From positions 1 through 64,000 of IMG/VR virus record IMGVR_UViG_3300038463_000730: 64,000 nucleotides of DNA. The stretch is one strand, 5' to 3'. Below, piece after piece: positions 1 through 64,000 of the stretch. The number at the start of each line of letters is the position of its first letter. Position 1 is the first letter of the stretch. Position numbers and translations under genes: made by a program. The notes beneath the pieces are model-generated. The model saw only the letters and a list, made by a program, of their open reading frames with translations. It did not search any database and had not been told where the DNA came from.

Positions 1-252
1 TCATGAGATTCTCGATTCTGGAACGGTCTCACCCTCGAACATGACGTCCGGTCCCATGATCGATTCGGCGATATCTACTGCGTACTGTGGAATCTCCCAA
101 TCTCCCGGCCAACCGCCAACTCCCTCGGGACTGACGAGGTAGAGATCGTACACGCACGACACGGCGAAGTCGAACGCCGAGCCGAACGCACGGTCGTTTC
201 GATTCCGCGCCATCCACCGACGAACCAGCGCCTCGCGCTGGGCTTGGTTCAT
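1..252 (-). CDS. hypothetical protein
   Basis: ORF MNQAQREAL...; stop at 1-3; co-oriented with block. Confidence 0.6.
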   Translation of the reverse strand: MNQAQREALVRRWMARNRNDRAFGSAFDFAVSCVYDLYLVSPEGVGGWPGDWEIPQYAVDIAESIMGPDVMFEGETVPESRIS

Positions 253-317
253 TGCGTTCCGCTTATAATACACGCGCCGGAACCAACGTGCTCTCGGATT
301 GAATACTCGACGTTGGC

Positions 318-545
318 TCACAGCATCCTCCGACCATGGAAGTTGTTCGACATTCTCTTCAATGTCAACTTGGCTTGCTCGACCGGAACATTACCTCCGA
401 CGATAAACGAGCAACACGAACATTGCTCCTCGGGAAACTGCGTCGGAGGATCGGCAGCGGGTAACGCAACCCACTTGTGATCGCAATCGTAGGAGCGACG
501 AAGGAGAACAGTCTCTCGCACAAGGTGTCCAACGGTCGGATACAT
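318..545 (-). CDS. hypothetical protein (CSCC motif)
   Basis: 75 aa ORF tiling the minus-strand block. Confidence 0.55.
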   Translation of the reverse strand: MYPTVGHLVRETVLLRRSYDCDHKWVALPAADPPTQFPEEQCSCCSFIVGGNVPVEQAKLTLKRMSNNFHGRRML

Positions 546-550
546 GATTT

Positions 551-721
551 TTAGTTCTCCCGCATCGCCGCCTCCTCGGCGAGTGTGCGACCTAGTTGTT
601 TTTCGTAGGCTTCGAGTTTGTCCAGCATGATCCGTTCATCGATATGTAACGATGTAGCTTTACGAAGAGCTTGGAGATGCTCGTGCAACTCCCGCAACTC
701 GGCAGGACTTAGCCGGTGCAT
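551..721 (-). CDS. small hypothetical protein (not in ORF track)
   Basis: Hand-translated 56 aa MHRLSPAELRELHEHLQ...; start overlaps the stop of the upstream gene by 1 nt. Confidence 0.6.
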   Translation of the reverse strand: MHRLSPAELRELHEHLQALRKATSLHIDERIMLDKLEAYEKQLGRTLAEEAAMREN

Positions 722-999
722 TATTTCCTCTTGAACTCACCACGTGAGAAGCGTTGCCGGGCTTGCTCGATTGCTCGGGCCTCGACCTTTTTCATCTCTT
801 CGCGCCATGCCGTATCACCAGCTAACGCGCCATCCGCCGCGTAGATTGCGTTGATCTGGTCTTTACGAATCGAACTCATATCGACTGTCTCGTCGATATC
901 TGTTCCACGAACCCGGGCCGTAACGTAACCACGCCCGCTCATCTTGACGTCGAGCTGTTTGGTAAACGAAAGGCGGTTCTTATCGCGGTTCTTACTCAT
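721..999 (-). CDS. hypothetical protein
   Basis: 92 aa ORF, ATGA-type overlap with upstream gene. Confidence 0.65.
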   Translation of the reverse strand: MSKNRDKNRLSFTKQLDVKMSGRGYVTARVRGTDIDETVDMSSIRKDQINAIYAADGALAGDTAWREEMKKVEARAIEQARQRFSRGEFKRK

Positions 1000-1118
1000 G
1001 GATACTGATACTCAGGTTTGCTGATGTCCAAGTCGTATCGCCAAGCAATGTAAAAGCAGACTGCCATGACTAAAAGGGCCAGAACGAACCCGTTAACCGA
1101 TGCCTCTTTCCTAGCCAT
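996..1118 (-). CDS. small membrane protein
   Basis: MARKEASVNGFVLALLVMAVCFYIAW: single hydrophobic segment. Confidence 0.55.
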   Translation of the reverse strand: MARKEASVNGFVLALLVMAVCFYIAWRYDLDISKPEYQYP

Positions 1119-1158
1119 GGCAATCCTCACACGTCTACTACTCTCGTGGCGACTCGAT

Positions 1159-1689
1159 TCAGGCGTTCTTGCTGGCCTTGAACTCCGCCACCGCCTCGTC
1201 GTGACGAGGTAGCATCTCCGGGGCCGCTCCGTCCACCACGAGGATCGAACCGCCATAACTCCACACGGAACGCAGCACCTTCAGGAGCGCCTTCTTCTGC
1301 GCCACCGGAATGTACGTGCAGCCCTCGGCCTTCACGAAGTCGCGCTCGATGTTGGCCTCGGTGGCAAGCTTGAGAAAGCCCCCGGCGAACGGCGCTTCGA
1401 GACGGAGCACCTGGGCTCCGTTGCGCTCCACGGTGTCGAGCGTGAGGATCTTCCGCTCGGCCTTCTTCATCGTCTTCTCGACCGCCGCCTGCTCCTTCTT
1501 CGTGCCTCCCGTCGCCGCGACAGCCACCTTCGTCTCGCCGAGGAGCTGCGCGAGCAACCCCGTCACGATGGCCCGGCTGGCACCGGTACCGGCCGGAGCT
1601 GCCACGGTCGCGGGCGCCTCGACCGGCTTCGCCGCCACCTTCTGCTTCTTGTTGCTCGTCTTCTTCGCGTTCGTCTTCGTCGTGTTCAT
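1159..1689 (-). CDS. hypothetical protein, Lys/Ala-rich N-terminus
   Basis: ORF; start reassigned to MNTTKTNAKK. Confidence 0.65.
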   Translation of the reverse strand: MNTTKTNAKKTSNKKQKVAAKPVEAPATVAAPAGTGASRAIVTGLLAQLLGETKVAVAATGGTKKEQAAVEKTMKKAERKILTLDTVERNGAQVLRLEAPFAGGFLKLATEANIERDFVKAEGCTYIPVAQKKALLKVLRSVWSYGGSILVVDGAAPEMLPRHDEAVAEFKASKNA

Positions 1690-1853
1690 GTTGTCCGCAA
1701 TCCCTTCCATGTTCCTGATCTCGACTGGCTGCCTGATTGCTTCCAGCCGATTTCCTGAGCTGCGCTCCAGCATCTCACCGATCGATGCACTGAGACGCCC
1801 GCTACCTTCGTTCATCATGTTCGTGTGCTTTCTATTTAGGCTCCGGCACCTTC

Positions 1854-2036
1854 TCAATGAAGTAACCGAGGCATTGGTTGTGGGTAATCTCGTGATCCAA
1901 CATCAGTACACATGTATTGCCAGCGCTCACCATACTCGCTGTTGTAACAAGCAACGTCACCGTATTTGGCTTTGAGCTGTTCCCATGCCGCATTCCATTC
2001 TGGACTGTCCCGAACGATGATTGTGAAGTTGGTCAT
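1854..2036 (-). CDS. hypothetical protein
   Basis: 60 aa ORF. Confidence 0.55.
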   Translation of the reverse strand: MTNFTIIVRDSPEWNAAWEQLKAKYGDVACYNSEYGERWQYMCTDVGSRDYPQPMPRLLH

Positions 2037-2050
2037 GTTCTATCACCCAG

Positions 2051-2566
2051 TTAGAGCAGACTAGAACTTAACAATCTCACAATTCCACTATCCTCTTTGG
2101 AGGATGGGTATACGATGACGACGTTCATCAGATGCGATTTCCCGTCTTTAAGAACAGAGAAGAGTGCTTTAGCGTCGGTCTTTTTGATATAACCGTTTAG
2201 CTCTCCTTCTCCGGCACACATTCCATATTTGAATTCGTCTGCGTCACACAAGCGAATTGAGTAGTAGGCAGCTTTGCCCTCACTAAACTCGTAGTTGTAA
2301 TAGTCTGACAACTTACCAACCATTACGAAACTAGATTTCTCGGTTGGCATAGTTGCTTTGTAAACACTTACTGGCGAAGTGTTATACGTTTTGGGTACCG
2401 GATCGGGCTCCGGCACGGGATCCGCTACGGAAACTGCTGCAACGGTGCCATGATCGGCTTTGATGCTCGCTTCCGTCTTAGCATTCCCAATCACGATTCC
2501 AATTAGGATCACAAGTGGAATGATGTAGAACAAGTGCTTCGGATTTACCTTCGTGTCATTCGTCAT
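2051..2566 (-). CDS. membrane-anchored hypothetical protein
   Basis: N-terminal TM segment FYIIPLVILIGIVIG then Pro-rich linker. Confidence 0.7.
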   Translation of the reverse strand: MTNDTKVNPKHLFYIIPLVILIGIVIGNAKTEASIKADHGTVAAVSVADPVPEPDPVPKTYNTSPVSVYKATMPTEKSSFVMVGKLSDYYNYEFSEGKAAYYSIRLCDADEFKYGMCAGEGELNGYIKKTDAKALFSVLKDGKSHLMNVVIVYPSSKEDSGIVRLLSSSLL

Positions 2567-2570
2567 TACA

Positions 2571-3425
2571 TCACCATTGTGTTGTCGGGCCTGTAAATGG
2601 ACCGAGCTTCATCGCTTCGCGTGCCCAAGCGCAGTTGGCGTTGTGATAACCGATCCATGAATCGGTCTCACTATTCGGCAGCATCCGCATGTATTGCATT
2701 TGACGCCGAATCTTCTGAATCTTGCGAGCTTGTGTACCGATGATCTCGGCCATGTGCCCGACCATTCCGATTCTCGAATCGATCCGAAGGATGTTGTTCC
2801 GATCCTGCTCGCATTCCTTCTGAACCTTCCGAACATCATCGTAGGTTCGAGGGTCTTCCAACCGCTGCGACCAACGTGAATACGGAGGATGCGCCCGCTT
2901 CATCATGGCAAGCTCGTGCTCACCTGAACGATACTCGTTCCAGAACTCCGGAAGCCGATCGTAAGAACGATTCAACTCGCGCTCCGCTTCCCACAGCGGA
3001 ACGTGCCAGAACTCCGGCGCCATGTACCACTCGAACTTGCTCTCCGGACTCGGCGAACGACCGGTCTGTTCGATCGCTTCAACCAAGTCGATTCCGATCT
3101 TGATCTCCCGGGCCTCACCGATATGCTTCGGTTTGTATGGTTCGTTACTGATCGATACCCCGCACCACAAACCAGGGAACCAATCGTTCGTTACTTTGGC
3201 AGGCAGCGTCGCAACACAGCTCAAGTAGTGCGGATGAAACGGCGCCTGGGCCAAGCGGACCAGGAAGATACCCGTTTCACTGGTCCGCTCTTCCCACCAC
3301 GCCGCGCACTCGTATGAGTCGTTACGGTAAACGTGCGGTTGATTGACTCGCACGGCACCGATCACTGTTCCGACCACGACACTAGAATAGGATTCGGGAC
3401 GTAGCTCGGTAGGAATGTGGATCAT
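2571..3425 (-). CDS. hypothetical protein
   Basis: 284 aa ORF. Confidence 0.7.
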   Translation of the reverse strand: MIHIPTELRPESYSSVVVGTVIGAVRVNQPHVYRNDSYECAAWWEERTSETGIFLVRLAQAPFHPHYLSCVATLPAKVTNDWFPGLWCGVSISNEPYKPKHIGEAREIKIGIDLVEAIEQTGRSPSPESKFEWYMAPEFWHVPLWEAERELNRSYDRLPEFWNEYRSGEHELAMMKRAHPPYSRWSQRLEDPRTYDDVRKVQKECEQDRNNILRIDSRIGMVGHMAEIIGTQARKIQKIRRQMQYMRMLPNSETDSWIGYHNANCAWAREAMKLGPFTGPTTQW

Positions 3426-3437
3426 GTTGAACTCCGT

Positions 3438-3728
3438 TTATGCCTTCCATTGGCCGTAGCCATTAACGCTTCCGAGTTGATAGAAACCGGTGAACCAAAC
3501 TTGGCCCTGCCGTGGATCATCGTCGCTGCACTTCCAGCAAACGCTAATCTTATCGGCATCGGGAAACTCATCTACACTAGCGTGTGCTGCCTTGATCGCA
3601 TCCTCTTGCGTCGTGAAGGAACGCTCGTTGTTTCCGTCGATGTAGACCAGCCATTCGCCGGGGTATTCCACACACGGCTTCGTGCGATGCACCGTTCCGA
3701 GGTCAGCGTAGCGGGGAAGCGTGGTCAT
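3438..3728 (-). CDS. hypothetical protein
   Basis: 96 aa ORF. Confidence 0.65.
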   Translation of the reverse strand: MTTLPRYADLGTVHRTKPCVEYPGEWLVYIDGNNERSFTTQEDAIKAAHASVDEFPDADKISVCWKCSDDDPRQGQVWFTGFYQLGSVNGYGQWKA

Positions 3729-3730
3729 GT

Positions 3731-3785
3731 TCCGTCTTCCCGGACTCCGTCTTCCCGGACTCCGTCTTCCCGGACTCCGTCTTCC
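3731..3785. repeat. 15-nt tandem repeat (TCCGTCTTCCCGGAC)x3 plus partial
   Basis: Read directly; may encode (KTESG)x3 in a 55-aa minus-strand ORF at 3703-3870. Confidence 0.9.
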
Positions 3786-3866
3786 ACATCAATCGGTCCC
3801 CAGATCTGGTATTCGCAACCGATGCTTCCGGTATATTGAATGTCCAGTTCTTTGCATGCCGTGGGT

Positions 3867-4103
3867 TCATCGACATTGTTGGTCCAAGTATGCAACAACA
3901 TTGTTATTTACCGCATTGAGTGGAAGACCGTTCTTCATCAGCTCTTCCAATACATCGAGCTTCGCTTGTTGCGGTTTGCCTCGACCGTTCTCCCAGCGAT
4001 TGATCGTGACATAGTCAACGCCAATCAAGCTAGCGAGCGCCTTCTGTGTTATCGCATTCTTGCGTCGGAACTCGCGTAGCTTCCGAGGAAAGGCCTGATC
4101 CAT
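3867..4103 (-). CDS. XRE-family helix-turn-helix transcriptional regulator
   Basis: LREFRRKNAITQKALASLIGVDYVTINRWENGRGKP matches the HTH_3 pattern. Confidence 0.85.
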   Translation of the reverse strand: MDQAFPRKLREFRRKNAITQKALASLIGVDYVTINRWENGRGKPQQAKLDVLEELMKNGLPLNAVNNNVVAYLDQQCR

Positions 4104-4435
4104 TACCGCACCGTATACATCCGGACTCGGCCAGTATCGGAGTCTTCCCAAACGAGACCAAGTTCGAGAAGTTTCGCCACCGTGACTTCCATGATGTCGA
4201 GTGCCATCAAGGGTGGAACCGAATCACTCATCTCCGAAGCATAGGCAATCGGGCGAGCGATCCTGACCATCGTATGGATTCCGGGACGAACCAATGCGAT
4301 TTTCTCACCGATAGATGTAGTATTGGATGTGTCGATGATCGTTCCCATACTGTACGGGCCATCATCGAGCACTCCGAACATCCGAACCGGAACGCCGCGT
4401 TTGATCTCCTCAGCCTTGATTGCTCGCCACATCAC
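4103..4435 (-). CDS. hypothetical protein
   Basis: 110 aa ORF; TAATG coupling to downstream gene. Confidence 0.6.
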   Translation of the reverse strand: MMWRAIKAEEIKRGVPVRMFGVLDDGPYSMGTIIDTSNTTSIGEKIALVRPGIHTMVRIARPIAYASEMSDSVPPLMALDIMEVTVAKLLELGLVWEDSDTGRVRMYTVR

Positions 4436-5112
4436 GTATTCCTTTCGACCAGCTCCAACGCTTCTCCACCTGGAGCGTTATGGTTACGTGAAGGTTCAGA
4501 AACAACCTTCCGACTCACAAGTTCGGCATGTTCTCCGACCTTGATTACGAAACTGAATTCACCTCTGGTATCGTACTCGGCTTTCGGCACGAGAAAGATT
4601 CGTTCAGATGAGCGTTCGTAGTGACCACGTTCGTCACGTCCACCTTTGACCGCCGTACATTCCACCATTCCGGGGTGCATGGATGAGGTACTGGCGGCAA
4701 TGACGAGCATATCATTCAGGTGCTCGGAACGAAACTTGGCTTCGCGTTTCTTGAACGACTCGGCCAGCGGAATCTCGTAGTCCGGCTCCGGGTTTCGGCC
4801 GGTCCCGTCCTCACCTAGCATCCGCCGCCATGCTTCGTACAGATTCGGGTACCAAGTCTTGGCCGAACGATGCGCACGCTCGATTGCCTTGGCATCGAAG
4901 TGCTGTTGGAACACCAAGACAACCTTGGCATACTCACAGTCTTCTTCGTAATGTCGGTCTTCGTTATGGAAGCACGGAGCCTTGTTGAAAAGCTCACGAT
5001 TGCGACAAACCGACAAAACAAAACCGCCATGACTGGCCGTTGAGTATGACATGATACCACGCGCAATCTTTGTAGACTGTTGTGCTGGTCCCCATTTTGT
5101 TCTGGTTGACAT
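4432..5112 (-). CDS. DUF7007-like protein
   Basis: WGPAQ...GIMSYSTASHGGFVLS...YEEDCEYA resembles this family from memory. Confidence 0.6.
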   Translation of the reverse strand: MSTRTKWGPAQQSTKIARGIMSYSTASHGGFVLSVCRNRELFNKAPCFHNEDRHYEEDCEYAKVVLVFQQHFDAKAIERAHRSAKTWYPNLYEAWRRMLGEDGTGRNPEPDYEIPLAESFKKREAKFRSEHLNDMLVIAASTSSMHPGMVECTAVKGGRDERGHYERSSERIFLVPKAEYDTRGEFSFVIKVGEHAELVSRKVVSEPSRNHNAPGGEALELVERNT

Positions 5113-5148
5113 CGCAGTTTCCTTTCCACTGATATATAGTACCAGTAT

Positions 5149-5979
5149 GTGCCAAGAAGTAACAAAGCTGTAGTTAAAAAGAGCCTCGCCGGAAAACGTT
5201 TTGGAAAGCTAACCGTTGTCGCACCGATATTTCTAACCAAACGTAACCATTACGGATGGGAATGCAAGTGCGATTGCGGCGCTACCGTCTTGGCGTCAGC
5301 CTACGAACTGCGCTGCGGTAGCACAATCAGTTGCGGTTGCGCAAGACGAAAGCCAAAACCACCTCGAAAACCGCGAGTACTCAAAACCGATCCACCAATC
5401 AAACAACCAGATTCCTTTTGGGAAAAAGTTGATAAGACGGATGGATGTTGGCTTTGGGTCGCCGGAAAAGATTCGGGAGGATACGGTATATACCGTAAAC
5501 GTCCAGCTCATCGAGTTTCTTACGTTTTAGCGTATGGCAGCATCCCAGATGGACATATCATCTGTCACACGTGCGATCATCGTGGTTGCGTTAGACCGGA
5601 GCATCTATATGCCGGGACCGATGCTGACAATGCGCGCGACCGAAACATGTGTGGTAAGGGTGCGAGAAACTTCAGCGGTCCAGTAAAGAAAACTACACCG
5701 CTAGAGAAGTTTTGGGCGCGAGTAAATAAGAACCCTGATGGTTGCTGGGAATGGACAGCATCACTAAGTTCCAACGGTTACGGTCGTTTTAGTCCGACCT
5801 CTTGCTACCGTGATCGTGTTTTAGCTCACCGCTTCAGTTACGCACAATTCGTCGGAGCAATTCCAGACGGAATGATAATCTGCCATCACTGTGACAACAG
5901 AAAGTGCGTGCGACCAGATCACTTATTCGTTGGAACGAACGCTGACAATGCAAAAGATCGTATACTCAAAGGGCGATGA
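5149..5979 (+). CDS. HNH homing endonuclease with two HNH domains
   Basis: N-terminal GKRFGKLTV; two copies of FW.KV.K...CW.W...AHR.SY...ICH.CD...CVRP.HL..GT.ADNA.D; antisense to flanking genes. Confidence 0.9.
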   Translation: MPRSNKAVVKKSLAGKRFGKLTVVAPIFLTKRNHYGWECKCDCGATVLASAYELRCGSTISCGCARRKPKPPRKPRVLKTDPPIKQPDSFWEKVDKTDGCWLWVAGKDSGGYGIYRKRPAHRVSYVLAYGSIPDGHIICHTCDHRGCVRPEHLYAGTDADNARDRNMCGKGARNFSGPVKKTTPLEKFWARVNKNPDGCWEWTASLSSNGYGRFSPTSCYRDRVLAHRFSYAQFVGAIPDGMIICHHCDNRKCVRPDHLFVGTNADNAKDRILKGR

Positions 5980-6495
5980 TCAATTTCCCTTCAGCAAGTT
6001 GTGTTGACGAATGAACTTGCACGCAATCATGGCGCTGGTCCGGGCTTCTTCCGTTCCAGTATTGTGATGAAGCGCACGGTCCAGCAGGCTATTAACCTTA
6101 CCCATGGCTGCCGCATCGAATCGATGTGCGGCCGGAGAAGGACAGGCAGGTTGTGACGGGGCCTTCGGGGGCTTGGGCGTAGACTTGGGCTCGGCCTCGG
6201 GCTCGGCCTCGGGCTCGGCCTCGGGCTCGACCTCATGTTCGGGCTTTGCTTTCGGCTTTGGAGCACCGGGAGGGGTTTGGTTTCTTGCATGTGCCTTGGC
6301 TCGTTCACCGGGCGGACGACCACGCAACCGAACAAAGAGTTTCGGGTTACGTTCGGCATATCGATCGACTTCGTCGATTGACGGAAGCTGACGCCCCCAC
6401 CATTCTTTACGAATACGATTGACAGCTCGTTCGTCGGAACGGAAACCAAGTCGTTGCAGACACCACTTAAGGCGAACATTGAGTCCTGACGCCAT
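5980..6495 (-). CDS. protein with EAEP linker and C-terminal DUF2786-like helix pair
   Basis: KVNSLLDRALHHNTGTEEARTSAMIACKFIRQHNL; 12-nt repeat x4 at 6187-6234. Confidence 0.6.
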   Translation of the reverse strand: MASGLNVRLKWCLQRLGFRSDERAVNRIRKEWWGRQLPSIDEVDRYAERNPKLFVRLRGRPPGERAKAHARNQTPPGAPKPKAKPEHEVEPEAEPEAEPEAEPKSTPKPPKAPSQPACPSPAAHRFDAAAMGKVNSLLDRALHHNTGTEEARTSAMIACKFIRQHNLLKGN

Positions 6496-6524
6496 AGTTC
6501 ACCTCCCATCTCGGCATCCCATGT

Positions 6525-6770
6525 TCAGCTCGGCCCAGCGCTATCTACGGCTCGCATGGCGTAGACAATTACATATGCGAGATACTTCGCATCGTTCTCT
6601 TGTCCGAGCTTGCGATTGATCTCGGTGATGTTCGGTTCAATAACCTCTTTGGCAATCAGCTCGGCCCACTTGGCTTCGCCTGATTCCCAGTTCTGAACAA
6701 CGATGCGCTTGCACTGGGCAATCATATCGTCGGTCATGAAGTCGCCAATCGCTACTGTCTTGTTTGACAT
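6525..6770 (-). CDS. hypothetical protein
   Basis: 81 aa ORF. Confidence 0.65.
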   Translation of the reverse strand: MSNKTVAIGDFMTDDMIAQCKRIVVQNWESGEAKWAELIAKEVIEPNITEINRKLGQENDAKYLAYVIVYAMRAVDSAGPS

Positions 6771-6773
6771 GGT

Positions 6774-7163
6774 TTACTCCGGCAGCTTCTTGAAGCCAAC
6801 GCTATCGACCAGCCACAACACACCGGAGGCTCCGCCCATGATCTCGACAATGTCTCCCATACTCATGCTGGTATGAGTATCGAGCCTACGGATCATCATG
6901 TTGGCCTGGCCTTGCGGGCTCCACATCTCGCCTTGCATGGCGTGAAAAACGTCCTCGGGATGGTCCAGGTTGATCGTGCCGATCAAAACGTAGTTCTGAG
7001 TGAGCGTCGAACGGGTCGGAAGCAAGTTACGCTTGACCAACCAATCATGGCCCATCATGGCATCGGCAGCGAACGATCCTTTCCAGTAGTAGACCTTGGT
7101 TGTCCCGGCTCCGTAGACCGGGTTGCCTGTTACGATGGCGGCATCGGCGAGTGTCGTGTACAT
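6774..7163 (-). CDS. YodL-like domain protein
   Basis: EDVFHAMQ...HTSMSMGDIVEI...WLVDSVGF resembles the YodL HSLSVSDIV motif; GGAG RBS. Confidence 0.55.
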   Translation of the reverse strand: MYTTLADAAIVTGNPVYGAGTTKVYYWKGSFAADAMMGHDWLVKRNLLPTRSTLTQNYVLIGTINLDHPEDVFHAMQGEMWSPQGQANMMIRRLDTHTSMSMGDIVEIMGGASGVLWLVDSVGFKKLPE

Positions 7164-7330
7164 GATTATCTCCTTCGCTTAGGCTTCCAGCCAGGCCGGA
7201 GGCCGCTGAAAGATGCCACCTAGCCACGGGCTCGGTTCCCGGCTAACCACTACACCACGGTGCCGTTAGCTGAGCATTCGTGGTAGTGTATTTACCGTTT
7301 TAGGCTAGGTGACATCTTGCAACGAACGTT

Positions 7331-7792
7331 CTATTCCGGGTTCAATGCGTGAACCTTCCAGAACTCCGTGCAGCGGGCCAACTCTGAGCCGCCAGCCTTG
7401 ATCACATCCGGGTCGCCCGGCTCACGAGGGCTCGCAATCAATCCCCCGTATGCCGTGTAGAGAATGATTCCGCCTGGCCCGTCGGGTCCGGTAGGGCCAC
7501 TTTGTGGCCCCGCGATAACTACCATCTTCCGGACCATACGCGGGGCACGCCGAACCATTCTCGACACCCACGTCCGGGTGCCACGTCGCTCGTAGTAGAC
7601 CTCCGACTCCAGCACGGGCTCATCTCCCATTGTCGGACCATGCAACGCACTCGGAAGACTCGCCAAGTTCTCCGGGATGTCGATGACTTCCGCAAAGAAG
7701 CTGGTTCGTTCTCGGAAGGTTGACCGGATCAACTCCAAGTGACCGAGCGTCAGATTGTGATCGGTGTGACTCTCGCTAGTAATACGAAACAT
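7331..7792 (-). CDS. hypothetical protein
   Basis: 153 aa ORF with GGAG RBS. Confidence 0.7.
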   Translation of the reverse strand: MFRITSESHTDHNLTLGHLELIRSTFRERTSFFAEVIDIPENLASLPSALHGPTMGDEPVLESEVYYERRGTRTWVSRMVRRAPRMVRKMVVIAGPQSGPTGPDGPGGIILYTAYGGLIASPREPGDPDVIKAGGSELARCTEFWKVHALNPE

Positions 7793-7827
7793 TGTCTCGG
7801 CCCTCCGGGCTCCCCGCCCTTCAATGT

Positions 7828-8160
7828 CTATTCGTCTTCGCCGGTTGTCTCGAACCCGTCGTCACCGGCTGGATCATTACCAGCGGGACCGTCTTCTTCC
7901 TCCTCTTCCTCGTCTCGGTCCACCTCCCCATCCGACAGGACATCGAGCGGCTCGAACCCAACCAGCTTCCGCAGCTTGTTGTTCGATTCGACCGATACCG
8001 TGCCGCAATTCTGGCAACCTTCGGTCTCGAAGTCGTTGGCAACATCCGAGAGGATCGTTGGCAACTCGGTTGCCATGATGTTGGCGAGCGTGTTCCTGAG
8101 TAACTCGGGGTCCGTGATGGTCCGGGCTAGCGCGTCCTCAATCATGTCCTGAAGTTTCAT
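7828..8160 (-). CDS. hypothetical protein (CxxC, acidic tail)
   Basis: 110 aa ORF. Confidence 0.65.
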   Translation of the reverse strand: MKLQDMIEDALARTITDPELLRNTLANIMATELPTILSDVANDFETEGCQNCGTVSVESNNKLRKLVGFEPLDVLSDGEVDRDEEEEEEDGPAGNDPAGDDGFETTGEDE

Positions 8161-8399
8161 CCGGTCTCCTCGTTGCCATCTTGGAATTCACCAGTGAACG
8201 CACCGACGAGCATGAGGTTGGATTGAACCCGATCACTCATGTCATCCACGTCAGCCCAGAAGACGTTCTCACCCTTTGCCGGATCCATCTTGGCATACTC
8301 GGCCTTGGCAACTTCGTTGCGCTCCTTGAACGTATCGTACGGCCCGAGACTCTCCATCTCGCAACCGTTCACCAGACATAGAACGAAGTACTTTGCCAT
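8157..8399 (-). CDS. hypothetical protein
   Basis: 80 aa ORF; GGAGG RBS. Confidence 0.7.
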   Translation of the reverse strand: MAKYFVLCLVNGCEMESLGPYDTFKERNEVAKAEYAKMDPAKGENVFWADVDDMSDRVQSNLMLVGAFTGEFQDGNEETG

Positions 8400-8411
8400 G
8401 ATGTCCTCCTG

Positions 8412-8591
8412 TTAAAGACTGTTCCTCTTCCGGTGCTCGATCCATTCGATCGCTTCCTTGGCAACATCGTCGATCTGTTTCAGGTAAGCCTGCGCCGAGG
8501 TAACCTTCTGCCCTTCCTGAGCCAACTTCCGAATCTTCTCCAACGCTACCGTCAACCGTTCGACTTCCTTGATCTTGGCCGTGCTCACCAT
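8412..8591 (-). CDS. small helical protein (not in ORF track)
   Basis: Hand-translated 59 aa MVSTAKIKEVERLTVALEKIRK...; GGAGG RBS. Confidence 0.65.
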   Translation of the reverse strand: MVSTAKIKEVERLTVALEKIRKLAQEGQKVTSAQAYLKQIDDVAKEAIEWIEHRKRNSL

Positions 8592-8691
8592 TACCTCCGA
8601 CCTCCGGTTACCGGTCTGCCATGTCTTCCTGGCGCTTCTCTTCGTTCATTCGGGATATGGCATTCCCATATGCATATTCAGTCATCTTAGC

Positions 8692-9183
8692 ATGACCGAA
8701 GATGAAAGAAAAGAACGCCAACGGATCAGTAATCTCCGCTACAACAAGGAAAACAAAGCCAAACGTGCAGAACATCAGCGCAAGATTGCACCACAATTAC
8801 GGGCTTATCGCAAGGCTTGGCGTGCAAAGAACCGCGACAGATGCCACGCTGCGGAACAGAAACGAGCCACGAAGTTTGAGCGCAGACTCAACCACTCCAT
8901 TGGTGCGGCAAAAGTGCGTAACCTGGAATTTACTTTGAGCGAGGAGGAGTGCCGGAATCTTATCGAGATGCCCTGTTACTATTGTAATAATGAGCTTGGC
9001 GAGAAGACGATGACGAGTCTAGGGCTTGATAGGTTGGACCCAAAACTTGGCTATGTATCTGGAAACTGCGTTTCATGCTGTAAGATATGCAACTTCCTCA
9101 AGTCCGATCGGTTCACCCCCGAAGAGACAAAGGCTGCCGTTGATGCCATTTTGGCTCATCGTCGTTCTTGCATTGCCTCGTAA
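8692..9183 (+). CDS. HNH/His-Me finger endonuclease
   Basis: LEFTLS...PCYYC...GLDRLDPKLGYVSGNCVSCCKICNFLKS; antisense to block. Confidence 0.8.
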   Translation: MTEDERKERQRISNLRYNKENKAKRAEHQRKIAPQLRAYRKAWRAKNRDRCHAAEQKRATKFERRLNHSIGAAKVRNLEFTLSEEECRNLIEMPCYYCNNELGEKTMTSLGLDRLDPKLGYVSGNCVSCCKICNFLKSDRFTPEETKAAVDAILAHRRSCIAS

Positions 9184-9497
9184 CGAGCTTCCTCATTACT
9201 TTGGCACGTATCCCAGAACTCTTCGATCAACGCGGCATGAAGCAGCTTGTCATCTTTCAGCCGAAGCATGGCAGCCGGGTCCAGTACCCAATCTTGGACC
9301 GACTCGCTATACGTCTCGATCAACGTGATCTCGATCGATTCAGATCCGGCCTTCGGTACCGGAATCCCCTCATCGTCGAGCCGTTCCGGGATCGTAATGA
9401 CGCCGCAGATGTAGTAGTCCACGCCACCGAACTCGAACTCTTCGGCCTCGAAGTCACACTCGTCTCGGCTGGCACGGCTAGTCAGGTGCATGGTCAC
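9156..9497 (-). CDS. hypothetical acidic protein
   Basis: 113 aa ORF. Confidence 0.65.
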   Translation of the reverse strand: MTMHLTSRASRDECDFEAEEFEFGGVDYYICGVITIPERLDDEGIPVPKAGSESIEITLIETYSESVQDWVLDPAAMLRLKDDKLLHAALIEEFWDTCQSNEEARYEAMQERR

Positions 9498-9910
9498 GGC
9501 TCCTGTTCTACCTTGATCGTTTTGAGTGACTTGACGAACCGATTGTACGCGGCGATCGTCTGGGCATCAGTCAGTTCCAACGAAGATGAACCCTCGCGCA
9601 AACCAAGGTTGCCCCGCAGCCTACACAATGTTTCGTGCATCGCCTGTACGTGACTGTAAATATGCTGGACAGCCGTTGCTTCGGCCATGTTCTGCTCGGG
9701 ATATGTCGCGACGGTCACCTCGTCATCGGCATTCGTCTCGATCACTTTGAACCACCGACGCCTCGGAGCATTACCGTCAGGCCCCGTTCCATGACGCCAG
9801 CGCTGAAGGTTGGGGCAACGACAACCGCCAAGTTGAGGTTCGGTATATGGGTGAGCGATACCTTCGCAGTCACCGCATCGAACTATGTCAGGGTGATCAT
9901 TAGTAGTCAC
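9494..9910 (-). CDS. hypothetical protein with CxxC...CxC
   Basis: ORF; probable GTG start at MTTNDHP. Confidence 0.6.
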   Translation of the reverse strand: MTTNDHPDIVRCGDCEGIAHPYTEPQLGGCRCPNLQRWRHGTGPDGNAPRRRWFKVIETNADDEVTVATYPEQNMAEATAVQHIYSHVQAMHETLCRLRGNLGLREGSSSLELTDAQTIAAYNRFVKSLKTIKVEQEP

Positions 9911-10112
9911 GTTCCAGTCCTTCCAGTCCTTCCAGCACCGACTCCAGCGGCACGACCGTTTCGTTCTCGCAGCAGTTTTGGCGAGCATGTTTCTCGACCG
10001 TGAAGACCCGAGCCTTCTCCAGCTTGTCGGTATATGAATGTTCCTGGCCCGGTGGAGCGACGTACCGGCCTCGCTTCGTTTCTTTGTAGTCTTTCAGGAG
10101 GATGATGAACAT
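9900..10112 (-). CDS. hypothetical protein
   Basis: MFIILLKDYKETKRG...; GGAG RBS. Confidence 0.6.
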   Translation of the reverse strand: MFIILLKDYKETKRGRYVAPPGQEHSYTDKLEKARVFTVEKHARQNCCENETVVPLESVLEGLEGLERDY

Positions 10113-10114
10113 CG

Positions 10115-10336
10115 TTACTCCTTGCCGCTGTACCAATCCAAGATCGCTTGGAGCGTCTTGGGAGATACCTGAACGATGTTGTTCAAACCCGGCCTTGACG
10201 GGCAACCCTGCTCGATCTGGAGCGCCGGTTCGCCATCGTGCATCGAACCAGGGTCACGGTATGTCACGACCTCCACCCTTGGAGTCAGCTCACCGCCTCC
10301 GGTGATCATGATCTTGTCACCCGTTTTGCGCATCAT
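10115..10336 (-). CDS. hypothetical protein
   Basis: 73 aa ORF. Confidence 0.6.
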   Translation of the reverse strand: MMRKTGDKIMITGGGELTPRVEVVTYRDPGSMHDGEPALQIEQGCPSRPGLNNIVQVSPKTLQAILDWYSGKE

Positions 10337-10500
10337 CAGCTTCTATCCTCCAGTGAGAACCGGACCAGCATCTCTTGGAAGGTCTCGAAGTTGATTACCT
10401 TCGTCTTCACCCACTCGTAGACGATCTGGCGTCCCTTGATTTTGTTCAGCCGATAGTATTCGACTGCCGTGGCGACTCTGGTTAAGTCGAGGGTCATCAT
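10336..10500 (-). CDS. small hypothetical protein
   Basis: MMTLDLTRVATAVEYYRLNK... Confidence 0.5.
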   Translation of the reverse strand: MMTLDLTRVATAVEYYRLNKIKGRQIVYEWVKTKVINFETFQEMLVRFSLEDRS

Positions 10501-10507
10501 CGGACCG

Positions 10508-10720
10508 CTACTTCTCGTCGTTGAGTTTGGAATGCTGAACGAGCTGATGAAACTGCGTGTTGTCGCAGTTGTTTCCGAGGAGACGACGCCAAGCATCGGC
10601 AGCCGAGACAAGGTCACGACCGAACCGACGATAGACCAGCCACGCCATGTCGCAACTATCCTCGTAGGAGAAGCGCTCGCCCTTGGTTGTCGTGATGTCG
10701 ATGTCTTGCGCCATTGTCAT
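10508..10720 (-). CDS. hypothetical protein
   Basis: 70 aa ORF. Confidence 0.6.
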   Translation of the reverse strand: MTMAQDIDITTTKGERFSYEDSCDMAWLVYRRFGRDLVSAADAWRRLLGNNCDNTQFHQLVQHSKLNDEK

Positions 10721-10977
10721 ACCGCTCTCTTCCAGTTACCGTTGCGAACATCATCCGCCATCCCGGAATAGATACCCCGGCGCTCCGTCAGGGTAGCCCG
10801 CTCCTCCTTCGTAATGTTGAGACGAAGGGTTGACAGAAGAGTTGATTCGAGCCCGTCGAGATAGTCAGCAATCTTCTTGACGATCTCGGCCTCGGTCAAC
10901 TCACGAGGTCGGGTCACGAGACTCGGGTTGACTTGCGGAACGCGGAACATCGGTTTGACTCGAACTCGTTTCGGCAT
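10717..10977 (-). CDS. hypothetical protein
   Basis: 86 aa ORF. Confidence 0.6.
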   Translation of the reverse strand: MPKRVRVKPMFRVPQVNPSLVTRPRELTEAEIVKKIADYLDGLESTLLSTLRLNITKEERATLTERRGIYSGMADDVRNGNWKRAV

Positions 10978-11164
10978 CGTTTGCTCCAGATGTTCCTACC
11001 GGACCCGGCCCTGACGGGCAATGCTTCTCGGTGAAGTTGTTTTCCCGGTTTGACTTATCAGTCAGGATATGTAGCTCGTGGTCCGGGTAGAACCGGATGA
11101 TGAACGTGACATCTGCCACGTTGCATACGAACGGATTCCGAACCTCATCGCCCTTCTTACCCAT
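10901..11164 (-). CDS. hypothetical protein
   Basis: 87 aa ORF with GGAGG RBS; overlaps downstream gene. Confidence 0.5.
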   Translation of the reverse strand: MGKKGDEVRNPFVCNVADVTFIIRFYPDHELHILTDKSNRENNFTEKHCPSGPGPVGTSGANDAETSSSQTDVPRSASQPESRDPTS

Positions 11165-11187
11165 GACTGGCCTCCGCTACGACTCCC

Positions 11188-11871
11188 TTATGTTCCGTAC
11201 TCGAAGCAGTGAACGGTTGTCGCGGCGTTCGAGATGATCATCACGTCATCGTTGCGACGGTACAGTGACGAACCGTGGCTCCGATGGAAGTGACCACACA
11301 TGAGGAACTTGGGAAGGTACTCGTTATCGTAGTCGAGCCACGACGAGAGGTGCTGATTGCCAAGCTTCGAGCTAGGACGATTTGGATCCTCCTCGTCGCT
11401 CAGGATGCCGAACGGAGGACAGTGGGCGACCAGGATATCGACCTTGCTCTTCGGTATCTTCGCGACCGCTTCCCTCATCTGCTCGTGATCCAACTCACCA
11501 TTCCAATGACCTTGGATGCGGGGCACGTACGGGAACCCGTAGAATGCAATCCCGCAATACGTAGATAGGAACCCGTCGATGTTGATCGCTTGGATTCCGT
11601 TGGCCTGAAGTATCTCGGCCGTGTTGACGAAGGTATGGTTACCTCCCGATACAACATAGGTCCGGCCATCGAGCCATCGCTTGTAGTCTTCGATGTGCTC
11701 CCGAACCCATATCCGCTGAAACCGTTTCTCCTCTTCCACGTCCGCCGCGACCATGCTGGCCCGCGGTGCGTGATTCGGTAGGTCATCCCCCGAGTCGATG
11801 ACCATGATCGTGCGAGGAGAAAGGTCGGGGAACGAACCATGTCGGTCTGAACAATGATCAATACGAAACAT
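11188..11871 (-). CDS. calcineurin-like metallophosphoesterase
   Basis: Motifs SDRHG, SGDD, GGNH, AHCPP, CGHFH. Confidence 0.85.
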   Translation of the reverse strand: MFRIDHCSDRHGSFPDLSPRTIMVIDSGDDLPNHAPRASMVAADVEEEKRFQRIWVREHIEDYKRWLDGRTYVVSGGNHTFVNTAEILQANGIQAINIDGFLSTYCGIAFYGFPYVPRIQGHWNGELDHEQMREAVAKIPKSKVDILVAHCPPFGILSDEEDPNRPSSKLGNQHLSSWLDYDNEYLPKFLMCGHFHRSHGSSLYRRNDDVMIISNAATTVHCFEYGT

Positions 11872-11894
11872 GGTCGTCTCCTTTCTATTCCGGT

Positions 11895-12443
11895 TCACCC
11901 CGGTCCTTTGTAGACTTGGCTCATCCGCTCCTCCGCACCGAGCCGGAGGAAGTCCAACACCGTGCAACCCTGACCCGTTGCCGGGTTACGGTAGCGTTTT
12001 TCCGTACGAACGTAAAGCTCGCCGAGCCGTTCCCAGCTACCCAGGGCAGGAACGGACGCACTCCCGACGTAGAGCCGCTCAGGCGTCTTCGCCGCTACGA
12101 CCTCCGGTCCGGCTTGGCAACCCGGGAGCCCACGGTCGTTGGGCTCCGCCCCGACCAAAGGTCGCCACAGCTCGGCTCGGTAGAGAGCCCGGTGGTACCA
12201 ACCGGCAGCGTGCCAGAGATACTCCTCCGGCCCGGCCAGTGCGAACGGCGACATGCACGAGGCATAGTCAGAGTCTTTGGAACTGAACCGACCCAGGATC
12301 GAATCCTGGCACCAATAGATGTCGATCGTCCCGTACCCACCGAGGAATACGCAACACCGAGAGTCGTGGAGATGTTGTGAACCGGGGTAGTTCGGGTCAG
12401 GCTTCGCTACTGGATTGGGCTTGAAACTGAGTTGCTTGCTCAT
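11895..12443 (-). CDS. hypothetical protein
   Basis: 182 aa ORF. Confidence 0.6.
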   Translation of the reverse strand: MSKQLSFKPNPVAKPDPNYPGSQHLHDSRCCVFLGGYGTIDIYWCQDSILGRFSSKDSDYASCMSPFALAGPEEYLWHAAGWYHRALYRAELWRPLVGAEPNDRGLPGCQAGPEVVAAKTPERLYVGSASVPALGSWERLGELYVRTEKRYRNPATGQGCTVLDFLRLGAEERMSQVYKGPG

Positions 12444-12640
12444 TCGTCAACTGCCTTCTTGACCGACGTGATTCCCTCGAACGAATCGTCAATGACAAGG
12501 TCATCCCGGGCATCGAACGTCCCGGCCATGACTAGCTCACGGGCCTGCTCTTCCGACAGGAAACGTAGTTGTGTCGAAGGACTTGGCCAGAGGCTCGATC
12601 CCGTCACGCTTGTAGTCCTTGCAGTGCTACCGCTCCGCAA
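12440..12640 (-). CDS. hypothetical protein
   Basis: 66 aa ORF; start uncertain. Confidence 0.45.
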   Translation of the reverse strand: MRSGSTARTTSVTGSSLWPSPSTQLRFLSEEQARELVMAGTFDARDDLVIDDSFEGITSVKKAVDE

Positions 12641-12696
12641 GTCCTACCGGCACAACCACCCCGCATTCTCATACCTGGCCCGCGTTTGACCAGTTA

Positions 12697-12733
12697 GGAT
12701 GCGTTCGAGGTGGGACTCGAATCCCACGCATCC
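12697..12733 (-). ncRNA. degenerate tRNA T-arm-like hairpin
   Basis: Minus strand GGATGC-GTGGG-ATTCGAGT-CCCAC-CTCGAAC-GCATCC. Confidence 0.3.
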
Positions 12734-12788
12734 GGAACTTTCGGCCCGGCATGTCGGGCTACCTTTGAGGCGTTCGCTAGGGCGTTCG

Positions 12789-12980
12789 CTAGTGAACGTC
12801 TCTCGACTCTTCCAATCCCTTGCGATGACCACGGGCAAACCCGATGCTGAACGAACATCCCGAACAGGGACACTCGCAACATTCCTGCGGTTCGTCATCC
12901 GGGTTGCCACGCTCCTTGGCAGATAGATCCATCCGGTTACACCGGCCTCCGTCGCAATGATGCTTGTCTCGGCGTGCCAT
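12789..12980 (-). CDS. small Cys-rich protein
   Basis: 63 aa; HHC...C...CCECPCSGC. Confidence 0.5.
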   Translation of the reverse strand: MARRDKHHCDGGRCNRMDLSAKERGNPDDEPQECCECPCSGCSFSIGFARGHRKGLEESRDVH

Positions 12981-12986
12981 GCTTGC

Positions 12987-13109
12987 TTACTCCTCCTGCT
13001 CGGGCCGGGGCTCGGGTGGCTCCGGCGTCTCGAAGTCGATGATCGAACCGGGAGTGAATGCCCGAAACCATTGCTCGGCCGCTATCTCGATTACTTCGTG
13101 TGTTTGCAT
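12987..13109 (-). CDS. small hypothetical protein (not in ORF track)
   Basis: Hand-translated MQTHEVIEIAAEQWFRAF... Confidence 0.45.
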   Translation of the reverse strand: MQTHEVIEIAAEQWFRAFTPGSIIDFETPEPPEPRPEQEE

Positions 13110-13273
13110 GAGTCACACTGGTCTCCGGGGTTCTGCACCCCGAGATTGTTCTGGCACGTTCGACACTTGCGTCGAATCTCGACGGGAGGAAGTAACTCGT
13201 CCGAAACGAACGGGCGGCACGCAGGTCCGCGCCAAGGTTGGGTACAGGCGTCTTCGCCGCTAGGTTTGTTCAT
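13091..13273 (-). CDS. small Zn-ribbon-like protein
   Basis: CRTC...CDSC. Confidence 0.55.
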   Translation of the reverse strand: MNKPSGEDACTQPWRGPACRPFVSDELLPPVEIRRKCRTCQNNLGVQNPGDQCDSCKHTK

Positions 13274-13282
13274 CGTTTCCTC

Positions 13283-13633
13283 TCAGAACGCGGAGTTCGT
13301 TTCACCCCACGGCGTCTCGTTGTCCGAGCCCGACTCATCCGGCTCATCCGACTCGTTCTCATAGAAGCCGTTGGCAAACCCGACCAACGCACCTTCTACA
13401 ATGGCATGATCGTTCGGTGCCGGGCATTCGTTTCCCGATTCGATATCGAACCAGGTAAACCGGGGCGGACTTTCGACGGTCTTGCCTGGTTCGATATGTG
13501 TGAAGCCGATGTCGTCCAGGTTGCACCAACAGGTTCCCGTCTCCTCCCATGCCGAGAACCCTTCCGACATGATCCCGACGCCACGATCGGCAGGCTCGAC
13601 ACTGAAGACGATTCGTTTCTCCATCGGGCGCAT
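13283..13633 (-). CDS. hypothetical acidic protein
   Basis: 116 aa ORF; GGAGG RBS. Confidence 0.65.
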   Translation of the reverse strand: MRPMEKRIVFSVEPADRGVGIMSEGFSAWEETGTCWCNLDDIGFTHIEPGKTVESPPRFTWFDIESGNECPAPNDHAIVEGALVGFANGFYENESDEPDESGSDNETPWGETNSAF

Positions 13634-13636
13634 TGT

Positions 13637-13792
13637 CTACCTCCCTGATGCTTTGGATTCCGCTGCACCGATAGCGGCACAAGCCGCACATCCGACGCAA
13701 CTTGCAACAGGTAGAACAATGAAGAAAAAGACAACGGCTAACACGATGCCGAGAAATGTTCCTCCCGCACTCTTTACGACTTCGTTGCTCAT
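13637..13792 (-). CDS. small membrane protein (not in ORF track)
   Basis: MSNEVVKSAGGTFLGIVLAVVFFFIVLPVASCVGCAACAAIG; GGAG RBS. Confidence 0.6.
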   Translation of the reverse strand: MSNEVVKSAGGTFLGIVLAVVFFFIVLPVASCVGCAACAAIGAAESKASGR

Positions 13793-13887
13793 AACTTCTC
13801 CTGGTTACGGCTTGCGTTTGTTCTTTTCGTTTGCGGCAGCCATCCCGCAAACCACCAGGATGACGATGAAGATTAGCCAGCCCACCG

Positions 13888-14043
13888 TCAGACCTCCGTG
13901 TATGCAACAGAGATGTTTCGACCAGGGTTGGCCGGGCCGAGCTTCTTCTTCGCTTTGTCTTCCGCCGCGTTCTGACCAGCGGCCCGGACCCACTTGTCAC
14001 GGGGCTGCTCGACACCATCGACGTAGGTAATGTACGTTTTCAT
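13888..14043 (-). CDS. small hypothetical protein
   Basis: MKTYITYVDGVEQPRDKW...; GGAG RBS. Confidence 0.55.
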   Translation of the reverse strand: MKTYITYVDGVEQPRDKWVRAAGQNAAEDKAKKKLGPANPGRNISVAYTEV

Positions 14044-14189
14044 GTTGGTCTCCGGTTCGGATTGTTCTCGATCGCCACGACCACGCCGGTACGCTCGAAG
14101 ATCCGGCTCGCTGCTTTGGTCGCCTCCAGCATCGAGTCGAAGTATCGCCAACGTCGAGCCTTGACGACGTAGGGTTTCTTTGACTTCAT
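14040..14189 (-). CDS. small basic protein (not in ORF track)
   Basis: MKSKKPYVVKARRWRYFDSM...; ATGA overlaps on both sides. Confidence 0.6.
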   Translation of the reverse strand: MKSKKPYVVKARRWRYFDSMLEATKAASRIFERTGVVVAIENNPNRRPT

Positions 14190-14371
14190 CCCGCACCTCC
14201 GGTCTGAACTTTCGCGTTCTTGATACAGAAGCCAGTCTCGTCGCTAGCCTGGTCGATAGCTTCGTCTTCGCTTTCGGCCTCGACCGTCATGGTACTGGGG
14301 AGAGCCACGAGCTGAGTCACACCATCGGTCTCCCGGTCCCACTTGATGTTCGTGATTAGAAACTTGGGCAT
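14186..14371 (-). CDS. hypothetical protein
   Basis: MPKFLITNIKWD...AIDQASDETGFCI. Confidence 0.65.
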   Translation of the reverse strand: MPKFLITNIKWDRETDGVTQLVALPSTMTVEAESEDEAIDQASDETGFCIKNAKVQTGGAG

Positions 14372-14375
14372 AGCC

Positions 14376-14627
14376 TTACCCAGTCCTCTTCAGCGCAATC
14401 TTGGCAACCATCTCACGGCCCTTGTCCGTGATGGTCAAGAGATGGTTCGACTCTTCGATCAACTCGCCCGACTTGGCCAGGCTGATCAACATCTGGTACT
14501 CGTCCAGCGTCATACCTTTGCTGTTGAACGCGGCGTAGAGATACCCGTTCGGGGCTCCTGACTTGCCAGCCTTGGCAACCGTTTCGAGAATGACCGCGAG
14601 ATACTGGTTCGCTTCGTTCCTGGTCAT
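14376..14627 (-). CDS. winged-helix-like small protein
   Basis: 83 aa; ends LLTITDKGREM, a typical wHTH wing ending. Confidence 0.55.
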   Translation of the reverse strand: MTRNEANQYLAVILETVAKAGKSGAPNGYLYAAFNSKGMTLDEYQMLISLAKSGELIEESNHLLTITDKGREMVAKIALKRTG

Positions 14628-14630
14628 GGT

Positions 14631-14780
14631 TCAGCCCTCCTCCGCCTTCAACATGTAGCCCGACAACACCTTGCGGATCTGAGCCAGGTTCGCCTCGGTG
14701 AATCCGATCGTTCCATCCTGCGGAGTATCGTGACGACCGACGTTGTGAGGTTCGTTCGATTCGTTCGGATCATTTGACAT
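14631..14780 (-). CDS. small hypothetical protein
   Basis: MSNDPNESNEPH...; GGAG RBS. Confidence 0.5.
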   Translation of the reverse strand: MSNDPNESNEPHNVGRHDTPQDGTIGFTEANLAQIRKVLSGYMLKAEEG

Positions 14781-14800
14781 GATCGTCTCCGGGAAAAGGA

Positions 14801-14940
14801 AGCCCCTTGTCGGACTCGAACCGACATGATCTAATCCCACCAGAGTGCTCTGGAGCACCGAGGCTCTCGCCTTCGTTGCTTGTAGATTCGATCTCCCCCG
14901 TCTAGCACTCGACGGGTTGCCCGCCAACCGGGCAAGGGGC
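14801..14940 (-). ncRNA. tRNA-like RNA (acceptor stem plus T-arm, non-canonical 116-nt core)
   Basis: GCCCCTT...GTCGG-TTCGAGT-CCGAC-AAGGGGC-T; perfect 7-bp acceptor, no canonical anticodon arm, no CCA. Confidence 0.65.
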
Positions 14941-14949
14941 GTAGCGAAG

Positions 14950-15780
14950 GCGCCTGTATGTAAACTTACTACCACTATGAGAATTAGATGCGTGAGTTGG
15001 GTTCGACCCTAGCGTCTGTCCCAACGATGATCAGTCGTCGGTTCTGCGCCTCACGCAACGGCTTTCGGCCTGTGCATTGCCTGTCGCTCGGTCCCGTTAT
15101 GTTCGTTAGAAAGCCTTGCTTCTAACTATCGGCTACGCTTCTGAGAGGAACACGAAAGTCTACTGATCCGAGCTGGTCTCTGTTGCAACAGAGCCAGTCA
15201 CGTCAGCTAACGAGTGTTCAATCGTCATCGGCACGTGCCTAACCCGTTCGCTACTCGCCTTGCATCTCGGCGCAATGTTGAATCGGGCTGTTTGGTGGGA
15301 CGCAGGATACACTCAGGTTATGTAGGCTTCCCCGGAGCTACCTCTCATCACAATGAGAACTGGGTCGTAGTTGCAAAGGCGGTTCTTCTTTCCAGAGCGC
15401 TGGCCTTGCGGCGTTCTGGTAAAGCTAACCCGAGGCCCTTAGCAACGGGTCACGTCCTACTCACTATTCGGCGTGACCTTCTATAGACCGTTAGTAGCGT
15501 TGTATTACTACGGGGCCGTTGCCGCCTTACCGCGGCGCGGGCATACCCTTGGTCATTGGACACCTCTTTCGCTGCGAAGATGTTTGCCCGTTCACCCGCT
15601 GACCGTCATGGGTTAGTAGGGTCGCACTCTCTCACAAGGTTCGCGCAGACCATCATTGGGTATAAACTTAGTTCGCTGCTACACCATTGGAGCACCTCAC
15701 GTTTGAACCGGAGGATTCTTCGCGTCCTCCGTAGCTTGTACTGCCGAAAGGCACCGTGTCAACGGCGCCGGATCGGTAGA
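14950..15780 (-). ncRNA. candidate large structured ncRNA (~0.8 kb)
   Basis: No credible ORF; GNRA-capped hairpins on minus strand (15060, 15392, 15521); GAAUA/AGUA internal motif at 15448-15478. Confidence 0.6.
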
Positions 15781-15788
15781 GGTTCGTT

Positions 15789-16145
15789 TCACTCTCGTAG
15801 ACCACGCATCACGCCACGAACGAACGGGACAGTAAACGGAGCTGAGAGCAGCAGCCCTCCAAGTACACCCGGGTACATGGCGACGACAATCGCTGCGACG
15901 AATGCAACGATTGAACCAACACACTGAAAGGCAATGTTGCTGGCTTTCTCATTCGGTTGTTTGGTTGGTGGCTTTCGAGGTTGCACCGTAGGTGCTGGCC
16001 TAGGTGCTGGCCTGCTATCGGGAGAGAGCTTAGTCTCCTCGATCAATCTACACGCTTGGAAGGCAGCATTACGCGCTTCATCTTTTGGAGTATTAGGATG
16101 CGCGGCCAGAGCGATTAGCTTCCTTATCTTTTCGGCCTTATCCAT
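15789..16145 (-). CDS. DUF2786-like N-terminal domain protein with C-terminal TM segments
   Basis: MDKAEKIRKLIALAAHPNTPKDEARNAAFQACRLI. Confidence 0.65.
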   Translation of the reverse strand: MDKAEKIRKLIALAAHPNTPKDEARNAAFQACRLIEETKLSPDSRPAPRPAPTVQPRKPPTKQPNEKASNIAFQCVGSIVAFVAAIVVAMYPGVLGGLLLSAPFTVPFVRGVMRGLRE

Positions 16146-16186
16146 GTTTCAGCACACTCCGGGCCTAGGCCGATATATAGATCGGT

Positions 16187-16744
16187 ATGAAAGATTACGA
16201 TACCTGTCCAGGTTGCCGTGGAACGAAACGTAAAGTAGCGAAGCTATGTCGCCCTTGCCGCTACCCAGTCGGTAAAACTAAAGTATGCAAAGGCCCCTGC
16301 GGTCTCGACTTGCCTATTACGGCATTTCGTATCCGAACAAGGAAGACGCCAAAGCCTCGCTCACGTTGTATGGGATGTGAAAGTAAGGCAGAACGCAAGC
16401 GTTACAATGCCAGACCTATTGCAACCCGCAAGGTATCCACTCGCCGATGGGAGAAGAACAACCCAGAGAAGCATAAGGCGCAACTGCTACGCGCTCGGGT
16501 TCGCAAGCTCGGGTTAGCTTCTGATATGGATAGGATCATTGCGTTTGCCGCGCAGTATTCCGCCTGTCCATTGTGCGGCACTACTAAGAGTGACTTGGCT
16601 GGTTCTCGCATGTGCATTGACCACGACCACAAGACCGGCAAGTTTCGTGGTCTTATCTGCGAAGCATGTAACTTTGGCATCGGCCAATGCAAAGATAGCC
16701 CGGCAACATTACGTGCTGCGGCAGACTATCTCGAATCAGCCTAA
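16187..16744 (+). CDS. recombination endonuclease VII-like homing endonuclease
   Basis: CPLC...IDHDHKTGKFRGLICEACNFGIG...D...LRAAADYL; antisense to block. Confidence 0.9.
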   Translation: MKDYDTCPGCRGTKRKVAKLCRPCRYPVGKTKVCKGPCGLDLPITAFRIRTRKTPKPRSRCMGCESKAERKRYNARPIATRKVSTRRWEKNNPEKHKAQLLRARVRKLGLASDMDRIIAFAAQYSACPLCGTTKSDLAGSRMCIDHDHKTGKFRGLICEACNFGIGQCKDSPATLRAAADYLESA

Positions 16745-17199
16745 CGCCCGGCGCATTCTGGACCCAGGCCGATCAAAAGGCTGCTCGGGACGGTCAGAGC
16801 CCGACCACATCTCCCACACCGACCCTCATGCCATACCTCAACCTGAGGAGGCATCCGACCCGACACAAGATAGTTCCAAGCATATAAGAACGCTTGGATA
16901 CTCGGCGCTGTTACGGCGATCCTTGCTTTCCTACTATGACTGTAGGTTTGCCGATCGAAGATCGTTCCGACGAATTCGTATGCCGATTCATTATCAGGTC
17001 CGGTCAGGACCGATACAAAGTGCGGCGTTCGAGATCCAGGTTGTGAGCCGGGCCGGGTATCTTCCTTTTGCCGTAGTCGGTAAGTAAACCGAGTTCCGGT
17101 CTTCTCACTAACCAACGTGACCCGAGCGTTGCCAGCTAGGATGAAGTTGCGAGCCTGTTCGCCTTCCGTGATTCGAGACTCGCTTCCGGGCTTGGCCAT
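16741..17199 (-). CDS. DUF6011-like protein
   Basis: C-terminal WHEGRCGRCGRALTVPSSLLIGLGPECA. Confidence 0.75.
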   Translation of the reverse strand: MAKPGSESRITEGEQARNFILAGNARVTLVSEKTGTRFTYRLRQKEDTRPGSQPGSRTPHFVSVLTGPDNESAYEFVGTIFDRQTYSHSRKARIAVTAPSIQAFLYAWNYLVSGRMPPQVEVWHEGRCGRCGRALTVPSSLLIGLGPECAGR

Positions 17200-17474
17200 G
17201 TTCCGACTTCCTCCAGCGCAGTGAATGTCCGTTGCAAGATATCGAGCCGGTTCAGCATACGGACACGAGCCATACCGGCCCAACCCCACGCGTACCTGTT
17301 CTCCGGGCCAAGCTCGCCGTTCCAAACATCCAGGCAGTATACTAGACCGTAGACCAACATAGCTCGGTCAAACTGATCTCGGGTATGTTCCCCGGCCCAC
17401 CAACATAGCGCGGCTCGACTATCTCGATGCTCGGAGGCTCGGCTGAGCCATTCGATTGATTCGGCATTGATCAT
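17136..17474 (-). CDS. hypothetical protein
   Basis: 112 aa ORF. Confidence 0.55.
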   Translation of the reverse strand: MINAESIEWLSRASEHRDSRAALCWWAGEHTRDQFDRAMLVYGLVYCLDVWNGELGPENRYAWGWAGMARVRMLNRLDILQRTFTALEEVGTWPSPEASLESRKANRLATSS

Positions 17475-17496
17475 GTCGGGCCTCCTGCACTCGCCG

Positions 17497-17856
17497 CTAC
17501 CGAGCTATGTTGACAGGCTTGCCAGAGTCGAGACAAACCAATCGGTAAGATGAGTCCGGGCCACACAATCGCTTGCGAGGAACCTTGAATCGTTCGACAC
17601 CGATCATGAGGGTCGAACCTTGAAGCTGAGCATGCGGGCGTTCGAGCATGACCCACTGAGTATCATCATCGCTTCGGTCTTCGACGACAACGCAATCGGC
17701 GAACGCGGGAGAGATGGCGGTCCCGAACTTCGTTCCGGCATCAGCAGAGCGAACCTGGCCTTGACAGGCAACATAGCTAGACTTGCTGATCTCCCTCAGC
17801 ACGTTGCCAGGTTGAAAGTCGTCTTCCGTCAACTCGCACAACTTCCCATCCGGCAT
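17497..17856 (-). CDS. hypothetical protein
   Basis: 119 aa ORF. Confidence 0.6.
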   Translation of the reverse strand: MPDGKLCELTEDDFQPGNVLREISKSSYVACQGQVRSADAGTKFGTAISPAFADCVVVEDRSDDDTQWVMLERPHAQLQGSTLMIGVERFKVPRKRLCGPDSSYRLVCLDSGKPVNIAR

Positions 17857-17876
17857 GACTATGTTCCTTTCTTGAC

Positions 17877-18314
17877 CTACTTACGGAGCTGGTTGATCTC
17901 GTCCTTCGCGTCGTCGATGACGGTGCCGCCGAACTTCCGAGCGGCGGCGGCTTGCTCGGGCAGCTTATCCCGTTCTTGCTGCGCCGCCTCGCCCGTTTTG
18001 ATCGCCCCTTCGATCACGGCGTCTTTCGCGCTGGTCGCGAGACTCCGCACCTCTGCCGATGCGGCGTCGCAGTAGTGACGGAGACTCGGATGCTCCGTCG
18101 CGTCGATGCGAGAGCACGCCGGAAGCGGGATGACCAGCGTGGGCTGCTCGTTGCTCGGCTCGGGTTGAGCGGTTGACACGGGCTCGTTCGGTCGGGCCGG
18201 TTCTTCCTGGCTCGGAGCAATGCTACTCGGTCCCTTCGGTGCAAACTCGGAAGGGGTGCAGGCCAGACCGGCGACGGATGCGAGCGACACGGCGAGCAAC
18301 ATGATCAGCTTCAT
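17877..18314 (-). CDS. predicted lipoprotein
   Basis: Signal peptide ending in lipobox-like GLAC, then Pro-rich linker. Confidence 0.7.
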   Translation of the reverse strand: MKLIMLLAVSLASVAGLACTPSEFAPKGPSSIAPSQEEPARPNEPVSTAQPEPSNEQPTLVIPLPACSRIDATEHPSLRHYCDAASAEVRSLATSAKDAVIEGAIKTGEAAQQERDKLPEQAAAARKFGGTVIDDAKDEINQLRK

Positions 18315-18355
18315 TGTTCTAGTTCTCCTGGTTTGTTTCGTTCGTATTAGAAGAA

Positions 18356-18455
18356 TGGTGCCCGCCCAGGGGATCGAACCCCGGCATACTCCCGACCTTG
18401 TACTTCGGTAAGGGTACTTCCCAACCTATCCTACTCTACCTTCACCTGGCCAGGC
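18356..18455 (-). ncRNA. tRNA-like RNA with encoded CCA
   Basis: GCCTGGC...CGGGG-TTCGATC-CCCTG-GGCGGGC-A-CCA; interior is not a cloverleaf. Confidence 0.6.
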
Positions 18456-18536
18456 TTAGTAGAGTCCTTTCAAATTGGGTTCTCGGTAACTTGCCAGTCA
18501 CCGCCTGTTACGGGCTAACTTGGTCAACCAGTCGCG

Positions 18537-18833
18537 TTAGCCAGTGTACATGATACTGGCATCCGACATTGCTTTCTCGTACGAGTACGCCTTCTCGGGC
18601 TTGTCGGAATACCCGTATCGAAGACGCCACGTATCGGTCACGACGTTGTATTGGTAGATCGTGTCGAAGAACCGCTCGAAGTTATCCGAGACCTCGATCA
18701 CGTCTCCTTCCTGCCGTATGTATAGAAGCTTCTCGACGAAACCCTCGTCGTCCGGGCTATCCCACTTCGTTCGTGCGTTCGACAAGATTGCCTCGACGAA
18801 CGACTTGACCTGGGGCGATGTCTGCCAGTTCAT
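18537..18833 (-). CDS. hypothetical protein
   Basis: 98 aa ORF. Confidence 0.65.
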   Translation of the reverse strand: MNWQTSPQVKSFVEAILSNARTKWDSPDDEGFVEKLLYIRQEGDVIEVSDNFERFFDTIYQYNVVTDTWRLRYGYSDKPEKAYSYEKAMSDASIMYTG

Positions 18834-20120
18834 TCATCCCTCCGAATGGTTCTGGTTCGACTTGTTCGAACCGTTGATCAGCTTGTCGATGTCTTCGGCC
18901 GAACCTACCAGGCCCTTGCCGAACACCGCCTCCTGCAACATGGAAGCAAGCGACTTACCCTTACCCGAACGAGCGCCGGTCTTGGTGCTCTTCGTGTAGA
19001 CCCCGCTAGCCTTCGCTTCCTCACGAAGGATGTCACGAATCTCGTAAACGATCGGATCCTGGATCGTGAGGCCGAGCGCGGTCATGTTGACCACGTACCG
19101 CTTCGCGTCTTCGTAGGCGAGGAGCTTCTCCGTCGTCACGGCCCCCGGAATGGTACGCCGAGTCCAATCACGCACGTCCACCTTGTCTGCCAGCGGAACG
19201 CCGAGGAGATCCATGAACACCCGTCGAGCCGCTTCGATCATCTGGTACGCATTGATCTGGCAACGACGATACTGAAGCATGTAGCGAGTCGTGCCAGCGT
19301 GGGAGCTGAGTAGCTCGGAGTGAGTCTCGACGATGACCCGAGCGTCGATCCCACCCTTCTCGCGAGTCTGGCAGATCATCTGCCTACGAGCCTTGCGGTA
19401 CTCAGTAAGCAATGCGTTCGTGTCATCGACCTTGGCCTTGGAGTTACGACGCTGGCCGAGAACCGTATCACGATCCCCCGTGTTTGCCACGGCGCCGATG
19501 TTGCCACCGATCATCCTTCGCACATCGACGAAGAACGCTTCGATTGCCTGTTTCTGTTGAACCGTTCCCATGTGGACCGGCTTGACGTTGATCGTTGCGC
19601 TCGGCGTATACGCTTCGGGAACAATACCCTTTGCGTAGTTCAGCTCAGGGCGCGGAGCGATTTCCTTCGCTTGCGCCGCTTCGGCAGCTTTCGCCGCACG
19701 CCGCTCTTTACGTGACTTCGGTTGTTCCTCTTCCTTCAGCTTCGCGTTGACCTCCTTGATCAACCCGATCGCCTTGCGGAAGTTGCGACGCTCTTCCTGG
19801 TTGATCTGGCGATCACCGGGTTGCGCCGGGATCAGCTTGATCCGAACATTCTCACCGATGCGAACCGGCTCCGGCGTGGCCCGACCAGAGATCGGTTTGG
19901 CAGACTTCAGCAAGTCATCCAAGTCCATCCGCACGACCACGGCCAACGCCGTGTAGGCCGCTCTGATCTGATCGTTCGACTTCCCGGTCAAGATGCCGTT
20001 GATATACGGCTGGGCCTTGGGAAGCTGAGCCAACTCGTCCGCGTGTTCCTCAACGAACTTCCTCGCGGGCATGAACGTCGCGGCCTTCTGCAATTCCCTC
20101 AACATATCCGGTTTGAGCAT
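18834..20120 (-). CDS. hypothetical protein (428 aa, basic)
   Basis: Long ORF, GGAG RBS, no recognised domain. Confidence 0.8.
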   Translation of the reverse strand: MLKPDMLRELQKAATFMPARKFVEEHADELAQLPKAQPYINGILTGKSNDQIRAAYTALAVVVRMDLDDLLKSAKPISGRATPEPVRIGENVRIKLIPAQPGDRQINQEERRNFRKAIGLIKEVNAKLKEEEQPKSRKERRAAKAAEAAQAKEIAPRPELNYAKGIVPEAYTPSATINVKPVHMGTVQQKQAIEAFFVDVRRMIGGNIGAVANTGDRDTVLGQRRNSKAKVDDTNALLTEYRKARRQMICQTREKGGIDARVIVETHSELLSSHAGTTRYMLQYRRCQINAYQMIEAARRVFMDLLGVPLADKVDVRDWTRRTIPGAVTTEKLLAYEDAKRYVVNMTALGLTIQDPIVYEIRDILREEAKASGVYTKSTKTGARSGKGKSLASMLQEAVFGKGLVGSAEDIDKLINGSNKSNQNHSEG

Positions 20121-20225
20121 GTGATTGTCTCCCGTTGTGATTGACTACCATCGGTCCCGATCAATGCGGGATGATAGTCGGTTTGATAAGGAGAGTAAGT
20201 GTAACTAAGCTATGTTGCACGTGAA

Positions 20226-20279
20226 ACATTGGGTAGGGACTTATTGACATTGCCATCTTTACCGAACCGACCCCAATGT
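20226..20279 (-). promoter_or_regulatory. structured RNA motif, copy 1 (GGTAA...GTCAATAAGTCCC inside a stem)
   Basis: Stem ACATTGGGGT/ACCCAATGT enclosing a core shared with 21127-21186. Confidence 0.5.
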
Positions 20280-20286
20280 CGAAGCA

Positions 20287-20301
20287 CAATGGAATGGAGC
20301 C
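20287..20301 (-). promoter_or_regulatory. 15-nt motif copy 1 (GGCTCCATTCCATTG on minus strand)
   Basis: Exact repeat, five copies. Confidence 0.7.
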
Positions 20302-20315
20302 GTTACGTTGACCCG

Positions 20316-20651
20316 TTACTCCGCGGCCTTGTCTCCTGTACCGGCCAGGTTCTCCCAATGAGGAGATATATCCTCCGGATCAGCGAACATGGAGAACGCG
20401 CCGCCGTATCCGTACTGCGCATTGAGCGCCTGGCTCACCTCCGTCATCGCGTGCTCTTTCGACACCGTGTCACGCACGCTGAATGGTAGGTAGTCGATCT
20501 GAACCATCTCGATCGATTCCCTAACCATCAGCCGATCGATGTCACGTCGGAGCTTGTTGACTCGCCGCTTCTCCGTTCTGCGCTGGAGCATTCCTCCGCC
20601 GCTAGGTAGTTGGATCATGGCGTGCTTGTGTGCTTGACGGAGCTTGATCAT
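20316..20651 (-). CDS. hypothetical protein
   Basis: 111 aa ORF. Confidence 0.65.
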   Translation of the reverse strand: MIKLRQAHKHAMIQLPSGGGMLQRRTEKRRVNKLRRDIDRLMVRESIEMVQIDYLPFSVRDTVSKEHAMTEVSQALNAQYGYGGAFSMFADPEDISPHWENLAGTGDKAAE

Positions 20652-20654
20652 CGC

Positions 20655-21092
20655 TCAGTGAACCTCCTCAGTCGTTTCGATCTTCGTCTCTTCCTTCTTG
20701 GGCCAGCCGAATGCCACCTCCTCGATGTGAAGCCGGAAGTCCTCGTCCCACGAATGGCGAACGAGCGGCTCGATGTCGCCGAGGATCTTGATCAATCGGG
20801 CCTCCTCCTCATCCCGGAGCACGTGCCAGGCATCCGTCGCCCGACGATACTGCTCGCGCACAACATTGTGCGCCTCCTCTTCCGGTGACTCGGGGCGAGG
20901 GTTGGACTTGTACCACTCCTCGATCATCGCGTTCAGTGCATCACGCTTGCCGATTTCTCGACCGAGCCGCACGTACTCATGATCGCGGAAGTTCTCCGCG
21001 TCACGCTCTTCCTCGAACGCACGAAGCGTCTTCTCGAAACGATCGCAGCAACGACAACCCGAAACGAACGTAACAACGTGAATCGTCTTCAT
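20655..21092 (-). CDS. hypothetical protein
   Basis: 145 aa ORF; GGAG RBS. Confidence 0.7.
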   Translation of the reverse strand: MKTIHVVTFVSGCRCCDRFEKTLRAFEEERDAENFRDHEYVRLGREIGKRDALNAMIEEWYKSNPRPESPEEEAHNVVREQYRRATDAWHVLRDEEEARLIKILGDIEPLVRHSWDEDFRLHIEEVAFGWPKKEETKIETTEEVH

Positions 21093-21126
21093 GGTTGCAC
21101 TCCTGCGGGTTAGAGTAACTCGATAT

Positions 21127-21186
21127 GATTCGCAGGCGGGGACTTATTGACTTGGCCCTCTTACCTATGTATCGACTCTGCGAATC
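21127..21186 (-). promoter_or_regulatory. structured RNA motif, copy 2
   Basis: Stem GATTCGCAG/CTGCGAATC enclosing GGTAA...GTCAATAAGTCCC. Confidence 0.5.
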
Positions 21187-21193
21187 CCATTAG

Positions 21194-21235
21194 AGCGCGC
21201 CGGGGGAATCGAACCCCCGTATACCATAGCGCGCT
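21194..21235 (-). ncRNA. 42-nt tRNA minihelix-like element
   Basis: AGCGCGC-TATGGTATA-CGGGGG-TTCGATT-CCCCCG-GCGCGCT-C. Confidence 0.6.
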
Positions 21236-21246
21236 TGGCCGTATTA

Positions 21247-21696
21247 CTACGCGGCCTTCGTGATCGCTTCGAGACTCTTCTTCGCGTTCGCCACGAACGA
21301 CTTACCCATCGGCGTCTCCAGCACCGATCCGTACACGGCGAGGTAATCCTCGGCGAGCTTGAGGTAGTACCCGCTGAGCGGCGCACCCTCGACCGCATCG
21401 ATCCAACGCACCGGACCCTTGCCGCCGCGCCCCTTGGACTTGAACCCCTCCTTGCCGGTGAGCTTGTCCAGCGCCGAGTTGATTCGCCACGAAGTCACGG
21501 CGAGGAAGGTCTTGGACTTCACCCCGTTCGCATCGGCCTTCTGCGGAACGAGGCCCGACGCCATCATTCCGGCGAGCGCGGTGAACAGGATCTCCGTCGT
21601 CGTGAATACACGCGGTCCCGGCTTCGGAGCCGCAACCTTGGCAGGCGTGGTGTTGGTCTTGATCGAAATCGCAGCGAGAACCTTGTTCGTGTGCAT
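21247..21696 (-). CDS. hypothetical basic protein
   Basis: 149 aa from MHTNKVL; GGAG RBS. Confidence 0.7.
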   Translation of the reverse strand: MHTNKVLAAISIKTNTTPAKVAAPKPGPRVFTTTEILFTALAGMMASGLVPQKADANGVKSKTFLAVTSWRINSALDKLTGKEGFKSKGRGGKGPVRWIDAVEGAPLSGYYLKLAEDYLAVYGSVLETPMGKSFVANAKKSLEAITKAA

Positions 21697-21750
21697 GACT
21701 TGTTTCTCTCCTGGTTTGAGTAACCGTAACTCGCAACTACCGGCCCTCCA

Positions 21751-21765
21751 CAATGGAATGGAGCC
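21751..21765 (-). promoter_or_regulatory. 15-nt motif copy 2
   Basis: Exact CAATGGAATGGAGCC on plus strand. Confidence 0.7.
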
Positions 21766-21847
21766 GCTTGTGACATTGGATCGCACGACTGGATTCGATC
21801 CGTAGGAACATAGTCGCGTTGACTACTTCCGTCGTGCGAAGACTTGC

Positions 21848-22648
21848 TCAGCCACGTGAGAACGTGACACGGGTTTCCGAGACCTTGACTCCGAATCCCA
21901 AGGTAGCCCTCGGATTGTGAGTCTGGTGTGTGATCGGTCCCTTCTTCTCGCGGCTCGTTTGACTTGCCGCCGCCGATGCTGCTTCGACGTAGGTGACATG
22001 GATCACCTTCGGATTACCGCTCGGATAGTTCTGGCAGACGCGGATCGTACCCTCGTCCGTCTCCACGGGTTCCTGCTCTTCGTAACGAACCCGCATACCC
22101 TGATGCTGGCCTCGTTCGGACTTCAGGACCCACCAACGGCAACCCGCACGGTGAGCCTCGAACGCCTTGTCATAGTTCGCCGTACGAGTCTCCTCGCCCG
22201 GAATCTCGACAATGAGCTGAAACGGCTTGAATGCGCCGGAGTGTTTCACGACACGCTTCGCCGTGAAACCGCCGATGAAGTACACACCCCACTTCTCCCA
22301 GAGATCCGTATCGACGTTCTCTTGGAAGATAGCGGACTTCTCGTTCCGCTTCGCCGCCTCATAGGCAACGGCCACGTCCGGGTCTCCGAGCCCGATATCA
22401 CGAGCGAGTTTCCCGCATGAGAACACGGCCTTGTTCCGCGTCTCCAGATCCGTCTCGCACAACGCATTGTGCAGTTTGAACGCCAGGGTCTCCCCTTCGC
22501 TCGCATCCTTCGGAACGCTCACGCGCCCTTCGGGCTTTGCCTTCGCCGGAGCCTTTGCAGGTTTCGGCGCTTCTTTCGCGACGGGCTTACCGATCACCTT
22601 GATCGGGGTGATCGTACCCGTTTCACGGTTTCGCTTGATCACTTGCAT
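21848..22648 (-). CDS. hypothetical protein
   Basis: 266 aa from MQVIKRN; GGAGG RBS. Confidence 0.75.
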   Translation of the reverse strand: MQVIKRNRETGTITPIKVIGKPVAKEAPKPAKAPAKAKPEGRVSVPKDASEGETLAFKLHNALCETDLETRNKAVFSCGKLARDIGLGDPDVAVAYEAAKRNEKSAIFQENVDTDLWEKWGVYFIGGFTAKRVVKHSGAFKPFQLIVEIPGEETRTANYDKAFEAHRAGCRWWVLKSERGQHQGMRVRYEEQEPVETDEGTIRVCQNYPSGNPKVIHVTYVEAASAAASQTSREKKGPITHQTHNPRATLGFGVKVSETRVTFSRG

Positions 22649-22673
22649 TCGCGTCACCTCCGTTGTTGTTTCG

Positions 22674-22688
22674 CAATGGAATGGAGCC
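22674..22688 (-). promoter_or_regulatory. 15-nt motif copy 3
   Basis: Exact repeat. Confidence 0.7.
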
Positions 22689-22689
22689 A

Positions 22690-23955
22690 ATTGCTTAAGT
22701 TGCGAGTTTCCTCACATTCAAACCCACGTATCTAACACGGAGTCGTCATCATCGAACGGTAACTCCCATACTACAGCAATCAAGCGTAGATATGTTGTGT
22801 AGCAGATTCGTAGGCTTGAATGCGAAGGCCAGGGTTCTCACCGTATGGTTTAGCCGATACAGGAAAACCCTGGCTTCGCAAGTTTATGCTTAGAGACCAA
22901 CCTACCAACTAACCCGCTCGGTTCACATACACTTTACCCCATATGACACTGATAGGCGTCCGGCATTGCTCGCCGATGACTCTCTCCTACCTATGGCCGT
23001 GTTGAGATTACCACTAGACCTAGACGCCTGGCATTATCCCGCCAATGGCTTTCTTCTCGGTTTCGTGATCCGATGCACACATTCAAGTGTGACACTGGTA
23101 TCTAGTAACACGATGCAACCCGTAACAGCGAATTAGTAACTCACGTATCACCCGGCACAACCCACTAGGCTTGCGTACCTACTTCCTTTCACACGGCGTT
23201 TTTACACGCCTCACCATGTATGTAGCCTTTCGGCATCACGGCGAGTTTTCATGTTACTCGCTTTCGGCCCCTACACACTTACCCGGTCAACGATTCCAAT
23301 TCACGCTCAACCTACACACCAGGCCAAGGCCAAGTTTTCAGCTAATCATGTTTCGGTTTCTCGCGGGTTAGCATGTAGCTTTGCGCGCCCCTAGCAGATT
23401 GCGAAGACAATACGCTTTCGGTACGGCGCTTCGCATACGAAGAGCTATCTCCTGTCCCTTAGCGATACGGCTTACAAGGCCATACGGTATACCCCAATGT
23501 CAAAGGCGCCCGGTACTAACTCACCGATAGCTTTCTCCTTTGACCTTTCGGTCACTCCGCACCCTCTAACACTGGACTAGTCGCGACCCCTTGGCATCGC
23601 AACCCTATCCCGTAGAGTGAGAGTCATGGTTACTGTCCCTTTCGGAACGCCAACTAGTTAGCTGGCCCGACCTACTCGTTTCGGATATACTATCTCGCCT
23701 ACTCTAGGGAGACAGTCTCTCCGTTTCTTATAGTCGTCCTACTTGCAACGGGTTCCCATTCCCGATGCGTTCAGCATTAGCCCACCTCTCCCGTCAAGGA
23801 GCGAGGTCATATGATGGGCGCCACGTTATGCCCTAGAGGCTAGACTTACTCCGAGGACCCCGTAGGGTAGGCATACCGCCCGGAGGGAACTAGCCACCCT
23901 ACCAGCGAGCGGCTGATAGGTGGGTCGTGGGAGTCGGATTCGGCTCCACCCACTG
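22690..23955 (-). ncRNA. candidate giant structured ncRNA (~1.3 kb)
   Basis: ORF-free; many minus-strand GAAA/GNRA hairpins (23225, 23541, 23410s) and long stem at 22822-22879. Confidence 0.65.
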
Positions 23956-23959
23956 CAAG

Positions 23960-23974
23960 CAATGGAATGGAGCC
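23960..23974 (-). promoter_or_regulatory. 15-nt motif copy 4
   Basis: Exact repeat. Confidence 0.7.
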
Positions 23975-24059
23975 TAGTCATCTCGCGGAACCGAATCGCG
24001 AGACCGCGGCAACCCCGCTTTTCAGCGGGGCGGCATCGCTGCGGCTCAAACCCGGACCA

Positions 24060-24074
24060 CAATGGAATGGAGCC
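24060..24074 (-). promoter_or_regulatory. 15-nt motif copy 5
   Basis: Exact repeat; preceded on minus strand by palindrome GAGCCTACCGATCGGTAGGCTC. Confidence 0.7.
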
Positions 24075-24124
24075 TACCGATCGGTAGGCTCTGATTCTTG
24101 TGAGAGTAGATCGCGCGCCCGCGT

Positions 24125-24351
24125 TGCACGTACCATGCCAGCCCAATTTGACGCGAGACAGCAATGAGACGACGCGCTGCGTTATGGCATGTTTCGAGCT
24201 ATATAATGCATAAAAGATACCTACAATGTCTTTACAATAACATTGTAATTGATCTGGTATGATCTAAGCTATATATTGCACGGAACATACCAATCATACT
24301 CCAGGCCTGGCACGGAACTTGCCTGCCACCCGCCGCTGGCACGAATCTTGC
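24125..24351. promoter_or_regulatory. cluster of sigma54 (-24/-12)-like sites, both strands
   Basis: TGGCACG-N4-TTGC exact at 24308 and 24337 (+); GG-N10-GC variants at 24185 and 24255 (+), 24125 and 24277 (-). Confidence 0.6.
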
Positions 24352-24368
24352 CTGGATAGAGCGACAAA

Positions 24369-24442
24369 CTGGTGAAAACTCTGGCAGATAACCTGGCAGA
24401 TAACCTGGTGAAACTCTGGCGGTAAAACTTGGCGAAACTGGG
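24369..24442. repeat. phased 10-12-nt CTGG repeats
   Basis: CTGGTGAAAACT, CTGGCAGATAAC x2, CTGGTGAAACT, CTGGCGGTAAAA, CTTGGCGAAA, CTGGG. Confidence 0.75.
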
Positions 24443-24693
24443 ATCAACCCAGCTACGACTCCGATATTCCCCGGCATTGCCCAGCGCTACTGAATCAAAA
24501 CCAGATTAAGCACATCGGTTATTTCAATTTCTTTTGGGAAACTAAAGATCTGGACATAATTCTTGGTCTGGAACGGATCTCTAACCTCGTTTCTAGCCAG
24601 AAGCCAAACCGTTTCCAGTACTTAGCCGATAAAAAAGAAATTTTACGTATCTAGCTGGCCGTTCCTGCTCCCGAATCAGCATACCTTTGAGGA

Positions 24694-24936
24694 TTGATGA
24701 GTAAAGCTCAGGACAGGAGAATACGGCAGAAAAGGCTGCGATCGAAGCAGCTGGAAGAAGCTTTGATTCGCGGTGAGATTCGTTTCTATTCCTTCATGAC
24801 TGCGCGAGTTCTCAATACTATCGTCGGAATCGTTATCGGCTTTTTAGTCGTGACATTTCTCATCCTTCTATTCGTAAAAGGAATCGAATTAGAGAAGCTT
24901 CTAGAGTATATCTTTGACATCGATCCGGATGATTGA
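24694..24936 (+). CDS. small membrane protein
   Basis: Basic N-terminus and one TM segment; GAGG RBS. Confidence 0.6.
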   Translation: MMSKAQDRRIRQKRLRSKQLEEALIRGEIRFYSFMTARVLNTIVGIVIGFLVVTFLILLFVKGIELEKLLEYIFDIDPDD

Positions 24937-24966
24937 AACGTAGTTCGAAACGTAGTTCGAAACGTA
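24935..24966. repeat. 12-nt tandem repeat (GAAACGTAGTTC)x2 plus partial
   Basis: Read directly. Confidence 0.8.
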
Positions 24967-25284
24967 TTAGTCTGGTCATTACATTTGTTATCATTTGATA
25001 TTTGGATTCCTTCCTATTCTTTGATCTCCGGGCTTTGTTTTTGGGACGCCAGGAGAGGCAGCCGGAATCTAATCCTGGCTCCAATCCAATCCTCGCGGCA
25101 GGAACGTGGCAAAGAATAATGGTTCGGATCGGCTCTTGATAGGCCAGAACTAGATATTTCAGTCGAGCCAGCTCAATCTCCCGTTTAATAGAGCAAAACC
25201 TGAATCATTCGGGTCGTTCCGGTAGTCGAGTTCCCGGGCCGGTACAACAGGAGGGGAACGTGGAATCACGGGAAAAGATCTGGA

Positions 25285-26202
25285 ATGAAGTCCCTCCTAA
25301 AAGGCATGCCACCCGGAATCGTCGGGAAACCTATATTTGAAAACGGTCAGACTCGTTACAGGACAGCCGGGCCGGAGGGACCGGGATATTGGACCCGCAC
25401 GGAACAAGGCTATATGATCTGGGAAGGTGACCCGGCAAAACCTCAAGGAGAACTAAACCGAGCTAGTTTAGAAGACGCTCATCAGGAATTGATCCGGATG
25501 AAGCAACTACTTGATGAAAATTCTCCGCTTCCTCCTCTCCCGCCCATTCCACCGCTTCCAGTCTTGGATATGGATCCGATCCGGCCCACTCCTTACTTTG
25601 CGGAAGTTCTCCAGGCCAATCAGAATCGACTTAAAGAAGACCAGACGAACATGGAAAGGTTGGCTCGGAGCTATGAAAATTCTAGGCCTGAAATGAAATT
25701 GGAAGAAAACCCAAAACGTTTTTGCGAAACATGTTCGCAAGAATTACCAGTCTTGTTTACCGGTTCGTATCGAGATAATGCCAACCTGAATGCCAATCTG
25801 AATATTCGCGCAGTTAAAGAGTTAAAATCCATGTACCTGAAAAGTCTAGCACGAACCATCGGATTAACATTCCAGAAACGGATCATGATTCTCGGGCCAA
25901 ACGTTTGGTATTTTTTGATTGGGTTGTGGTTGTTGCTTCGTTGGGTATTTGTTCTCACGGTAGGAATTTGGTGCGCTGGAGATCTGGCGAACCAATTCTA
26001 CTTCCATTGGAACGTATCAGTATGGCATGAGGGAAACCTATCCATGCCGTATCTAGCTTGGTTTAGAACTTGGCTTCTTGGTTTGCCGGTTGTTGTTTTG
26101 TTCTTTGCCGGTTGGGGAATTTTCGGAGCCATTCATCATTTCGGGATGATGCATGTAAAATATCGGCACATCCAACTTCCGCCCGGACCGCCTCCCGGAT
26201 GA
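25285..26202 (+). CDS. membrane protein, Pro-rich N-terminal half, CxxC, two to three TM segments
   Basis: 305 aa ORF. Confidence 0.7.
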   Translation: MKSLLKGMPPGIVGKPIFENGQTRYRTAGPEGPGYWTRTEQGYMIWEGDPAKPQGELNRASLEDAHQELIRMKQLLDENSPLPPLPPIPPLPVLDMDPIRPTPYFAEVLQANQNRLKEDQTNMERLARSYENSRPEMKLEENPKRFCETCSQELPVLFTGSYRDNANLNANLNIRAVKELKSMYLKSLARTIGLTFQKRIMILGPNVWYFLIGLWLLLRWVFVLTVGIWCAGDLANQFYFHWNVSVWHEGNLSMPYLAWFRTWLLGLPVVVLFFAGWGIFGAIHHFGMMHVKYRHIQLPPGPPPG

Positions 26203-26639
26203 AGCCGGAACTTGACGAATGGGAAATTCCCGAGTCCGAACAGGTTAGACAATTGTTATCATTCCTTCAGTTTACCTCCGGTAAAAGTGCTCCAGTAATT
26301 AAGAAAATCGAGCGAGCCTTTTATTTACTAGGACATCGTATTCGATTCAACGAAGAAACCGTTCAAGCTAGTGGATGGTTCGGGTTTGAATTCGTTTGCG
26401 ATCGTTGTCATGTTTGGTTTTTCGTGCCGAGTTCGACATTGGAAAGTGACACGTTTAAAGGCAATAAGGTTTACTCCATCTATGCTTTGAATCGTTCGAT
26501 TCTTTCCGACGATCGTTCATTCGGCCCGCGAGTCTTTCGGGTTACGGATAAAGAAGAGGTCCTGACTCGTATTCCTCATCACAACATTGATTTCTTGAAA
26601 CCAAATTGGGTCTGTCATAAGTATCAGGTTATGGTATGA
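26199..26639 (+). CDS. family A (H-CxxC-C) paralogue
   Basis: LLGH...CDRC...CHKYQVMV-stop. Confidence 0.8.
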   Translation: MKPELDEWEIPESEQVRQLLSFLQFTSGKSAPVIKKIERAFYLLGHRIRFNEETVQASGWFGFEFVCDRCHVWFFVPSSTLESDTFKGNKVYSIYALNRSILSDDRSFGPRVFRVTDKEEVLTRIPHHNIDFLKPNWVCHKYQVMV

Positions 26640-26643
26640 TGGT

Positions 26644-26967
26644 ATGAGCGACGTTCCGATAAAAGTTCAGGAGCTATTCACAGCCAGATTACGAACCCTT
26701 GGTCATCGGGTCAACACATTCTATGAGTACGGTTATCATGATTTAATTGGTCAATGTTCTATTTGTTTGGCCAATTTTGCAATCGTACCGGGTGCCTCGA
26801 ATCGGCCCGGCATCCGTCATTTGTATTCTTTGCGCGAATTGCATCGACCTAGTTATCCTCGTTCTCTGGATATTTGGGGTTGTCGCGTTGAAGAAGGAAT
26901 CATAACCCGCGATATCAAGCTTCATTTCGCTCCATTGGTTTGTCCAAAGTTTGCGGCTTTTCTTTAG
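26644..26967 (+). CDS. family A paralogue
   Basis: TLGH...CSIC...CPKFAAFL-stop. Confidence 0.8.
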   Translation: MSDVPIKVQELFTARLRTLGHRVNTFYEYGYHDLIGQCSICLANFAIVPGASNRPGIRHLYSLRELHRPSYPRSLDIWGCRVEEGIITRDIKLHFAPLVCPKFAAFL

Positions 26968-26978
26968 ATAAGGTTCGG

Positions 26979-27361
26979 ATGCATCCCGAGTTCGTCATCT
27001 ATCGTCACGTCGGAGGAAAAAGTATCGTTCCGAAAGTTGAGCGGATCTTTCGTTTGCTCGGGCACCAAATCGAATGGAGTCCGTACATTCGTCATTTGCA
27101 TGTCGATGGTTACGATTTTCTTTGTAACCGGTGTTACGAGCGATTCTTTATGCCGAGTAAGAATTTCGCTCCTTTCTCGGTAGACATCGAGTATCCTCTT
27201 TATTTTGTTTGCGAATGAAATGGTCTTTCGATATCGGTGACTTCAAACTTGGGAATTGGATGTTCCAGGTCACGGATTTTGTTGGAGAGGATCTGACTTG
27301 GGATGGTCTAGCTTTTCTTCGGCCTCAGTATCTTTGCAAACGGTTTCATGTTCTTCTTTGA
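26979..27361 (+). pseudogene. family A paralogue split by a frameshift
   Basis: LLGH...CNRC ends at 27218; C-terminal ...YLCKRFHVLL-stop is in the -1 frame and ends at 27361. Confidence 0.7.
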
Positions 27362-27364
27362 CGA

Positions 27365-27805
27365 TTGCGCCGGATTTACATTTATAACCAGATCATGACT
27401 CCGGTTTTTCGCGCCTCTCAGATTGTTCTGGAGATCAACCGACATCTTCGAGTGTTTGGTCATCGGATTTCTCGTCTCGTAACCGATTCTGGAAAAGAGC
27501 TTGGAAGTCGTGGAGCACGGCGTTGGCGTCCCGGAACGGGCAGTCGCTTTGCCAATTGCGTTCATTGTCATGTTCGACTCGAAGCATTTTTGTTTCATTC
27601 CGGTTCTGGTGATGGAATTTCGAATATGTTTTGGGTTAGTAAAGTGGAGAAAGTTTATCGGCCCGGTGGATATATTACTCGATTCTTCCAGATAAAAGAA
27701 ACATCTTCCGGATTTGCTTTGGATGAACCGTATGCCAAATTACTAGAGCGACGTCAGAAGTATCCTGAGATATTGGTTTGTACCAGGATTGCTGCGTTCT
27801 TATGA
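27365..27805 (+). CDS. family A paralogue
   Basis: VFGH...CVHC...CTRIAAFL-stop. Confidence 0.8.
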   Translation: MRRIYIYNQIMTPVFRASQIVLEINRHLRVFGHRISRLVTDSGKELGSRGARRWRPGTGSRFANCVHCHVRLEAFLFHSGSGDGISNMFWVSKVEKVYRPGGYITRFFQIKETSSGFALDEPYAKLLERRQKYPEILVCTRIAAFL

Positions 27806-27966
27806 TCAGTACAATTCATGTTAGGTCGAACACATCGCATACTGGTTAAGCATCGGCCCGAGTTGGACTCAATCCATTGGAGTTTATTTGTTTTCGGAAT
27901 CAAATGTTCGATAGCGATCTGTCGAGATCTGCTTAGTGTCTTCTCCTACCGGTACCGAGGTGATGC

Positions 27967-28179
27967 ATGGCTCAAGATAGCGAAGAGGTTCTTGCGGCTC
28001 GATATCGGAGAGAAATAGACGCTTGGAAACGAATTCTGGAAGCTGGTGAGAAAACAATTGATCCGGATCGGGAACACGATTGGGAGGATATGTGTTACGG
28101 ATTCTTTCTTGCTTTAGCGCCGAATCAACAAGTCGCTGAAGAGTTGACGGTATATTGTTACGATCATAACTTACTGTGA
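27967..28179 (+). CDS. hypothetical protein
   Basis: 70 aa ORF; GAGG RBS. Confidence 0.6.
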   Translation: MAQDSEEVLAARYRREIDAWKRILEAGEKTIDPDREHDWEDMCYGFFLALAPNQQVAEELTVYCYDHNLL

Positions 28180-28198
28180 GGACCGAGGCGAAGCCAAG

Positions 28199-28483
28199 AT
28201 GAACGAATGTAAATACTGTTCTCCTACAGGTGCCGGAACGACTCGCTGCGATAATCCAAATTGTCGTGCTCCGACACTGGATGAGCTGAATCAGATGAAT
28301 GGGATCAGTCCTTATCGAAGTCCTCATGTTCCTGAGTACAAACTTCTCTCCAGCCATCACAGCATGAAAGACCTGGAGGAACATGTCAATTCTGCCTCCG
28401 GCGAAGGATTCGAGCCGCTCATGATGACCGGAACCGGTTCGGGCCACGGTGGGTACGTTTTCGTATTGATGGTTCGACGGTAA
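28199..28483 (+). CDS. Zn-ribbon plus DUF4177-like protein
   Basis: CKYC...C...C then EYKLL...LEEHVN...EGFE. Confidence 0.6.
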   Translation: MNECKYCSPTGAGTTRCDNPNCRAPTLDELNQMNGISPYRSPHVPEYKLLSSHHSMKDLEEHVNSASGEGFEPLMMTGTGSGHGGYVFVLMVRR

Positions 28484-28490
28484 CGAAGTC

Positions 28491-29108
28491 ATGATCGACG
28501 GGTTAACTTACATTCCCGGGTTCATCACGCCGGAGATCGAATCAGATCTGCTGACCGCGATCGATATGATGCCTTGGGATATGAGCTTGAAGCGTCGTAC
28601 CCAACATTATGGTTACCGTTACGATTACACTCAGAAGTCGATTGATCGATCTCAGTTTTTGGGTCCGTTTCCTTCTTCCTTTGATGATGTGGTCCGGTTA
28701 CTTAAACCGTACGGAACGTTTGATCAATGCATTATCAATGAATACATGCCTGGTCAAGGTATCGCGGCCCACGCCGATTGTATTCCGTGTTTCGGGCCAG
28801 TCATTTGTTCGGTTAGTCTCGGATCGACATGTACGATGGACTTTGCTAATTTTCGTAACGAGAAGCCTTACCGTCGAGCCGCGATCGAATCGTTGTTCCT
28901 CGATGCTCGTAGCTTGATCATTCTTGATGGTTCGGCTCGATACGATTGGACTCATGCCATTCCGGCTCGGAAGCACGACGAGATGATTGAGCGCGGTCGT
29001 CGGGTCTCGTTAACATTTCGCTCGGTCATACCCACGGTCATACCCACGGTCATACCCACGGTCATACCCACGGTCATACCCACGGTCATGCCTTCGGTAC
29101 AGAAATGA
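28491..29108 (+). CDS. alkB: AlkB-family 2OG-Fe(II) dioxygenase
   Basis: RRTQHYGYRYDY, NEYMPGQGIAAHAD (HxD), WTHAI, RVSLTFR. Confidence 0.9.
   Translation: MIDGLTYIPGFITPEIESDLLTAIDMMPWDMSLKRRTQHYGYRYDYTQKSIDRSQFLGPFPSSFDDVVRLLKPYGTFDQCIINEYMPGQGIAAHADCIPCFGPVICSVSLGSTCTMDFANFRNEKPYRRAAIESLFLDARSLIILDGSARYDWTHAIPARKHDEMIERGRRVSLTFRSVIPTVIPTVIPTVIPTVIPTVMPSVQK
29023..29090. repeat. 12-nt tandem repeat (CGGTCATACCCA)x5 encoding (VIPT)x5
   Basis: Read directly. Confidence 0.95.
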
Positions 29109-29114
29109 ACTCCG

Positions 29115-29474
29115 ATGAAATCCGATATCAAGAACCTTAAGCGCTTCCGAAGTCGGGTTAACAAAATGGCCAACCAATATGAGCTGGATAAAGCTCGCGA
29201 GTTGTTAACCATGTTCGAATGTGAAAGTTTGATTGACGTCGTATCTGCTTCATTGCCGCGATATCTTCTTCGTAACTGGAGGCTGGTCGAGTTTAAACAG
29301 CAAGAGACAGCGTACGATTCAACATCGTTTTGGAAGTTTCGTTATGGTCGTCGGAGGTTCTTTTGTCACTTAACCGTTAATTGCTACGATATTGTATCGT
29401 ACGTCAACTTCGAAGACCCGGAAAAGTACGAAGAAATCGAACGCCAGATTAAACGTTACGCGCAATACATGTAA
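29115..29474 (+). CDS. hypothetical protein
   Basis: 119 aa ORF. Confidence 0.65.
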   Translation: MKSDIKNLKRFRSRVNKMANQYELDKARELLTMFECESLIDVVSASLPRYLLRNWRLVEFKQQETAYDSTSFWKFRYGRRRFFCHLTVNCYDIVSYVNFEDPEKYEEIERQIKRYAQYM

Positions 29475-29481
29475 GCAACGT

Positions 29482-29778
29482 ATGAGTAATCAAGCTACCA
29501 AACTCGCGACCGTTCTTCTAGAACGCCTCGGCCACAAACCATCAGCTTGGACCGTGACCTCGCTCGGGTTCGATATTACGACTTGTACCGTATGCGATGC
29601 GCCGTTTCTCGTCGATAGCCGTGGTACTAAGATCATTCTCTCAACAACCGGCTTAATGAGTATTAGTGGTTGGGAGAAGACTTATACATTTAAACCAGAA
29701 GACGTTACATACTTTATTCGCCAGGTTGCTCGCCGGTTTCCTTGGGCTTTTTGCTTGAAGTTTCAGGTTATGGTATGA
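29482..29778 (+). CDS. family A paralogue
   Basis: RLGH...CTVC...CLKFQVMV-stop. Confidence 0.8.
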   Translation: MSNQATKLATVLLERLGHKPSAWTVTSLGFDITTCTVCDAPFLVDSRGTKIILSTTGLMSISGWEKTYTFKPEDVTYFIRQVARRFPWAFCLKFQVMV

Positions 29779-30152
29779 AACGCGATTCGATCAGCTTCTT
29801 TATTGAGAGGGACTCGGATCCATCTCATCAGAAATATGCCGAGCAGTTCATCCGTTTACTCGGCCATCGAACCAGTCCGTGGATCCTGGAACGCGCTCAT
29901 CCGAACTATGGTTCGTATTCCGGTATGTATCATCTTACTCGTTGCGCTCATTGTGACATGTTGTTCGACGTCAAGATCTATCATGATTCGGCCGATGTAA
30001 ATGCTGCCGATGGCTTAATGATATATTGGCGTAAGCACGAATATTCTGGCGAGAACGATGCCGATTTGGTCACTCGAATCAATAAAACGGCCAAAATGAT
30101 GCGCCAGCACCGAACCCAAGTCATCTGCCCGAGATTAACGGTATTGCTATAG
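29775..30152 (+). CDS. family A paralogue
   Basis: LLGH...CAHC...CPRLTVLL-stop. Confidence 0.8.
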   Translation: MKRDSISFFIERDSDPSHQKYAEQFIRLLGHRTSPWILERAHPNYGSYSGMYHLTRCAHCDMLFDVKIYHDSADVNAADGLMIYWRKHEYSGENDADLVTRINKTAKMMRQHRTQVICPRLTVLL

Positions 30153-30164
30153 AGTAGGTTACGC

Positions 30165-30575
30165 ATGAACATCAAGCCCGAAGCACTATTTAAGAAGTTT
30201 CTCGAACGAATGCAACACACATATTCGATTCAGAAGAAGAAACCGACATCAAAACCAAACATCCACTTTGATGATGCGGAACTTCGTTTCGAAGAGATCG
30301 TTCGTGCTCGGTGCCATACTTGTCTTCGTGAGTACCGCCTGCTACTTACGAAAGAGACCAACTATACCAAAGTAGGTAAGGTAGGTCACACGTACGAAAT
30401 CCGTGTCAACGGTAATAAACAAGACAATGTATCGTACAACCGTTTGTTGTTTGGATTCGAGGGAGAGTTCGTCGATAACGAGATCATCATCCCGGAAGAT
30501 TGGTTTACTTCGGCTTACAAGATTGCGATGGAAAAGAAGCTATCTACCTGTACTAAATTCGATGTGATGAAATGA
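30165..30575 (+). CDS. family A paralogue
   Basis: RMQH...CHTC...CTKFDVMK-stop. Confidence 0.75.
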   Translation: MNIKPEALFKKFLERMQHTYSIQKKKPTSKPNIHFDDAELRFEEIVRARCHTCLREYRLLLTKETNYTKVGKVGHTYEIRVNGNKQDNVSYNRLLFGFEGEFVDNEIIIPEDWFTSAYKIAMEKKLSTCTKFDVMK

Positions 30576-31030
30576 GAAAACCGACTCATCTTCAAGAACT
30601 TCGCGCTTGGGCTCACGAACGAGCTAGATTGATCGGGCATTCAATAACTATTCCGAACCGATATTCTTTTGAGCCCGGAAGGCATCTTGGTTATTTAAGT
30701 TCTTGCGCTCATTGTCCACAGAAGTTTGTATTGTGTTTGGAACGGCGCCAACTTCAAAAAGACATATCCTATTCCGGCAAGTTCTCGCTTGAGACCGGTC
30801 ATCTCCTGTACCTGACCGATCAATATACCGAGGTTAGGAATGTCACGGGTTACCTTCGATCGATCTTTGGGCAAGAACTAAACAAGAAACGTTTCTCCGA
30901 TCTGCCGAGCTACTTTCATATCATCGGTGTCCACTGCTATCATTTGGATCGAACCATATCGATGGATGAACCGATGAAGAAACCGAGGACGAAGAAGTTC
31001 TTGTGTCCTCGGTTGAAGACGTTTTTATGA
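30572..31030 (+). CDS. family A paralogue
   Basis: LIGH...CAHC...CPRLKTFL-stop. Confidence 0.8.
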   Translation: MRKPTHLQELRAWAHERARLIGHSITIPNRYSFEPGRHLGYLSSCAHCPQKFVLCLERRQLQKDISYSGKFSLETGHLLYLTDQYTEVRNVTGYLRSIFGQELNKKRFSDLPSYFHIIGVHCYHLDRTISMDEPMKKPRTKKFLCPRLKTFL

Positions 31031-31500
31031 AAAACTACCCTGAGTCATTTTCTCATTATCCATGGTACATGGCATTCGAATACATCATCAACATGATGCG
31101 AATTGCGTGCCATCATCGGATGCAAATAGACGATACACCGCTTGTACGCACGATCGGAACCGACCAAGCATTTCTTGCCAATTGCATTGCTTGTGAAGCA
31201 ACGTTTATTATTATGTATCGCGCTTATTCTGGTGGAGCGGCTTCCATATGGGTTATGCAAACAATGGATTACGAAACTTTACAAACCAAAACTGATGTAA
31301 ACTTGATGTCTATTAACGGAATAACCGATATACGTAACGCATTCGGCACAGATGTCGTGAATAGTCTGCCGAATCCATTAGATGGACATTGGGTTGTTCC
31401 GGTAATGGTTCTTTACCAAGATGGTCTGGTTATTACACGACGAGAGCAAGATTATACGGACCAGATCAACTGGTGTTCGAGATTCAAATCATTCTGGTAA
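31027..31500 (+). CDS. family A paralogue
   Basis: ACHH...CIAC...CSRFKSFW-stop. Confidence 0.75.
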   Translation: MKNYPESFSHYPWYMAFEYIINMMRIACHHRMQIDDTPLVRTIGTDQAFLANCIACEATFIIMYRAYSGGAASIWVMQTMDYETLQTKTDVNLMSINGITDIRNAFGTDVVNSLPNPLDGHWVVPVMVLYQDGLVITRREQDYTDQINWCSRFKSFW

Positions 31501-31589
31501 TCCGAAAACTATCTTGCATGAATTTAGTCGAGATCCATCGGAGTTATTCGTATAACCGAACTAACGTGTAAACCGCTGATAACACTCCG

Positions 31590-31880
31590 ATGTCATATTC
31601 CTACACAAATTCCGTTATACCGAGCAAGTCACGGCGTTATGCTTTGCCTTGGGAGTTGAAAAACGGTCAATATATCCGCAGACTTTTTGCCGGAGAGACC
31701 GAATTAACTCCAATTATTTTGACGTTTGATTCTTTCCGTTGTTCATGGACGAGTCGCCCCGAATCCGCCTATTACGTTGGAATGTGTACCAGTCTTGAAG
31801 GAGCCAAATCAACGGCCGAGCGGCGTTTGAAGAAAATGGGGTTCCTATTCATAAGCAAACGTTTGGTTTGTATGTTGTGA
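31590..31880 (+). CDS. family B (PW...AK...L..xG) paralogue
   Basis: YALPW...EGAKSTAERRLKKMGF...KRLVCML-stop. Confidence 0.75.
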   Translation: MSYSYTNSVIPSKSRRYALPWELKNGQYIRRLFAGETELTPIILTFDSFRCSWTSRPESAYYVGMCTSLEGAKSTAERRLKKMGFLFISKRLVCML

Positions 31881-31895
31881 TGACGTGAGGATCTG

Positions 31896-32084
31896 ATGTA
31901 CCGTTATCGCCAAATTGAAAACGTCGTTCCAACCGAACTTGAAAACTTACTGAATAAAGAAGCAAAGGATGGCTGGGAACTTGCCAGTACGTACAATATC
32001 ATGCAACGTGACCCGTGGTCTCACTACCACAATAAATTGAATGTCGTTCTGCGCCGTGATCGACGGTTAGATTCATTCGGATGA
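31896..32084 (+). CDS. DUF4177-like small protein
   Basis: YRYRQI...ELENLLNKEAKDGWELAS...VVLRR. Confidence 0.7.
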   Translation: MYRYRQIENVVPTELENLLNKEAKDGWELASTYNIMQRDPWSHYHNKLNVVLRRDRRLDSFG

Positions 32085-32404
32085 AGAACAGAGTTGCTTA
32101 TCCATGGGTAACCAATCCAATACCTTTGTTGCGCATGATTGTTATGTATCGTGACCTTTATTGCAATTGGCATGAAGAACCAGTTCATAAGTTTGCCACG
32201 ATAGCTATCTACTATGAAGAAGCGGGTACGTTCATTATCGAAGGTCCGATCGAACAATTTATTCACGGAGAAGAGAAGAATCTTTTCGGCCAATATATCC
32301 CGGAATCCGAGATGACGTGGGACGTTGGCAAAGCATACGTTGACCGATATCTCGTATTGAACGGATTTCGCCTGGTAGATCAACGAGCCGCAATCTTCGG
32401 ATGA
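32081..32404 (+). CDS. family B paralogue
   Basis: VAYPW...GKAYVDRYLVLNGF...RAAIFG-stop. Confidence 0.7.
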   Translation: MKNRVAYPWVTNPIPLLRMIVMYRDLYCNWHEEPVHKFATIAIYYEEAGTFIIEGPIEQFIHGEEKNLFGQYIPESEMTWDVGKAYVDRYLVLNGFRLVDQRAAIFG

Positions 32405-32436
32405 CGACCGGCGCTTCCTGACTTCCATCGAGTCTG

Positions 32437-33042
32437 ATGATCAAAGAAGGAACCCGAATCACAGACGATCAGCCCCGAACACCGCTCATCGGTCAGTACA
32501 AGCTTCGCCAGGATGTCGTTCGTGTCTCAAAACGAATCGTGCGTCGTCTTGGGCATCTCATGCCGAAAGGAGCATGGCTCGAAACCTTCTCCTATCCTGG
32601 CTCGAAACTAACGGCGCGGTGTCGTCATTGTTCTCGCATTTTCGTTCTCTCGGGGCGCCCCGATGTCGGGCAAGGTAAGTGGAAGGTCGCGCCACAGTAC
32701 ACGACATCCGACGAACCAGGATTCATTGCGCGCTTCGAGCTTGACCCGTGGATTATGTTTGAAGTTATTTCAAACGCGGCAGAGATCGAGACGTCAACGG
32801 CGTTTCAAAGCGGTCGCGCGGCAACTTCTTCCGAACGGATCACGGATGTTGGCCCGAGGGATTGGGAACTGAACGCTTTTCAGCGCAGTTTTCATACGCT
32901 CGTGCAATTAGCAGGCGGAACACCTCCAACGTTCGAGGACGAATCTCTTGACGAAGAGACGAAGGAAGCTCGGCTCATTGAAAAGAAGCTCAAACCAATC
33001 GATAAACGTTTTTACTGCGCGAAGGTAAAGACCTGGTTGTAG
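32437..33042 (+). CDS. family A paralogue (long insert)
   Basis: RLGH...CRHC...CAKVKTWL-stop. Confidence 0.8.
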   Translation: MIKEGTRITDDQPRTPLIGQYKLRQDVVRVSKRIVRRLGHLMPKGAWLETFSYPGSKLTARCRHCSRIFVLSGRPDVGQGKWKVAPQYTTSDEPGFIARFELDPWIMFEVISNAAEIETSTAFQSGRAATSSERITDVGPRDWELNAFQRSFHTLVQLAGGTPPTFEDESLDEETKEARLIEKKLKPIDKRFYCAKVKTWL

Positions 33043-33082
33043 TCGGAAGTCGAGAGTCCGGTTGGGGAATCGTCTACTCGGG

Positions 33083-33478
33083 ATGATCGATGACTCGAAT
33101 GAGAGTGCTTATCGCTCGTACATGTTGCTGACGCATTTGGTTCTGCGTGTCATGGGCCATCGAATCGGTCCGTTCGCAAAACTTCGGGATGGAACCAGCA
33201 CACCGGGCGAGGGGCTCGTAGTCACGGATGAAGCGAAGTGTTCCGCTTGTGGCCGTTATTTTCGAGCGACCATGACAAACCGAACGTATTTTCAGATTCG
33301 CATTTCTCACGTTCATAACAATGTCATGTATTCGCCTCGCTCGTTCTACTTCGTAGCCAGCTTTGAGCCAACCAGCCGGGAATTGCTCGATGCACCGGTC
33401 AGCCATGTTCGTCGGTTCTTAGCAGCGGAGTCAAACTACAAGGAATCTATCTGTACACGTTTTAAGGTGATGGCTTAA
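33083..33478 (+). CDS. family A paralogue
   Basis: VMGH...CSAC...CTRFKVMA-stop. Confidence 0.8.
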   Translation: MIDDSNESAYRSYMLLTHLVLRVMGHRIGPFAKLRDGTSTPGEGLVVTDEAKCSACGRYFRATMTNRTYFQIRISHVHNNVMYSPRSFYFVASFEPTSRELLDAPVSHVRRFLAAESNYKESICTRFKVMA

Positions 33479-33497
33479 AAAAGGTTCGGGCATTATT

Positions 33498-33809
33498 ATG
33501 AAAATTCTTTCCATTTTACCTTGGAACTCTTTCGGTAAGCTTAAGGCATTCAAGATTTTTCATACTCGTTCGTCGATGTACCCGACCCATACCCATTTCG
33601 CTCGGGCCGGTGTGATTCGTTCCTCTTCTTGGAAGAATAAAGTTGCCTACGTTTGCGAAGTGAAACGCTTTCGAAAGGAGAAGGTTGTTCTCTTTGGCAT
33701 CGCCTATTCGCTCAAAGCGGCGAAAGACAAAGTGGATGAGTTTCTGCGCCAGAATAACGTTCGCATCAAAACCCGTAAACAGATCGAGCGACTCCAGGTG
33801 ATGAAATGA
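33498..33809 (+). CDS. family B paralogue
   Basis: SILPW...AAKDKVDEFLRQN...ERLQVMK-stop. Confidence 0.75.
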   Translation: MKILSILPWNSFGKLKAFKIFHTRSSMYPTHTHFARAGVIRSSSWKNKVAYVCEVKRFRKEKVVLFGIAYSLKAAKDKVDEFLRQNNVRIKTRKQIERLQVMK

Positions 33810-34096
33810 ATCGTAAGACTGCTTTCCCTTGGCGTAAAGTGTTTGCTGTTTCGGAAGTCTATGCCAGGTTCGATCCGAAAGGCGTTAAGATTGCGCAGAT
33901 CATCGTTCGAAAAAGTGACGATGGTTCGTTCGCAATCTGGAATATCCTGGCGACCGAGATGATCGACGGTGATGCGATCACCGGGCGTTGCGAGACGTTG
34001 GACTACGCATTCGAATTAGTGGATGACACGTTAGAGATGCACGGCTGGACTCTTCTTTGCACGGATATGAAGTCGGAAACAGCAATCCGTTTGTAG
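33806..34096 (+). CDS. family B paralogue
   Basis: TAFPW...YAFELVDDTLEMHGW. Confidence 0.7.
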   Translation: MNRKTAFPWRKVFAVSEVYARFDPKGVKIAQIIVRKSDDGSFAIWNILATEMIDGDAITGRCETLDYAFELVDDTLEMHGWTLLCTDMKSETAIRL

Positions 34097-34097
34097 C

Positions 34098-34442
34098 ATG
34101 ATTACTCGGTATGTACTTCCTTGGACCGCCATTCCGAAGGCTCTACGAGCCCCGGATTATCGGTACTATTACTCACGAACAATCGTTTCCCCAACCATTC
34201 CGTATGGCATGGGGTTGTCTGCTGGTTCGGTTCATCTTCTTAATGGGAAATACAAAGGACAATGTGGTCCGAATGATTGGCAATGGGCCGTATGGAACTG
34301 GCAAGAGGAACCTCTTCGGCATTCAGTTGATTCATGGTCTGGAGTCGGTTGCACGGAAGAACAAGCTCGTCGTTATGTAGATAAAAAGCTACGTAAGCTT
34401 GGATTCAAATTCGTTACAAAAAAGTGTTTGGTGTTCCTATGA
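34098..34442 (+). CDS. family B paralogue
   Basis: YVLPW...QARRYVDKKLRKLGF...KKCLVFL-stop. Confidence 0.75.
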   Translation: MITRYVLPWTAIPKALRAPDYRYYYSRTIVSPTIPYGMGLSAGSVHLLNGKYKGQCGPNDWQWAVWNWQEEPLRHSVDSWSGVGCTEEQARRYVDKKLRKLGFKFVTKKCLVFL

Positions 34443-34891
34443 GCGAAGCTGCAACCAAACGCCCGGATGAAAACGACATCCTACGAATCGTACATAATAC
34501 CATTACAGGAGCTATTCGTCGGATTGGTCACCAGCTCGCCGAAAACAAATGGAAAGAAGGACCGGTCATTTACGGATATCATCACGGTCATGCGTGGTGG
34601 CAGGATTGTGCCCGTAAATGTAAATGGCGATTCGCAATCGAGAAACAGCTTGATATTGCCGGTCGCACCCGTTTCGATATACGAGCGGTCGTCGTTCATA
34701 ACGAGAATCCGTTCATGCAAGAGATCCTGGAAAGCCACTCGCTATTTGAAATCGTTCTAGGACCGGACTTGAACCTCATCGGAGATTACACAAAACAGAA
34801 CGTCATCATTCCACTAGACGAGAACGTGATGAGAACGTTTGTTCTCGGCAGTAAAGATTGTCTATGCAGTCGTTTAACAAATTTCATCTAG
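34439..34891 (+). CDS. family A paralogue
   Basis: RIGH...CARKC...CSRLTNFI-stop. Confidence 0.8.
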   Translation: MSEAATKRPDENDILRIVHNTITGAIRRIGHQLAENKWKEGPVIYGYHHGHAWWQDCARKCKWRFAIEKQLDIAGRTRFDIRAVVVHNENPFMQEILESHSLFEIVLGPDLNLIGDYTKQNVIIPLDENVMRTFVLGSKDCLCSRLTNFI

Positions 34892-35265
34892 AGTTCCCGC
34901 TCGTCACGGATGAAATCGTTGCGAAGGCGACGCTTATCCTGACCATGCTAGGACACAAAATTGATGAAACGTCATGGGAGATCGAATCATACGGCCACAC
35001 GTTTAAAGCAGCGGCTCCACGAGTGCGTTGCTTGATTCAGAACTGCACTCACGTTTTTGGATTGATGGAAATGAGGTTTCCACGAAGTGTCAAACTGATT
35101 CGATACTTTGAACTAAACAGTGATAAAATACCAGACATACTTCTACTTATTCCAGGTCCGAGCGTTTCGCTAGATCAACTTCGAGCTACGGTAAAAACGC
35201 ACCCTGACTTTAATACTAGAGAAGTAGAACAAGCTTATTGTGTTCGGTACCGGAACCTGAGATGA
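34858..35265 (+). CDS. family A paralogue
   Basis: MLGH...CLIQNC...CVRYRNLR-stop. Confidence 0.8.
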   Translation: MSMQSFNKFHLEFPLVTDEIVAKATLILTMLGHKIDETSWEIESYGHTFKAAAPRVRCLIQNCTHVFGLMEMRFPRSVKLIRYFELNSDKIPDILLLIPGPSVSLDQLRATVKTHPDFNTREVEQAYCVRYRNLR

Positions 35266-35540
35266 ACCGTGACCTGAGCAAAATGTTGTTTCCTTGGCAA
35301 CAGCTTCCACGTCATCGGCACGCCAACTACTCTGCTCGTTACGTTAGACGCGATCGTTACGGTGAAAATATCGCTTGGATTTGGTTAAGATCGGACAGGA
35401 AGGACTGGTTATGGGAAATCTCATCAACGGGCTTAACGGGTTTCGATATGGACTTGCAGGTAGCGATGACGAAAGTGAATATCTTGCTGATCTCCGCAGG
35501 GTATACGGAACTACCAAACCGACTAAAGGTTCTCCTATAA
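35262..35540 (+). CDS. family B paralogue
   Basis: MLFPW...VAMTKVNILLISAGY...NRLKVLL-stop. Confidence 0.75.
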   Translation: MNRDLSKMLFPWQQLPRHRHANYSARYVRRDRYGENIAWIWLRSDRKDWLWEISSTGLTGFDMDLQVAMTKVNILLISAGYTELPNRLKVLL

Positions 35541-35551
35541 TTCGGATCGCC

Positions 35552-35857
35552 ATGCCATGGCATCGCGACTATTGGGAGAATGGTTGGCCAGCACCGAGTC
35601 AACCGTGCAACGATAAACGAGTTCGTATGATGTCGATGCGGATGAATCCGGAACGATACATGCTCGGAACGATTGTTCAGAACCTCGGGCAGAAAGATTT
35701 CTCTTGGGAAGTTAACAGTCAGGTATTGACGGAGAATATACTAGACGAATGGAAAGGACGATGCCGTTCCGAACTCGACGCCACTTTAACGGTCGAACGT
35801 ATTCTCCGAGAGAATTGCTTCAAACTACTAGAAGAGAAGCACTTGTTACTAGGATGA
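35552..35857 (+). CDS. family B paralogue
   Basis: MPW...DATLTVERILRENCFKLL. Confidence 0.65.
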   Translation: MPWHRDYWENGWPAPSQPCNDKRVRMMSMRMNPERYMLGTIVQNLGQKDFSWEVNSQVLTENILDEWKGRCRSELDATLTVERILRENCFKLLEEKHLLLG

Positions 35858-36642
35858 AACCTGTCAGCACAAAGATGTCTCGAATCCAAGATCAGCTGAC
35901 CATTCTCAAAGAATGGAGAGCGTTCGAGTTCTTTGGCATTCGATTGATGGATAAACTTGCTCACGACATCTATCCGATGGAAGTGAAGCTTGAAGCTCGT
36001 CCAACCGACATCAATGCTTACACCGAATGTAGGCGTTGTCTCAAGAGCTTTCGCTTCCGTCTTATGCAAATGGCGAATGGTGACAAGTTCTGGCGACTGA
36101 CTGGCCGAGCCACAACTAATTCTCATCATTCATACGAACTACCTTGTTACGATCTTGACTATGATAGTCCGCAAGCCGGGATCGAGCTGTTAAGCGACAT
36201 CGATGACAACGGATTGTTCTGTTCAGAGGTTCGTGAATGTCACATCGATCGTAAAGAGTTCAAGAAGAAGCTCTATAAACTTGCGAAACTATCCTCTAAA
36301 TACTTCGAGCATTGTTTTTTGCATAAGGCTACGTTCAAACGGATCGTAGCCGGTTACATGACTCAAGGTGACATCACGTACACTCGGGCCCGAACTGCCG
36401 CGTTCGAGGGTCGATGCCGCGTTTGTAACATGACCTTCGGTATTCGTGTGGATGATCAGATTCACACATTCTTTCTTGGTGGGCCGAGCGGTAAATCGAT
36501 TCTGATTGAGAAAGCCGATGTACTAAATGTTGACGATTGGCTGGTCGATGCATCAAAACGCATAAGAAATGAAACGAACATCACCTTCAAAAACCAAGAC
36601 TATGCTCATTTCGCCTGTACTCGTCTCGAAATTCTTAAGTGA
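35854..36642 (+). CDS. family A double-domain protein
   Basis: KLAH...CRRC...LFC; then YFEH...CRVC...CTRLEILK-stop. Confidence 0.75.
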   Translation: MKPVSTKMSRIQDQLTILKEWRAFEFFGIRLMDKLAHDIYPMEVKLEARPTDINAYTECRRCLKSFRFRLMQMANGDKFWRLTGRATTNSHHSYELPCYDLDYDSPQAGIELLSDIDDNGLFCSEVRECHIDRKEFKKKLYKLAKLSSKYFEHCFLHKATFKRIVAGYMTQGDITYTRARTAAFEGRCRVCNMTFGIRVDDQIHTFFLGGPSGKSILIEKADVLNVDDWLVDASKRIRNETNITFKNQDYAHFACTRLEILK

Positions 36643-37075
36643 TCCAGATGAACCCGATTACTACAAAGCGGCTCGGATCGTTGCCAACTTAATGAAGCAT
36701 GACTTGGCTGAAAAGAATCCTTGGAAGAAACTGCAAGGGGAATACGGAACAGTCGTGGATGGCCACTGCCAATGCCTCTACCCAACGTGTCAACGGCATC
36801 TCTTTGTTTGCAAGGTGAATCTCCCGATCGATCCGACCTTCCTTAATAAACTAGGAATCATCGAGGAGAAAACAACCCACGCCTACTATCTCATTCAGCA
36901 GCATGAAGGACGGGAACAGACACTCTGCACGCTCGGCTACGGTCGCACGGATCGCCGGTATGCTAAATACCGACAGTATCATGCGTACGTATCGATCCCC
37001 AGGTTGTTAGCTGGTAAACAAATCATTCAAACTGACGATAAGTACTTGTGCGGTAGATTTAACATTCTCCGGTGA
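36569..37075 (+). CDS. family A paralogue (start uncertain)
   Basis: LMKH...CLYPTC...CGRFNILR-stop. Confidence 0.75.
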   Translation: MKRTSPSKTKTMLISPVLVSKFLSDPDEPDYYKAARIVANLMKHDLAEKNPWKKLQGEYGTVVDGHCQCLYPTCQRHLFVCKVNLPIDPTFLNKLGIIEEKTTHAYYLIQQHEGREQTLCTLGYGRTDRRYAKYRQYHAYVSIPRLLAGKQIIQTDDKYLCGRFNILR

Positions 37076-37078
37076 ATT

Positions 37079-37426
37079 ATGTCAGATTTTGACTTGGTAT
37101 TTCGAGACTCGATGTCGTTTATCAAACGATTGGGTCATCGTATCCCGCTCGGAGAATGGCGGGACATACGTGGTGGCACATTAGGATGGTGCTCGGCCTG
37201 TGAACGCGGATTCATGTTCAAACGTATTCCGGTAGAACAATTCATACTATTTGAGTGTACCGATTCGTACAATCATGGTGCATCTGCTGCGATAGCTTAT
37301 TGGTCCAGCAAATTACATTCTTTTCAAAAAGGTTACTACAAGATATTTAAAATTGGTGACCCCGTTGATTTCGTTTCTGCTACTCATACCAAATTCATGT
37401 GCTCCAGACTACGGGTAATGATGTAA
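37079..37426 (+). CDS. family A paralogue
   Basis: RLGH...CSAC...CSRLRVMM-stop. Confidence 0.8.
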   Translation: MSDFDLVFRDSMSFIKRLGHRIPLGEWRDIRGGTLGWCSACERGFMFKRIPVEQFILFECTDSYNHGASAAIAYWSSKLHSFQKGYYKIFKIGDPVDFVSATHTKFMCSRLRVMM

Positions 37427-37755
37427 TGCACCTAGAATATTTCTCTGCGTTCCTTCGTCATCTCGGTCATGAACTGGCTGACTGGAGAATGATCGAGTCC
37501 AAATATTGGAAAGAGTTCCATACCTATTGTCCGAAAGTTGGTTGTGGCAAAATGTTCAAGATCCACAACCACTCTAGTCAATGGACAATGGATCGAATCA
37601 TGGTTAATCAATACGGCCATGACCGTGAAGAGAAAGTTATGGATTTCCATGATCGTGAACTGAGCGCATGGAATGGTGAGCCGCTTAATTATCATCGGGA
37701 GAAAGCTACCATATACAAGCAACATCTGTGTTCGAAAGTGAAGGCTTTTCTATGA
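37426..37755 (+). CDS. family A paralogue
   Basis: HLGH...CPKVGC...CSKVKAFL-stop. Confidence 0.8.
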   Translation: MHLEYFSAFLRHLGHELADWRMIESKYWKEFHTYCPKVGCGKMFKIHNHSSQWTMDRIMVNQYGHDREEKVMDFHDRELSAWNGEPLNYHREKATIYKQHLCSKVKAFL

Positions 37756-38069
37756 GTTTCTATCACAACAAACGAGTTATCCTGATCACAACCAAACTAC
37801 TCCAGCATTTCGGCCATGAGCTTGACCCGGTCAACTGGCAGCCTGGGGAGGACTCGGATCTGGTCAACGCTTGCACGAATATGGAGTGTCGGAATCGGTT
37901 TACTTTGTTCACACCTTTTCCACACAACTACTCGGCCGATCGTATCTGGCGTATGATGAACATCGAATCATTCGAAGGCTTCCACTTCAATGAGAGCATG
38001 GAGTATCAGGAAGTAAAGAATCGTGTATTGCGCATTCGTAATAAGAACCTGTATTGTGGCTGTCACTAA
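37752..38069 (+). CDS. family A paralogue lacking the C-terminal tag
   Basis: HFGH...CTNMEC...LYCGCH-stop. Confidence 0.75.
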   Translation: MSFYHNKRVILITTKLLQHFGHELDPVNWQPGEDSDLVNACTNMECRNRFTLFTPFPHNYSADRIWRMMNIESFEGFHFNESMEYQEVKNRVLRIRNKNLYCGCH

Positions 38070-38398
38070 TGGCCCGTTCTTTGTACCATAGGAAAGCTGA
38101 ATCTGGCTTGCGTACCCTAGGTCATAAGATCGAGGTACGTGAGGTCATCCCGACTCTCAACGAATTGAACGCGCGAGCCGTGTTTACCGACTATGTGGTA
38201 AAACTGTGGGTATGTTTAAAATGCAAAAAAGTATTCATGCTACACAAAACGCCCAGCTCGCAGTACGTTACCAAGCACGTTGAACAATTCTACTCAACAT
38301 TCATGTTTACTGTCCTGCGTGGCGAGGTGTATGGTCAGACCTTCCTAAACAAGGTTGACAGGTATTTCATATGCGACCGACTGAAGAATCTAGCGTAG
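38069..38398 (+). CDS. family A paralogue
   Basis: TLGH...CLKC...CDRLKNLA-stop. Confidence 0.8.
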   Translation: MARSLYHRKAESGLRTLGHKIEVREVIPTLNELNARAVFTDYVVKLWVCLKCKKVFMLHKTPSSQYVTKHVEQFYSTFMFTVLRGEVYGQTFLNKVDRYFICDRLKNLA

Positions 38399-38772
38399 AA
38401 GAGTCCGGCATAAGAGAAGCTGAAATCGTCAGCTTCAATCTGGACTGGAGCATTTGCGAATCGAACGTGGCGAAGATTCTTACGAGCTGGGGTCACCAGA
38501 TCGACGAGCAATCCTGGGTCAAAAACAAAGCCGATGAAGGCCGATTAATTTGGTGCTCGAACGAATCTTGTCGAAAACTTTTCCAGGTCACTTTAATCGG
38601 TGGCACAAACATCGCCTGGAACATCGGACAGCTTATCGTGAAGGAAGATGAAGAGCATCTTTATCGACGCGGAATCATCATCTTGTTCAACGACATTTAC
38701 TACAATGTCAGCCACTTAAAACGGGGAGTTAAACCCGAATTCTTTTGTTCTCGGTACATTAACTTCAGGTGA
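38371..38772 (+). CDS. family A paralogue
   Basis: SWGH...CSNESC...CSRYINFR-stop. Confidence 0.8.
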   Translation: MRPTEESSVEESGIREAEIVSFNLDWSICESNVAKILTSWGHQIDEQSWVKNKADEGRLIWCSNESCRKLFQVTLIGGTNIAWNIGQLIVKEDEEHLYRRGIIILFNDIYYNVSHLKRGVKPEFFCSRYINFR

Positions 38773-38835
38773 CTTTCGCCATCCGCCGTAGTAAGCTGTC
38801 GGTGCTTCGGAAGAGCCGTTTAGAGCCTGGCGATA

Positions 38836-39267
38836 ATGAGACATTTTCTAAAGAGCAGAACAGTTTCTCGCGTCGAGATCCCGAATAAGGATCGTCTTCA
38901 GCTCTTTAGGATGGACTCTTTGACTAAAAACAAATCAATTGCACTCGACAGTGGTGATGATTCTTGCACCAGAATAAAAATTGCCGAACCGGAAGATACT
39001 CGGCATTGTGTCGCGCCACCGGCTCCGACAGAAAAAGAATCGGATGAAATGTTCGGGCTCGAAGCTGGATTGATTCGGCTGCCCGTCATGTCTGCGATTT
39101 CGGACCCGTACGTGCTGGAGGAACTAGTTCTATTCACACGTAGCGAGAAGCTTCATGAGATGGCGGAGGATTTAGGACTCTTTGACGAAGAGGAAGAAAA
39201 GTCCACCGTTGACAGCCACACGATCGCTCCCGGCAGGATTCGTCGGAAGCTTGATGACATTGCCTAA
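38836..39267 (+). CDS. hypothetical acidic protein
   Basis: 143 aa ORF. Confidence 0.6.
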   Translation: MRHFLKSRTVSRVEIPNKDRLQLFRMDSLTKNKSIALDSGDDSCTRIKIAEPEDTRHCVAPPAPTEKESDEMFGLEAGLIRLPVMSAISDPYVLEELVLFTRSEKLHEMAEDLGLFDEEEEKSTVDSHTIAPGRIRRKLDDIA

Positions 39268-39533
39268 TGGACGAGTGCCCTCTATGTGGGTCGTGCGTTC
39301 CGTCGCTGTGTGATTGCTCGGCAACCCTGAAACAAATTCACAACGATCTAGTCGAGATCAATCGGCGAATCGAAAGTGAACGACCTCGGAATACACCGAT
39401 CACGATCCTTCCAGTCCCGGATAAGAAAATCAAATACTCACCCGACCTCAGAACTCCTGCGGAACCAACCTCGAAACTAGCTCAGTTCTTTAGACGTATA
39501 AAGGATTGGTTTCGTGGTATATGGTCGTGGTGA
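39267..39533 (+). CDS. hypothetical protein (N-terminal CxxC...CxC)
   Basis: 88 aa ORF. Confidence 0.6.
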   Translation: MDECPLCGSCVPSLCDCSATLKQIHNDLVEINRRIESERPRNTPITILPVPDKKIKYSPDLRTPAEPTSKLAQFFRRIKDWFRGIWSW

Positions 39534-39904
39534 CATTAGCAGCAATTCAAGCGCCAATAATCAAACGAGCCGTTCGAGTCTTCCAGCACTTCGGTCATCA
39601 TTTCGATCTTCAGCGGGTCAAACTAAAACCAAACTTCCGTCCTATCTCTCGCTTTCCTGACCCGAACATCAATCTAGCTGTCGGACCGAACAAAGGACAG
39701 AAAGTCTATTGCGCAGGGTACGCTTCGGTTTGTACGGTGTGCAGCGTTAATCTAGGCATGCAAGAAAGCCCATTCGAACATGAGTGGGCTTTTTCAATTA
39801 ACGAGTTGGTACTTCGGGATTACTCAGAAGACGAGCAGCTAAACACCGAACTACACCGTAGATACCCAGGTCTGGTTTGTCCCCGTCTTAGGAATTTCTT
39901 ATGA
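39521..39904 (+). CDS. family A paralogue
   Basis: HFGH...CTVC...CPRLRNFL-stop. Confidence 0.8.
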   Translation: MVVVTLAAIQAPIIKRAVRVFQHFGHHFDLQRVKLKPNFRPISRFPDPNINLAVGPNKGQKVYCAGYASVCTVCSVNLGMQESPFEHEWAFSINELVLRDYSEDEQLNTELHRRYPGLVCPRLRNFL

Positions 39905-40284
39905 TCGTCAACACCGAGCAACAAGCCAAACTTCACAAAGTTGTCAGTGATTGTGTTACGGCTTTCGACTTCATTGACCATTCGTTCCCATTTAGACTTC
40001 TACGGCAAGCATCGATGGTAGCAGCCCACATTCCTGAGGTCAAAGAATATCCTCGAACAACTACAACACGATTCGTTGGTTATTGCCGAAACTGTTCTAT
40101 TGAAATAATGTTAACTGTCGGATCATTCCCAATGCGTACGTACACTCACTATGATTTGTTTTTCAATCGAGAACGGTCTTTCAATCTCGTTCTAGACCGC
40201 ACGTTCATTAAAGACCTGGGGTTTCGTACACACTCGAATGGTTTCACAATACCGATTTGCAAAAAGTTCGAGGCTTTCGTATGA
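39901..40284 (+). CDS. family A paralogue
   Basis: FIDH...CRNC...CKKFEAFV-stop. Confidence 0.75.
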   Translation: MIVNTEQQAKLHKVVSDCVTAFDFIDHSFPFRLLRQASMVAAHIPEVKEYPRTTTTRFVGYCRNCSIEIMLTVGSFPMRTYTHYDLFFNRERSFNLVLDRTFIKDLGFRTHSNGFTIPICKKFEAFV

Positions 40285-40619
40285 GAACGAAGATTCAGAT
40301 TGAACTGGAGACGTTAGCCCGAGCCATGAGTAAACGTTTTCTACACAAATTCTGGGGCAAAGAATACATCGGCTTAATCAAACGAGTCAAAGGGTACTGT
40401 AGTCACTGCGGCATTCAAATTCTATTGGTCAAAGGAAAGGGTGCCGAGCATTCGTTATTCCTTGGGACACGACACTTTCGCGTGGGCAATGAGCGGTTCG
40501 CTTCATCCGGAACTTATCCTAGCTTGATCGTTTCAAAAATGCTGATCATGCCATCAGATCCGATATCGAGAGAATTGCTTCTTGAGCACGGCTGTAAAAA
40601 GTTCGTAGCTTTACTATGA
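40281..40619 (+). CDS. family A paralogue
   Basis: RFLH...CSHC...CKKFVALL-stop. Confidence 0.75.
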   Translation: MRTKIQIELETLARAMSKRFLHKFWGKEYIGLIKRVKGYCSHCGIQILLVKGKGAEHSLFLGTRHFRVGNERFASSGTYPSLIVSKMLIMPSDPISRELLLEHGCKKFVALL

Positions 40620-40634
40620 CGAGAGATCCGGGTC

Positions 40635-40991
40635 ATGACAGCTGTAATTGGAATGGCGGAATTGAACCTGGAAACAAAGCAAACATTTGAGGAGCTGGTC
40701 CAGATTGCCCGTCCCTACGTTCGTAAATTAGGCCACACGATTGGCGAGTGGGAGCTTGGGCCTCGACCTCACATCAGCTTCCACATCTTCACAATTTGCA
40801 AAGCGTGCAAGAAGAAAATCAAATGCCAGAAGTGCCTTGTCGTTGGGACTGAAGACGAGATCACGTATCGCTGGGAGATTATCGTTGGTAACTACATAAG
40901 TGTCTCGTTGAGCCGTGAAGCCGAACTAGTCGAAAACATTAAAGACACGTGGGAACGATGTCTCTGTACTAGACTATCGGTGATGCTGTAA
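40635..40991 (+). CDS. family A paralogue
   Basis: KLGH...CKAC...CTRLSVML-stop. Confidence 0.8.
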   Translation: MTAVIGMAELNLETKQTFEELVQIARPYVRKLGHTIGEWELGPRPHISFHIFTICKACKKKIKCQKCLVVGTEDEITYRWEIIVGNYISVSLSREAELVENIKDTWERCLCTRLSVML

Positions 40992-40992
40992 C

Positions 40993-41319
40993 ATGAAATA
41001 TCTTACGGAAGATAAACTACAGGTCATCCACACTGGCCTCCGAAAGATGGGACATCGCATCGATTGGAAATCTCCAGATGAACCGGTGTTCAATCTAAAT
41101 GGGGAACTGATCCTGGTCGGAACATGCCAGAATTGTCATCAACTGCTTGAATGTTTTTATTCTGGAATGAGTTCGGTCTGTAACGTCTACGTTGACAAGG
41201 TTCGAACGATATACATTTCGAAAAAGGGTGACGTTCGAATAAGTGGGATGAATGGGATGAAATATTACCCCGTGAGTTACGGCTCGATTCAATGCCCGAA
41301 GCTTGTTGTCATGCTTTAG
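40993..41319 (+). CDS. family A paralogue
   Basis: KMGH...CQNC...CPKLVVML-stop. Confidence 0.8.
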   Translation: MKYLTEDKLQVIHTGLRKMGHRIDWKSPDEPVFNLNGELILVGTCQNCHQLLECFYSGMSSVCNVYVDKVRTIYISKKGDVRISGMNGMKYYPVSYGSIQCPKLVVML

Positions 41320-41327
41320 GATAATCT

Positions 41328-41606
41328 TTGGCAAATCCACAGACTCAATCAATCGCCAGCATTTTCGCAGCGATAAAAAAGAAAACGGGGCATAAAGTCG
41401 ATAGGCTCGATAATGAATTCGTTCGCGGTTGGCTCGTTTATACGGCCAGGTGTCGATACTGCAATTCAGAAATTGAGCTTTACACAGAGGGAAATCTAGT
41501 CGCGATCAATAAATTCATTGCCGGTTCGTTTGAAAACAATCGATGGCGAATCAATCCATTGGTCACGAAGATGCTCTTGTGTAAAAGATTGAAGGTGATG
41601 TTGTGA
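41328..41606 (+). CDS. family A paralogue
   Basis: KTGH...CRYC...CKRLKVML-stop. Confidence 0.8.
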   Translation: MANPQTQSIASIFAAIKKKTGHKVDRLDNEFVRGWLVYTARCRYCNSEIELYTEGNLVAINKFIAGSFENNRWRINPLVTKMLLCKRLKVML

Positions 41607-41929
41607 TGCCGCTGATCATTTGGCCGTTGATTCCAAAGCCTGTCCCATCCGGGACAATCGAACAAAAGACCGAGTGGTTTTTAGCAATGCTTTGCGAGGT
41701 CCGCCGCCGTGCAGGACATCGCTGGGCACCTCTAAAGGAGGGAGCCTTTGACGTGCCGAGGGTCATTTGCCTCTACACATTCTGCCTCTCGTGTGGCATA
41801 TACATTCACATGTACCCGGAGGAACCACACCTTTACTTCCAGAATGGAACTGGAGGCTTACAGTTCGGTTTTGACATCCCAGACGGTTGGAAACCAAAGG
41901 TTTGCGACAAGCTGGCGTCATTCGTTTAG
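41603..41929 (+). CDS. family A paralogue
   Basis: RAGH...CLSC...CDKLASFV-stop. Confidence 0.8.
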   Translation: MMPLIIWPLIPKPVPSGTIEQKTEWFLAMLCEVRRRAGHRWAPLKEGAFDVPRVICLYTFCLSCGIYIHMYPEEPHLYFQNGTGGLQFGFDIPDGWKPKVCDKLASFV

Positions 41930-42203
41930 TACCGGGTGACTTTCTCTCAATGCCACTTTTCTCGCTTCGAGTTCGGCCAATTCCATTGACTCTGGTCGTG
42001 CAGAATACATACTGACTACAGACACGACTTGAAAAGGTGGGGTATTCAACCACCAAGGACCGATGGTAGCGCTCCTTTGCGGCCGATGGCAAAGCTCTCG
42101 CTTTCGAGCCTCAGACCAGCCTATCGTCAGGTGTTTTCAACCAGTTGTAAGTTGTTGAATTCACACAGGATCTAACCGCTACTACGAGTACACGCCGGAC
42201 CTT

Positions 42204-42219
42204 TGGCACCCGGTTTGCA
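42204..42219 (+). promoter_or_regulatory. sigma54-type promoter
   Basis: TGGCACCCGGTTTGCA fits TGGCAC-N5-TTGCA; intergenic, about 80 nt upstream of a gene. Confidence 0.65.
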
Positions 42220-42301
42220 AAGTGTTTTCGTAGGCAGCCCGATAAGAGTTGGATCTCCGTTCCTCACGAACTCAACCAAGGGAGCCCAGGCCAAACCCCA
42301 A

Positions 42302-42724
42302 AGGATGGATCAGATGACAACGACTCGTAACACAGCCAGTACTTCGCCCCCTGTGACGCCGATGACTCCTGCAACTCCTGGATTGGCCGATGCAAATGCG
42401 CTGATCAAGAGGGTGTTCGACGCCACGGAACACGCGATCGAAAACCTCACGATCGGCGAACGCATCTCCTTGAAAGGCTTGACCGAAAGGGTTTCGGCCT
42501 TTCTAGCTCTACCGCAGTCAACTGTTTCACCTTTCGTCTCGCTCTGGACGAAAAACAACAGTGACAAATGCACAGTGATGAAAGGACGAAAAGGAGGAAT
42601 CTATCGCGGCAAGCCCGTGAGAAAAGAAGACCTCGTCCCACGTTGCTCGCATTGCGGTCAAAAGCTACGCGCTGGAAAAGGCGCGGCAGCGAAGAAGCAG
42701 GAAACGACGCCGAAGGCTGCGTAA
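42302..42724 (+). CDS. basic, putative DNA-binding protein (wHTH-like core plus CxxC)
   Basis: LKGLTERVSAFL...VMKGRKGGIYRG...CSHC; Lys-rich tail. Confidence 0.65.
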   Translation, partial: RMDQMTTTRNTASTSPPVTPMTPATPGLADANALIKRVFDATEHAIENLTIGERISLKGLTERVSAFLALPQSTVSPFVSLWTKNNSDKCTVMKGRKGGIYRGKPVRKEDLVPRCSHCGQKLRAGKGAAAKKQETTPKAA

Positions 42725-42760
42725 CCATTCGTCAAATCATCATCTGTCCGGCCTAGAACG

Positions 42761-42797
42761 AGGCCCGGCGCGAAAGCGTTCGGGCCTTTTTCTTTTG
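42761..42797 (+). terminator. Rho-independent terminator
   Basis: AGGCCCGGCGC-GAAA-GCGTTCGGGCCT followed by a T-tract. Confidence 0.85.
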
Positions 42798-42906
42798 TCA
42801 CAAATGTACGCCATTACCGCCTCACACTGGCAAAACGCCACGCCTCAAGCGAAAGCTACGACTCATCGTTTGACGATGGACTGAGAACGAATCGATCCCC
42901 GTTGGC

Positions 42907-43362
42907 ATGGTTGATCACACCGTACCGCGCTTCGTCGAGCTGGCATTCGGCAAACTTCAGCCCTTCGATCGATGCCCGCTGTGTGAGTCGAAAGCTCCGG
43001 CATGCTTTTATCTTCGAGAGTCGAACAGCACACGGTATTTTATTGATCCGAAGGATGACTCCCGAACCATCATCTCGGATCAAATCCTGCACTTTAGCTG
43101 CCGTACTCAGTCAATCCAGATCGTTCAGAAGGTTGAAGCAAATAGAAGACTTGTTACCTCGTCATGTCAGGTAGAACGTAATGGTTCCCTGTACATAGCG
43201 GTGATCGACTTCGCACAAAACAACACTTCTTTTCGGAAGACACGCGCAAAGCATGAAGATGGCTACCAGTTCAGTGTAACGGGGTGCCGCAAACGCCTGT
43301 TCCTCTCTGAGAGCGTAGATGAATGGTGTGACTCACTAGACCGCTTCTTTAACTTCGCATGA
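42907..43362 (+). CDS. hypothetical protein (CPLC)
   Basis: 151 aa ORF. Confidence 0.6.
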   Translation: MVDHTVPRFVELAFGKLQPFDRCPLCESKAPACFYLRESNSTRYFIDPKDDSRTIISDQILHFSCRTQSIQIVQKVEANRRLVTSSCQVERNGSLYIAVIDFAQNNTSFRKTRAKHEDGYQFSVTGCRKRLFLSESVDEWCDSLDRFFNFA

Positions 43363-43431
43363 TCTCAATGCTTAGCGACTTTCGGTGGTCGGGCCATTGA
43401 CACGAGCTACAGGTGAGCTACTGTAATAGAC

Positions 43432-44043
43432 ATGATACCGGACCTGACCCAAGCGCTCGCCAATGCCGCGATCGGCATGAAACGCATTCATTTCACGCCC
43501 GGTGACGAAAACTCGTACCAGAAGTCGTACGTCGAGGGAGAAGAGTTGATCATCAACGATGATCGAAATCGCGCTCATAATGGATTCCGGATGAACATCC
43601 GAACATTGGTTTTTACCGAACTCGCGAAGGTTCGTAACGAAACCAAACTATTCAGGCCAACGTTCGAGCCTGCAACACGAGCCACTGGGATCCGACCGAT
43701 CGCTATTCAAATCAATGACAGCTCGGTCATGAACGATCATTGGGAAGCTAGTTTGATCTATCGCTGCGCATTGAACTTGGAGCGGCGGTACTTGATGGAC
43801 ACCGTACTCTATTACATGTCGCGGCGAATCAAAACTGCCAACTCTGAACTGCGGATTGAATGGGAAGCACACAACCATAACTGCCGCATTACAGAGTACC
43901 CGATTCTCACAGAGGAGAACCCGAGCGTCGAAGCAATTCGGGCGGCACGGACCGGGAAACTAAAGCACACGTTTAAAAACGTGAATCGTGAATTCTTTGA
44001 AACGATCGGTTCAAAAATCGAGCGATTACAAACGTGGCTCTAA
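43432..44043 (+). CDS. hypothetical protein with C-terminal tag ERLQTWL
   Basis: 203 aa ORF. Confidence 0.7.
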   Translation: MIPDLTQALANAAIGMKRIHFTPGDENSYQKSYVEGEELIINDDRNRAHNGFRMNIRTLVFTELAKVRNETKLFRPTFEPATRATGIRPIAIQINDSSVMNDHWEASLIYRCALNLERRYLMDTVLYYMSRRIKTANSELRIEWEAHNHNCRITEYPILTEENPSVEAIRAARTGKLKHTFKNVNREFFETIGSKIERLQTWL

Positions 44044-44194
44044 CGGTCTAATGGTTTCCAGTCGCCAAAATCATTGGTTTCTGCACTATCAAACATCGTC
44101 CTTTTCTGGTACACTTCCGTGATAAATCAGTGGTTACGGCCACTTGAGGGTTTGTTCAGAGTTCAGCCGTACGCTGAAATAAAAGGGGGATTCA

Positions 44195-45256
44195 ATGCTC
44201 AGTGCATTCATCTTGAGCAATCGACGTGAAATCATTGCAAATTCGTGTAGAACGATCGCATTGAGATCTGGTTTGATTCCAGACGAAACTCCTGCCGCAG
44301 TGCCGGTATTCCTGAATTTTTTTCTCAGCCAATTGGTCAATATTCTTTCGTATTCGTGTCCTGATGACGGAATGAAACGAACGGCTGCCATCCACGGCGG
44401 CTCGATGCTGGGTCTCGGTTATTCCGTTTCACATGTCGTCCACGACTATGGAGACATTGGTAAGGCTATTATCTGTTTGGCTTTGAAATGTGAAATAGTC
44501 TTCACTGTCCAAGACTTTTACCAGCTATGTCGATGCATCGATTCAGCAGTTTCGGCAGCCGTTACAGAATACGAACGTCTTCGAGACCAGAACGTTGCTC
44601 GGGCCGAGACAGAGCGCATCGGTATATTCGCCCACGAATTACGAAACAAGATGAGTGCCGCAACACTCGCCTACCAATCCATCGTTTCGGGACGCTCACC
44701 TGTTAAAGGCGGAGTCTCGGCAGTCGTTACAAGGAACCTGATCAACGTTAATGATCTGATCGAACGAGAAATCAATCAGGTTCGAGTTGACTCGGGGAAT
44801 TGTCACCAGAAACGAATCCATCTTTACCAGTTTATGGAAGAAGCCGGATCGGATGGAATGGTTTCGGCAAATGCTCGCGGTATCTCGCTTAAGGTAAGCC
44901 CGACTCCACGCGAGATCGACATCGACGTCGATCAACAGATTCTTGCTGGAGCTGTTTCGAATCTATTGCAGAATGCATTCAAATTCACACCTCAAGGCGG
45001 ACAAGTGCTGCTGCGTACGTCTGTCTTGGACCACCGCGTTTTGATCGATGTGGCGGATGAATGCGGCGGTTTGCCAATTGGCAAGAATGAGGAATTGTTT
45101 CGAGCGTTCGAGCAACGCGGAACGAATCGCTCCGGACTCGGGCTCGGATTGTTCATCAGCCGAAAAGGCGTTGAGGCTAATAATGGCTCGATCCATGTTC
45201 AAGACATTCCCGGATCAGGATGCGTTTTCACGATCGATTTGCCATTGGCTTCGTAG
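44195..45256 (+). CDS. orphan cytoplasmic sensor histidine kinase
   Basis: H-box FAHELRN, N-box NLLQNAFKFT, DECGG, F-box LFRAF, GLGLGL, G2 GSG; no TM segments. Confidence 0.9.
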   Translation: MLSAFILSNRREIIANSCRTIALRSGLIPDETPAAVPVFLNFFLSQLVNILSYSCPDDGMKRTAAIHGGSMLGLGYSVSHVVHDYGDIGKAIICLALKCEIVFTVQDFYQLCRCIDSAVSAAVTEYERLRDQNVARAETERIGIFAHELRNKMSAATLAYQSIVSGRSPVKGGVSAVVTRNLINVNDLIEREINQVRVDSGNCHQKRIHLYQFMEEAGSDGMVSANARGISLKVSPTPREIDIDVDQQILAGAVSNLLQNAFKFTPQGGQVLLRTSVLDHRVLIDVADECGGLPIGKNEELFRAFEQRGTNRSGLGLGLFISRKGVEANNGSIHVQDIPGSGCVFTIDLPLAS

Positions 45257-45304
45257 CACTGTTCTGATTTGTCGAGGCGTTCATTCGGCGGTCATTCCTC
45301 ATGA

Positions 45305-45841
45305 ATGGCCCAAGGTAATTACGATCCGAATGTCACCGACGTCGATAAGCTCGAAGGTATCCGGCTTCATGAGGCTGCCGAGACCGAACGCAAACTCATC
45401 TCCGAACGCGAGCTGACCAAACGCGAAGAGTTGAAACAACGAGACACGGGCGGATTCATTGCCGGTCGTGTCGGAATGATTATCGTTGGCGTCGGAGCAA
45501 TCATTGCGATTGCGATCAGCGCAAACAGTTACATCGACAAGATCCCGCCTGGCGGCGCCCGTAGTCCGATCGTGCTCGAACCAGCGAAGATCATTACGCC
45601 TCCAGCACCGGAGAAGATGAAATGCGCAGATGAATTCTGGCGTGTCTCGGGAGCCCAGGCTTACATGCATGCCTCGTGTTCGCACGAGACACACCAGGCT
45701 CGCACGGAGCACATGATCGGTAACGGTGAGCCGATGGACATTATGTTCTGTCTATGTCCGGGTAATCCGATGGCAAAGGCTCCAGAACCAACACCAGCAG
45801 TGCCCGCACCGACTCCGACAGCTACAACAGAGAAGAAATAA
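45305..45841 (+). CDS. single-pass membrane protein with Cys-containing exported domain
   Basis: TM segment GMIIVGVGAIIAIAI; Pro/Thr-rich tail. Confidence 0.7.
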   Translation: MAQGNYDPNVTDVDKLEGIRLHEAAETERKLISERELTKREELKQRDTGGFIAGRVGMIIVGVGAIIAIAISANSYIDKIPPGGARSPIVLEPAKIITPPAPEKMKCADEFWRVSGAQAYMHASCSHETHQARTEHMIGNGEPMDIMFCLCPGNPMAKAPEPTPAVPAPTPTATTEKK

Positions 45842-45967
45842 GTTTCGAGGGTGCATAAGCTCAGGGGTCCAGTCCCGCCGATGTTGTATGTAGCGCTGCT
45901 ACAACGTTGGAAGGTAGAGCTAGGTCGTCAAAGGCCTGGTCGTCGGTCCGAATCCGGCTGCATCCAC

Positions 45968-46678
45968 TTATTCTCCAGCTTCACGCTCAGTATCGGGGAC
46001 AGGTTCTCGCCTCGTTTGAGGTTGAATCTCGAACGGCTCCGCTGGTAACTCGGGAGGTTCGGCCTCACCGTAATTCCATTGCTGTTCGTATGGCTCTGGT
46101 TCTTCTTTTGGTTCCGTTGGTAAGACGGGTGCAATATCAACTGCGGCAACCCCGTTCTCCTGAATACGAGCCAACCTATGAAGCTCCTTAATTGAGAATA
46201 ACGACTGAAACAGTATTCGTACATTGTGACGGTCAGCTTGCGAATCGATCGCATCTAGTTCGTAGATGATCTTCGCTACATCCAATCGCGCCTTCGTCAC
46301 CGGATTATCCGGGATTTCGAATTCCGGATCAATATCGAGCGGAGGAGCCTCGGTTTGCAGATCTGCAATCAGATCATCAAGCCATGGCTTATAGTAGTTC
46401 GGAATGAACGAATCAGCAAGATAACGGTACTGACTAAGTGATCTAGTAACCTGCTTTCTTGCTTCCGGCCTTCCGCCAACTTCTAGGTATTCAGATTCAT
46501 ATCGAGCGATCATTACCTGGATATTGGCTAGGTCATTAGGAATCGAATCTCGAATACCTTCAAGAGCCGAGATCATTTGTTCCTTCGACAGCAAAGGAGC
46601 TCGAACGGCTGAGTAATCCTGACCTCGTTTAATTGCCAAGCGATTGGCTAATTCGAATGTTTTTGTGAATCTAGACAT
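45968..46678 (-). CDS. hypothetical protein, Pro/Glu-rich C-terminus
   Basis: 236 aa ORF. Confidence 0.7.
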   Translation of the reverse strand: MSRFTKTFELANRLAIKRGQDYSAVRAPLLSKEQMISALEGIRDSIPNDLANIQVMIARYESEYLEVGGRPEARKQVTRSLSQYRYLADSFIPNYYKPWLDDLIADLQTEAPPLDIDPEFEIPDNPVTKARLDVAKIIYELDAIDSQADRHNVRILFQSLFSIKELHRLARIQENGVAAVDIAPVLPTEPKEEPEPYEQQWNYGEAEPPELPAEPFEIQPQTRREPVPDTEREAGE

Positions 46679-46774
46679 ATCAAATACATGCTATAACAGT
46701 GGCATCTAAATTGTTCGAACGATCGCCGATGTCGAGCTGTACTTTGGCTTGTTCTTTTCTCTAAAGGTATTTGT

Positions 46775-47308
46775 GTGCATATCTTCCTTAGCGTAATTGG
46801 TTTGCTTTGTTCGATCGGGACAACCATCCTGTTCAACCAAATCATTCTTCCAGGTTACTTTCGGACACGAAAGTTTAACTACATTCTGGAAGACATAATT
46901 AACGAGGACGTTGCATCCATTATCTTTCGATTGGAAATGAACAATTGGTATGAAGCATTCGATCGTATGGCTACGAAGAACGTTCGTAATCAACTTCTGC
47001 GAACTCTTCAGCGCGGGTTTCGCCTGGGCAGCTCGGTCGAGCAAAGACCGCTCATCGTCGGTCAGGCGCTCGGCAATCTAGCCCGTATGAGCGGCAAGGC
47101 CCGGCAACGTGCAATCAAGATAACGATCATGCTTTCACTTCGCCATCAGAACTACGATTTCATCGTTGGATTATTGGACCGTAACAAAACGATCAAGACT
47201 AAGATCTTTCTTTCTACGATCAAAACAATCAACAACCCGAACCGTGAACTTGTATTCAAATACATGAACCGAGATCACGATACAGCAAAGCTATTAGTCA
47301 TGCTTTAG
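46775..47308 (+). CDS. membrane-anchored helical protein with C-terminal tag KLLVML
   Basis: N-terminal hydrophobic segment; 177 aa. Confidence 0.65.
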   Translation: MHIFLSVIGLLCSIGTTILFNQIILPGYFRTRKFNYILEDIINEDVASIIFRLEMNNWYEAFDRMATKNVRNQLLRTLQRGFRLGSSVEQRPLIVGQALGNLARMSGKARQRAIKITIMLSLRHQNYDFIVGLLDRNKTIKTKIFLSTIKTINNPNRELVFKYMNRDHDTAKLLVML

Positions 47309-47310
47309 TT

Positions 47311-47733
47311 ATGATTAACATTACAGATAAAGAATTCAAACTGTTTCGGGCTGCGTGTCCGAAATGCAACAACTCACTTTTCCCCACAAGGCTTGAGGCG
47401 AATTACGATCGGTATTGCAAGAAGTGTAATTACCGCGCCGCATTCTATCTTGACACGAGCAAGCGTACCACCTTCCTGAACTACGAGCAAATCTACGGCA
47501 CCCGGGAACACGGTATCAAAACTGTATTGGTCCGAATCGATTACACCGAACAAGCCGCGATAATCACCGTGTTGAATAAAGGATTGTTCATTCCCTCTTC
47601 TCTGGATCGAGAGTCTCGTGAGGAATACAAAATGCCATTGAAAGATGAGTACTTTGACGACAACTGCTTGATACGAATGGACGCATTAGACGAGATCGTA
47701 ACCAGATTCAAAAAATTGGGTATCATGCGCTAA
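47311..47733 (+). CDS. Zn-ribbon protein with C-terminal tag KKLGIMR
   Basis: CPKC...CKKC. Confidence 0.7.
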   Translation: MINITDKEFKLFRAACPKCNNSLFPTRLEANYDRYCKKCNYRAAFYLDTSKRTTFLNYEQIYGTREHGIKTVLVRIDYTEQAAIITVLNKGLFIPSSLDRESREEYKMPLKDEYFDDNCLIRMDALDEIVTRFKKLGIMR

Positions 47734-47763
47734 ACATGCGGATGGCCCGTTATATCGAGGAAT

Positions 47764-48150
47764 ATGAGTAAGTCTAATTCTGCCACCCGCTTAGAATCTT
47801 TGAAATGCTTGCTTCGGAATTCGCTTCCGAAAAAAGACGCCTCAGCAAAAGCTTCAGTTGCTCCATTGTTGTCAGATGACGATCTGAAGGTCTTTCTTGA
47901 ACACGGAGAGAACGCAACCAAAACTGCGATGAACATCTCGGAAGTGCCGGACCACTATTCTGATCTAGTCATCGAGTACGCGATGTATATGGCATTGATG
48001 TCTAACTCTCTTATTGAGAAGGGTCGCGAGTTTGCGTTCCTCGACAGCGGAGTGACGTTTACTCCTCCCGCTCTCGCAGACCACATGATGCAAGTAGCTC
48101 GTGCGGTGATCGACGGTTGGTTCAAGAAGGTCGCGTTCTACAAGAGCTAA
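47764..48150 (+). CDS. conserved-looking phage protein, possibly head-tail adaptor-like
   Basis: LIEKGREFAFLDSGVTFTPP motif recalled from large-phage proteins; function is a guess. Confidence 0.5.
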   Translation: MSKSNSATRLESLKCLLRNSLPKKDASAKASVAPLLSDDDLKVFLEHGENATKTAMNISEVPDHYSDLVIEYAMYMALMSNSLIEKGREFAFLDSGVTFTPPALADHMMQVARAVIDGWFKKVAFYKS

Positions 48151-48151
48151 G

Positions 48152-48691
48152 TTGTACATACCGTACAACAATTTCTATCTGAAGAACGTCTTCATCGTAG
48201 ATAACGTGCCATACGGCGCGATGGCGTCCTACCCTGGTGATCCCGGGTTACCACGAGTCTTGGTCACGCGAAACCTTCGACAGACCAACCATCTCATTGG
48301 AGGTCCGCAGATCGAGATTCAGGACTTCGGTGACCATTTCTACATCGAACCATTCGAGATGGAATCGGAAGACCAGTTCAACAAACTGGCCCTACTCGCT
48401 ATTTGTGAAGCTCACAAACTAACACGTCAAACGGCAGATAATCACAAAGATGCCGAGTACATGCTACTGCGATGGGACATGGATATCGGTGTTTCGGTCC
48501 CGGATCCACATAATCTCAACGACTACTTTCTCTTAGCTAACAAAGAATACTTCGGCTGCGTAGCTATTCGTGACCTATCTAACTTTGACCAGCTGTACGC
48601 TCTCGCGATAGCCAATCCACGTGGCGTAGTCAAAGTGACAAACCGGTCCGTGCCAACGTGCGAATCTCATTTAGGCCCGTTGAAGTTTTAG
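48152..48691 (+). CDS. hypothetical protein
   Basis: 179 aa ORF (TTG start). Confidence 0.6.
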   Translation: MYIPYNNFYLKNVFIVDNVPYGAMASYPGDPGLPRVLVTRNLRQTNHLIGGPQIEIQDFGDHFYIEPFEMESEDQFNKLALLAICEAHKLTRQTADNHKDAEYMLLRWDMDIGVSVPDPHNLNDYFLLANKEYFGCVAIRDLSNFDQLYALAIANPRGVVKVTNRSVPTCESHLGPLKF

Positions 48692-49104
48692 TACATCACT
48701 GGATAAACTACACGCCCACCATCTAGGTCGATCGTAGTTACAGGCTTGTTCATACCGAGCATGTACTTCACCGTATTCTCGCTGCCACCCGTTCGGTCGG
48801 GCATGACCAGCGCGTACAGATGATCCGAGTCACGCGCAATCTTCTTATTCCGAGCGTAGAACCGCTTCGTTGCTTCAGAGTACGATGCAGCCTTCGGTTC
48901 CTTTGCAGGGTAATGGACCAGCATCGACACACCGAAGTAATCGGCAGCTTGCTCGGTGAAACCATCTGCCCCTTGCGGACACCCGCCCGACACCAGGACC
49001 AGTTCGTCCCCGTGCTTCGCGATCATCTCTTTCACGAGATCGAATACGAGTTGACGATCGACTGCACTGGTACGCCTTCTGCTTCCTACGATACCGATTT
49101 TCAT
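48688..49104 (-). CDS. SLOG-family (DprA/YspA-like) nucleotide-binding protein
   Basis: IGIVGSR, VSGGCPQGAD, RNKKIA, GGSENT. Confidence 0.8.
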   Translation of the reverse strand: MKIGIVGSRRRTSAVDRQLVFDLVKEMIAKHGDELVLVSGGCPQGADGFTEQAADYFGVSMLVHYPAKEPKAASYSEATKRFYARNKKIARDSDHLYALVMPDRTGGSENTVKYMLGMNKPVTTIDLDGGRVVYPVMY

Positions 49105-49277
49105 TCGTGTTCCTCTTCCTTACGTACAGGGTGTACATAGCCAGAACGTGCGACCGGCTTCTTCTCTATCGGAAAGCACTTGACCGGATGGATCGGTCTC
49201 GACTCGTTCTCCAGCTCAGTATAAGGGTAGTACAAATTTCGGTGGATAGCAAAGTCTTTCGGGTCGATCACGTTCAC
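49101..49277 (-). CDS. small hypothetical protein (not in ORF track)
   Basis: Hand-translated 58 aa; 4-nt overlaps with both neighbours. Confidence 0.5.
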   Translation of the reverse strand: MNVIDPKDFAIHRNLYYPYTELENESRPIHPVKCFPIEKKPVARSGYVHPVRKEEEHE

Positions 49278-49537
49278 TCCATAATGTGTCCGATTAGCTC
49301 GGTCTCTTCAACATCCAATCGAAATACTTCTTTGGCAAATTTGATTGCCAGCTCGTCTTTACCACTACGTACAAGTTCCTCAAGAACTTCGAGGTAGATT
49401 TTCTCGGGAGAGTATCCGATCAATTCCTGTGTATTTCCACCACAAATAGAAAGGATGAATCGATCCGCAGCCTGATTGTTACAAAACGATTTACTTTTGC
49501 CGCTGTAACCTCGGCACTTAACAGTAATGATCTTCAT
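49274..49537 (-). CDS. family C paralogue
   Basis: MKIITV...ELIGHIME-stop. Confidence 0.75.
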   Translation of the reverse strand: MKIITVKCRGYSGKSKSFCNNQAADRFILSICGGNTQELIGYSPEKIYLEVLEELVRSGKDELAIKFAKEVFRLDVEETELIGHIME

Positions 49538-49538
49538 C

Positions 49539-49802
49539 TTATTCCATCACATGTCCAGTAAGATCGGAGGCCATGATATCAACGTTCTTTTTGAAATGCC
49601 GATAAAGCGCTAGTGCAATATCGTATTGCTTTAGCTCAACCAACTTCTTGTAAGCTAGTTCAGCTGCTTGCGGCATGAAGTCGCCATAGCTAGTGAGATG
49701 GTTGTTAATAAACTTGATTGCTCGTTTCTGAGCAAGAAGTTCAGTTGAAAACGACTCAACGTTATGACACGGTTCCCCGAAAACAACTGTCCAGATTTTC
49801 AT
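49539..49802 (-). CDS. family C paralogue
   Basis: MKIWTV...DLTGHVME-stop. Confidence 0.8.
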   Translation of the reverse strand: MKIWTVVFGEPCHNVESFSTELLAQKRAIKFINNHLTSYGDFMPQAAELAYKKLVELKQYDIALALYRHFKKNVDIMASDLTGHVME

Positions 49803-50062
49803 TCGAGTGCATGCCCGGTCAAATCTGATTCGTGGATTGTTCCGACCTCTATCTCAAGGTTGGCCAACCTCAATGCCTCGCGATACTCCTCATGTTGCAT
49901 CAGAATATCAAACGTAGGTTTCAACCGCCCCATACTTGGGGCGCATGTAAGAACATGCTTCAGCGCTTCTTTCTCTGTAGCAAACGAAGTCACTCGCTTT
50001 ATCTTAGCCGAACCACTTGAGTTACTTCTATAGTCCCAAACGATAGCTGTCCAGATTTTCAT
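49799..50062 (-). CDS. family C paralogue
   Basis: MKIWTA...DLTGHALE-stop. Confidence 0.8.
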   Translation of the reverse strand: MKIWTAIVWDYRSNSSGSAKIKRVTSFATEKEALKHVLTCAPSMGRLKPTFDILMQHEEYREALRLANLEIEVGTIHESDLTGHALE

Positions 50063-50328
50063 TCCATCACATGACCGAGTAGGTCATTCTCCTTGATACT
50101 AATTCCTGAGTGTGACTTATACTTCTCATAGAACTCATAAGCCAGTTTGTATTCTTTCTCGCGGACAAGAATGTTTAGCACGAGATTGAACGGATCTTTT
50201 GGATCATACCGATAGGCGCTACGATCATTGATTAGCTCGATCAGCAGCGTTGCTACGTACTGGTAAGCCAGTTGTTCAGTCGCGTACGAGACTATCTTTG
50301 CCCTGTGCTCTATTGTCCATATCTTCAT
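50059..50328 (-). CDS. family C paralogue
   Basis: MKIWTI...DLLGHVME-stop. Confidence 0.8.
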   Translation of the reverse strand: MKIWTIEHRAKIVSYATEQLAYQYVATLLIELINDRSAYRYDPKDPFNLVLNILVREKEYKLAYEFYEKYKSHSGISIKENDLLGHVME

Positions 50329-50591
50329 TCTAGCGGATGTCCTTTCAGGACAGTGGACTCAACACAAATCTGAGCATCCTTATTGGATGAGTTAAACAAA
50401 TCCAACATGAATTTGTACTGTTCCTCGTCCTTTAAGTAATGAAGGAGCCCAAGAAGTCGCCTTGGGACATTATGGCGTCGAATCATAACTAGTTCGGCCG
50501 CTCGCTTCAGCGCAATGGCCTCGGTCGCATAAGCCTCGACTTCAGGAGAATCTTCTTCATGCTGGGAAAACACGACAGACCAAATCATCAT
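50325..50591 (-). CDS. family C paralogue
   Basis: MMIWSV...VLKGHPLE-stop. Confidence 0.8.
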   Translation of the reverse strand: MMIWSVVFSQHEEDSPEVEAYATEAIALKRAAELVMIRRHNVPRRLLGLLHYLKDEEQYKFMLDLFNSSNKDAQICVESTVLKGHPLE

Positions 50592-50602
50592 GAAACGTTG
50601 AT

Positions 50603-51034
50603 TTGACGATCGAACCGGATCTCGTCAAGTTCTCGTTAGACTGGCTGCCAATAAAATCGAATCGATATATGCTAAAAGTTTCTGTTATGCTAGACGTATG
50701 GGAAAAGATGCTCTCCAAAGCCCAGATGCCATCTGCTCAATCTGGAGACATTGAAGATGTCCTAAAATCTTCTGGGCTATTCGATGTAGCCCAGCAGGTA
50801 TCTCCATTACTGGATCAGGCTGGGGTTCCTGGAAACGCATCGGTTGAAATCGGATTAACAATAGATCGTGGTCTTAACCCGAGTTTTCCCGTTATAACAA
50901 ATCCTCCGAGCCCGACAGCCAGGGCATTATCCGGGCTGCTAAAACAGCACTTTGCGGGTCCGATCAAGAAAGCGTTAACAAACGCTAAACTGAACGTAAC
51001 GGATACGGTCAGCCTAAAATGGCTGAAGTTCTGA
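50603..51034 (+). CDS. hypothetical protein
   Basis: 143 aa ORF, start uncertain. Confidence 0.55.
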   Translation: MTIEPDLVKFSLDWLPIKSNRYMLKVSVMLDVWEKMLSKAQMPSAQSGDIEDVLKSSGLFDVAQQVSPLLDQAGVPGNASVEIGLTIDRGLNPSFPVITNPPSPTARALSGLLKQHFAGPIKKALTNAKLNVTDTVSLKWLKF

Positions 51035-51136
51035 GAGATCCAGTAGTTAACTGATCTTAACAGATCAAGATCTAATCCCTCCCCCTAATATCCCCCTCAG
51101 TGAGAGACGATATCGTCAGAGATCGATCCTGGCTAT

Positions 51137-52393
51137 TTAGTACGTGCCAGAAGAATTGATCAGTTCGTTAATCTGCTGTAAGAACTGGGCTGCCTTTGGA
51201 TTCTGGCGACCATTTCCTTCGTAGAATTTCTTCCGCCATTGAAGTGCCGGTAGATAAGTTTTGTTCCACTTGTCCTGCGACTGCTTCCGTTTCGGATCTT
51301 GACTCTGTCGAGAGTTCTGAAGGTATTGAACGAGCTTCTTTGAAGCATCGATAATGTTCTGTGCGATCTGATCGTCACTCTGTGTATTTTGTTTTGGCGC
51401 CTGAGTAGCTGCTTCACCGACGTTTTTGTTTTTGATCGCGGTAGCAACGTCCGGCATCAGCCGGATAGCTTGAATCAATGGCTCAACTTTGACAGCTTGC
51501 TCACTTAGACGTTTATCTGTATCGACTGCCTGCGGAGACTGACCGGCCTGTACGAGCTGGTTAGCGAGTTTCTCTGCATTCTGAAGGCCCAAGGCCAGGG
51601 CCGAACCAAACTGTTCTTTCGGCAACTGATTGGCTTCGTAAATAGTTTGAGCCAAATCATTTGCTGTATCGGTGATGTCTTTTTTACCAAGAACATTTGC
51701 CAAGACGCCGATCTGCTTCAGCAAATCTTTCAAGCTAACAATGTTGTTCCACTCATTCGTACCACCGGCCTCTTGCGCTTTCTTGCGCAACTTCAAATCA
51801 GCCAACTTATTGAATGTTGCGGCCAACGATGCGACGTTCGAAATAGGTTTCGAAACCGGACTCGATGGGCTTGGAGTCGGAGCCTGTTTTTGTTTTGGTG
51901 ATTGAATAACCGGTGTCGAATCAATAATTCGAACGACTTCAGGATCGGTCAAGATACCGTTGATGTACGATATGTTTACCAGAGCGTTCGGATCCTGTGC
52001 TCCGGCCGTTGCATAGTAATGCTGACGCCATTGAAGTGCCGGTAGCCACTTACGTACGAATTGATCGTAGAGTGGTTTCTGAGCTGCCGTGAGTCGGGTC
52101 GGGTCTGCGCCTTGTAGATTGGCAAGAATCTTTTTCGATTCATCGATGATGTGCTGCACAATCCGATTTTCACCCGCCGAGTCAACCGTTTTTGGAGCAA
52201 GACGATTGGTAATATTCGGATCTACCGGTCCACCGGTACCGGCCGATTCAGACGGTCCACCGCGAGTCTGCGTAGGAATGCTGTGTTCAGCTTTTTCCTG
52301 AGCGATAGTCTTGTTCGTATGCTCGTAGCCAGGCTGAATCGGTCCGCCCGTACCGGCAGCCGGAGAGACAACATCAGAACGCTGACTTAGTAC
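51137..52393 (-). CDS. Gln/Ala-rich repeat-domain protein; -1-frame continuation of 52387..53028
   Basis: Frame is open from 52435 to 51137; two PAL(Q/V)WR domains; no strong independent start. Confidence 0.7.
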   Translation of the reverse strand, partial: VLSQRSDVVSPAAGTGGPIQPGYEHTNKTIAQEKAEHSIPTQTRGGPSESAGTGGPVDPNITNRLAPKTVDSAGENRIVQHIIDESKKILANLQGADPTRLTAAQKPLYDQFVRKWLPALQWRQHYYATAGAQDPNALVNISYINGILTDPEVVRIIDSTPVIQSPKQKQAPTPSPSSPVSKPISNVASLAATFNKLADLKLRKKAQEAGGTNEWNNIVSLKDLLKQIGVLANVLGKKDITDTANDLAQTIYEANQLPKEQFGSALALGLQNAEKLANQLVQAGQSPQAVDTDKRLSEQAVKVEPLIQAIRLMPDVATAIKNKNVGEAATQAPKQNTQSDDQIAQNIIDASKKLVQYLQNSRQSQDPKRKQSQDKWNKTYLPALQWRKKFYEGNGRQNPKAAQFLQQINELINSSGTY

Positions 52394-53028
52394 TTTTTTT
52401 TTACGTTGAGTCTTCCAGCTTTTTGCTGAGCTGCTTCACCCGTATTTGTCGGTGGCGCTGCGGGACCAGGCTTTGGTGCCGTGCCGTTCGGCATCGGAGC
52501 CGGTGTACCAGATCCCATATTCTTGTAACCATTGGTGATGGTGTAGAAAGTCTTGTCATCAGCCATGATGCCGTTAATTTCAGACATCAACAGAATCGCG
52601 TCCTGATCGTTCAATCCGGCCGCACCCTTAGCAAGCCAGTTACGACGCCAAACGAGAGCTGGATATAATTTCTTCATGAACTCATCAATCTGTTTACGCT
52701 GAGCATCCGTGACGCTCTGCATATTGATGCCGCTCAAGCTAGCCAAGATACTCTTAGACTGGCTGATGATGTTCTCGGTGATCTGTTTCTCACGAGCCCA
52801 ATCTTGTTTTGGCTGTGGCTTCGCTTCACCCGTGCCAGGTTCGGCGTGACCAGATGGTGTTGGTCGGAAACCAGAATCAATATTTACATTGGTCGGGTCA
52901 ATAGACTGTGCCGCGACCGGGTCAGTTGGGGTTGCATTTGGTTCAGCAGGCGTTTGCTGTGCCAGAACCCGACGCAAACGTTGCTCGGCCATTTTTTCAA
53001 ACACGTTAGCTTTTTCAAGAATTTTCAT
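52387..53028 (-). CDS. repeat-domain protein, N-terminal part
   Basis: 213 aa; NIISQSK...LYPALVWRR domain. Confidence 0.8.
   Translation of the reverse strand: MKILEKANVFEKMAEQRLRRVLAQQTPAEPNATPTDPVAAQSIDPTNVNIDSGFRPTPSGHAEPGTGEAKPQPKQDWAREKQITENIISQSKSILASLSGINMQSVTDAQRKQIDEFMKKLYPALVWRRNWLAKGAAGLNDQDAILLMSEINGIMADDKTFYTITNGYKNMGSGTPAPMPNGTAPKPGPAAPPTNTGEAAQQKAGRLNVKKKY
52393..52402 (-). other. slippery site A_AAA_AAG (A9G run), candidate -1 frameshift
   Basis: GTA AAA AAA AAG TAC TAA in frame 0; -1 frame continues V-L-S-Q-R... Confidence 0.65.
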
Positions 53029-53079
53029 TTTACCTTATCCCAAGTTGATATCGAATTATTGCCACGGCTTTACAACGAA

Positions 53080-53832
53080 TTATGGTAGAGGACCCTTTTT
53101 CCACCAAGGAATGAATGGATCATGGAATTGAGCTGCCGAACCAGAAGGAGGTCCGATATTTCCATTAAGTGCCATTTTCTGATGATAATATAGCGTCCCC
53201 ATTGTTAATCGTTCCAAAGGAAATGTAGGACCGGCATGATGGTGGTCTGGCGTCATGATCCCGGCTTGCCCGAACGGGCTCAAGGCCGAGCCTCCTTGCC
53301 AAGCCGATTGCCATGGATATGTGCGAACAATGTGATGATCCCAGTCCCATTGCTCAATCATCTCCCGATGAAAAGGCCCGAACGGCGGTGCTCCCTCAGG
53401 AATATGATCGATGAACGGGTTTTCTCTTGGCCCTTCCTCAATTAGTACGTGAGGGCGAACGTCTCTCTCTGGTTTGAAATGAAGCCCTGGTTCATGCCAG
53501 CAGCCATGTTCTGCGCGATAGCCATCGTAACCGTCAACTCGTTGCGCATACGGATCCGATTCGCTACGACGAACATAATTTACCGAAACCAAACCATTTC
53601 GTAAATCCAGGATAAAATCTACGTTTTTACGATCACATGAATAGATATCCTGGCGAATTACAAGTACACGACGACCTAACATATACACTTGACGATGGTA
53701 GGTCGGGTCCACTGTGACTCGATCATCGAATTCTTCGCCTGTAATGATCTCTGATAGATCAAGCTGAGTCTTCAAAGACAACAAATCTTGCTGAGTCATT
53801 TCAGGATTGATAACAATGATGCCAGGAATCAT
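53080..53832 (-). CDS. hypothetical protein, His/Pro-rich C-terminal half
   Basis: 250 aa ORF. Confidence 0.7.
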   Translation of the reverse strand: MIPGIIVINPEMTQQDLLSLKTQLDLSEIITGEEFDDRVTVDPTYHRQVYMLGRRVLVIRQDIYSCDRKNVDFILDLRNGLVSVNYVRRSESDPYAQRVDGYDGYRAEHGCWHEPGLHFKPERDVRPHVLIEEGPRENPFIDHIPEGAPPFGPFHREMIEQWDWDHHIVRTYPWQSAWQGGSALSPFGQAGIMTPDHHHAGPTFPLERLTMGTLYYHQKMALNGNIGPPSGSAAQFHDPFIPWWKKGPLP

Positions 53833-53840
53833 GTCGTTCC

Positions 53841-54062
53841 TTATGGGATCGGAGTAGTAGCGCCGAGGACCGCAGCTATACGGTCAATAGCTTCTTGAAC
53901 AGTCTTTGGTGGAGTTCCGGCCCATTTCGTATGATCGGCAGGAGTGTAACAAATATCAATTGGAGGTGGTTCGACAACAATCACCTTCTTCGGATCCCTA
54001 TCAAACAATGGATAGGGGGACGGGTAGTGATGTCTATGATCATAATCGTCTCGGTCAGTCAT
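53841..54062 (-). CDS. small hypothetical protein
   Basis: YTP...W...P.TVQEAIDRIA motif of the kind seen in phage virion/fibre proteins. Confidence 0.6.
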   Translation of the reverse strand: MTDRDDYDHRHHYPSPYPLFDRDPKKVIVVEPPPIDICYTPADHTKWAGTPPKTVQEAIDRIAAVLGATTPIP

Positions 54063-54167
54063 ACCGGTATGTCTTTTTATGGCTAACCGGGCTTGTCGAG
54101 ATCGACGGTTTCGTCTGTTTCGTATCTCACACCAGCTATTTCTTACGAATTACATGGAGCACAAATC

Positions 54168-54689
54168 ATGAGCGACTGGAATCCTCCGACATATCGGTTC
54201 GCCTTACGTGAAGGTCTTAAGGACGAGAAGATTTTCCTTCCCCGAAAAGGGGAGCCGTTGGCTACAGGGTGGGATGTTCGGGCTGCTTTTAAGTTTCCTA
54301 CAGGGGAAACAGATCGGGAACCGCTTAAACTGCGCCCGGGACAGTTCTTTAAGATACCGCTCGGATTCCGAGTCTTTTGCCCACCGGGCTGGTGGTACAG
54401 CCTTCACCCTCGATCTAGTTCGTTCATTAAGAAGTCGATGCACTGTCTTATCGGAGTGATTGATGAGACGTATCCTGACGAACTTGTTTTCGCTGGTCAA
54501 TATATTCCGGATGTCAGTTCGTTAGGAAACGATCTAGTTATTAACTTCGGGGATGCGATCGGGCAAATCATTCCGGTGCGCAGACAAGAAATGGTGATCG
54601 AGGAAATCTCGAACGAAACGATGGAGCAGATGCTCGTCAACAGAAATGCCGTACGCCAGGGCGGGATCGGCTCGACGGATAAGAAATGA
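54168..54689 (+). CDS. dut: dUTPase (trimeric type)
   Basis: ATGWDV, PLG, PRSS, GVIDETY, QII, C-terminal RQGGIGSTD. Confidence 0.9.
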   Translation: MSDWNPPTYRFALREGLKDEKIFLPRKGEPLATGWDVRAAFKFPTGETDREPLKLRPGQFFKIPLGFRVFCPPGWWYSLHPRSSSFIKKSMHCLIGVIDETYPDELVFAGQYIPDVSSLGNDLVINFGDAIGQIIPVRRQEMVIEEISNETMEQMLVNRNAVRQGGIGSTDKK

Positions 54690-54967
54690 ATAAGACTGGA
54701 AACTTCGAAACTACAGATGAAAAGGTGTCAGAGGCCAAGCAAAAACCTTTGCACGTTTACGAAATAAAGATCGAGGCAGATGTTCCGTCGATCTTGACGT
54801 ACCGAATTACCGCCGAGTCGCCAGAGAAAGCGCTTGAACGAGCGCTCAAAAGCCAACCTTCGGGGGTTCGACCGAATCTTGCGCGTAGACGGAACCTCAA
54901 AGCCTCGGTTGTTGAAGCCGGTACTTCAATCATTCGGCTTGTGCGTGACCTTAAGAAATCTTGGTGA
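54686..54967 (+). CDS. hypothetical protein
   Basis: 93 aa ORF. Confidence 0.65.
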   Translation: MNKTGNFETTDEKVSEAKQKPLHVYEIKIEADVPSILTYRITAESPEKALERALKSQPSGVRPNLARRRNLKASVVEAGTSIIRLVRDLKKSW

Positions 54968-54973
54968 GGCCTG

Positions 54974-55615
54974 ATGTCAGACATTGAATTCTATATTCTC
55001 GACACTGAAACGAACGGACTTAGAGTAAACTATCACGAGTTGACACAAATCTGTGTCATTCGACGACGTGATCGAATGCGTTATGATTGCACGATTCGTG
55101 CGTTATTCCCCCAGCGTTCGGAGCCGATGGCGCTAAGGATCACAGGTAAAACGCATGACGACCTCCGCAAAGGTGTCGAGCAGATCGAAGCAGTCGATAC
55201 CTTCGAAAAGTTTCTAGCAACGGATGGTTCGAAACCCTCACACCGATGCATCGTCGCTCATAACCGATCATTCGATCAACGCTTCATGCATGCACTATGG
55301 ATTCAACATAAACGGGATTTTCCAGCGGATTTGTGGGTCGATACGATTCCAATGTTCAAATCGTGGGCAAAGAAACAAGGGATGGTTAAACCATCGGCCA
55401 AGCTAGAAGCCGTAGCGGCAGCGATCGGAGCACGTAAGGTTCCGGGCCTGCACAATGCTGTTGATGATTCGAAGAACCTTTACTTCATCTTTCAAAAACT
55501 AGAAGAGCTTGGCGAAGATTTTTTGAGCTTTGCAAAACTGATCCCTTGTCGTTCATCCATCTCTAAAGGAGATGAGGAGAACGATCTGATGAAAGAAGCT
55601 GCCGAGGATGAATAA
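54974..55615 (+). CDS. DEDDh 3'-5' exonuclease (Pol III epsilon-like)
   Basis: LDTETNG, VAHNRSFD, WVDT, HNAVDD. Confidence 0.9.
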   Translation: MSDIEFYILDTETNGLRVNYHELTQICVIRRRDRMRYDCTIRALFPQRSEPMALRITGKTHDDLRKGVEQIEAVDTFEKFLATDGSKPSHRCIVAHNRSFDQRFMHALWIQHKRDFPADLWVDTIPMFKSWAKKQGMVKPSAKLEAVAAAIGARKVPGLHNAVDDSKNLYFIFQKLEELGEDFLSFAKLIPCRSSISKGDEENDLMKEAAEDE

Positions 55616-56009
55616 CGTATTCTGGGTTTCGCTTATCTATACATGTTTTTGGGTCGTGATGATCTTCGTTACGAAGATCGCAATGCAATCTTTCAAGATT
55701 AAGGTCTCGTTCAAGAGTGTCGTGGCGATCATTGTTCAGAACGTCATGACCGCTTTTGGCTGGGTCGTACTGGTAGCGTTGATCAAAACGTATGCGCTGG
55801 CTGCCTGTATTAACGCGGCCTATTTCATTACGAAAGAGTTGCTTTTTACCAAAGCATACCAGAAGCAAACGACCTCTGCCATGATCGGCACACTGACAAT
55901 TGCTTGGCTTTTCTGGCCCCAGTATTTGGGGTTCAATCTATTCTCATCTTTTCATACGAAAGAATTTGACGCAGTTCGGACTGCGGCCCAGTCCGGATCG
56001 GATGAATAA
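55608..56009 (+). CDS. multi-pass membrane protein
   Basis: Several hydrophobic segments. Confidence 0.65.
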   Translation: MNNVFWVSLIYTCFWVVMIFVTKIAMQSFKIKVSFKSVVAIIVQNVMTAFGWVVLVALIKTYALAACINAAYFITKELLFTKAYQKQTTSAMIGTLTIAWLFWPQYLGFNLFSSFHTKEFDAVRTAAQSGSDE

Positions 56010-56718
56010 GGTCGGGATAGATAAGTTTTACGATCGACATCGTGGCTACGTCAATGTCACAGCGGGCTATCTCAGTGAAAAACGTATTCCGTTTATTCTC
56101 AAGTCTTGTAGATTGCGGCCTTATGCTTCTCTTAGTGCTCCTCTACCAACTACTCCGCAACTCGAAAGGTGGTGGGTGGATGAATTCGGTAATTCGTTTA
56201 TGGTTGGTAAGAATAAGCGAGTATCGCTCCGATACGGAGATTTGAAAATTGAGCGCTCCAAGCTACAGACTACAGATCTATACGCGAATGTCAGCATTAG
56301 AGACCTATACACGATCAGTAGGTTTCTTTACATATGTGTGGCTGAGTTTGACGTGGTCAGAGATGCGTTGGTTCAAACGATTCCATCGCCAGTTACTTCA
56401 GGAAATGGGCAAGGCAATAACCTGATATATATTTTGAGCTTCCTTGGTCGGGATAATTTTTTTCGAACCAGACTCCTATACCGGGACCAGGAAGACAAGA
56501 TTTCTACGTTGTATCTAGGCTACAAACTTCTGAAGATGATCGCTACTTACACAGACATTCGTTACTATCACAAGTTGACTGCTAGATCTATACTACCGAA
56601 CCTCCCGCTGGTGAATGTGCGCCAGTGGGTTTCTTTTTTACCATCACATACCAAGTTGGCATCTGAAATAGAATCCGAGTGCCCGCTTGCAACAAAAATC
56701 ATCGGGTTGGAGAAATAA
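55900..56718 (+). CDS. hypothetical protein
   Basis: 272 aa ORF; true start probably near 56002. Confidence 0.65.
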   Translation: MLGFSGPSIWGSIYSHLFIRKNLTQFGLRPSPDRMNKVGIDKFYDRHRGYVNVTAGYLSEKRIPFILKSCRLRPYASLSAPLPTTPQLERWWVDEFGNSFMVGKNKRVSLRYGDLKIERSKLQTTDLYANVSIRDLYTISRFLYICVAEFDVVRDALVQTIPSPVTSGNGQGNNLIYILSFLGRDNFFRTRLLYRDQEDKISTLYLGYKLLKMIATYTDIRYYHKLTARSILPNLPLVNVRQWVSFLPSHTKLASEIESECPLATKIIGLEK

Positions 56719-56724
56719 CAGATA

Positions 56725-56949
56725 ATGGTTTCGAACAAGCGTGATCGATTGGAATTTGAAGGCGAAGTGGTTGAGGAGAACAAGGGCAAATTCCTTGTGA
56801 AGGTTACGGAGACCCACTCCGTGCGTTGCACTCTGGCCGGGAAGGTCCGTCAGAATCAGGTGCATATCCTACCCGGTGACAAAGTAAAGATTGAAGTTAG
56901 TCTTTACGATACGACTCAGGGTCGTATCACGTTCCGTATGAAGAAGTAA
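56725..56949 (+). CDS. infA: translation initiation factor IF-1
   Basis: LEFEGEVVE...F.V...CTLAGKVRQN.VHILPGDKVKIEVS.YD...GRITFR. Confidence 0.92.
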   Translation: MVSNKRDRLEFEGEVVEENKGKFLVKVTETHSVRCTLAGKVRQNQVHILPGDKVKIEVSLYDTTQGRITFRMKK

Positions 56950-56955
56950 AACCGA

Positions 56956-57096
56956 ATGTCAAGCTGGTCGAAGCTGCGAAAGTTTACTTTCGTCGAGATA
57001 GATCTGTGCAAGAAGTGCTACCGCGCTATCTTCGTCCATGCGTCAGACGAAATGGATGCGCGGAACCAACTTAAGGTATCGTGGGCTGTGGATTGA
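56956..57096 (+). CDS. small protein with CxxC (not in ORF track)
   Basis: Hand-translated 46 aa MSSWSKLRKFTFVEIDLCKKCY... Confidence 0.4.
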   Translation: MSSWSKLRKFTFVEIDLCKKCYRAIFVHASDEMDARNQLKVSWAVD

Positions 57097-57116
57097 TCAA
57101 TGTTTCCACCTCGAAA

Positions 57117-57150
57117 GCAAAAAAGCGCGGATACAAATACGCGCTTTTGC
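57117..57150. terminator. hairpin between convergent genes, possible bidirectional terminator
   Basis: GCAAAAAAGCGCG...CGCGCTTTTGC. Confidence 0.55.
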
Positions 57151-57237
57151 GAACACAAGTTGAACTTGATAATCTGCTAGACCGATTCTTGTTGACCAAG
57201 AAAGATCTTGATATTCTGATTAACCTATCGTATTAGT

Positions 57238-58047
57238 TTATGGAACGAGCGCTTCGACCCGCGTCGGAACCCATAAGTCGTTGGTCATATCGGCAGCAAT
57301 ATAGGCCGAACTAAACCATGCGTGTCCTGGGTAGTTCGTATCTCCCCATCCCGTTCCCCACGAATTACGAACGAGGAACTGAATGTCCGGGTTACGACGA
57401 ACACCAACGATGCACTGCGCGTGGCCACCGGCCGGATTGGTTGGTGGTTGCCACACATTCGTGCCACCGGTCCAGCTTTCATACTGTTGCGAAACCTGAG
57501 TTCCGAACACGACCGGGTGATTGGCGCGAATCGCCATTTCAACATCGGCAATTCTCTGGTCACCGGTTGAGTCGATTCGGTAGAAGTTCGACAATGGAAC
57601 TTCGTTATCGCTGGCTACTTTGTAAGCCTGTGTTGGTGGTTGGGTAAATACAGCAGCTTCGACATACGGCCACTCCGACTCCGGACAAATACCGAAGCGC
57701 ATTAGAGAGTCAAAAGCATTGTGAATGAATGTGCCCTGGTCTACATTCGTATCATGATCGTATGAACGAGCATTCCAATAAACGAACAAACGTGACAACG
57801 GTGTAATCGTTACGCCTTCGACACCCTGTAGAATCTCCAACGCGCCACATGTTGAGTTGGCAACACACGAGCCGAGCTGACCCTGATCAAAACATGGAAC
57901 CTTTTCAGAGATGATGTACGGGTTGGCTGCTGGAGTCGCGGCCATCCTAGCAAACGCGAGCTTCGTCATGCCGCCGCGCATGACTGAGAATTTGTTGTAA
58001 GGAACCCAGCTTGGTGTTGGTCGGTATCCATTGATATTGTAAGGCAT
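57238..58047 (-). CDS. papain-like C1 family cysteine peptidase
   Basis: DQGQLGSCVAN, GGHA, VRNSWGTGWGD. Confidence 0.9.
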   Translation of the reverse strand: MPYNINGYRPTPSWVPYNKFSVMRGGMTKLAFARMAATPAANPYIISEKVPCFDQGQLGSCVANSTCGALEILQGVEGVTITPLSRLFVYWNARSYDHDTNVDQGTFIHNAFDSLMRFGICPESEWPYVEAAVFTQPPTQAYKVASDNEVPLSNFYRIDSTGDQRIADVEMAIRANHPVVFGTQVSQQYESWTGGTNVWQPPTNPAGGHAQCIVGVRRNPDIQFLVRNSWGTGWGDTNYPGHAWFSSAYIAADMTNDLWVPTRVEALVP

Positions 58048-58059
58048 CGTATCCCCTAG

Positions 58060-58368
58060 TTACTTAGTTGGTTTGTTACAAAGATTTGCCGATTCACAAT
58101 CCGTGATTCCGGCGAGACATTTCGGATCGATTTCGATGCCGTTGTTTTGCGTCTGACGACAAAAATCTCCGAATGACAGGCCCTTCGCGGTTGGCTGACC
58201 CAACGCGCAATTGAGCTTCAATAGGTTCTTTTGGGCCGCATCACAGGAATCTGTATCGGTTACGAGCGGCGTCGGATGTGGCGGCGCATACGAACTACCG
58301 CAATGAATCGATGACAACGCAATCGAGCCAACAATCACAACGAATATCCCTTTAAGTAGTTTACTCAT
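58060..58368 (-). CDS. secreted/lipoprotein, Cys-rich
   Basis: Signal peptide ending IHC; five further Cys residues. Confidence 0.65.
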   Translation of the reverse strand: MSKLLKGIFVVIVGSIALSSIHCGSSYAPPHPTPLVTDTDSCDAAQKNLLKLNCALGQPTAKGLSFGDFCRQTQNNGIEIDPKCLAGITDCESANLCNKPTK

Positions 58369-58440
58369 AACAATAAGATGTATGAAAAATGATAGAAGGA
58401 TCAGGTGTCGATATCCTGCTTGTTTTACCCTTCGAACGAT

Positions 58441-59451
58441 ATGCTTCCTCTGATTAAAGAAGGGCTTACGTTCGATGATGTTCTGTTGGTACCGAGGCAT
58501 TCGAAAGTGAAAAGCCGATCGGATATCAAACTGAACGTGAATCTGTCCGGTTTCAGATTCAACACGCCAATCATCCCGGCAAACATGAAGAGTGTTTCGG
58601 GAGAAGCGATGCTCCACACCATGCAAGCTCGTGGAGGAATGGGACTACTTCACCGGTTCATGCCATTCGGCGAACAACTAACGATCATGAGTCAACCGAA
58701 TGTATTGTTCGGTCACGTTGGTGTTTCACTAGGTGTGAATGAAATCGACCTGATTCACCTGGAACAGTTCTATAAGATCGGTGTTCGGATCTTCTGTATC
58801 GACGTTGCTCATGGCGACTCGGATGCTTGTATCGAGATGACTAAGGCGGTCGCGGCCAAAACCGGAACATTGGTCATCTCAGGTAATGTAGCGACAGGAG
58901 ACGGAGCGAGCCGTTTGTGGGCGGCTGGTGCGGATGTTGTAAAGGTTGGGGTCGGACCAGGAAGCCTTTGTACGACCCGGATTGAGACCGGAAACGGTGT
59001 CCCGCAACTTACTGCATTGATGGAAATAGCGGCGGTTCGCGACCACATGAATTACAAAGGTCGTAAATTCATCATCGCGGATGGCGGTATCAAAAACGCT
59101 GGCGATTGTGTCAAGGCTCTCTGTTTCTCAGATATGGTGATGGTCGGTAATCTGCTGGCTGGAACAGACGAGACGCCTGGCGACTTCATCAAACTTACCG
59201 GCGCAAACTACAAACGATATGATGGTAGCTCGACGCACAAAACTAATCGTGTTGAGGGCGTTACAGCCCTTGTTCCATCGAAGGGTCCGGTGGAACATAT
59301 TCTTACCAAATTGGAAGAAGGAATACAGTCAGGATGTTCCTACCAAGGCGCGAGTAATCTAGCCGAGCTGAAACTGTACGTACATATGATTCGCATTACC
59401 AATGCTGGGCTGCAAGAGAGTCATCCTCATGATGTGGCGGTCATCAAATGA
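58441..59451 (+). CDS. IMP dehydrogenase / GMP reductase family protein (no CBS subdomain)
   Basis: [41 protein letters not shown]. Confidence 0.9.
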
Positions 59452-59834
59452 AGGTTATTGATCCGGGACACGAGTATGAGTTGAAAACGTTGGATGTTCC
59501 TGAGAACACGATCTCAGATCCGCTTTTAATAGCGTTTGTTAAACGCACCGGGGATAACTATCCCGGCAACATCGAGCCTGCTCATTCCGGAACGACTTCG
59601 CAAGAAGTCATGCGCATGTTGATTGAACGGGCAAAATACGTCAACCATCAGAAACCGCACGAAGCTAATGAGCTTATCATCAAGCATCTGCGCGACTGCA
59701 TTTGGATGTTGGAAGAACGAGCTGCTCAACAACACAATCGCAAACTGCCAGAGCGGCACACGGTTCGATATGCAATCGAGTATATTGAAACGTGTCCACA
59801 GTGTGGCCACATCTACTGTGAGCATGCGGAGTGA
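59448..59834 (+). CDS. conserved phage hypothetical protein
   Basis: FVKR.G..YPGN...GTTSQEV.R.LI.R pattern; CPQC near the end. Confidence 0.65.
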   Translation: MKVIDPGHEYELKTLDVPENTISDPLLIAFVKRTGDNYPGNIEPAHSGTTSQEVMRMLIERAKYVNHQKPHEANELIIKHLRDCIWMLEERAAQQHNRKLPERHTVRYAIEYIETCPQCGHIYCEHAE

Positions 59835-59969
59835 GACAGCATTTCATTATCATTCAGCTGATCATTCTGACTCTGATGGTTGCTAAAACAGAGTTCAGCT
59901 CTGACTACGGACTAGGTCAGAAGGTCAGTACTACTATATGTGCTTTGTTCATCTTCCATGCACTGATTT

Positions 59970-60347
59970 ATGTGTTCCATAAAATCAACTATGAACCTAT
60001 CAAAAGAAACGATCGATATCGGCATCCATCGCGGGAAGAGAATTATCGAAGGAGTTGGGCATCGGATTCCTTGGATTGAAGCGTATCAAGATGCTTTTCA
60101 GAAATACGAAGGCAATCAGGTACTAATCAACGGGTTATGCAAACATTGCTCACAGCGATTCAAAGTAGTTCATTGGGGTTCACAGGCCATAATCGTCTAC
60201 TATACCGATCGCTGGAACCAATTATGTAAGTTCGATTTGAACGAACGTTGGTTTTCGAATCGAACGGCAAACAAAAAAGAGGACCAAGAACGGATTCGGG
60301 CGTTGTTAAAAACAAACGTCTGTAGACGTCTTCAGGTCATGTTATAA
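59970..60347 (+). CDS. family A paralogue outside the main array
   Basis: GVGH...CKHC...CRRLQVML-stop. Confidence 0.8.
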   Translation: MCSIKSTMNLSKETIDIGIHRGKRIIEGVGHRIPWIEAYQDAFQKYEGNQVLINGLCKHCSQRFKVVHWGSQAIIVYYTDRWNQLCKFDLNERWFSNRTANKKEDQERIRALLKTNVCRRLQVML

Positions 60348-60515
60348 ATGGCCCGTTTATCGTGGTTTCGATACAGAATAACGATTATGAATAGTAAACG
60401 ACGTGTGGAGTACAACTATTTCTACGACCATTTGTATGAAGCACTGATTGCGATCGGGCTCTATGGAGCAATGGGTAATGTCATACGTATAGGTATGAAC
60501 AGAAATGAATACTGA
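60348..60515 (+). CDS. small protein, paralogue of downstream gene (not in ORF track)
   Basis: 55 aa; FYDHLYEALIAIGLYGAMG. Confidence 0.55.
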   Translation: MARLSWFRYRITIMNSKRRVEYNYFYDHLYEALIAIGLYGAMGNVIRIGMNRNEY

Positions 60516-60732
60516 GGCTATCACTAGGCTGCCTAGATTCGCAAGAATCACGGTCGAACATTGGCGTCGGTACGATGGTAGGCGGTTCAAATACCGAATC
60601 TGTTACTACAGTAATCAAGAAGATGATGGGGATGGTGGGTTTGTCGGATTGATCTATCAGAATTTGTTCGAGGCGCTTTTGGCCGTTGCGATCTTTGGAA
60701 TGTTCGGAAGGGTAAGAATAGGTAACAAATGA
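60505..60732 (+). CDS. small protein
   Basis: 75 aa; IYQNLFEALLAVAIFGMFG. Confidence 0.6.
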   Translation: MNTEAITRLPRFARITVEHWRRYDGRRFKYRICYYSNQEDDGDGGFVGLIYQNLFEALLAVAIFGMFGRVRIGNK

Positions 60733-61049
60733 ATATCAATGTCATTACTTCACGTATCATCTTGGCTTGTTTTGTTGGCCCGATGCTTTTCGCATTGGCA
60801 TGCGAGGATTCTCCCAAGACAACAGATGGAAAACCGAATCTGGATTGGGCCGGTGATGCTTCGAAAGAATGGGTGAAAGACGTAAAGACCGAAATCCGTG
60901 GCGTTAGCTGTATGTACCACAGCTCGTACGCACTCTGTGATCTTCTTTACCCGAGTGGTGCGACGGATCAGCTAAAATGTTATCCTGGAAAGAATGACGA
61001 GACGCCTCGTGGTTGTTTCCGTGTAGAACCGGTGAAGGCATCAGAATGA
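60729..61049 (+). CDS. predicted lipoprotein
   Basis: Signal peptide with ALAC lipobox. Confidence 0.6.
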   Translation: MNINVITSRIILACFVGPMLFALACEDSPKTTDGKPNLDWAGDASKEWVKDVKTEIRGVSCMYHSSYALCDLLYPSGATDQLKCYPGKNDETPRGCFRVEPVKASE

Positions 61050-61570
61050 GAATATTACTAGGATCGGAACTGGACGCGACGAACAAGTGGTTCGAAATGG
61101 TTCGTCAAGAAGCGATCAAATCACCCTGCAAACGAGCCAGATGTGGAACGGTGATCGCTCGGATGTATGGCGACGAAATTGCGCTCGGCTGGGGCTGGAA
61201 TCAACCGGCCGGTGGAGTCAATCCGCGTTGTGAAAACCTAGCTCTTCGATCAGGTTTCAAGTCAGACAAGACTTGCTGCATTCATGCCGAGCAAGTCGCG
61301 ATCATGCACGCTCTCTCCCGTGGGCGAGAGTATGATTCACATTATGCCAGACTCTATTTCGCACGAGTTGATGACGATGGTCAGCTGAAACCATCGGGAC
61401 AACCCTATTGCACGATCTGTAGCAAAATGGCTTTGCATGCTGGAATCAAAGAATGGTGTTTGATTCATAAAGCAGGCGTGACGGTTTACGATGCAACAGA
61501 ATACAATGAACTAAGTTATGATTACGGTGACCCGGTTACGACCGGCCCAATGGGAGCGTACAATGGCTAA
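61046..61570 (+). CDS. dCMP deaminase-like (cytidine deaminase fold)
   Basis: GWNQP, IHAEQ, PYCTICSK. Confidence 0.85.
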   Translation: MRILLGSELDATNKWFEMVRQEAIKSPCKRARCGTVIARMYGDEIALGWGWNQPAGGVNPRCENLALRSGFKSDKTCCIHAEQVAIMHALSRGREYDSHYARLYFARVDDDGQLKPSGQPYCTICSKMALHAGIKEWCLIHKAGVTVYDATEYNELSYDYGDPVTTGPMGAYNG

Positions 61571-62129
61571 ACGAATCAGCATGATTGCGGCAGTGGCTCA
61601 GAATGGTGTCATGGGGGACGCGGATACAAACAAGCTTCCGTGGCATTACCCCGAGGACTTCAAGCGTTTCAAGGCTGTTACGACAGCCGGATTCGAGCCA
61701 GAGGTTCAGGGCACGATCATCATGGGTCGTAAAACATGGGAATCGATCGGTTCGCGTCCGCTTCCGAAGCGTCGCAATATCATTGTGTCCAGCACAATGG
61801 GTCGCCTCGGTAATGACCCGGCCAAGCCGGATGTCGTCTACGTCAGTACGCTCGAAGACGCGATCGAGAACGGCACAGACAATATCTGGATCTGCGGAGG
61901 TTCGTCAGTTTACGAGCAATCGATGAAGTATGCCGGGTTGATCGACTTGACGATCGTTCCGGATGCTCCGCAGCTAAAGAATCCTGTGCGGTTTCCGTGG
62001 ATCAATCCTCTTCTGTTCAAGCTCGTGTCAGAAGAATCGACTTCATACACGAAAGGTGACATAACGGGTAAATTGATTCATGTACAGTATGAACGCATCG
62101 ACGATACATTGGAAGCGTTTACTCATTGA
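61563..62129 (+). CDS. folA: dihydrofolate reductase
   Basis: MIAAVAQNGVMG, LPW.YPED...F, IMGRKTWESI, PLPKRRNIIVS, ICGGSSVY. Confidence 0.92.
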   Translation: MAKRISMIAAVAQNGVMGDADTNKLPWHYPEDFKRFKAVTTAGFEPEVQGTIIMGRKTWESIGSRPLPKRRNIIVSSTMGRLGNDPAKPDVVYVSTLEDAIENGTDNIWICGGSSVYEQSMKYAGLIDLTIVPDAPQLKNPVRFPWINPLLFKLVSEESTSYTKGDITGKLIHVQYERIDDTLEAFTH

Positions 62130-62572
62130 GCACTGTGATGTTGATCGGCCAGGCTGCTGTTGGGTATGATACCGGCATGCTGACTATGAACGTGAAGCTA
62201 TGCTCAGTAATCATCGTGACCGATTCAATCTGTCAACTGATAGGTGAGCCGGATAACGTAACTATTCCAGGCCCACCGAGAACAATACTCGCTCATGGTG
62301 ATGGTGGCGTCATTGCTGCGTTCTACGATGACGGTAGATTAGAACTGGTCGATACAGCAAGAGAAACCGGGCTTGCTTTGTATCGGCTAACGAAACAATT
62401 CAAGATATCATCAATGAGTGAGAGCCCGGTTGTCATTCGTATCTCGATGGCTCAACACACCATCACGATCATGGATGACATGAAGCTAAGTTGGACTGGT
62501 AACCAATCTCTAGAGTTAAAACTAGTACAAGATTACATGAAGCATTTTGCTAACGCGGAGGTGATGGCATGA
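62126..62572 (+). CDS. hypothetical protein
   Basis: 148 aa ORF. Confidence 0.6.
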   Translation: MSTVMLIGQAAVGYDTGMLTMNVKLCSVIIVTDSICQLIGEPDNVTIPGPPRTILAHGDGGVIAAFYDDGRLELVDTARETGLALYRLTKQFKISSMSESPVVIRISMAQHTITIMDDMKLSWTGNQSLELKLVQDYMKHFANAEVMA

Positions 62573-63000
62573 GCGCAAGTGAAACAGATGCGGCAAACGA
62601 GGAAATCAAAGCTCTTCAGGCTCGGGTCATAGACTTGGAGACAAAGTATTCCTATGCGATCGAACAGATTCATGATCTAGGTGTTCGGTGCAAACTTAAC
62701 CGAGACAATGATCATCCTTCGTTCAAGATCGATCCTGAACATGTCTTCAAAGTAGAAGAGGCGCTTACGAAGATCTATAAGGGACCGACCAGCCCGTCTC
62801 GGTTCCGGCTTAGTCCAGAGGCCGAAGCGAAGGCCGGTGCATTCATTACGAAACATAACGAGTTGCACCGGGGTAAATACCAAGGCGCGATCGGCGGAGC
62901 GCTAACATTTACTTTCACCGATACAAGCATCGGCCAGATCCAAAACGTCGAATGCTATTGTGGCGATAAAGAGTGCATCAACGCCGATGAGGTATGGTAA
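62569..63000 (+). CDS. hypothetical protein
   Basis: 143 aa; GAIGG.LTFTF..TSIG...C.CG. Confidence 0.65.
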   Translation: MSASETDAANEEIKALQARVIDLETKYSYAIEQIHDLGVRCKLNRDNDHPSFKIDPEHVFKVEEALTKIYKGPTSPSRFRLSPEAEAKAGAFITKHNELHRGKYQGAIGGALTFTFTDTSIGQIQNVECYCGDKECINADEVW

Positions 63001-63299
63001 TGGCTGCTAGAAAAACAGCCAAGCCTGAGAAACGGTATGTTGTAATATGTATGCATGATGGTGGATTGCGCCAGGTCTATACACAGAAGTCTTACGATTA
63101 CGCTATCGCCATTGCCGGGCTCTATTGGATGAGCCGTGACCTGATGTTCGATCCGAATTCAAAAGAAGTATTTTTAGTGGACCCAAAATACTTCGATCCT
63201 GACGATCTCGTTCTAACTCGTAAGAGAGGCAAAATCGCTTACGTATCTTACAGCGATACTCAGATCTGGATTGTTCAGGAAGGTAACCACTGCCTATGA
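63000..63299 (+). CDS. hypothetical protein
   Basis: 99 aa ORF. Confidence 0.6.
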   Translation: MAARKTAKPEKRYVVICMHDGGLRQVYTQKSYDYAIAIAGLYWMSRDLMFDPNSKEVFLVDPKYFDPDDLVLTRKRGKIAYVSYSDTQIWIVQEGNHCL

Positions 63300-63724
63300 A
63301 GGCTACGTTTCATCCCAACGGTTTCTTCGTTCGTGTACTGCACCAGTTCAGTAACGGGATGCGACTTCGTCTACACACATGGCCCGCAGATCGCTCGGAC
63401 AGATCGGATCCACATGACCATCGCACGTGGTTCATATCACTCCCACTCTGTGGCAGATTCATTGAACATCGTTATCGGGAGGTTCCGGGCTCGATACCTA
63501 TTTACAAATGTCGCGTTACAACTGGAGCTGAACGATTGGATGTTCATCGTGATGGGCAGTCCGGTCTTGAACGTATCGAGACGAAAATTCGGTATCCCGG
63601 TATTCCGTATTATTGTTCGAAGGAAGTGATTCACTCGTACAGCCCAGCACGGAAGCGATTCGCTGCATCACTTGTGTTGTTTGGACCAACGATCGGAAAG
63701 ATACCGAAGGCTTGGATTATTTGA
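63296..63724 (+). CDS. cupin-like protein
   Basis: LRLHTW, PHDHRTWFISLPLCG.F.E, IHS: His-rich double-stranded beta-helix motifs. Confidence 0.65.
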   Translation: MKATFHPNGFFVRVLHQFSNGMRLRLHTWPADRSDRSDPHDHRTWFISLPLCGRFIEHRYREVPGSIPIYKCRVTTGAERLDVHRDGQSGLERIETKIRYPGIPYYCSKEVIHSYSPARKRFAASLVLFGPTIGKIPKAWII

Positions 63725-64000
63725 AACTTATTAGTTTTTCAATGCTTAGAAGGCTAGTTCGCGCACGTCTTAATGCATCATCAAATGAGATAGTATCTCA
63801 ACATTACAATGTCTCATTGAGCTAAATGTAATTGACGTGCTGTTGCCATGAATTTTGGCATGCTCCATCAGTCTATTTGTTGGTACGAACAATTGAATAG
63901 TTTCGTTAACTACGCTGGTCCCAAGCATAGTTACACAATATTCGCACTTTAAACATCCATAAAGTTTATATGGAGCGGGTAGCCAACTTCACTTAATTCT

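What the first reader, a model, noticed from the sequence alone, without database searches (positions are those of the whole stretch)
51137..53028. Probable programmed -1 frameshift at A_AAA_AAG joining two ORFs
Seen: ORF 53028-52387 ends GTA AAA AAA AAG TAC TAA. The -1 frame is open from 52435 through to 51137, about 80 codons upstream of the ORF-track start at 52159. The domain alignment extends upstream of that start (ENRIVQHIIDESK versus EKQITENIISQSK versus DDQIAQNIIDASK), so the intervening region is coding. Established: A_AAA_AAG is the classic efficient bacterial -1 slip site (dnaX, IS3 family), and A9 runs also allow transcriptional slippage. Inference: a 213-aa short form and a ~630-aa long form are made in a fixed ratio. 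The proteins do not look like the usual tail chaperone G/GT pair.
Basis: partly seen in the sequence, partly recalled or inferred. Interest (0 to 1): 0.7.

Follow-up and report, generated by a model that had tools for sequence, protein, structure and literature searches.

The report
A9 recoding site joining two ORFs
In a 435-kb peat phage, a run of nine A's sits where a 213-codon reading frame ends and a 418-codon coding continuation with no start codon begins one base back, so a 23-kDa and a 68.5-kDa protein are probably both made; this is an ordinary kind of recoding in a gene with no known relatives.

Summary
On the minus strand, ORF1 (53028..52387) ends GTA AAA AAA AAG TAC TAA. The -1 frame is open from 52435 to 51137, and its first ATG/GTG/TTG is the GTG at 52159.

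The 78 codons between the slip site and that GTG are coding. Their codon-usage score matches real genes, and the GTG lies inside helix 1 of a confidently folded domain.

A9 is not a sequencing error. It is identical in contigs from three independent peat samples.

This is the only A/T run of 9 or more in the 434,688-bp phage genome. It sits at the boundary between two paralogous ~190-aa modules.

I found no strong downstream RNA structure, no upstream SD-like element and no Rfam hit. RNA-polymerase slippage on A9 (giving A10 mRNA) is therefore at least as likely as ribosomal -1 frameshifting at A_AAA_AAG.

The protein has no homologues among 1.84 billion representative proteins, and no RNA data were found. 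Conservation and expression could not be tested, so a recently broken gene rescued by chance slippage is not excluded.

Verdict: a probable new member of a known kind of recoding, of moderate interest.

The parts
52387..53028 (-). ORF1, zero frame, 213 aa (23.2 kDa). Contains an N-terminal helix, a Pro/Thr-rich linker, helical repeat domain R1 and a Pro/Gly-rich tail. Starts at ATG 53028 with an AAGG Shine-Dalgarno.
52394..52402 (-). A9 run in the sense strand, the only A/T homopolymer >=9 in the genome. It is a candidate RNA-polymerase slippage site: an A10 mRNA reads straight into the -1 frame.
   Evidence: identical in independent contigs
52393..52399 (-). In-phase -1 slippery heptamer A_AAA_AAG. 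An overlapping in-phase A_AAA_AAA lies at 52396..52402.
52387..52389 (-). Zero-frame TAA stop, one codon after the heptamer.
52160..52393 (-). 78 codons in the -1 frame between the slip site and the first canonical start codon. They are coding by codon usage (+0.31 bits/codon; other frames -0.21 to -0.77) and predicted to be a disordered linker. No ATG, GTG or TTG occurs in this frame.
51137..52393 (-). The -1-frame continuation: 418 codons plus stop. The fusion with ORF1 residues 1-212 is 630 aa (68.5 kDa).
52157..52159 (-). GTG, the start of the 340-aa ORF as gene callers annotate it. It lies inside helix 1 of repeat R2. GGGTGA sits 10 nt upstream (-6.1 kcal/mol), so internal initiation is possible but not shown.
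52534..52794 (-). Repeat domain R1 (ORF1 residues ~79-165).
51917..52180 (-). Repeat domain R2, a helical bundle (AF2 pLDDT 86, pTM 0.76). It begins 7 residues upstream of GTG 52159.
51140..51379 (-). Repeat domain R3 at the C-terminus of the long form.
52366..52387 (-). Weak hairpin starting 5-6 nt after the heptamer (-5.5 kcal/mol, two G-U pairs). The spacing is canonical but the strength does not exceed shuffled sequence.

Best explanation
ORF1 and the downstream ORF are one gene read in two frames. Most expression stops at the TAA just after the A9 run and yields a 213-aa, one-module protein. A minority switches to the -1 frame at the run and yields a 630-aa, three-domain protein with the same N-terminus. 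Two routes lead to the same product (...LNVKKK-VLSQR...). In the first, RNA polymerase slips on the nine A's and makes A10 mRNA. In the second, lysyl-tRNAs slip back one base on A_AAA_AAG during translation. Because no strong stimulatory RNA element is present, I expect transcriptional slippage to contribute most and ribosomal slippage a smaller share. The arrangement probably arose by tandem duplication of an ORF1-like module whose second copy lost its own start. The protein is an all-helical beads-on-a-string phage ORFan of unknown role. The short and long forms would differ in valency, with one copy versus three copies of the same helical-bundle domain. Shown: the sequence anatomy, that the gap is coding, that the A9 allele is real, and the module paralogy. 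Inferred: that slippage occurs, which route dominates, and that the site is maintained by selection.
For: The sequence shows the slip site in phase, with a stop one codon later. The -1 frame has no canonical start for 80 codons. That stretch scores +0.308 bits/codon; true in-frame 78-codon windows score 0.233 +/- 0.10, and only 0-0.3% of off-frame windows reach 0.30. GTG 52159 is residue 10 of a domain model whose helix 1 spans residues 3-24 (pLDDT 86). ORF1 aligns with the -1-frame product at 34% identity over ~150 aa (E = 4e-17), and with a third repeat at E = 2e-8. In the fused reading, module A (residues 6-187) aligns with residues 206-395, so the slip site lies at the module boundary inside a disordered linker. 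A9 is identical in Logan contigs of three independent samples and studies plus the JGI source contig. It is the only A/T run >=9 in 434,688 bp, and the only one of 19 in-phase A_AAA_AAG sites with a long startless -1 ORF. There is no terminator or promoter signal between the ORFs. Precedents for A9-A11 slippage giving two length variants: T. thermophilus dnaX and IS elements (PMC1088944) and C. rodentium tssM (PMC4256274).
Against: There are no homologues anywhere, so conservation of the run or heptamer and purifying selection on the long form cannot be shown. No listed RNA run holds the locus, so neither transcription nor A10 mRNA has been observed. There is no significant downstream structure, SD-like element or Rfam frameshift element. 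All sampled copies are 100% identical over 2-10 kb, so presence in three samples may reflect one clone. In that case a recent A10-to-A9 deletion would look the same. It would also automatically create an in-phase A_AAA_AAG.
Confidence: 0.55

Rival explanations
1. This is a recently broken gene. An ancestral continuous ~630-codon ORF with an A10 run lost one A. The split is not selected, and any long form made by slippage is incidental rescue.
For: Homopolymers are indel hotspots. An A10-to-A9 change in a Lys-Lys-Lys run produces the in-phase heptamer automatically. All sampled copies are clonal, with 0 differences. No conservation evidence is available. The site lacks frameshift stimulators.
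Against: The downstream 418 codons have no stop and full coding-level codon usage. The break lies exactly at a module boundary in a disordered linker and leaves a complete one-module protein, with a stop only one codon later; by my estimate a random shift would reach a stop within 2 codons about 9% of the time. The genome otherwise avoids runs >=8, so an A10 ancestor would be even more exceptional and itself slippage-prone.
Confidence: 0.25
2. These are two independent genes. The downstream protein starts at GTG 52159 (340 aa) or at a non-canonical codon, and no frame change is used.
For: Gene callers annotate 213 aa plus 340 aa. GTG 52159 has GGGTGA 10 nt upstream (-6.1 kcal/mol). That strength is reached by 21% of gene starts but only 7.9% of internal start-type codons.
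Against: The 78 codons upstream of the GTG are coding in the same frame and contain no ATG, GTG or TTG. The GTG truncates helix 1 of the repeat domain. ORF1 paralogy runs through the gap. Internal initiation may occur in addition, but it does not explain the gap.
Confidence: 0.08
3. This is DNA-level phase variation. The A-run is a contingency tract and the phage population mixes A9 (short form) and A10 (long form) genomes.
For: Long homopolymers slip during replication. Only consensus contigs, which drop rare variants, could be inspected.
Against: Four assemblies from three samples all carry A9 with no indel contig. A pattern search allowing A7 to A12 found no other allele in JGI metagenome or IMG/VR contigs.
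Confidence: 0.07
4. This is a sequencing or assembly homopolymer error, and the true sequence is A10 with one ORF.
For: It is a metagenome-assembled genome, and a homopolymer sits at the break.
Against: Contigs independently assembled from different samples and studies give A9 with 0 mismatches and 0 gaps across the site.
Confidence: 0.02

Closest known systems
Thermus thermophilus dnaX and 9A/9T IS-element genes (transcriptional slippage; Larsen 2000, Baranov 2005, PMC1088944)
   Same: There is a sense-strand run of nine A's inside a coding region of a genome that otherwise avoids such runs. A stop lies close behind the run, and two length variants share an N-terminus.
   Different: Here the templated A9 mRNA gives the short product and the slipped mRNA gives the long one, the reverse of T. 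thermophilus dnaX. The gene is a phage ORFan. No mRNA heterogeneity has been measured.
Citrobacter rodentium tssM1 (A11 transcriptional frameshifting, PMC4256274)
   Same: The gene appears prematurely interrupted just after a poly-A tract. Slippage restores the long form alongside the truncated one, and both forms may be functional.
   Different: The run is A9 rather than A11. The frame change needed also differs. There are no homologues with an uninterrupted gene to compare, and no functional data.
E. coli dnaX and IS3/IS911-family -1 PRF at A_AAA_AAG
   Same: The heptamer is identical and in phase. As in IS orfAB, the -1 product is a fusion longer than the zero-frame product and the downstream frame has no start of its own.
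   Different: The defining stimulators are missing: no upstream SD about 10 nt away, no stable stem-loop or pseudoknot 5-8 nt downstream, and no Rfam match. Without them, E. coli data predict under 1% shifting (PMC4066793).
Phage tail assembly chaperone G/GT frameshift
   Same: It is a phage gene pair joined by a -1 slip near the end of the first ORF.
   Different: There is no chaperone or tape-measure family hit and no tail-gene context. The sizes are wrong (a 418-codon extension), and the neighbours are small ORFans.

Membership tests
-1 programmed ribosomal frameshift cassette (dnaX / IS3 type) | In-phase X_XXY_YYZ slippery heptamer | tested here: met
   A_AAA_AAG at 52399..52393 in the ORF1 frame
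-1 programmed ribosomal frameshift cassette (dnaX / IS3 type) | Stable stem-loop or pseudoknot 5-9 nt downstream | tested here: not met
   Only a -5.5 kcal/mol hairpin is present. The 105-nt fold has z = -0.13 against shuffles. Pseudoknots were not modelled.
-1 programmed ribosomal frameshift cassette (dnaX / IS3 type) | Upstream SD-like stimulator about 10-14 nt from the heptamer | tested here: not met
   The best anti-SD duplex is -3.5 kcal/mol (GCUGGAAG)
-1 programmed ribosomal frameshift cassette (dnaX / IS3 type) | Coding -1 frame continuation lacking its own initiation site | tested here: met
   78 coding codons with no ATG, GTG or TTG
-1 programmed ribosomal frameshift cassette (dnaX / IS3 type) | Heptamer conserved among homologues, with reduced synonymous variation | not testable with these tools
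   No homologue was found in 5.8 billion or 1.84 billion protein sets, IMG/VR or JGI contigs
Transcriptional slippage site (9A/9T type) | Sense-strand A or T run of >=9 in a coding region | tested here: met
   A9 at 52402..52394
Transcriptional slippage site (9A/9T type) | Genome otherwise selects against such runs | tested here: met
   There is one run >=9 and three runs >=8 in 434,688 bp. An i.i.d. expectation is about 3.5 runs >=9 and about 50 runs >=7, against 17 runs >=7 observed (expectation is my calculation).
Transcriptional slippage site (9A/9T type) | Insertion of one A in the mRNA joins the two ORFs | tested here: met
   An A10 message reads GTA AAA AAA AAA GTA CTA..., which is the -1 frame. 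An A8 message ends after 9 more codons.
Transcriptional slippage site (9A/9T type) | Heterogeneous A-run length in mRNA but not in DNA | not testable with these tools
   No listed RNA run holds the locus
Phage tail assembly chaperone G/GT | Chaperone family membership and position between tail tube and tape measure genes | tested here: not met
   No Pfam or PHROG hit for either ORF or the neighbours
Phase-variable contingency locus | Tract-length polymorphism among genomes | tested here: inconclusive
   All contigs carry A9, and no other allele was found by pattern search. Raw reads were not available.

The most novel reading that the evidence does not exclude
A huge phage maintains a stimulator-free, dual-mode recoding site: an A9 run with an embedded A_AAA_AAG, placed exactly at a module boundary. 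From one ORFan gene it makes a monovalent 23-kDa form and a trivalent 68.5-kDa form of the same helical-bundle domain. The arrangement arose when a tandem gene duplicate lost its start and was captured by frameshifting.
Probability: 0.45. Interest if true: 0.45.

Novelty: new member of a known kind. Interest (0 to 1): 0.35.

Why it matters
If real, the site adds a recoding event in a huge environmental phage, in a gene family with no known relatives. It would show how tandem duplicates can be fused through a slippery run rather than by losing a stop codon. In practice, annotation pipelines split this gene into 213-aa and 340-aa products and miss 78 coding codons. It would not change what is known about recoding mechanisms.

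Tried and rejected
- **Homology:** Pfam and PHROGs gave nothing for either ORF. blastn and tblastn against the INPHARED phage collection gave no match. A word-indexed search of 5.8 billion proteins returned only the protein itself. Exhaustive phmmer of 1.84 billion representatives returned the protein itself plus two repeat or low-complexity false hits, which BLASTP rejected. Back-translated pattern scans of IMG/VR and JGI metagenomes with the protein and the repeat alignment found nothing. The ESM Atlas gave no usable feature hit. No paralogues occur elsewhere in the genome. The upstream 250-aa neighbour is also an orphan.
- **Fold:** The repeat domain folds well, but Foldseek against PDB, AFDB clusters, BFVD and the Atlas gave only generic three-helix-bundle matches (E > 0.5). 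The whole -1 product folded poorly (pLDDT 55).
- **Alleles and expression:** A pattern search for A7 to A12 alleles found nothing in JGI or IMG/VR contigs. No listed RNA run holds the locus.
- **Other candidate sites:** Two other in-phase heptamers lie near ORF ends, at genome 228281 and window 34418. Their downstream ORFs have their own starts and SD, so I rejected them. The A7 at genome 144485 was also rejected.
- **Phage polymerase:** Pfam Rpb1 and Rpb2 families did not detect a phage multi-subunit RNA polymerase. Divergent versions could be missed.
- **Rfam:** No frameshift element was found.

Full report
**Context.** The window is the first 64 kb of a single 434,688-bp contig with 48.2% GC and 24 tRNA genes. 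The database classes it as an IMG/VR virus record (labelled 'provirus', completeness 100). It is cut from a 502,994-bp JGI peat metagenome contig that is 100% identical to the window over 10.7 kb. The genome encodes a gpA-type large terminase, ribonucleotide reductase, NAD-dependent ligase, a topoisomerase and a PHP-domain PolIII-alpha-like protein. It is therefore a huge phage. Most genes lie on the minus strand, and Shine-Dalgarno-type ribosome-binding sites are common.

**Observation.** On the minus strand, ORF1 (53028..52387, 213 aa) ends CTC AAC GTA AAA AAA AAG TAC TAA.
- The A9 run is 52402..52394.
- The in-phase heptamer A_AAA_AAG is 52399..52393, and a second in-phase A_AAA_AAA overlaps it.
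- The -1 frame is open from 52435 to 51137.
- The first ATG/GTG/TTG in that frame is GTG 52159, 80 codons after the slip site.
- Slipping at the run gives ...LNVKKK-VLSQR..., a 630-aa, 68.5-kDa protein, against 23.2 kDa for ORF1.

**Is the gap coding?** I trained a codon-usage log-odds model on the genome's long ORFs, leaving this locus out.
- The 78 codons 52393..52160 score +0.308 bits/codon in the -1 frame.
- The other five frames score -0.21 to -0.77.
- True in-frame 78-codon windows average 0.233 +/- 0.10.
- Only 0-0.3% of off-frame or antisense windows reach 0.30.

The three repeats align with 16 invariant columns. The R2 repeat folds as a helical bundle (pLDDT 86, pTM 0.76). Its first helix begins 7 residues before the GTG, so starting at the GTG would clip the domain. 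BLASTP of ORF1 against the -1-frame product gives 34% identity over about 150 residues (E = 4e-17), running through the gap, and matches a third repeat at E = 2e-8. In the fused reading, module A (residues 6-187) matches residues 206-395. The slip site therefore lies at the boundary of two tandem paralogous modules, inside a predicted disordered Pro/Gly/Thr-rich linker. A tandem array of five small paralogues lies immediately downstream, which shows that this region duplicates readily.

**Is A9 real?** Logan contigs from the likely source sample (two runs) cover the site with no mismatch or gap. So do contigs from two further independent samples and studies: a 3,196-nt contig in one and a 151-nt contig in the other. 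No A8 or A10 contig was seen. A pattern search allowing A7 to A12 found no other allele in JGI or IMG/VR contigs. Sequencing error is effectively excluded. Minority alleles cannot be excluded, because only consensus contigs were available.

**Is it special within the genome?** It is the only A/T run >=9, and only three runs reach 8. Of 19 in-phase A_AAA_AAG sites in crude gene calls, three lie near an ORF end with a long -1 ORF behind them. The other two downstream ORFs have their own ATG and SD, so they are ordinary overlaps.

**Mechanism.**
- The 105 nt downstream of the run fold no better than shuffled sequence (z = -0.13).
- The only hairpin at canonical spacing is weak (-5.5 kcal/mol).
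- The best upstream anti-SD pairing is -3.5 kcal/mol.
- Rfam finds nothing, and no terminator or promoter signal separates the ORFs.
- In E. coli, heptamers without a stimulator shift only 2-10 times above a 0.07% background (PMC4066793).
- A9 in T. thermophilus dnaX gives about 50% slipped product, and A11 in C. rodentium tssM1 gives about 20-25% (PMC1088944, PMC4256274).

I therefore rank RNA-polymerase slippage (A10 mRNA) as the main expected route and ribosomal -1 slippage as a secondary one. Both give the same protein. An A8 message would add only 9 codons after the valine. No canonical multi-subunit RNA polymerase was detected in the phage, so host polymerase is presumed (inference). The phage encodes tRNA-Lys(UUU). 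Whether this promotes slipping at AAG is speculation.

**Limits.** The protein is a strict ORFan, so conservation of the site cannot be tested. Fold searches gave only generic helical-bundle similarities, so the function is unknown. No listed RNA run holds the locus. All sampled copies are identical and so may be a single clone. A recent A10-to-A9 deletion would give the same picture and would automatically create the in-phase heptamer.

Several points argue against simple decay:
- The downstream frame has 418 stop-free codons with full coding signal.
- The site sits at the module boundary inside a linker.
- The zero-frame stop follows immediately.
- An A10 ancestor would be implausible in a genome that avoids long runs.

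GTG 52159 has a moderately good SD. That strength is reached by 21% of gene starts and by 7.9% of internal start-type codons. An additional 340-aa product is possible, but it would not explain the coding gap.

**Verdict.**

| Explanation | Probability |
|---|---|
| Functional recoding at the A9/A_AAA_AAG site | ~0.55 |
| Recently split gene with incidental rescue | ~0.25 |
| Independent genes | ~0.08 |
| DNA phase variation | ~0.07 |
| Sequencing error | ~0.02 |

The kind of mechanism is well known, but the gene is new. I rate it a new member of a known kind, of moderate interest.

Noticed in passing
window 49274-50591 (minus strand): There is a tandem array of five paralogous 87-89-aa ORFs, each starting MKIW(T/S) and ending DLxGHxME. 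They share 17-30% identity and have no Pfam or PHROG hit. The array lies directly downstream of the locus and shows local tandem duplication.
   Followed up: partly
genome G000:C1 373599-374804 (outside the window): Aragorn calls a suppressor-type tRNA with anticodon CUA, plus three adjacent tRNA-like genes with abnormal (2-nt) anticodon calls, within a 24-tRNA set. TAG still ends 50 of 323 long ORFs, so there is no sign of genome-wide TAG recoding.
   Followed up: partly
window 34418-34424 (plus strand): A second in-phase A_AAA_AAG lies 5 codons before the stop of ORF 34098-34442, with the next ORF (34424-34891) in the -1 frame. That ORF has its own GTG and ATG starts, so I judged this an ordinary overlap.
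   Followed up: yes
window 56725-56949 (+) and 57238-58047 (-): A 74-aa IF1/eIF-1A-like S1-fold protein (PF01176) and a papain-like C1 peptidase (PF00112) are encoded a few kb from the locus, according to precomputed Pfam hits on the matching contigs.
   Followed up: no
genome G000:C1 228281-228287 (outside the window): An in-phase A_AAA_AAG sits at the end of a 201-aa ORF just upstream of the 1176-aa PHP-domain PolIII-alpha-like gene. The A-rich stretch is part of that gene's AAGGA ribosome-binding site, so it is not a frameshift.
   Followed up: yes
whole record: The 434,688-bp record is labelled 'provirus' and is cut from a 502,994-bp JGI contig (window offset 77 nt). Whether the trimmed ends are host DNA or phage DNA was not examined.
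   Followed up: no
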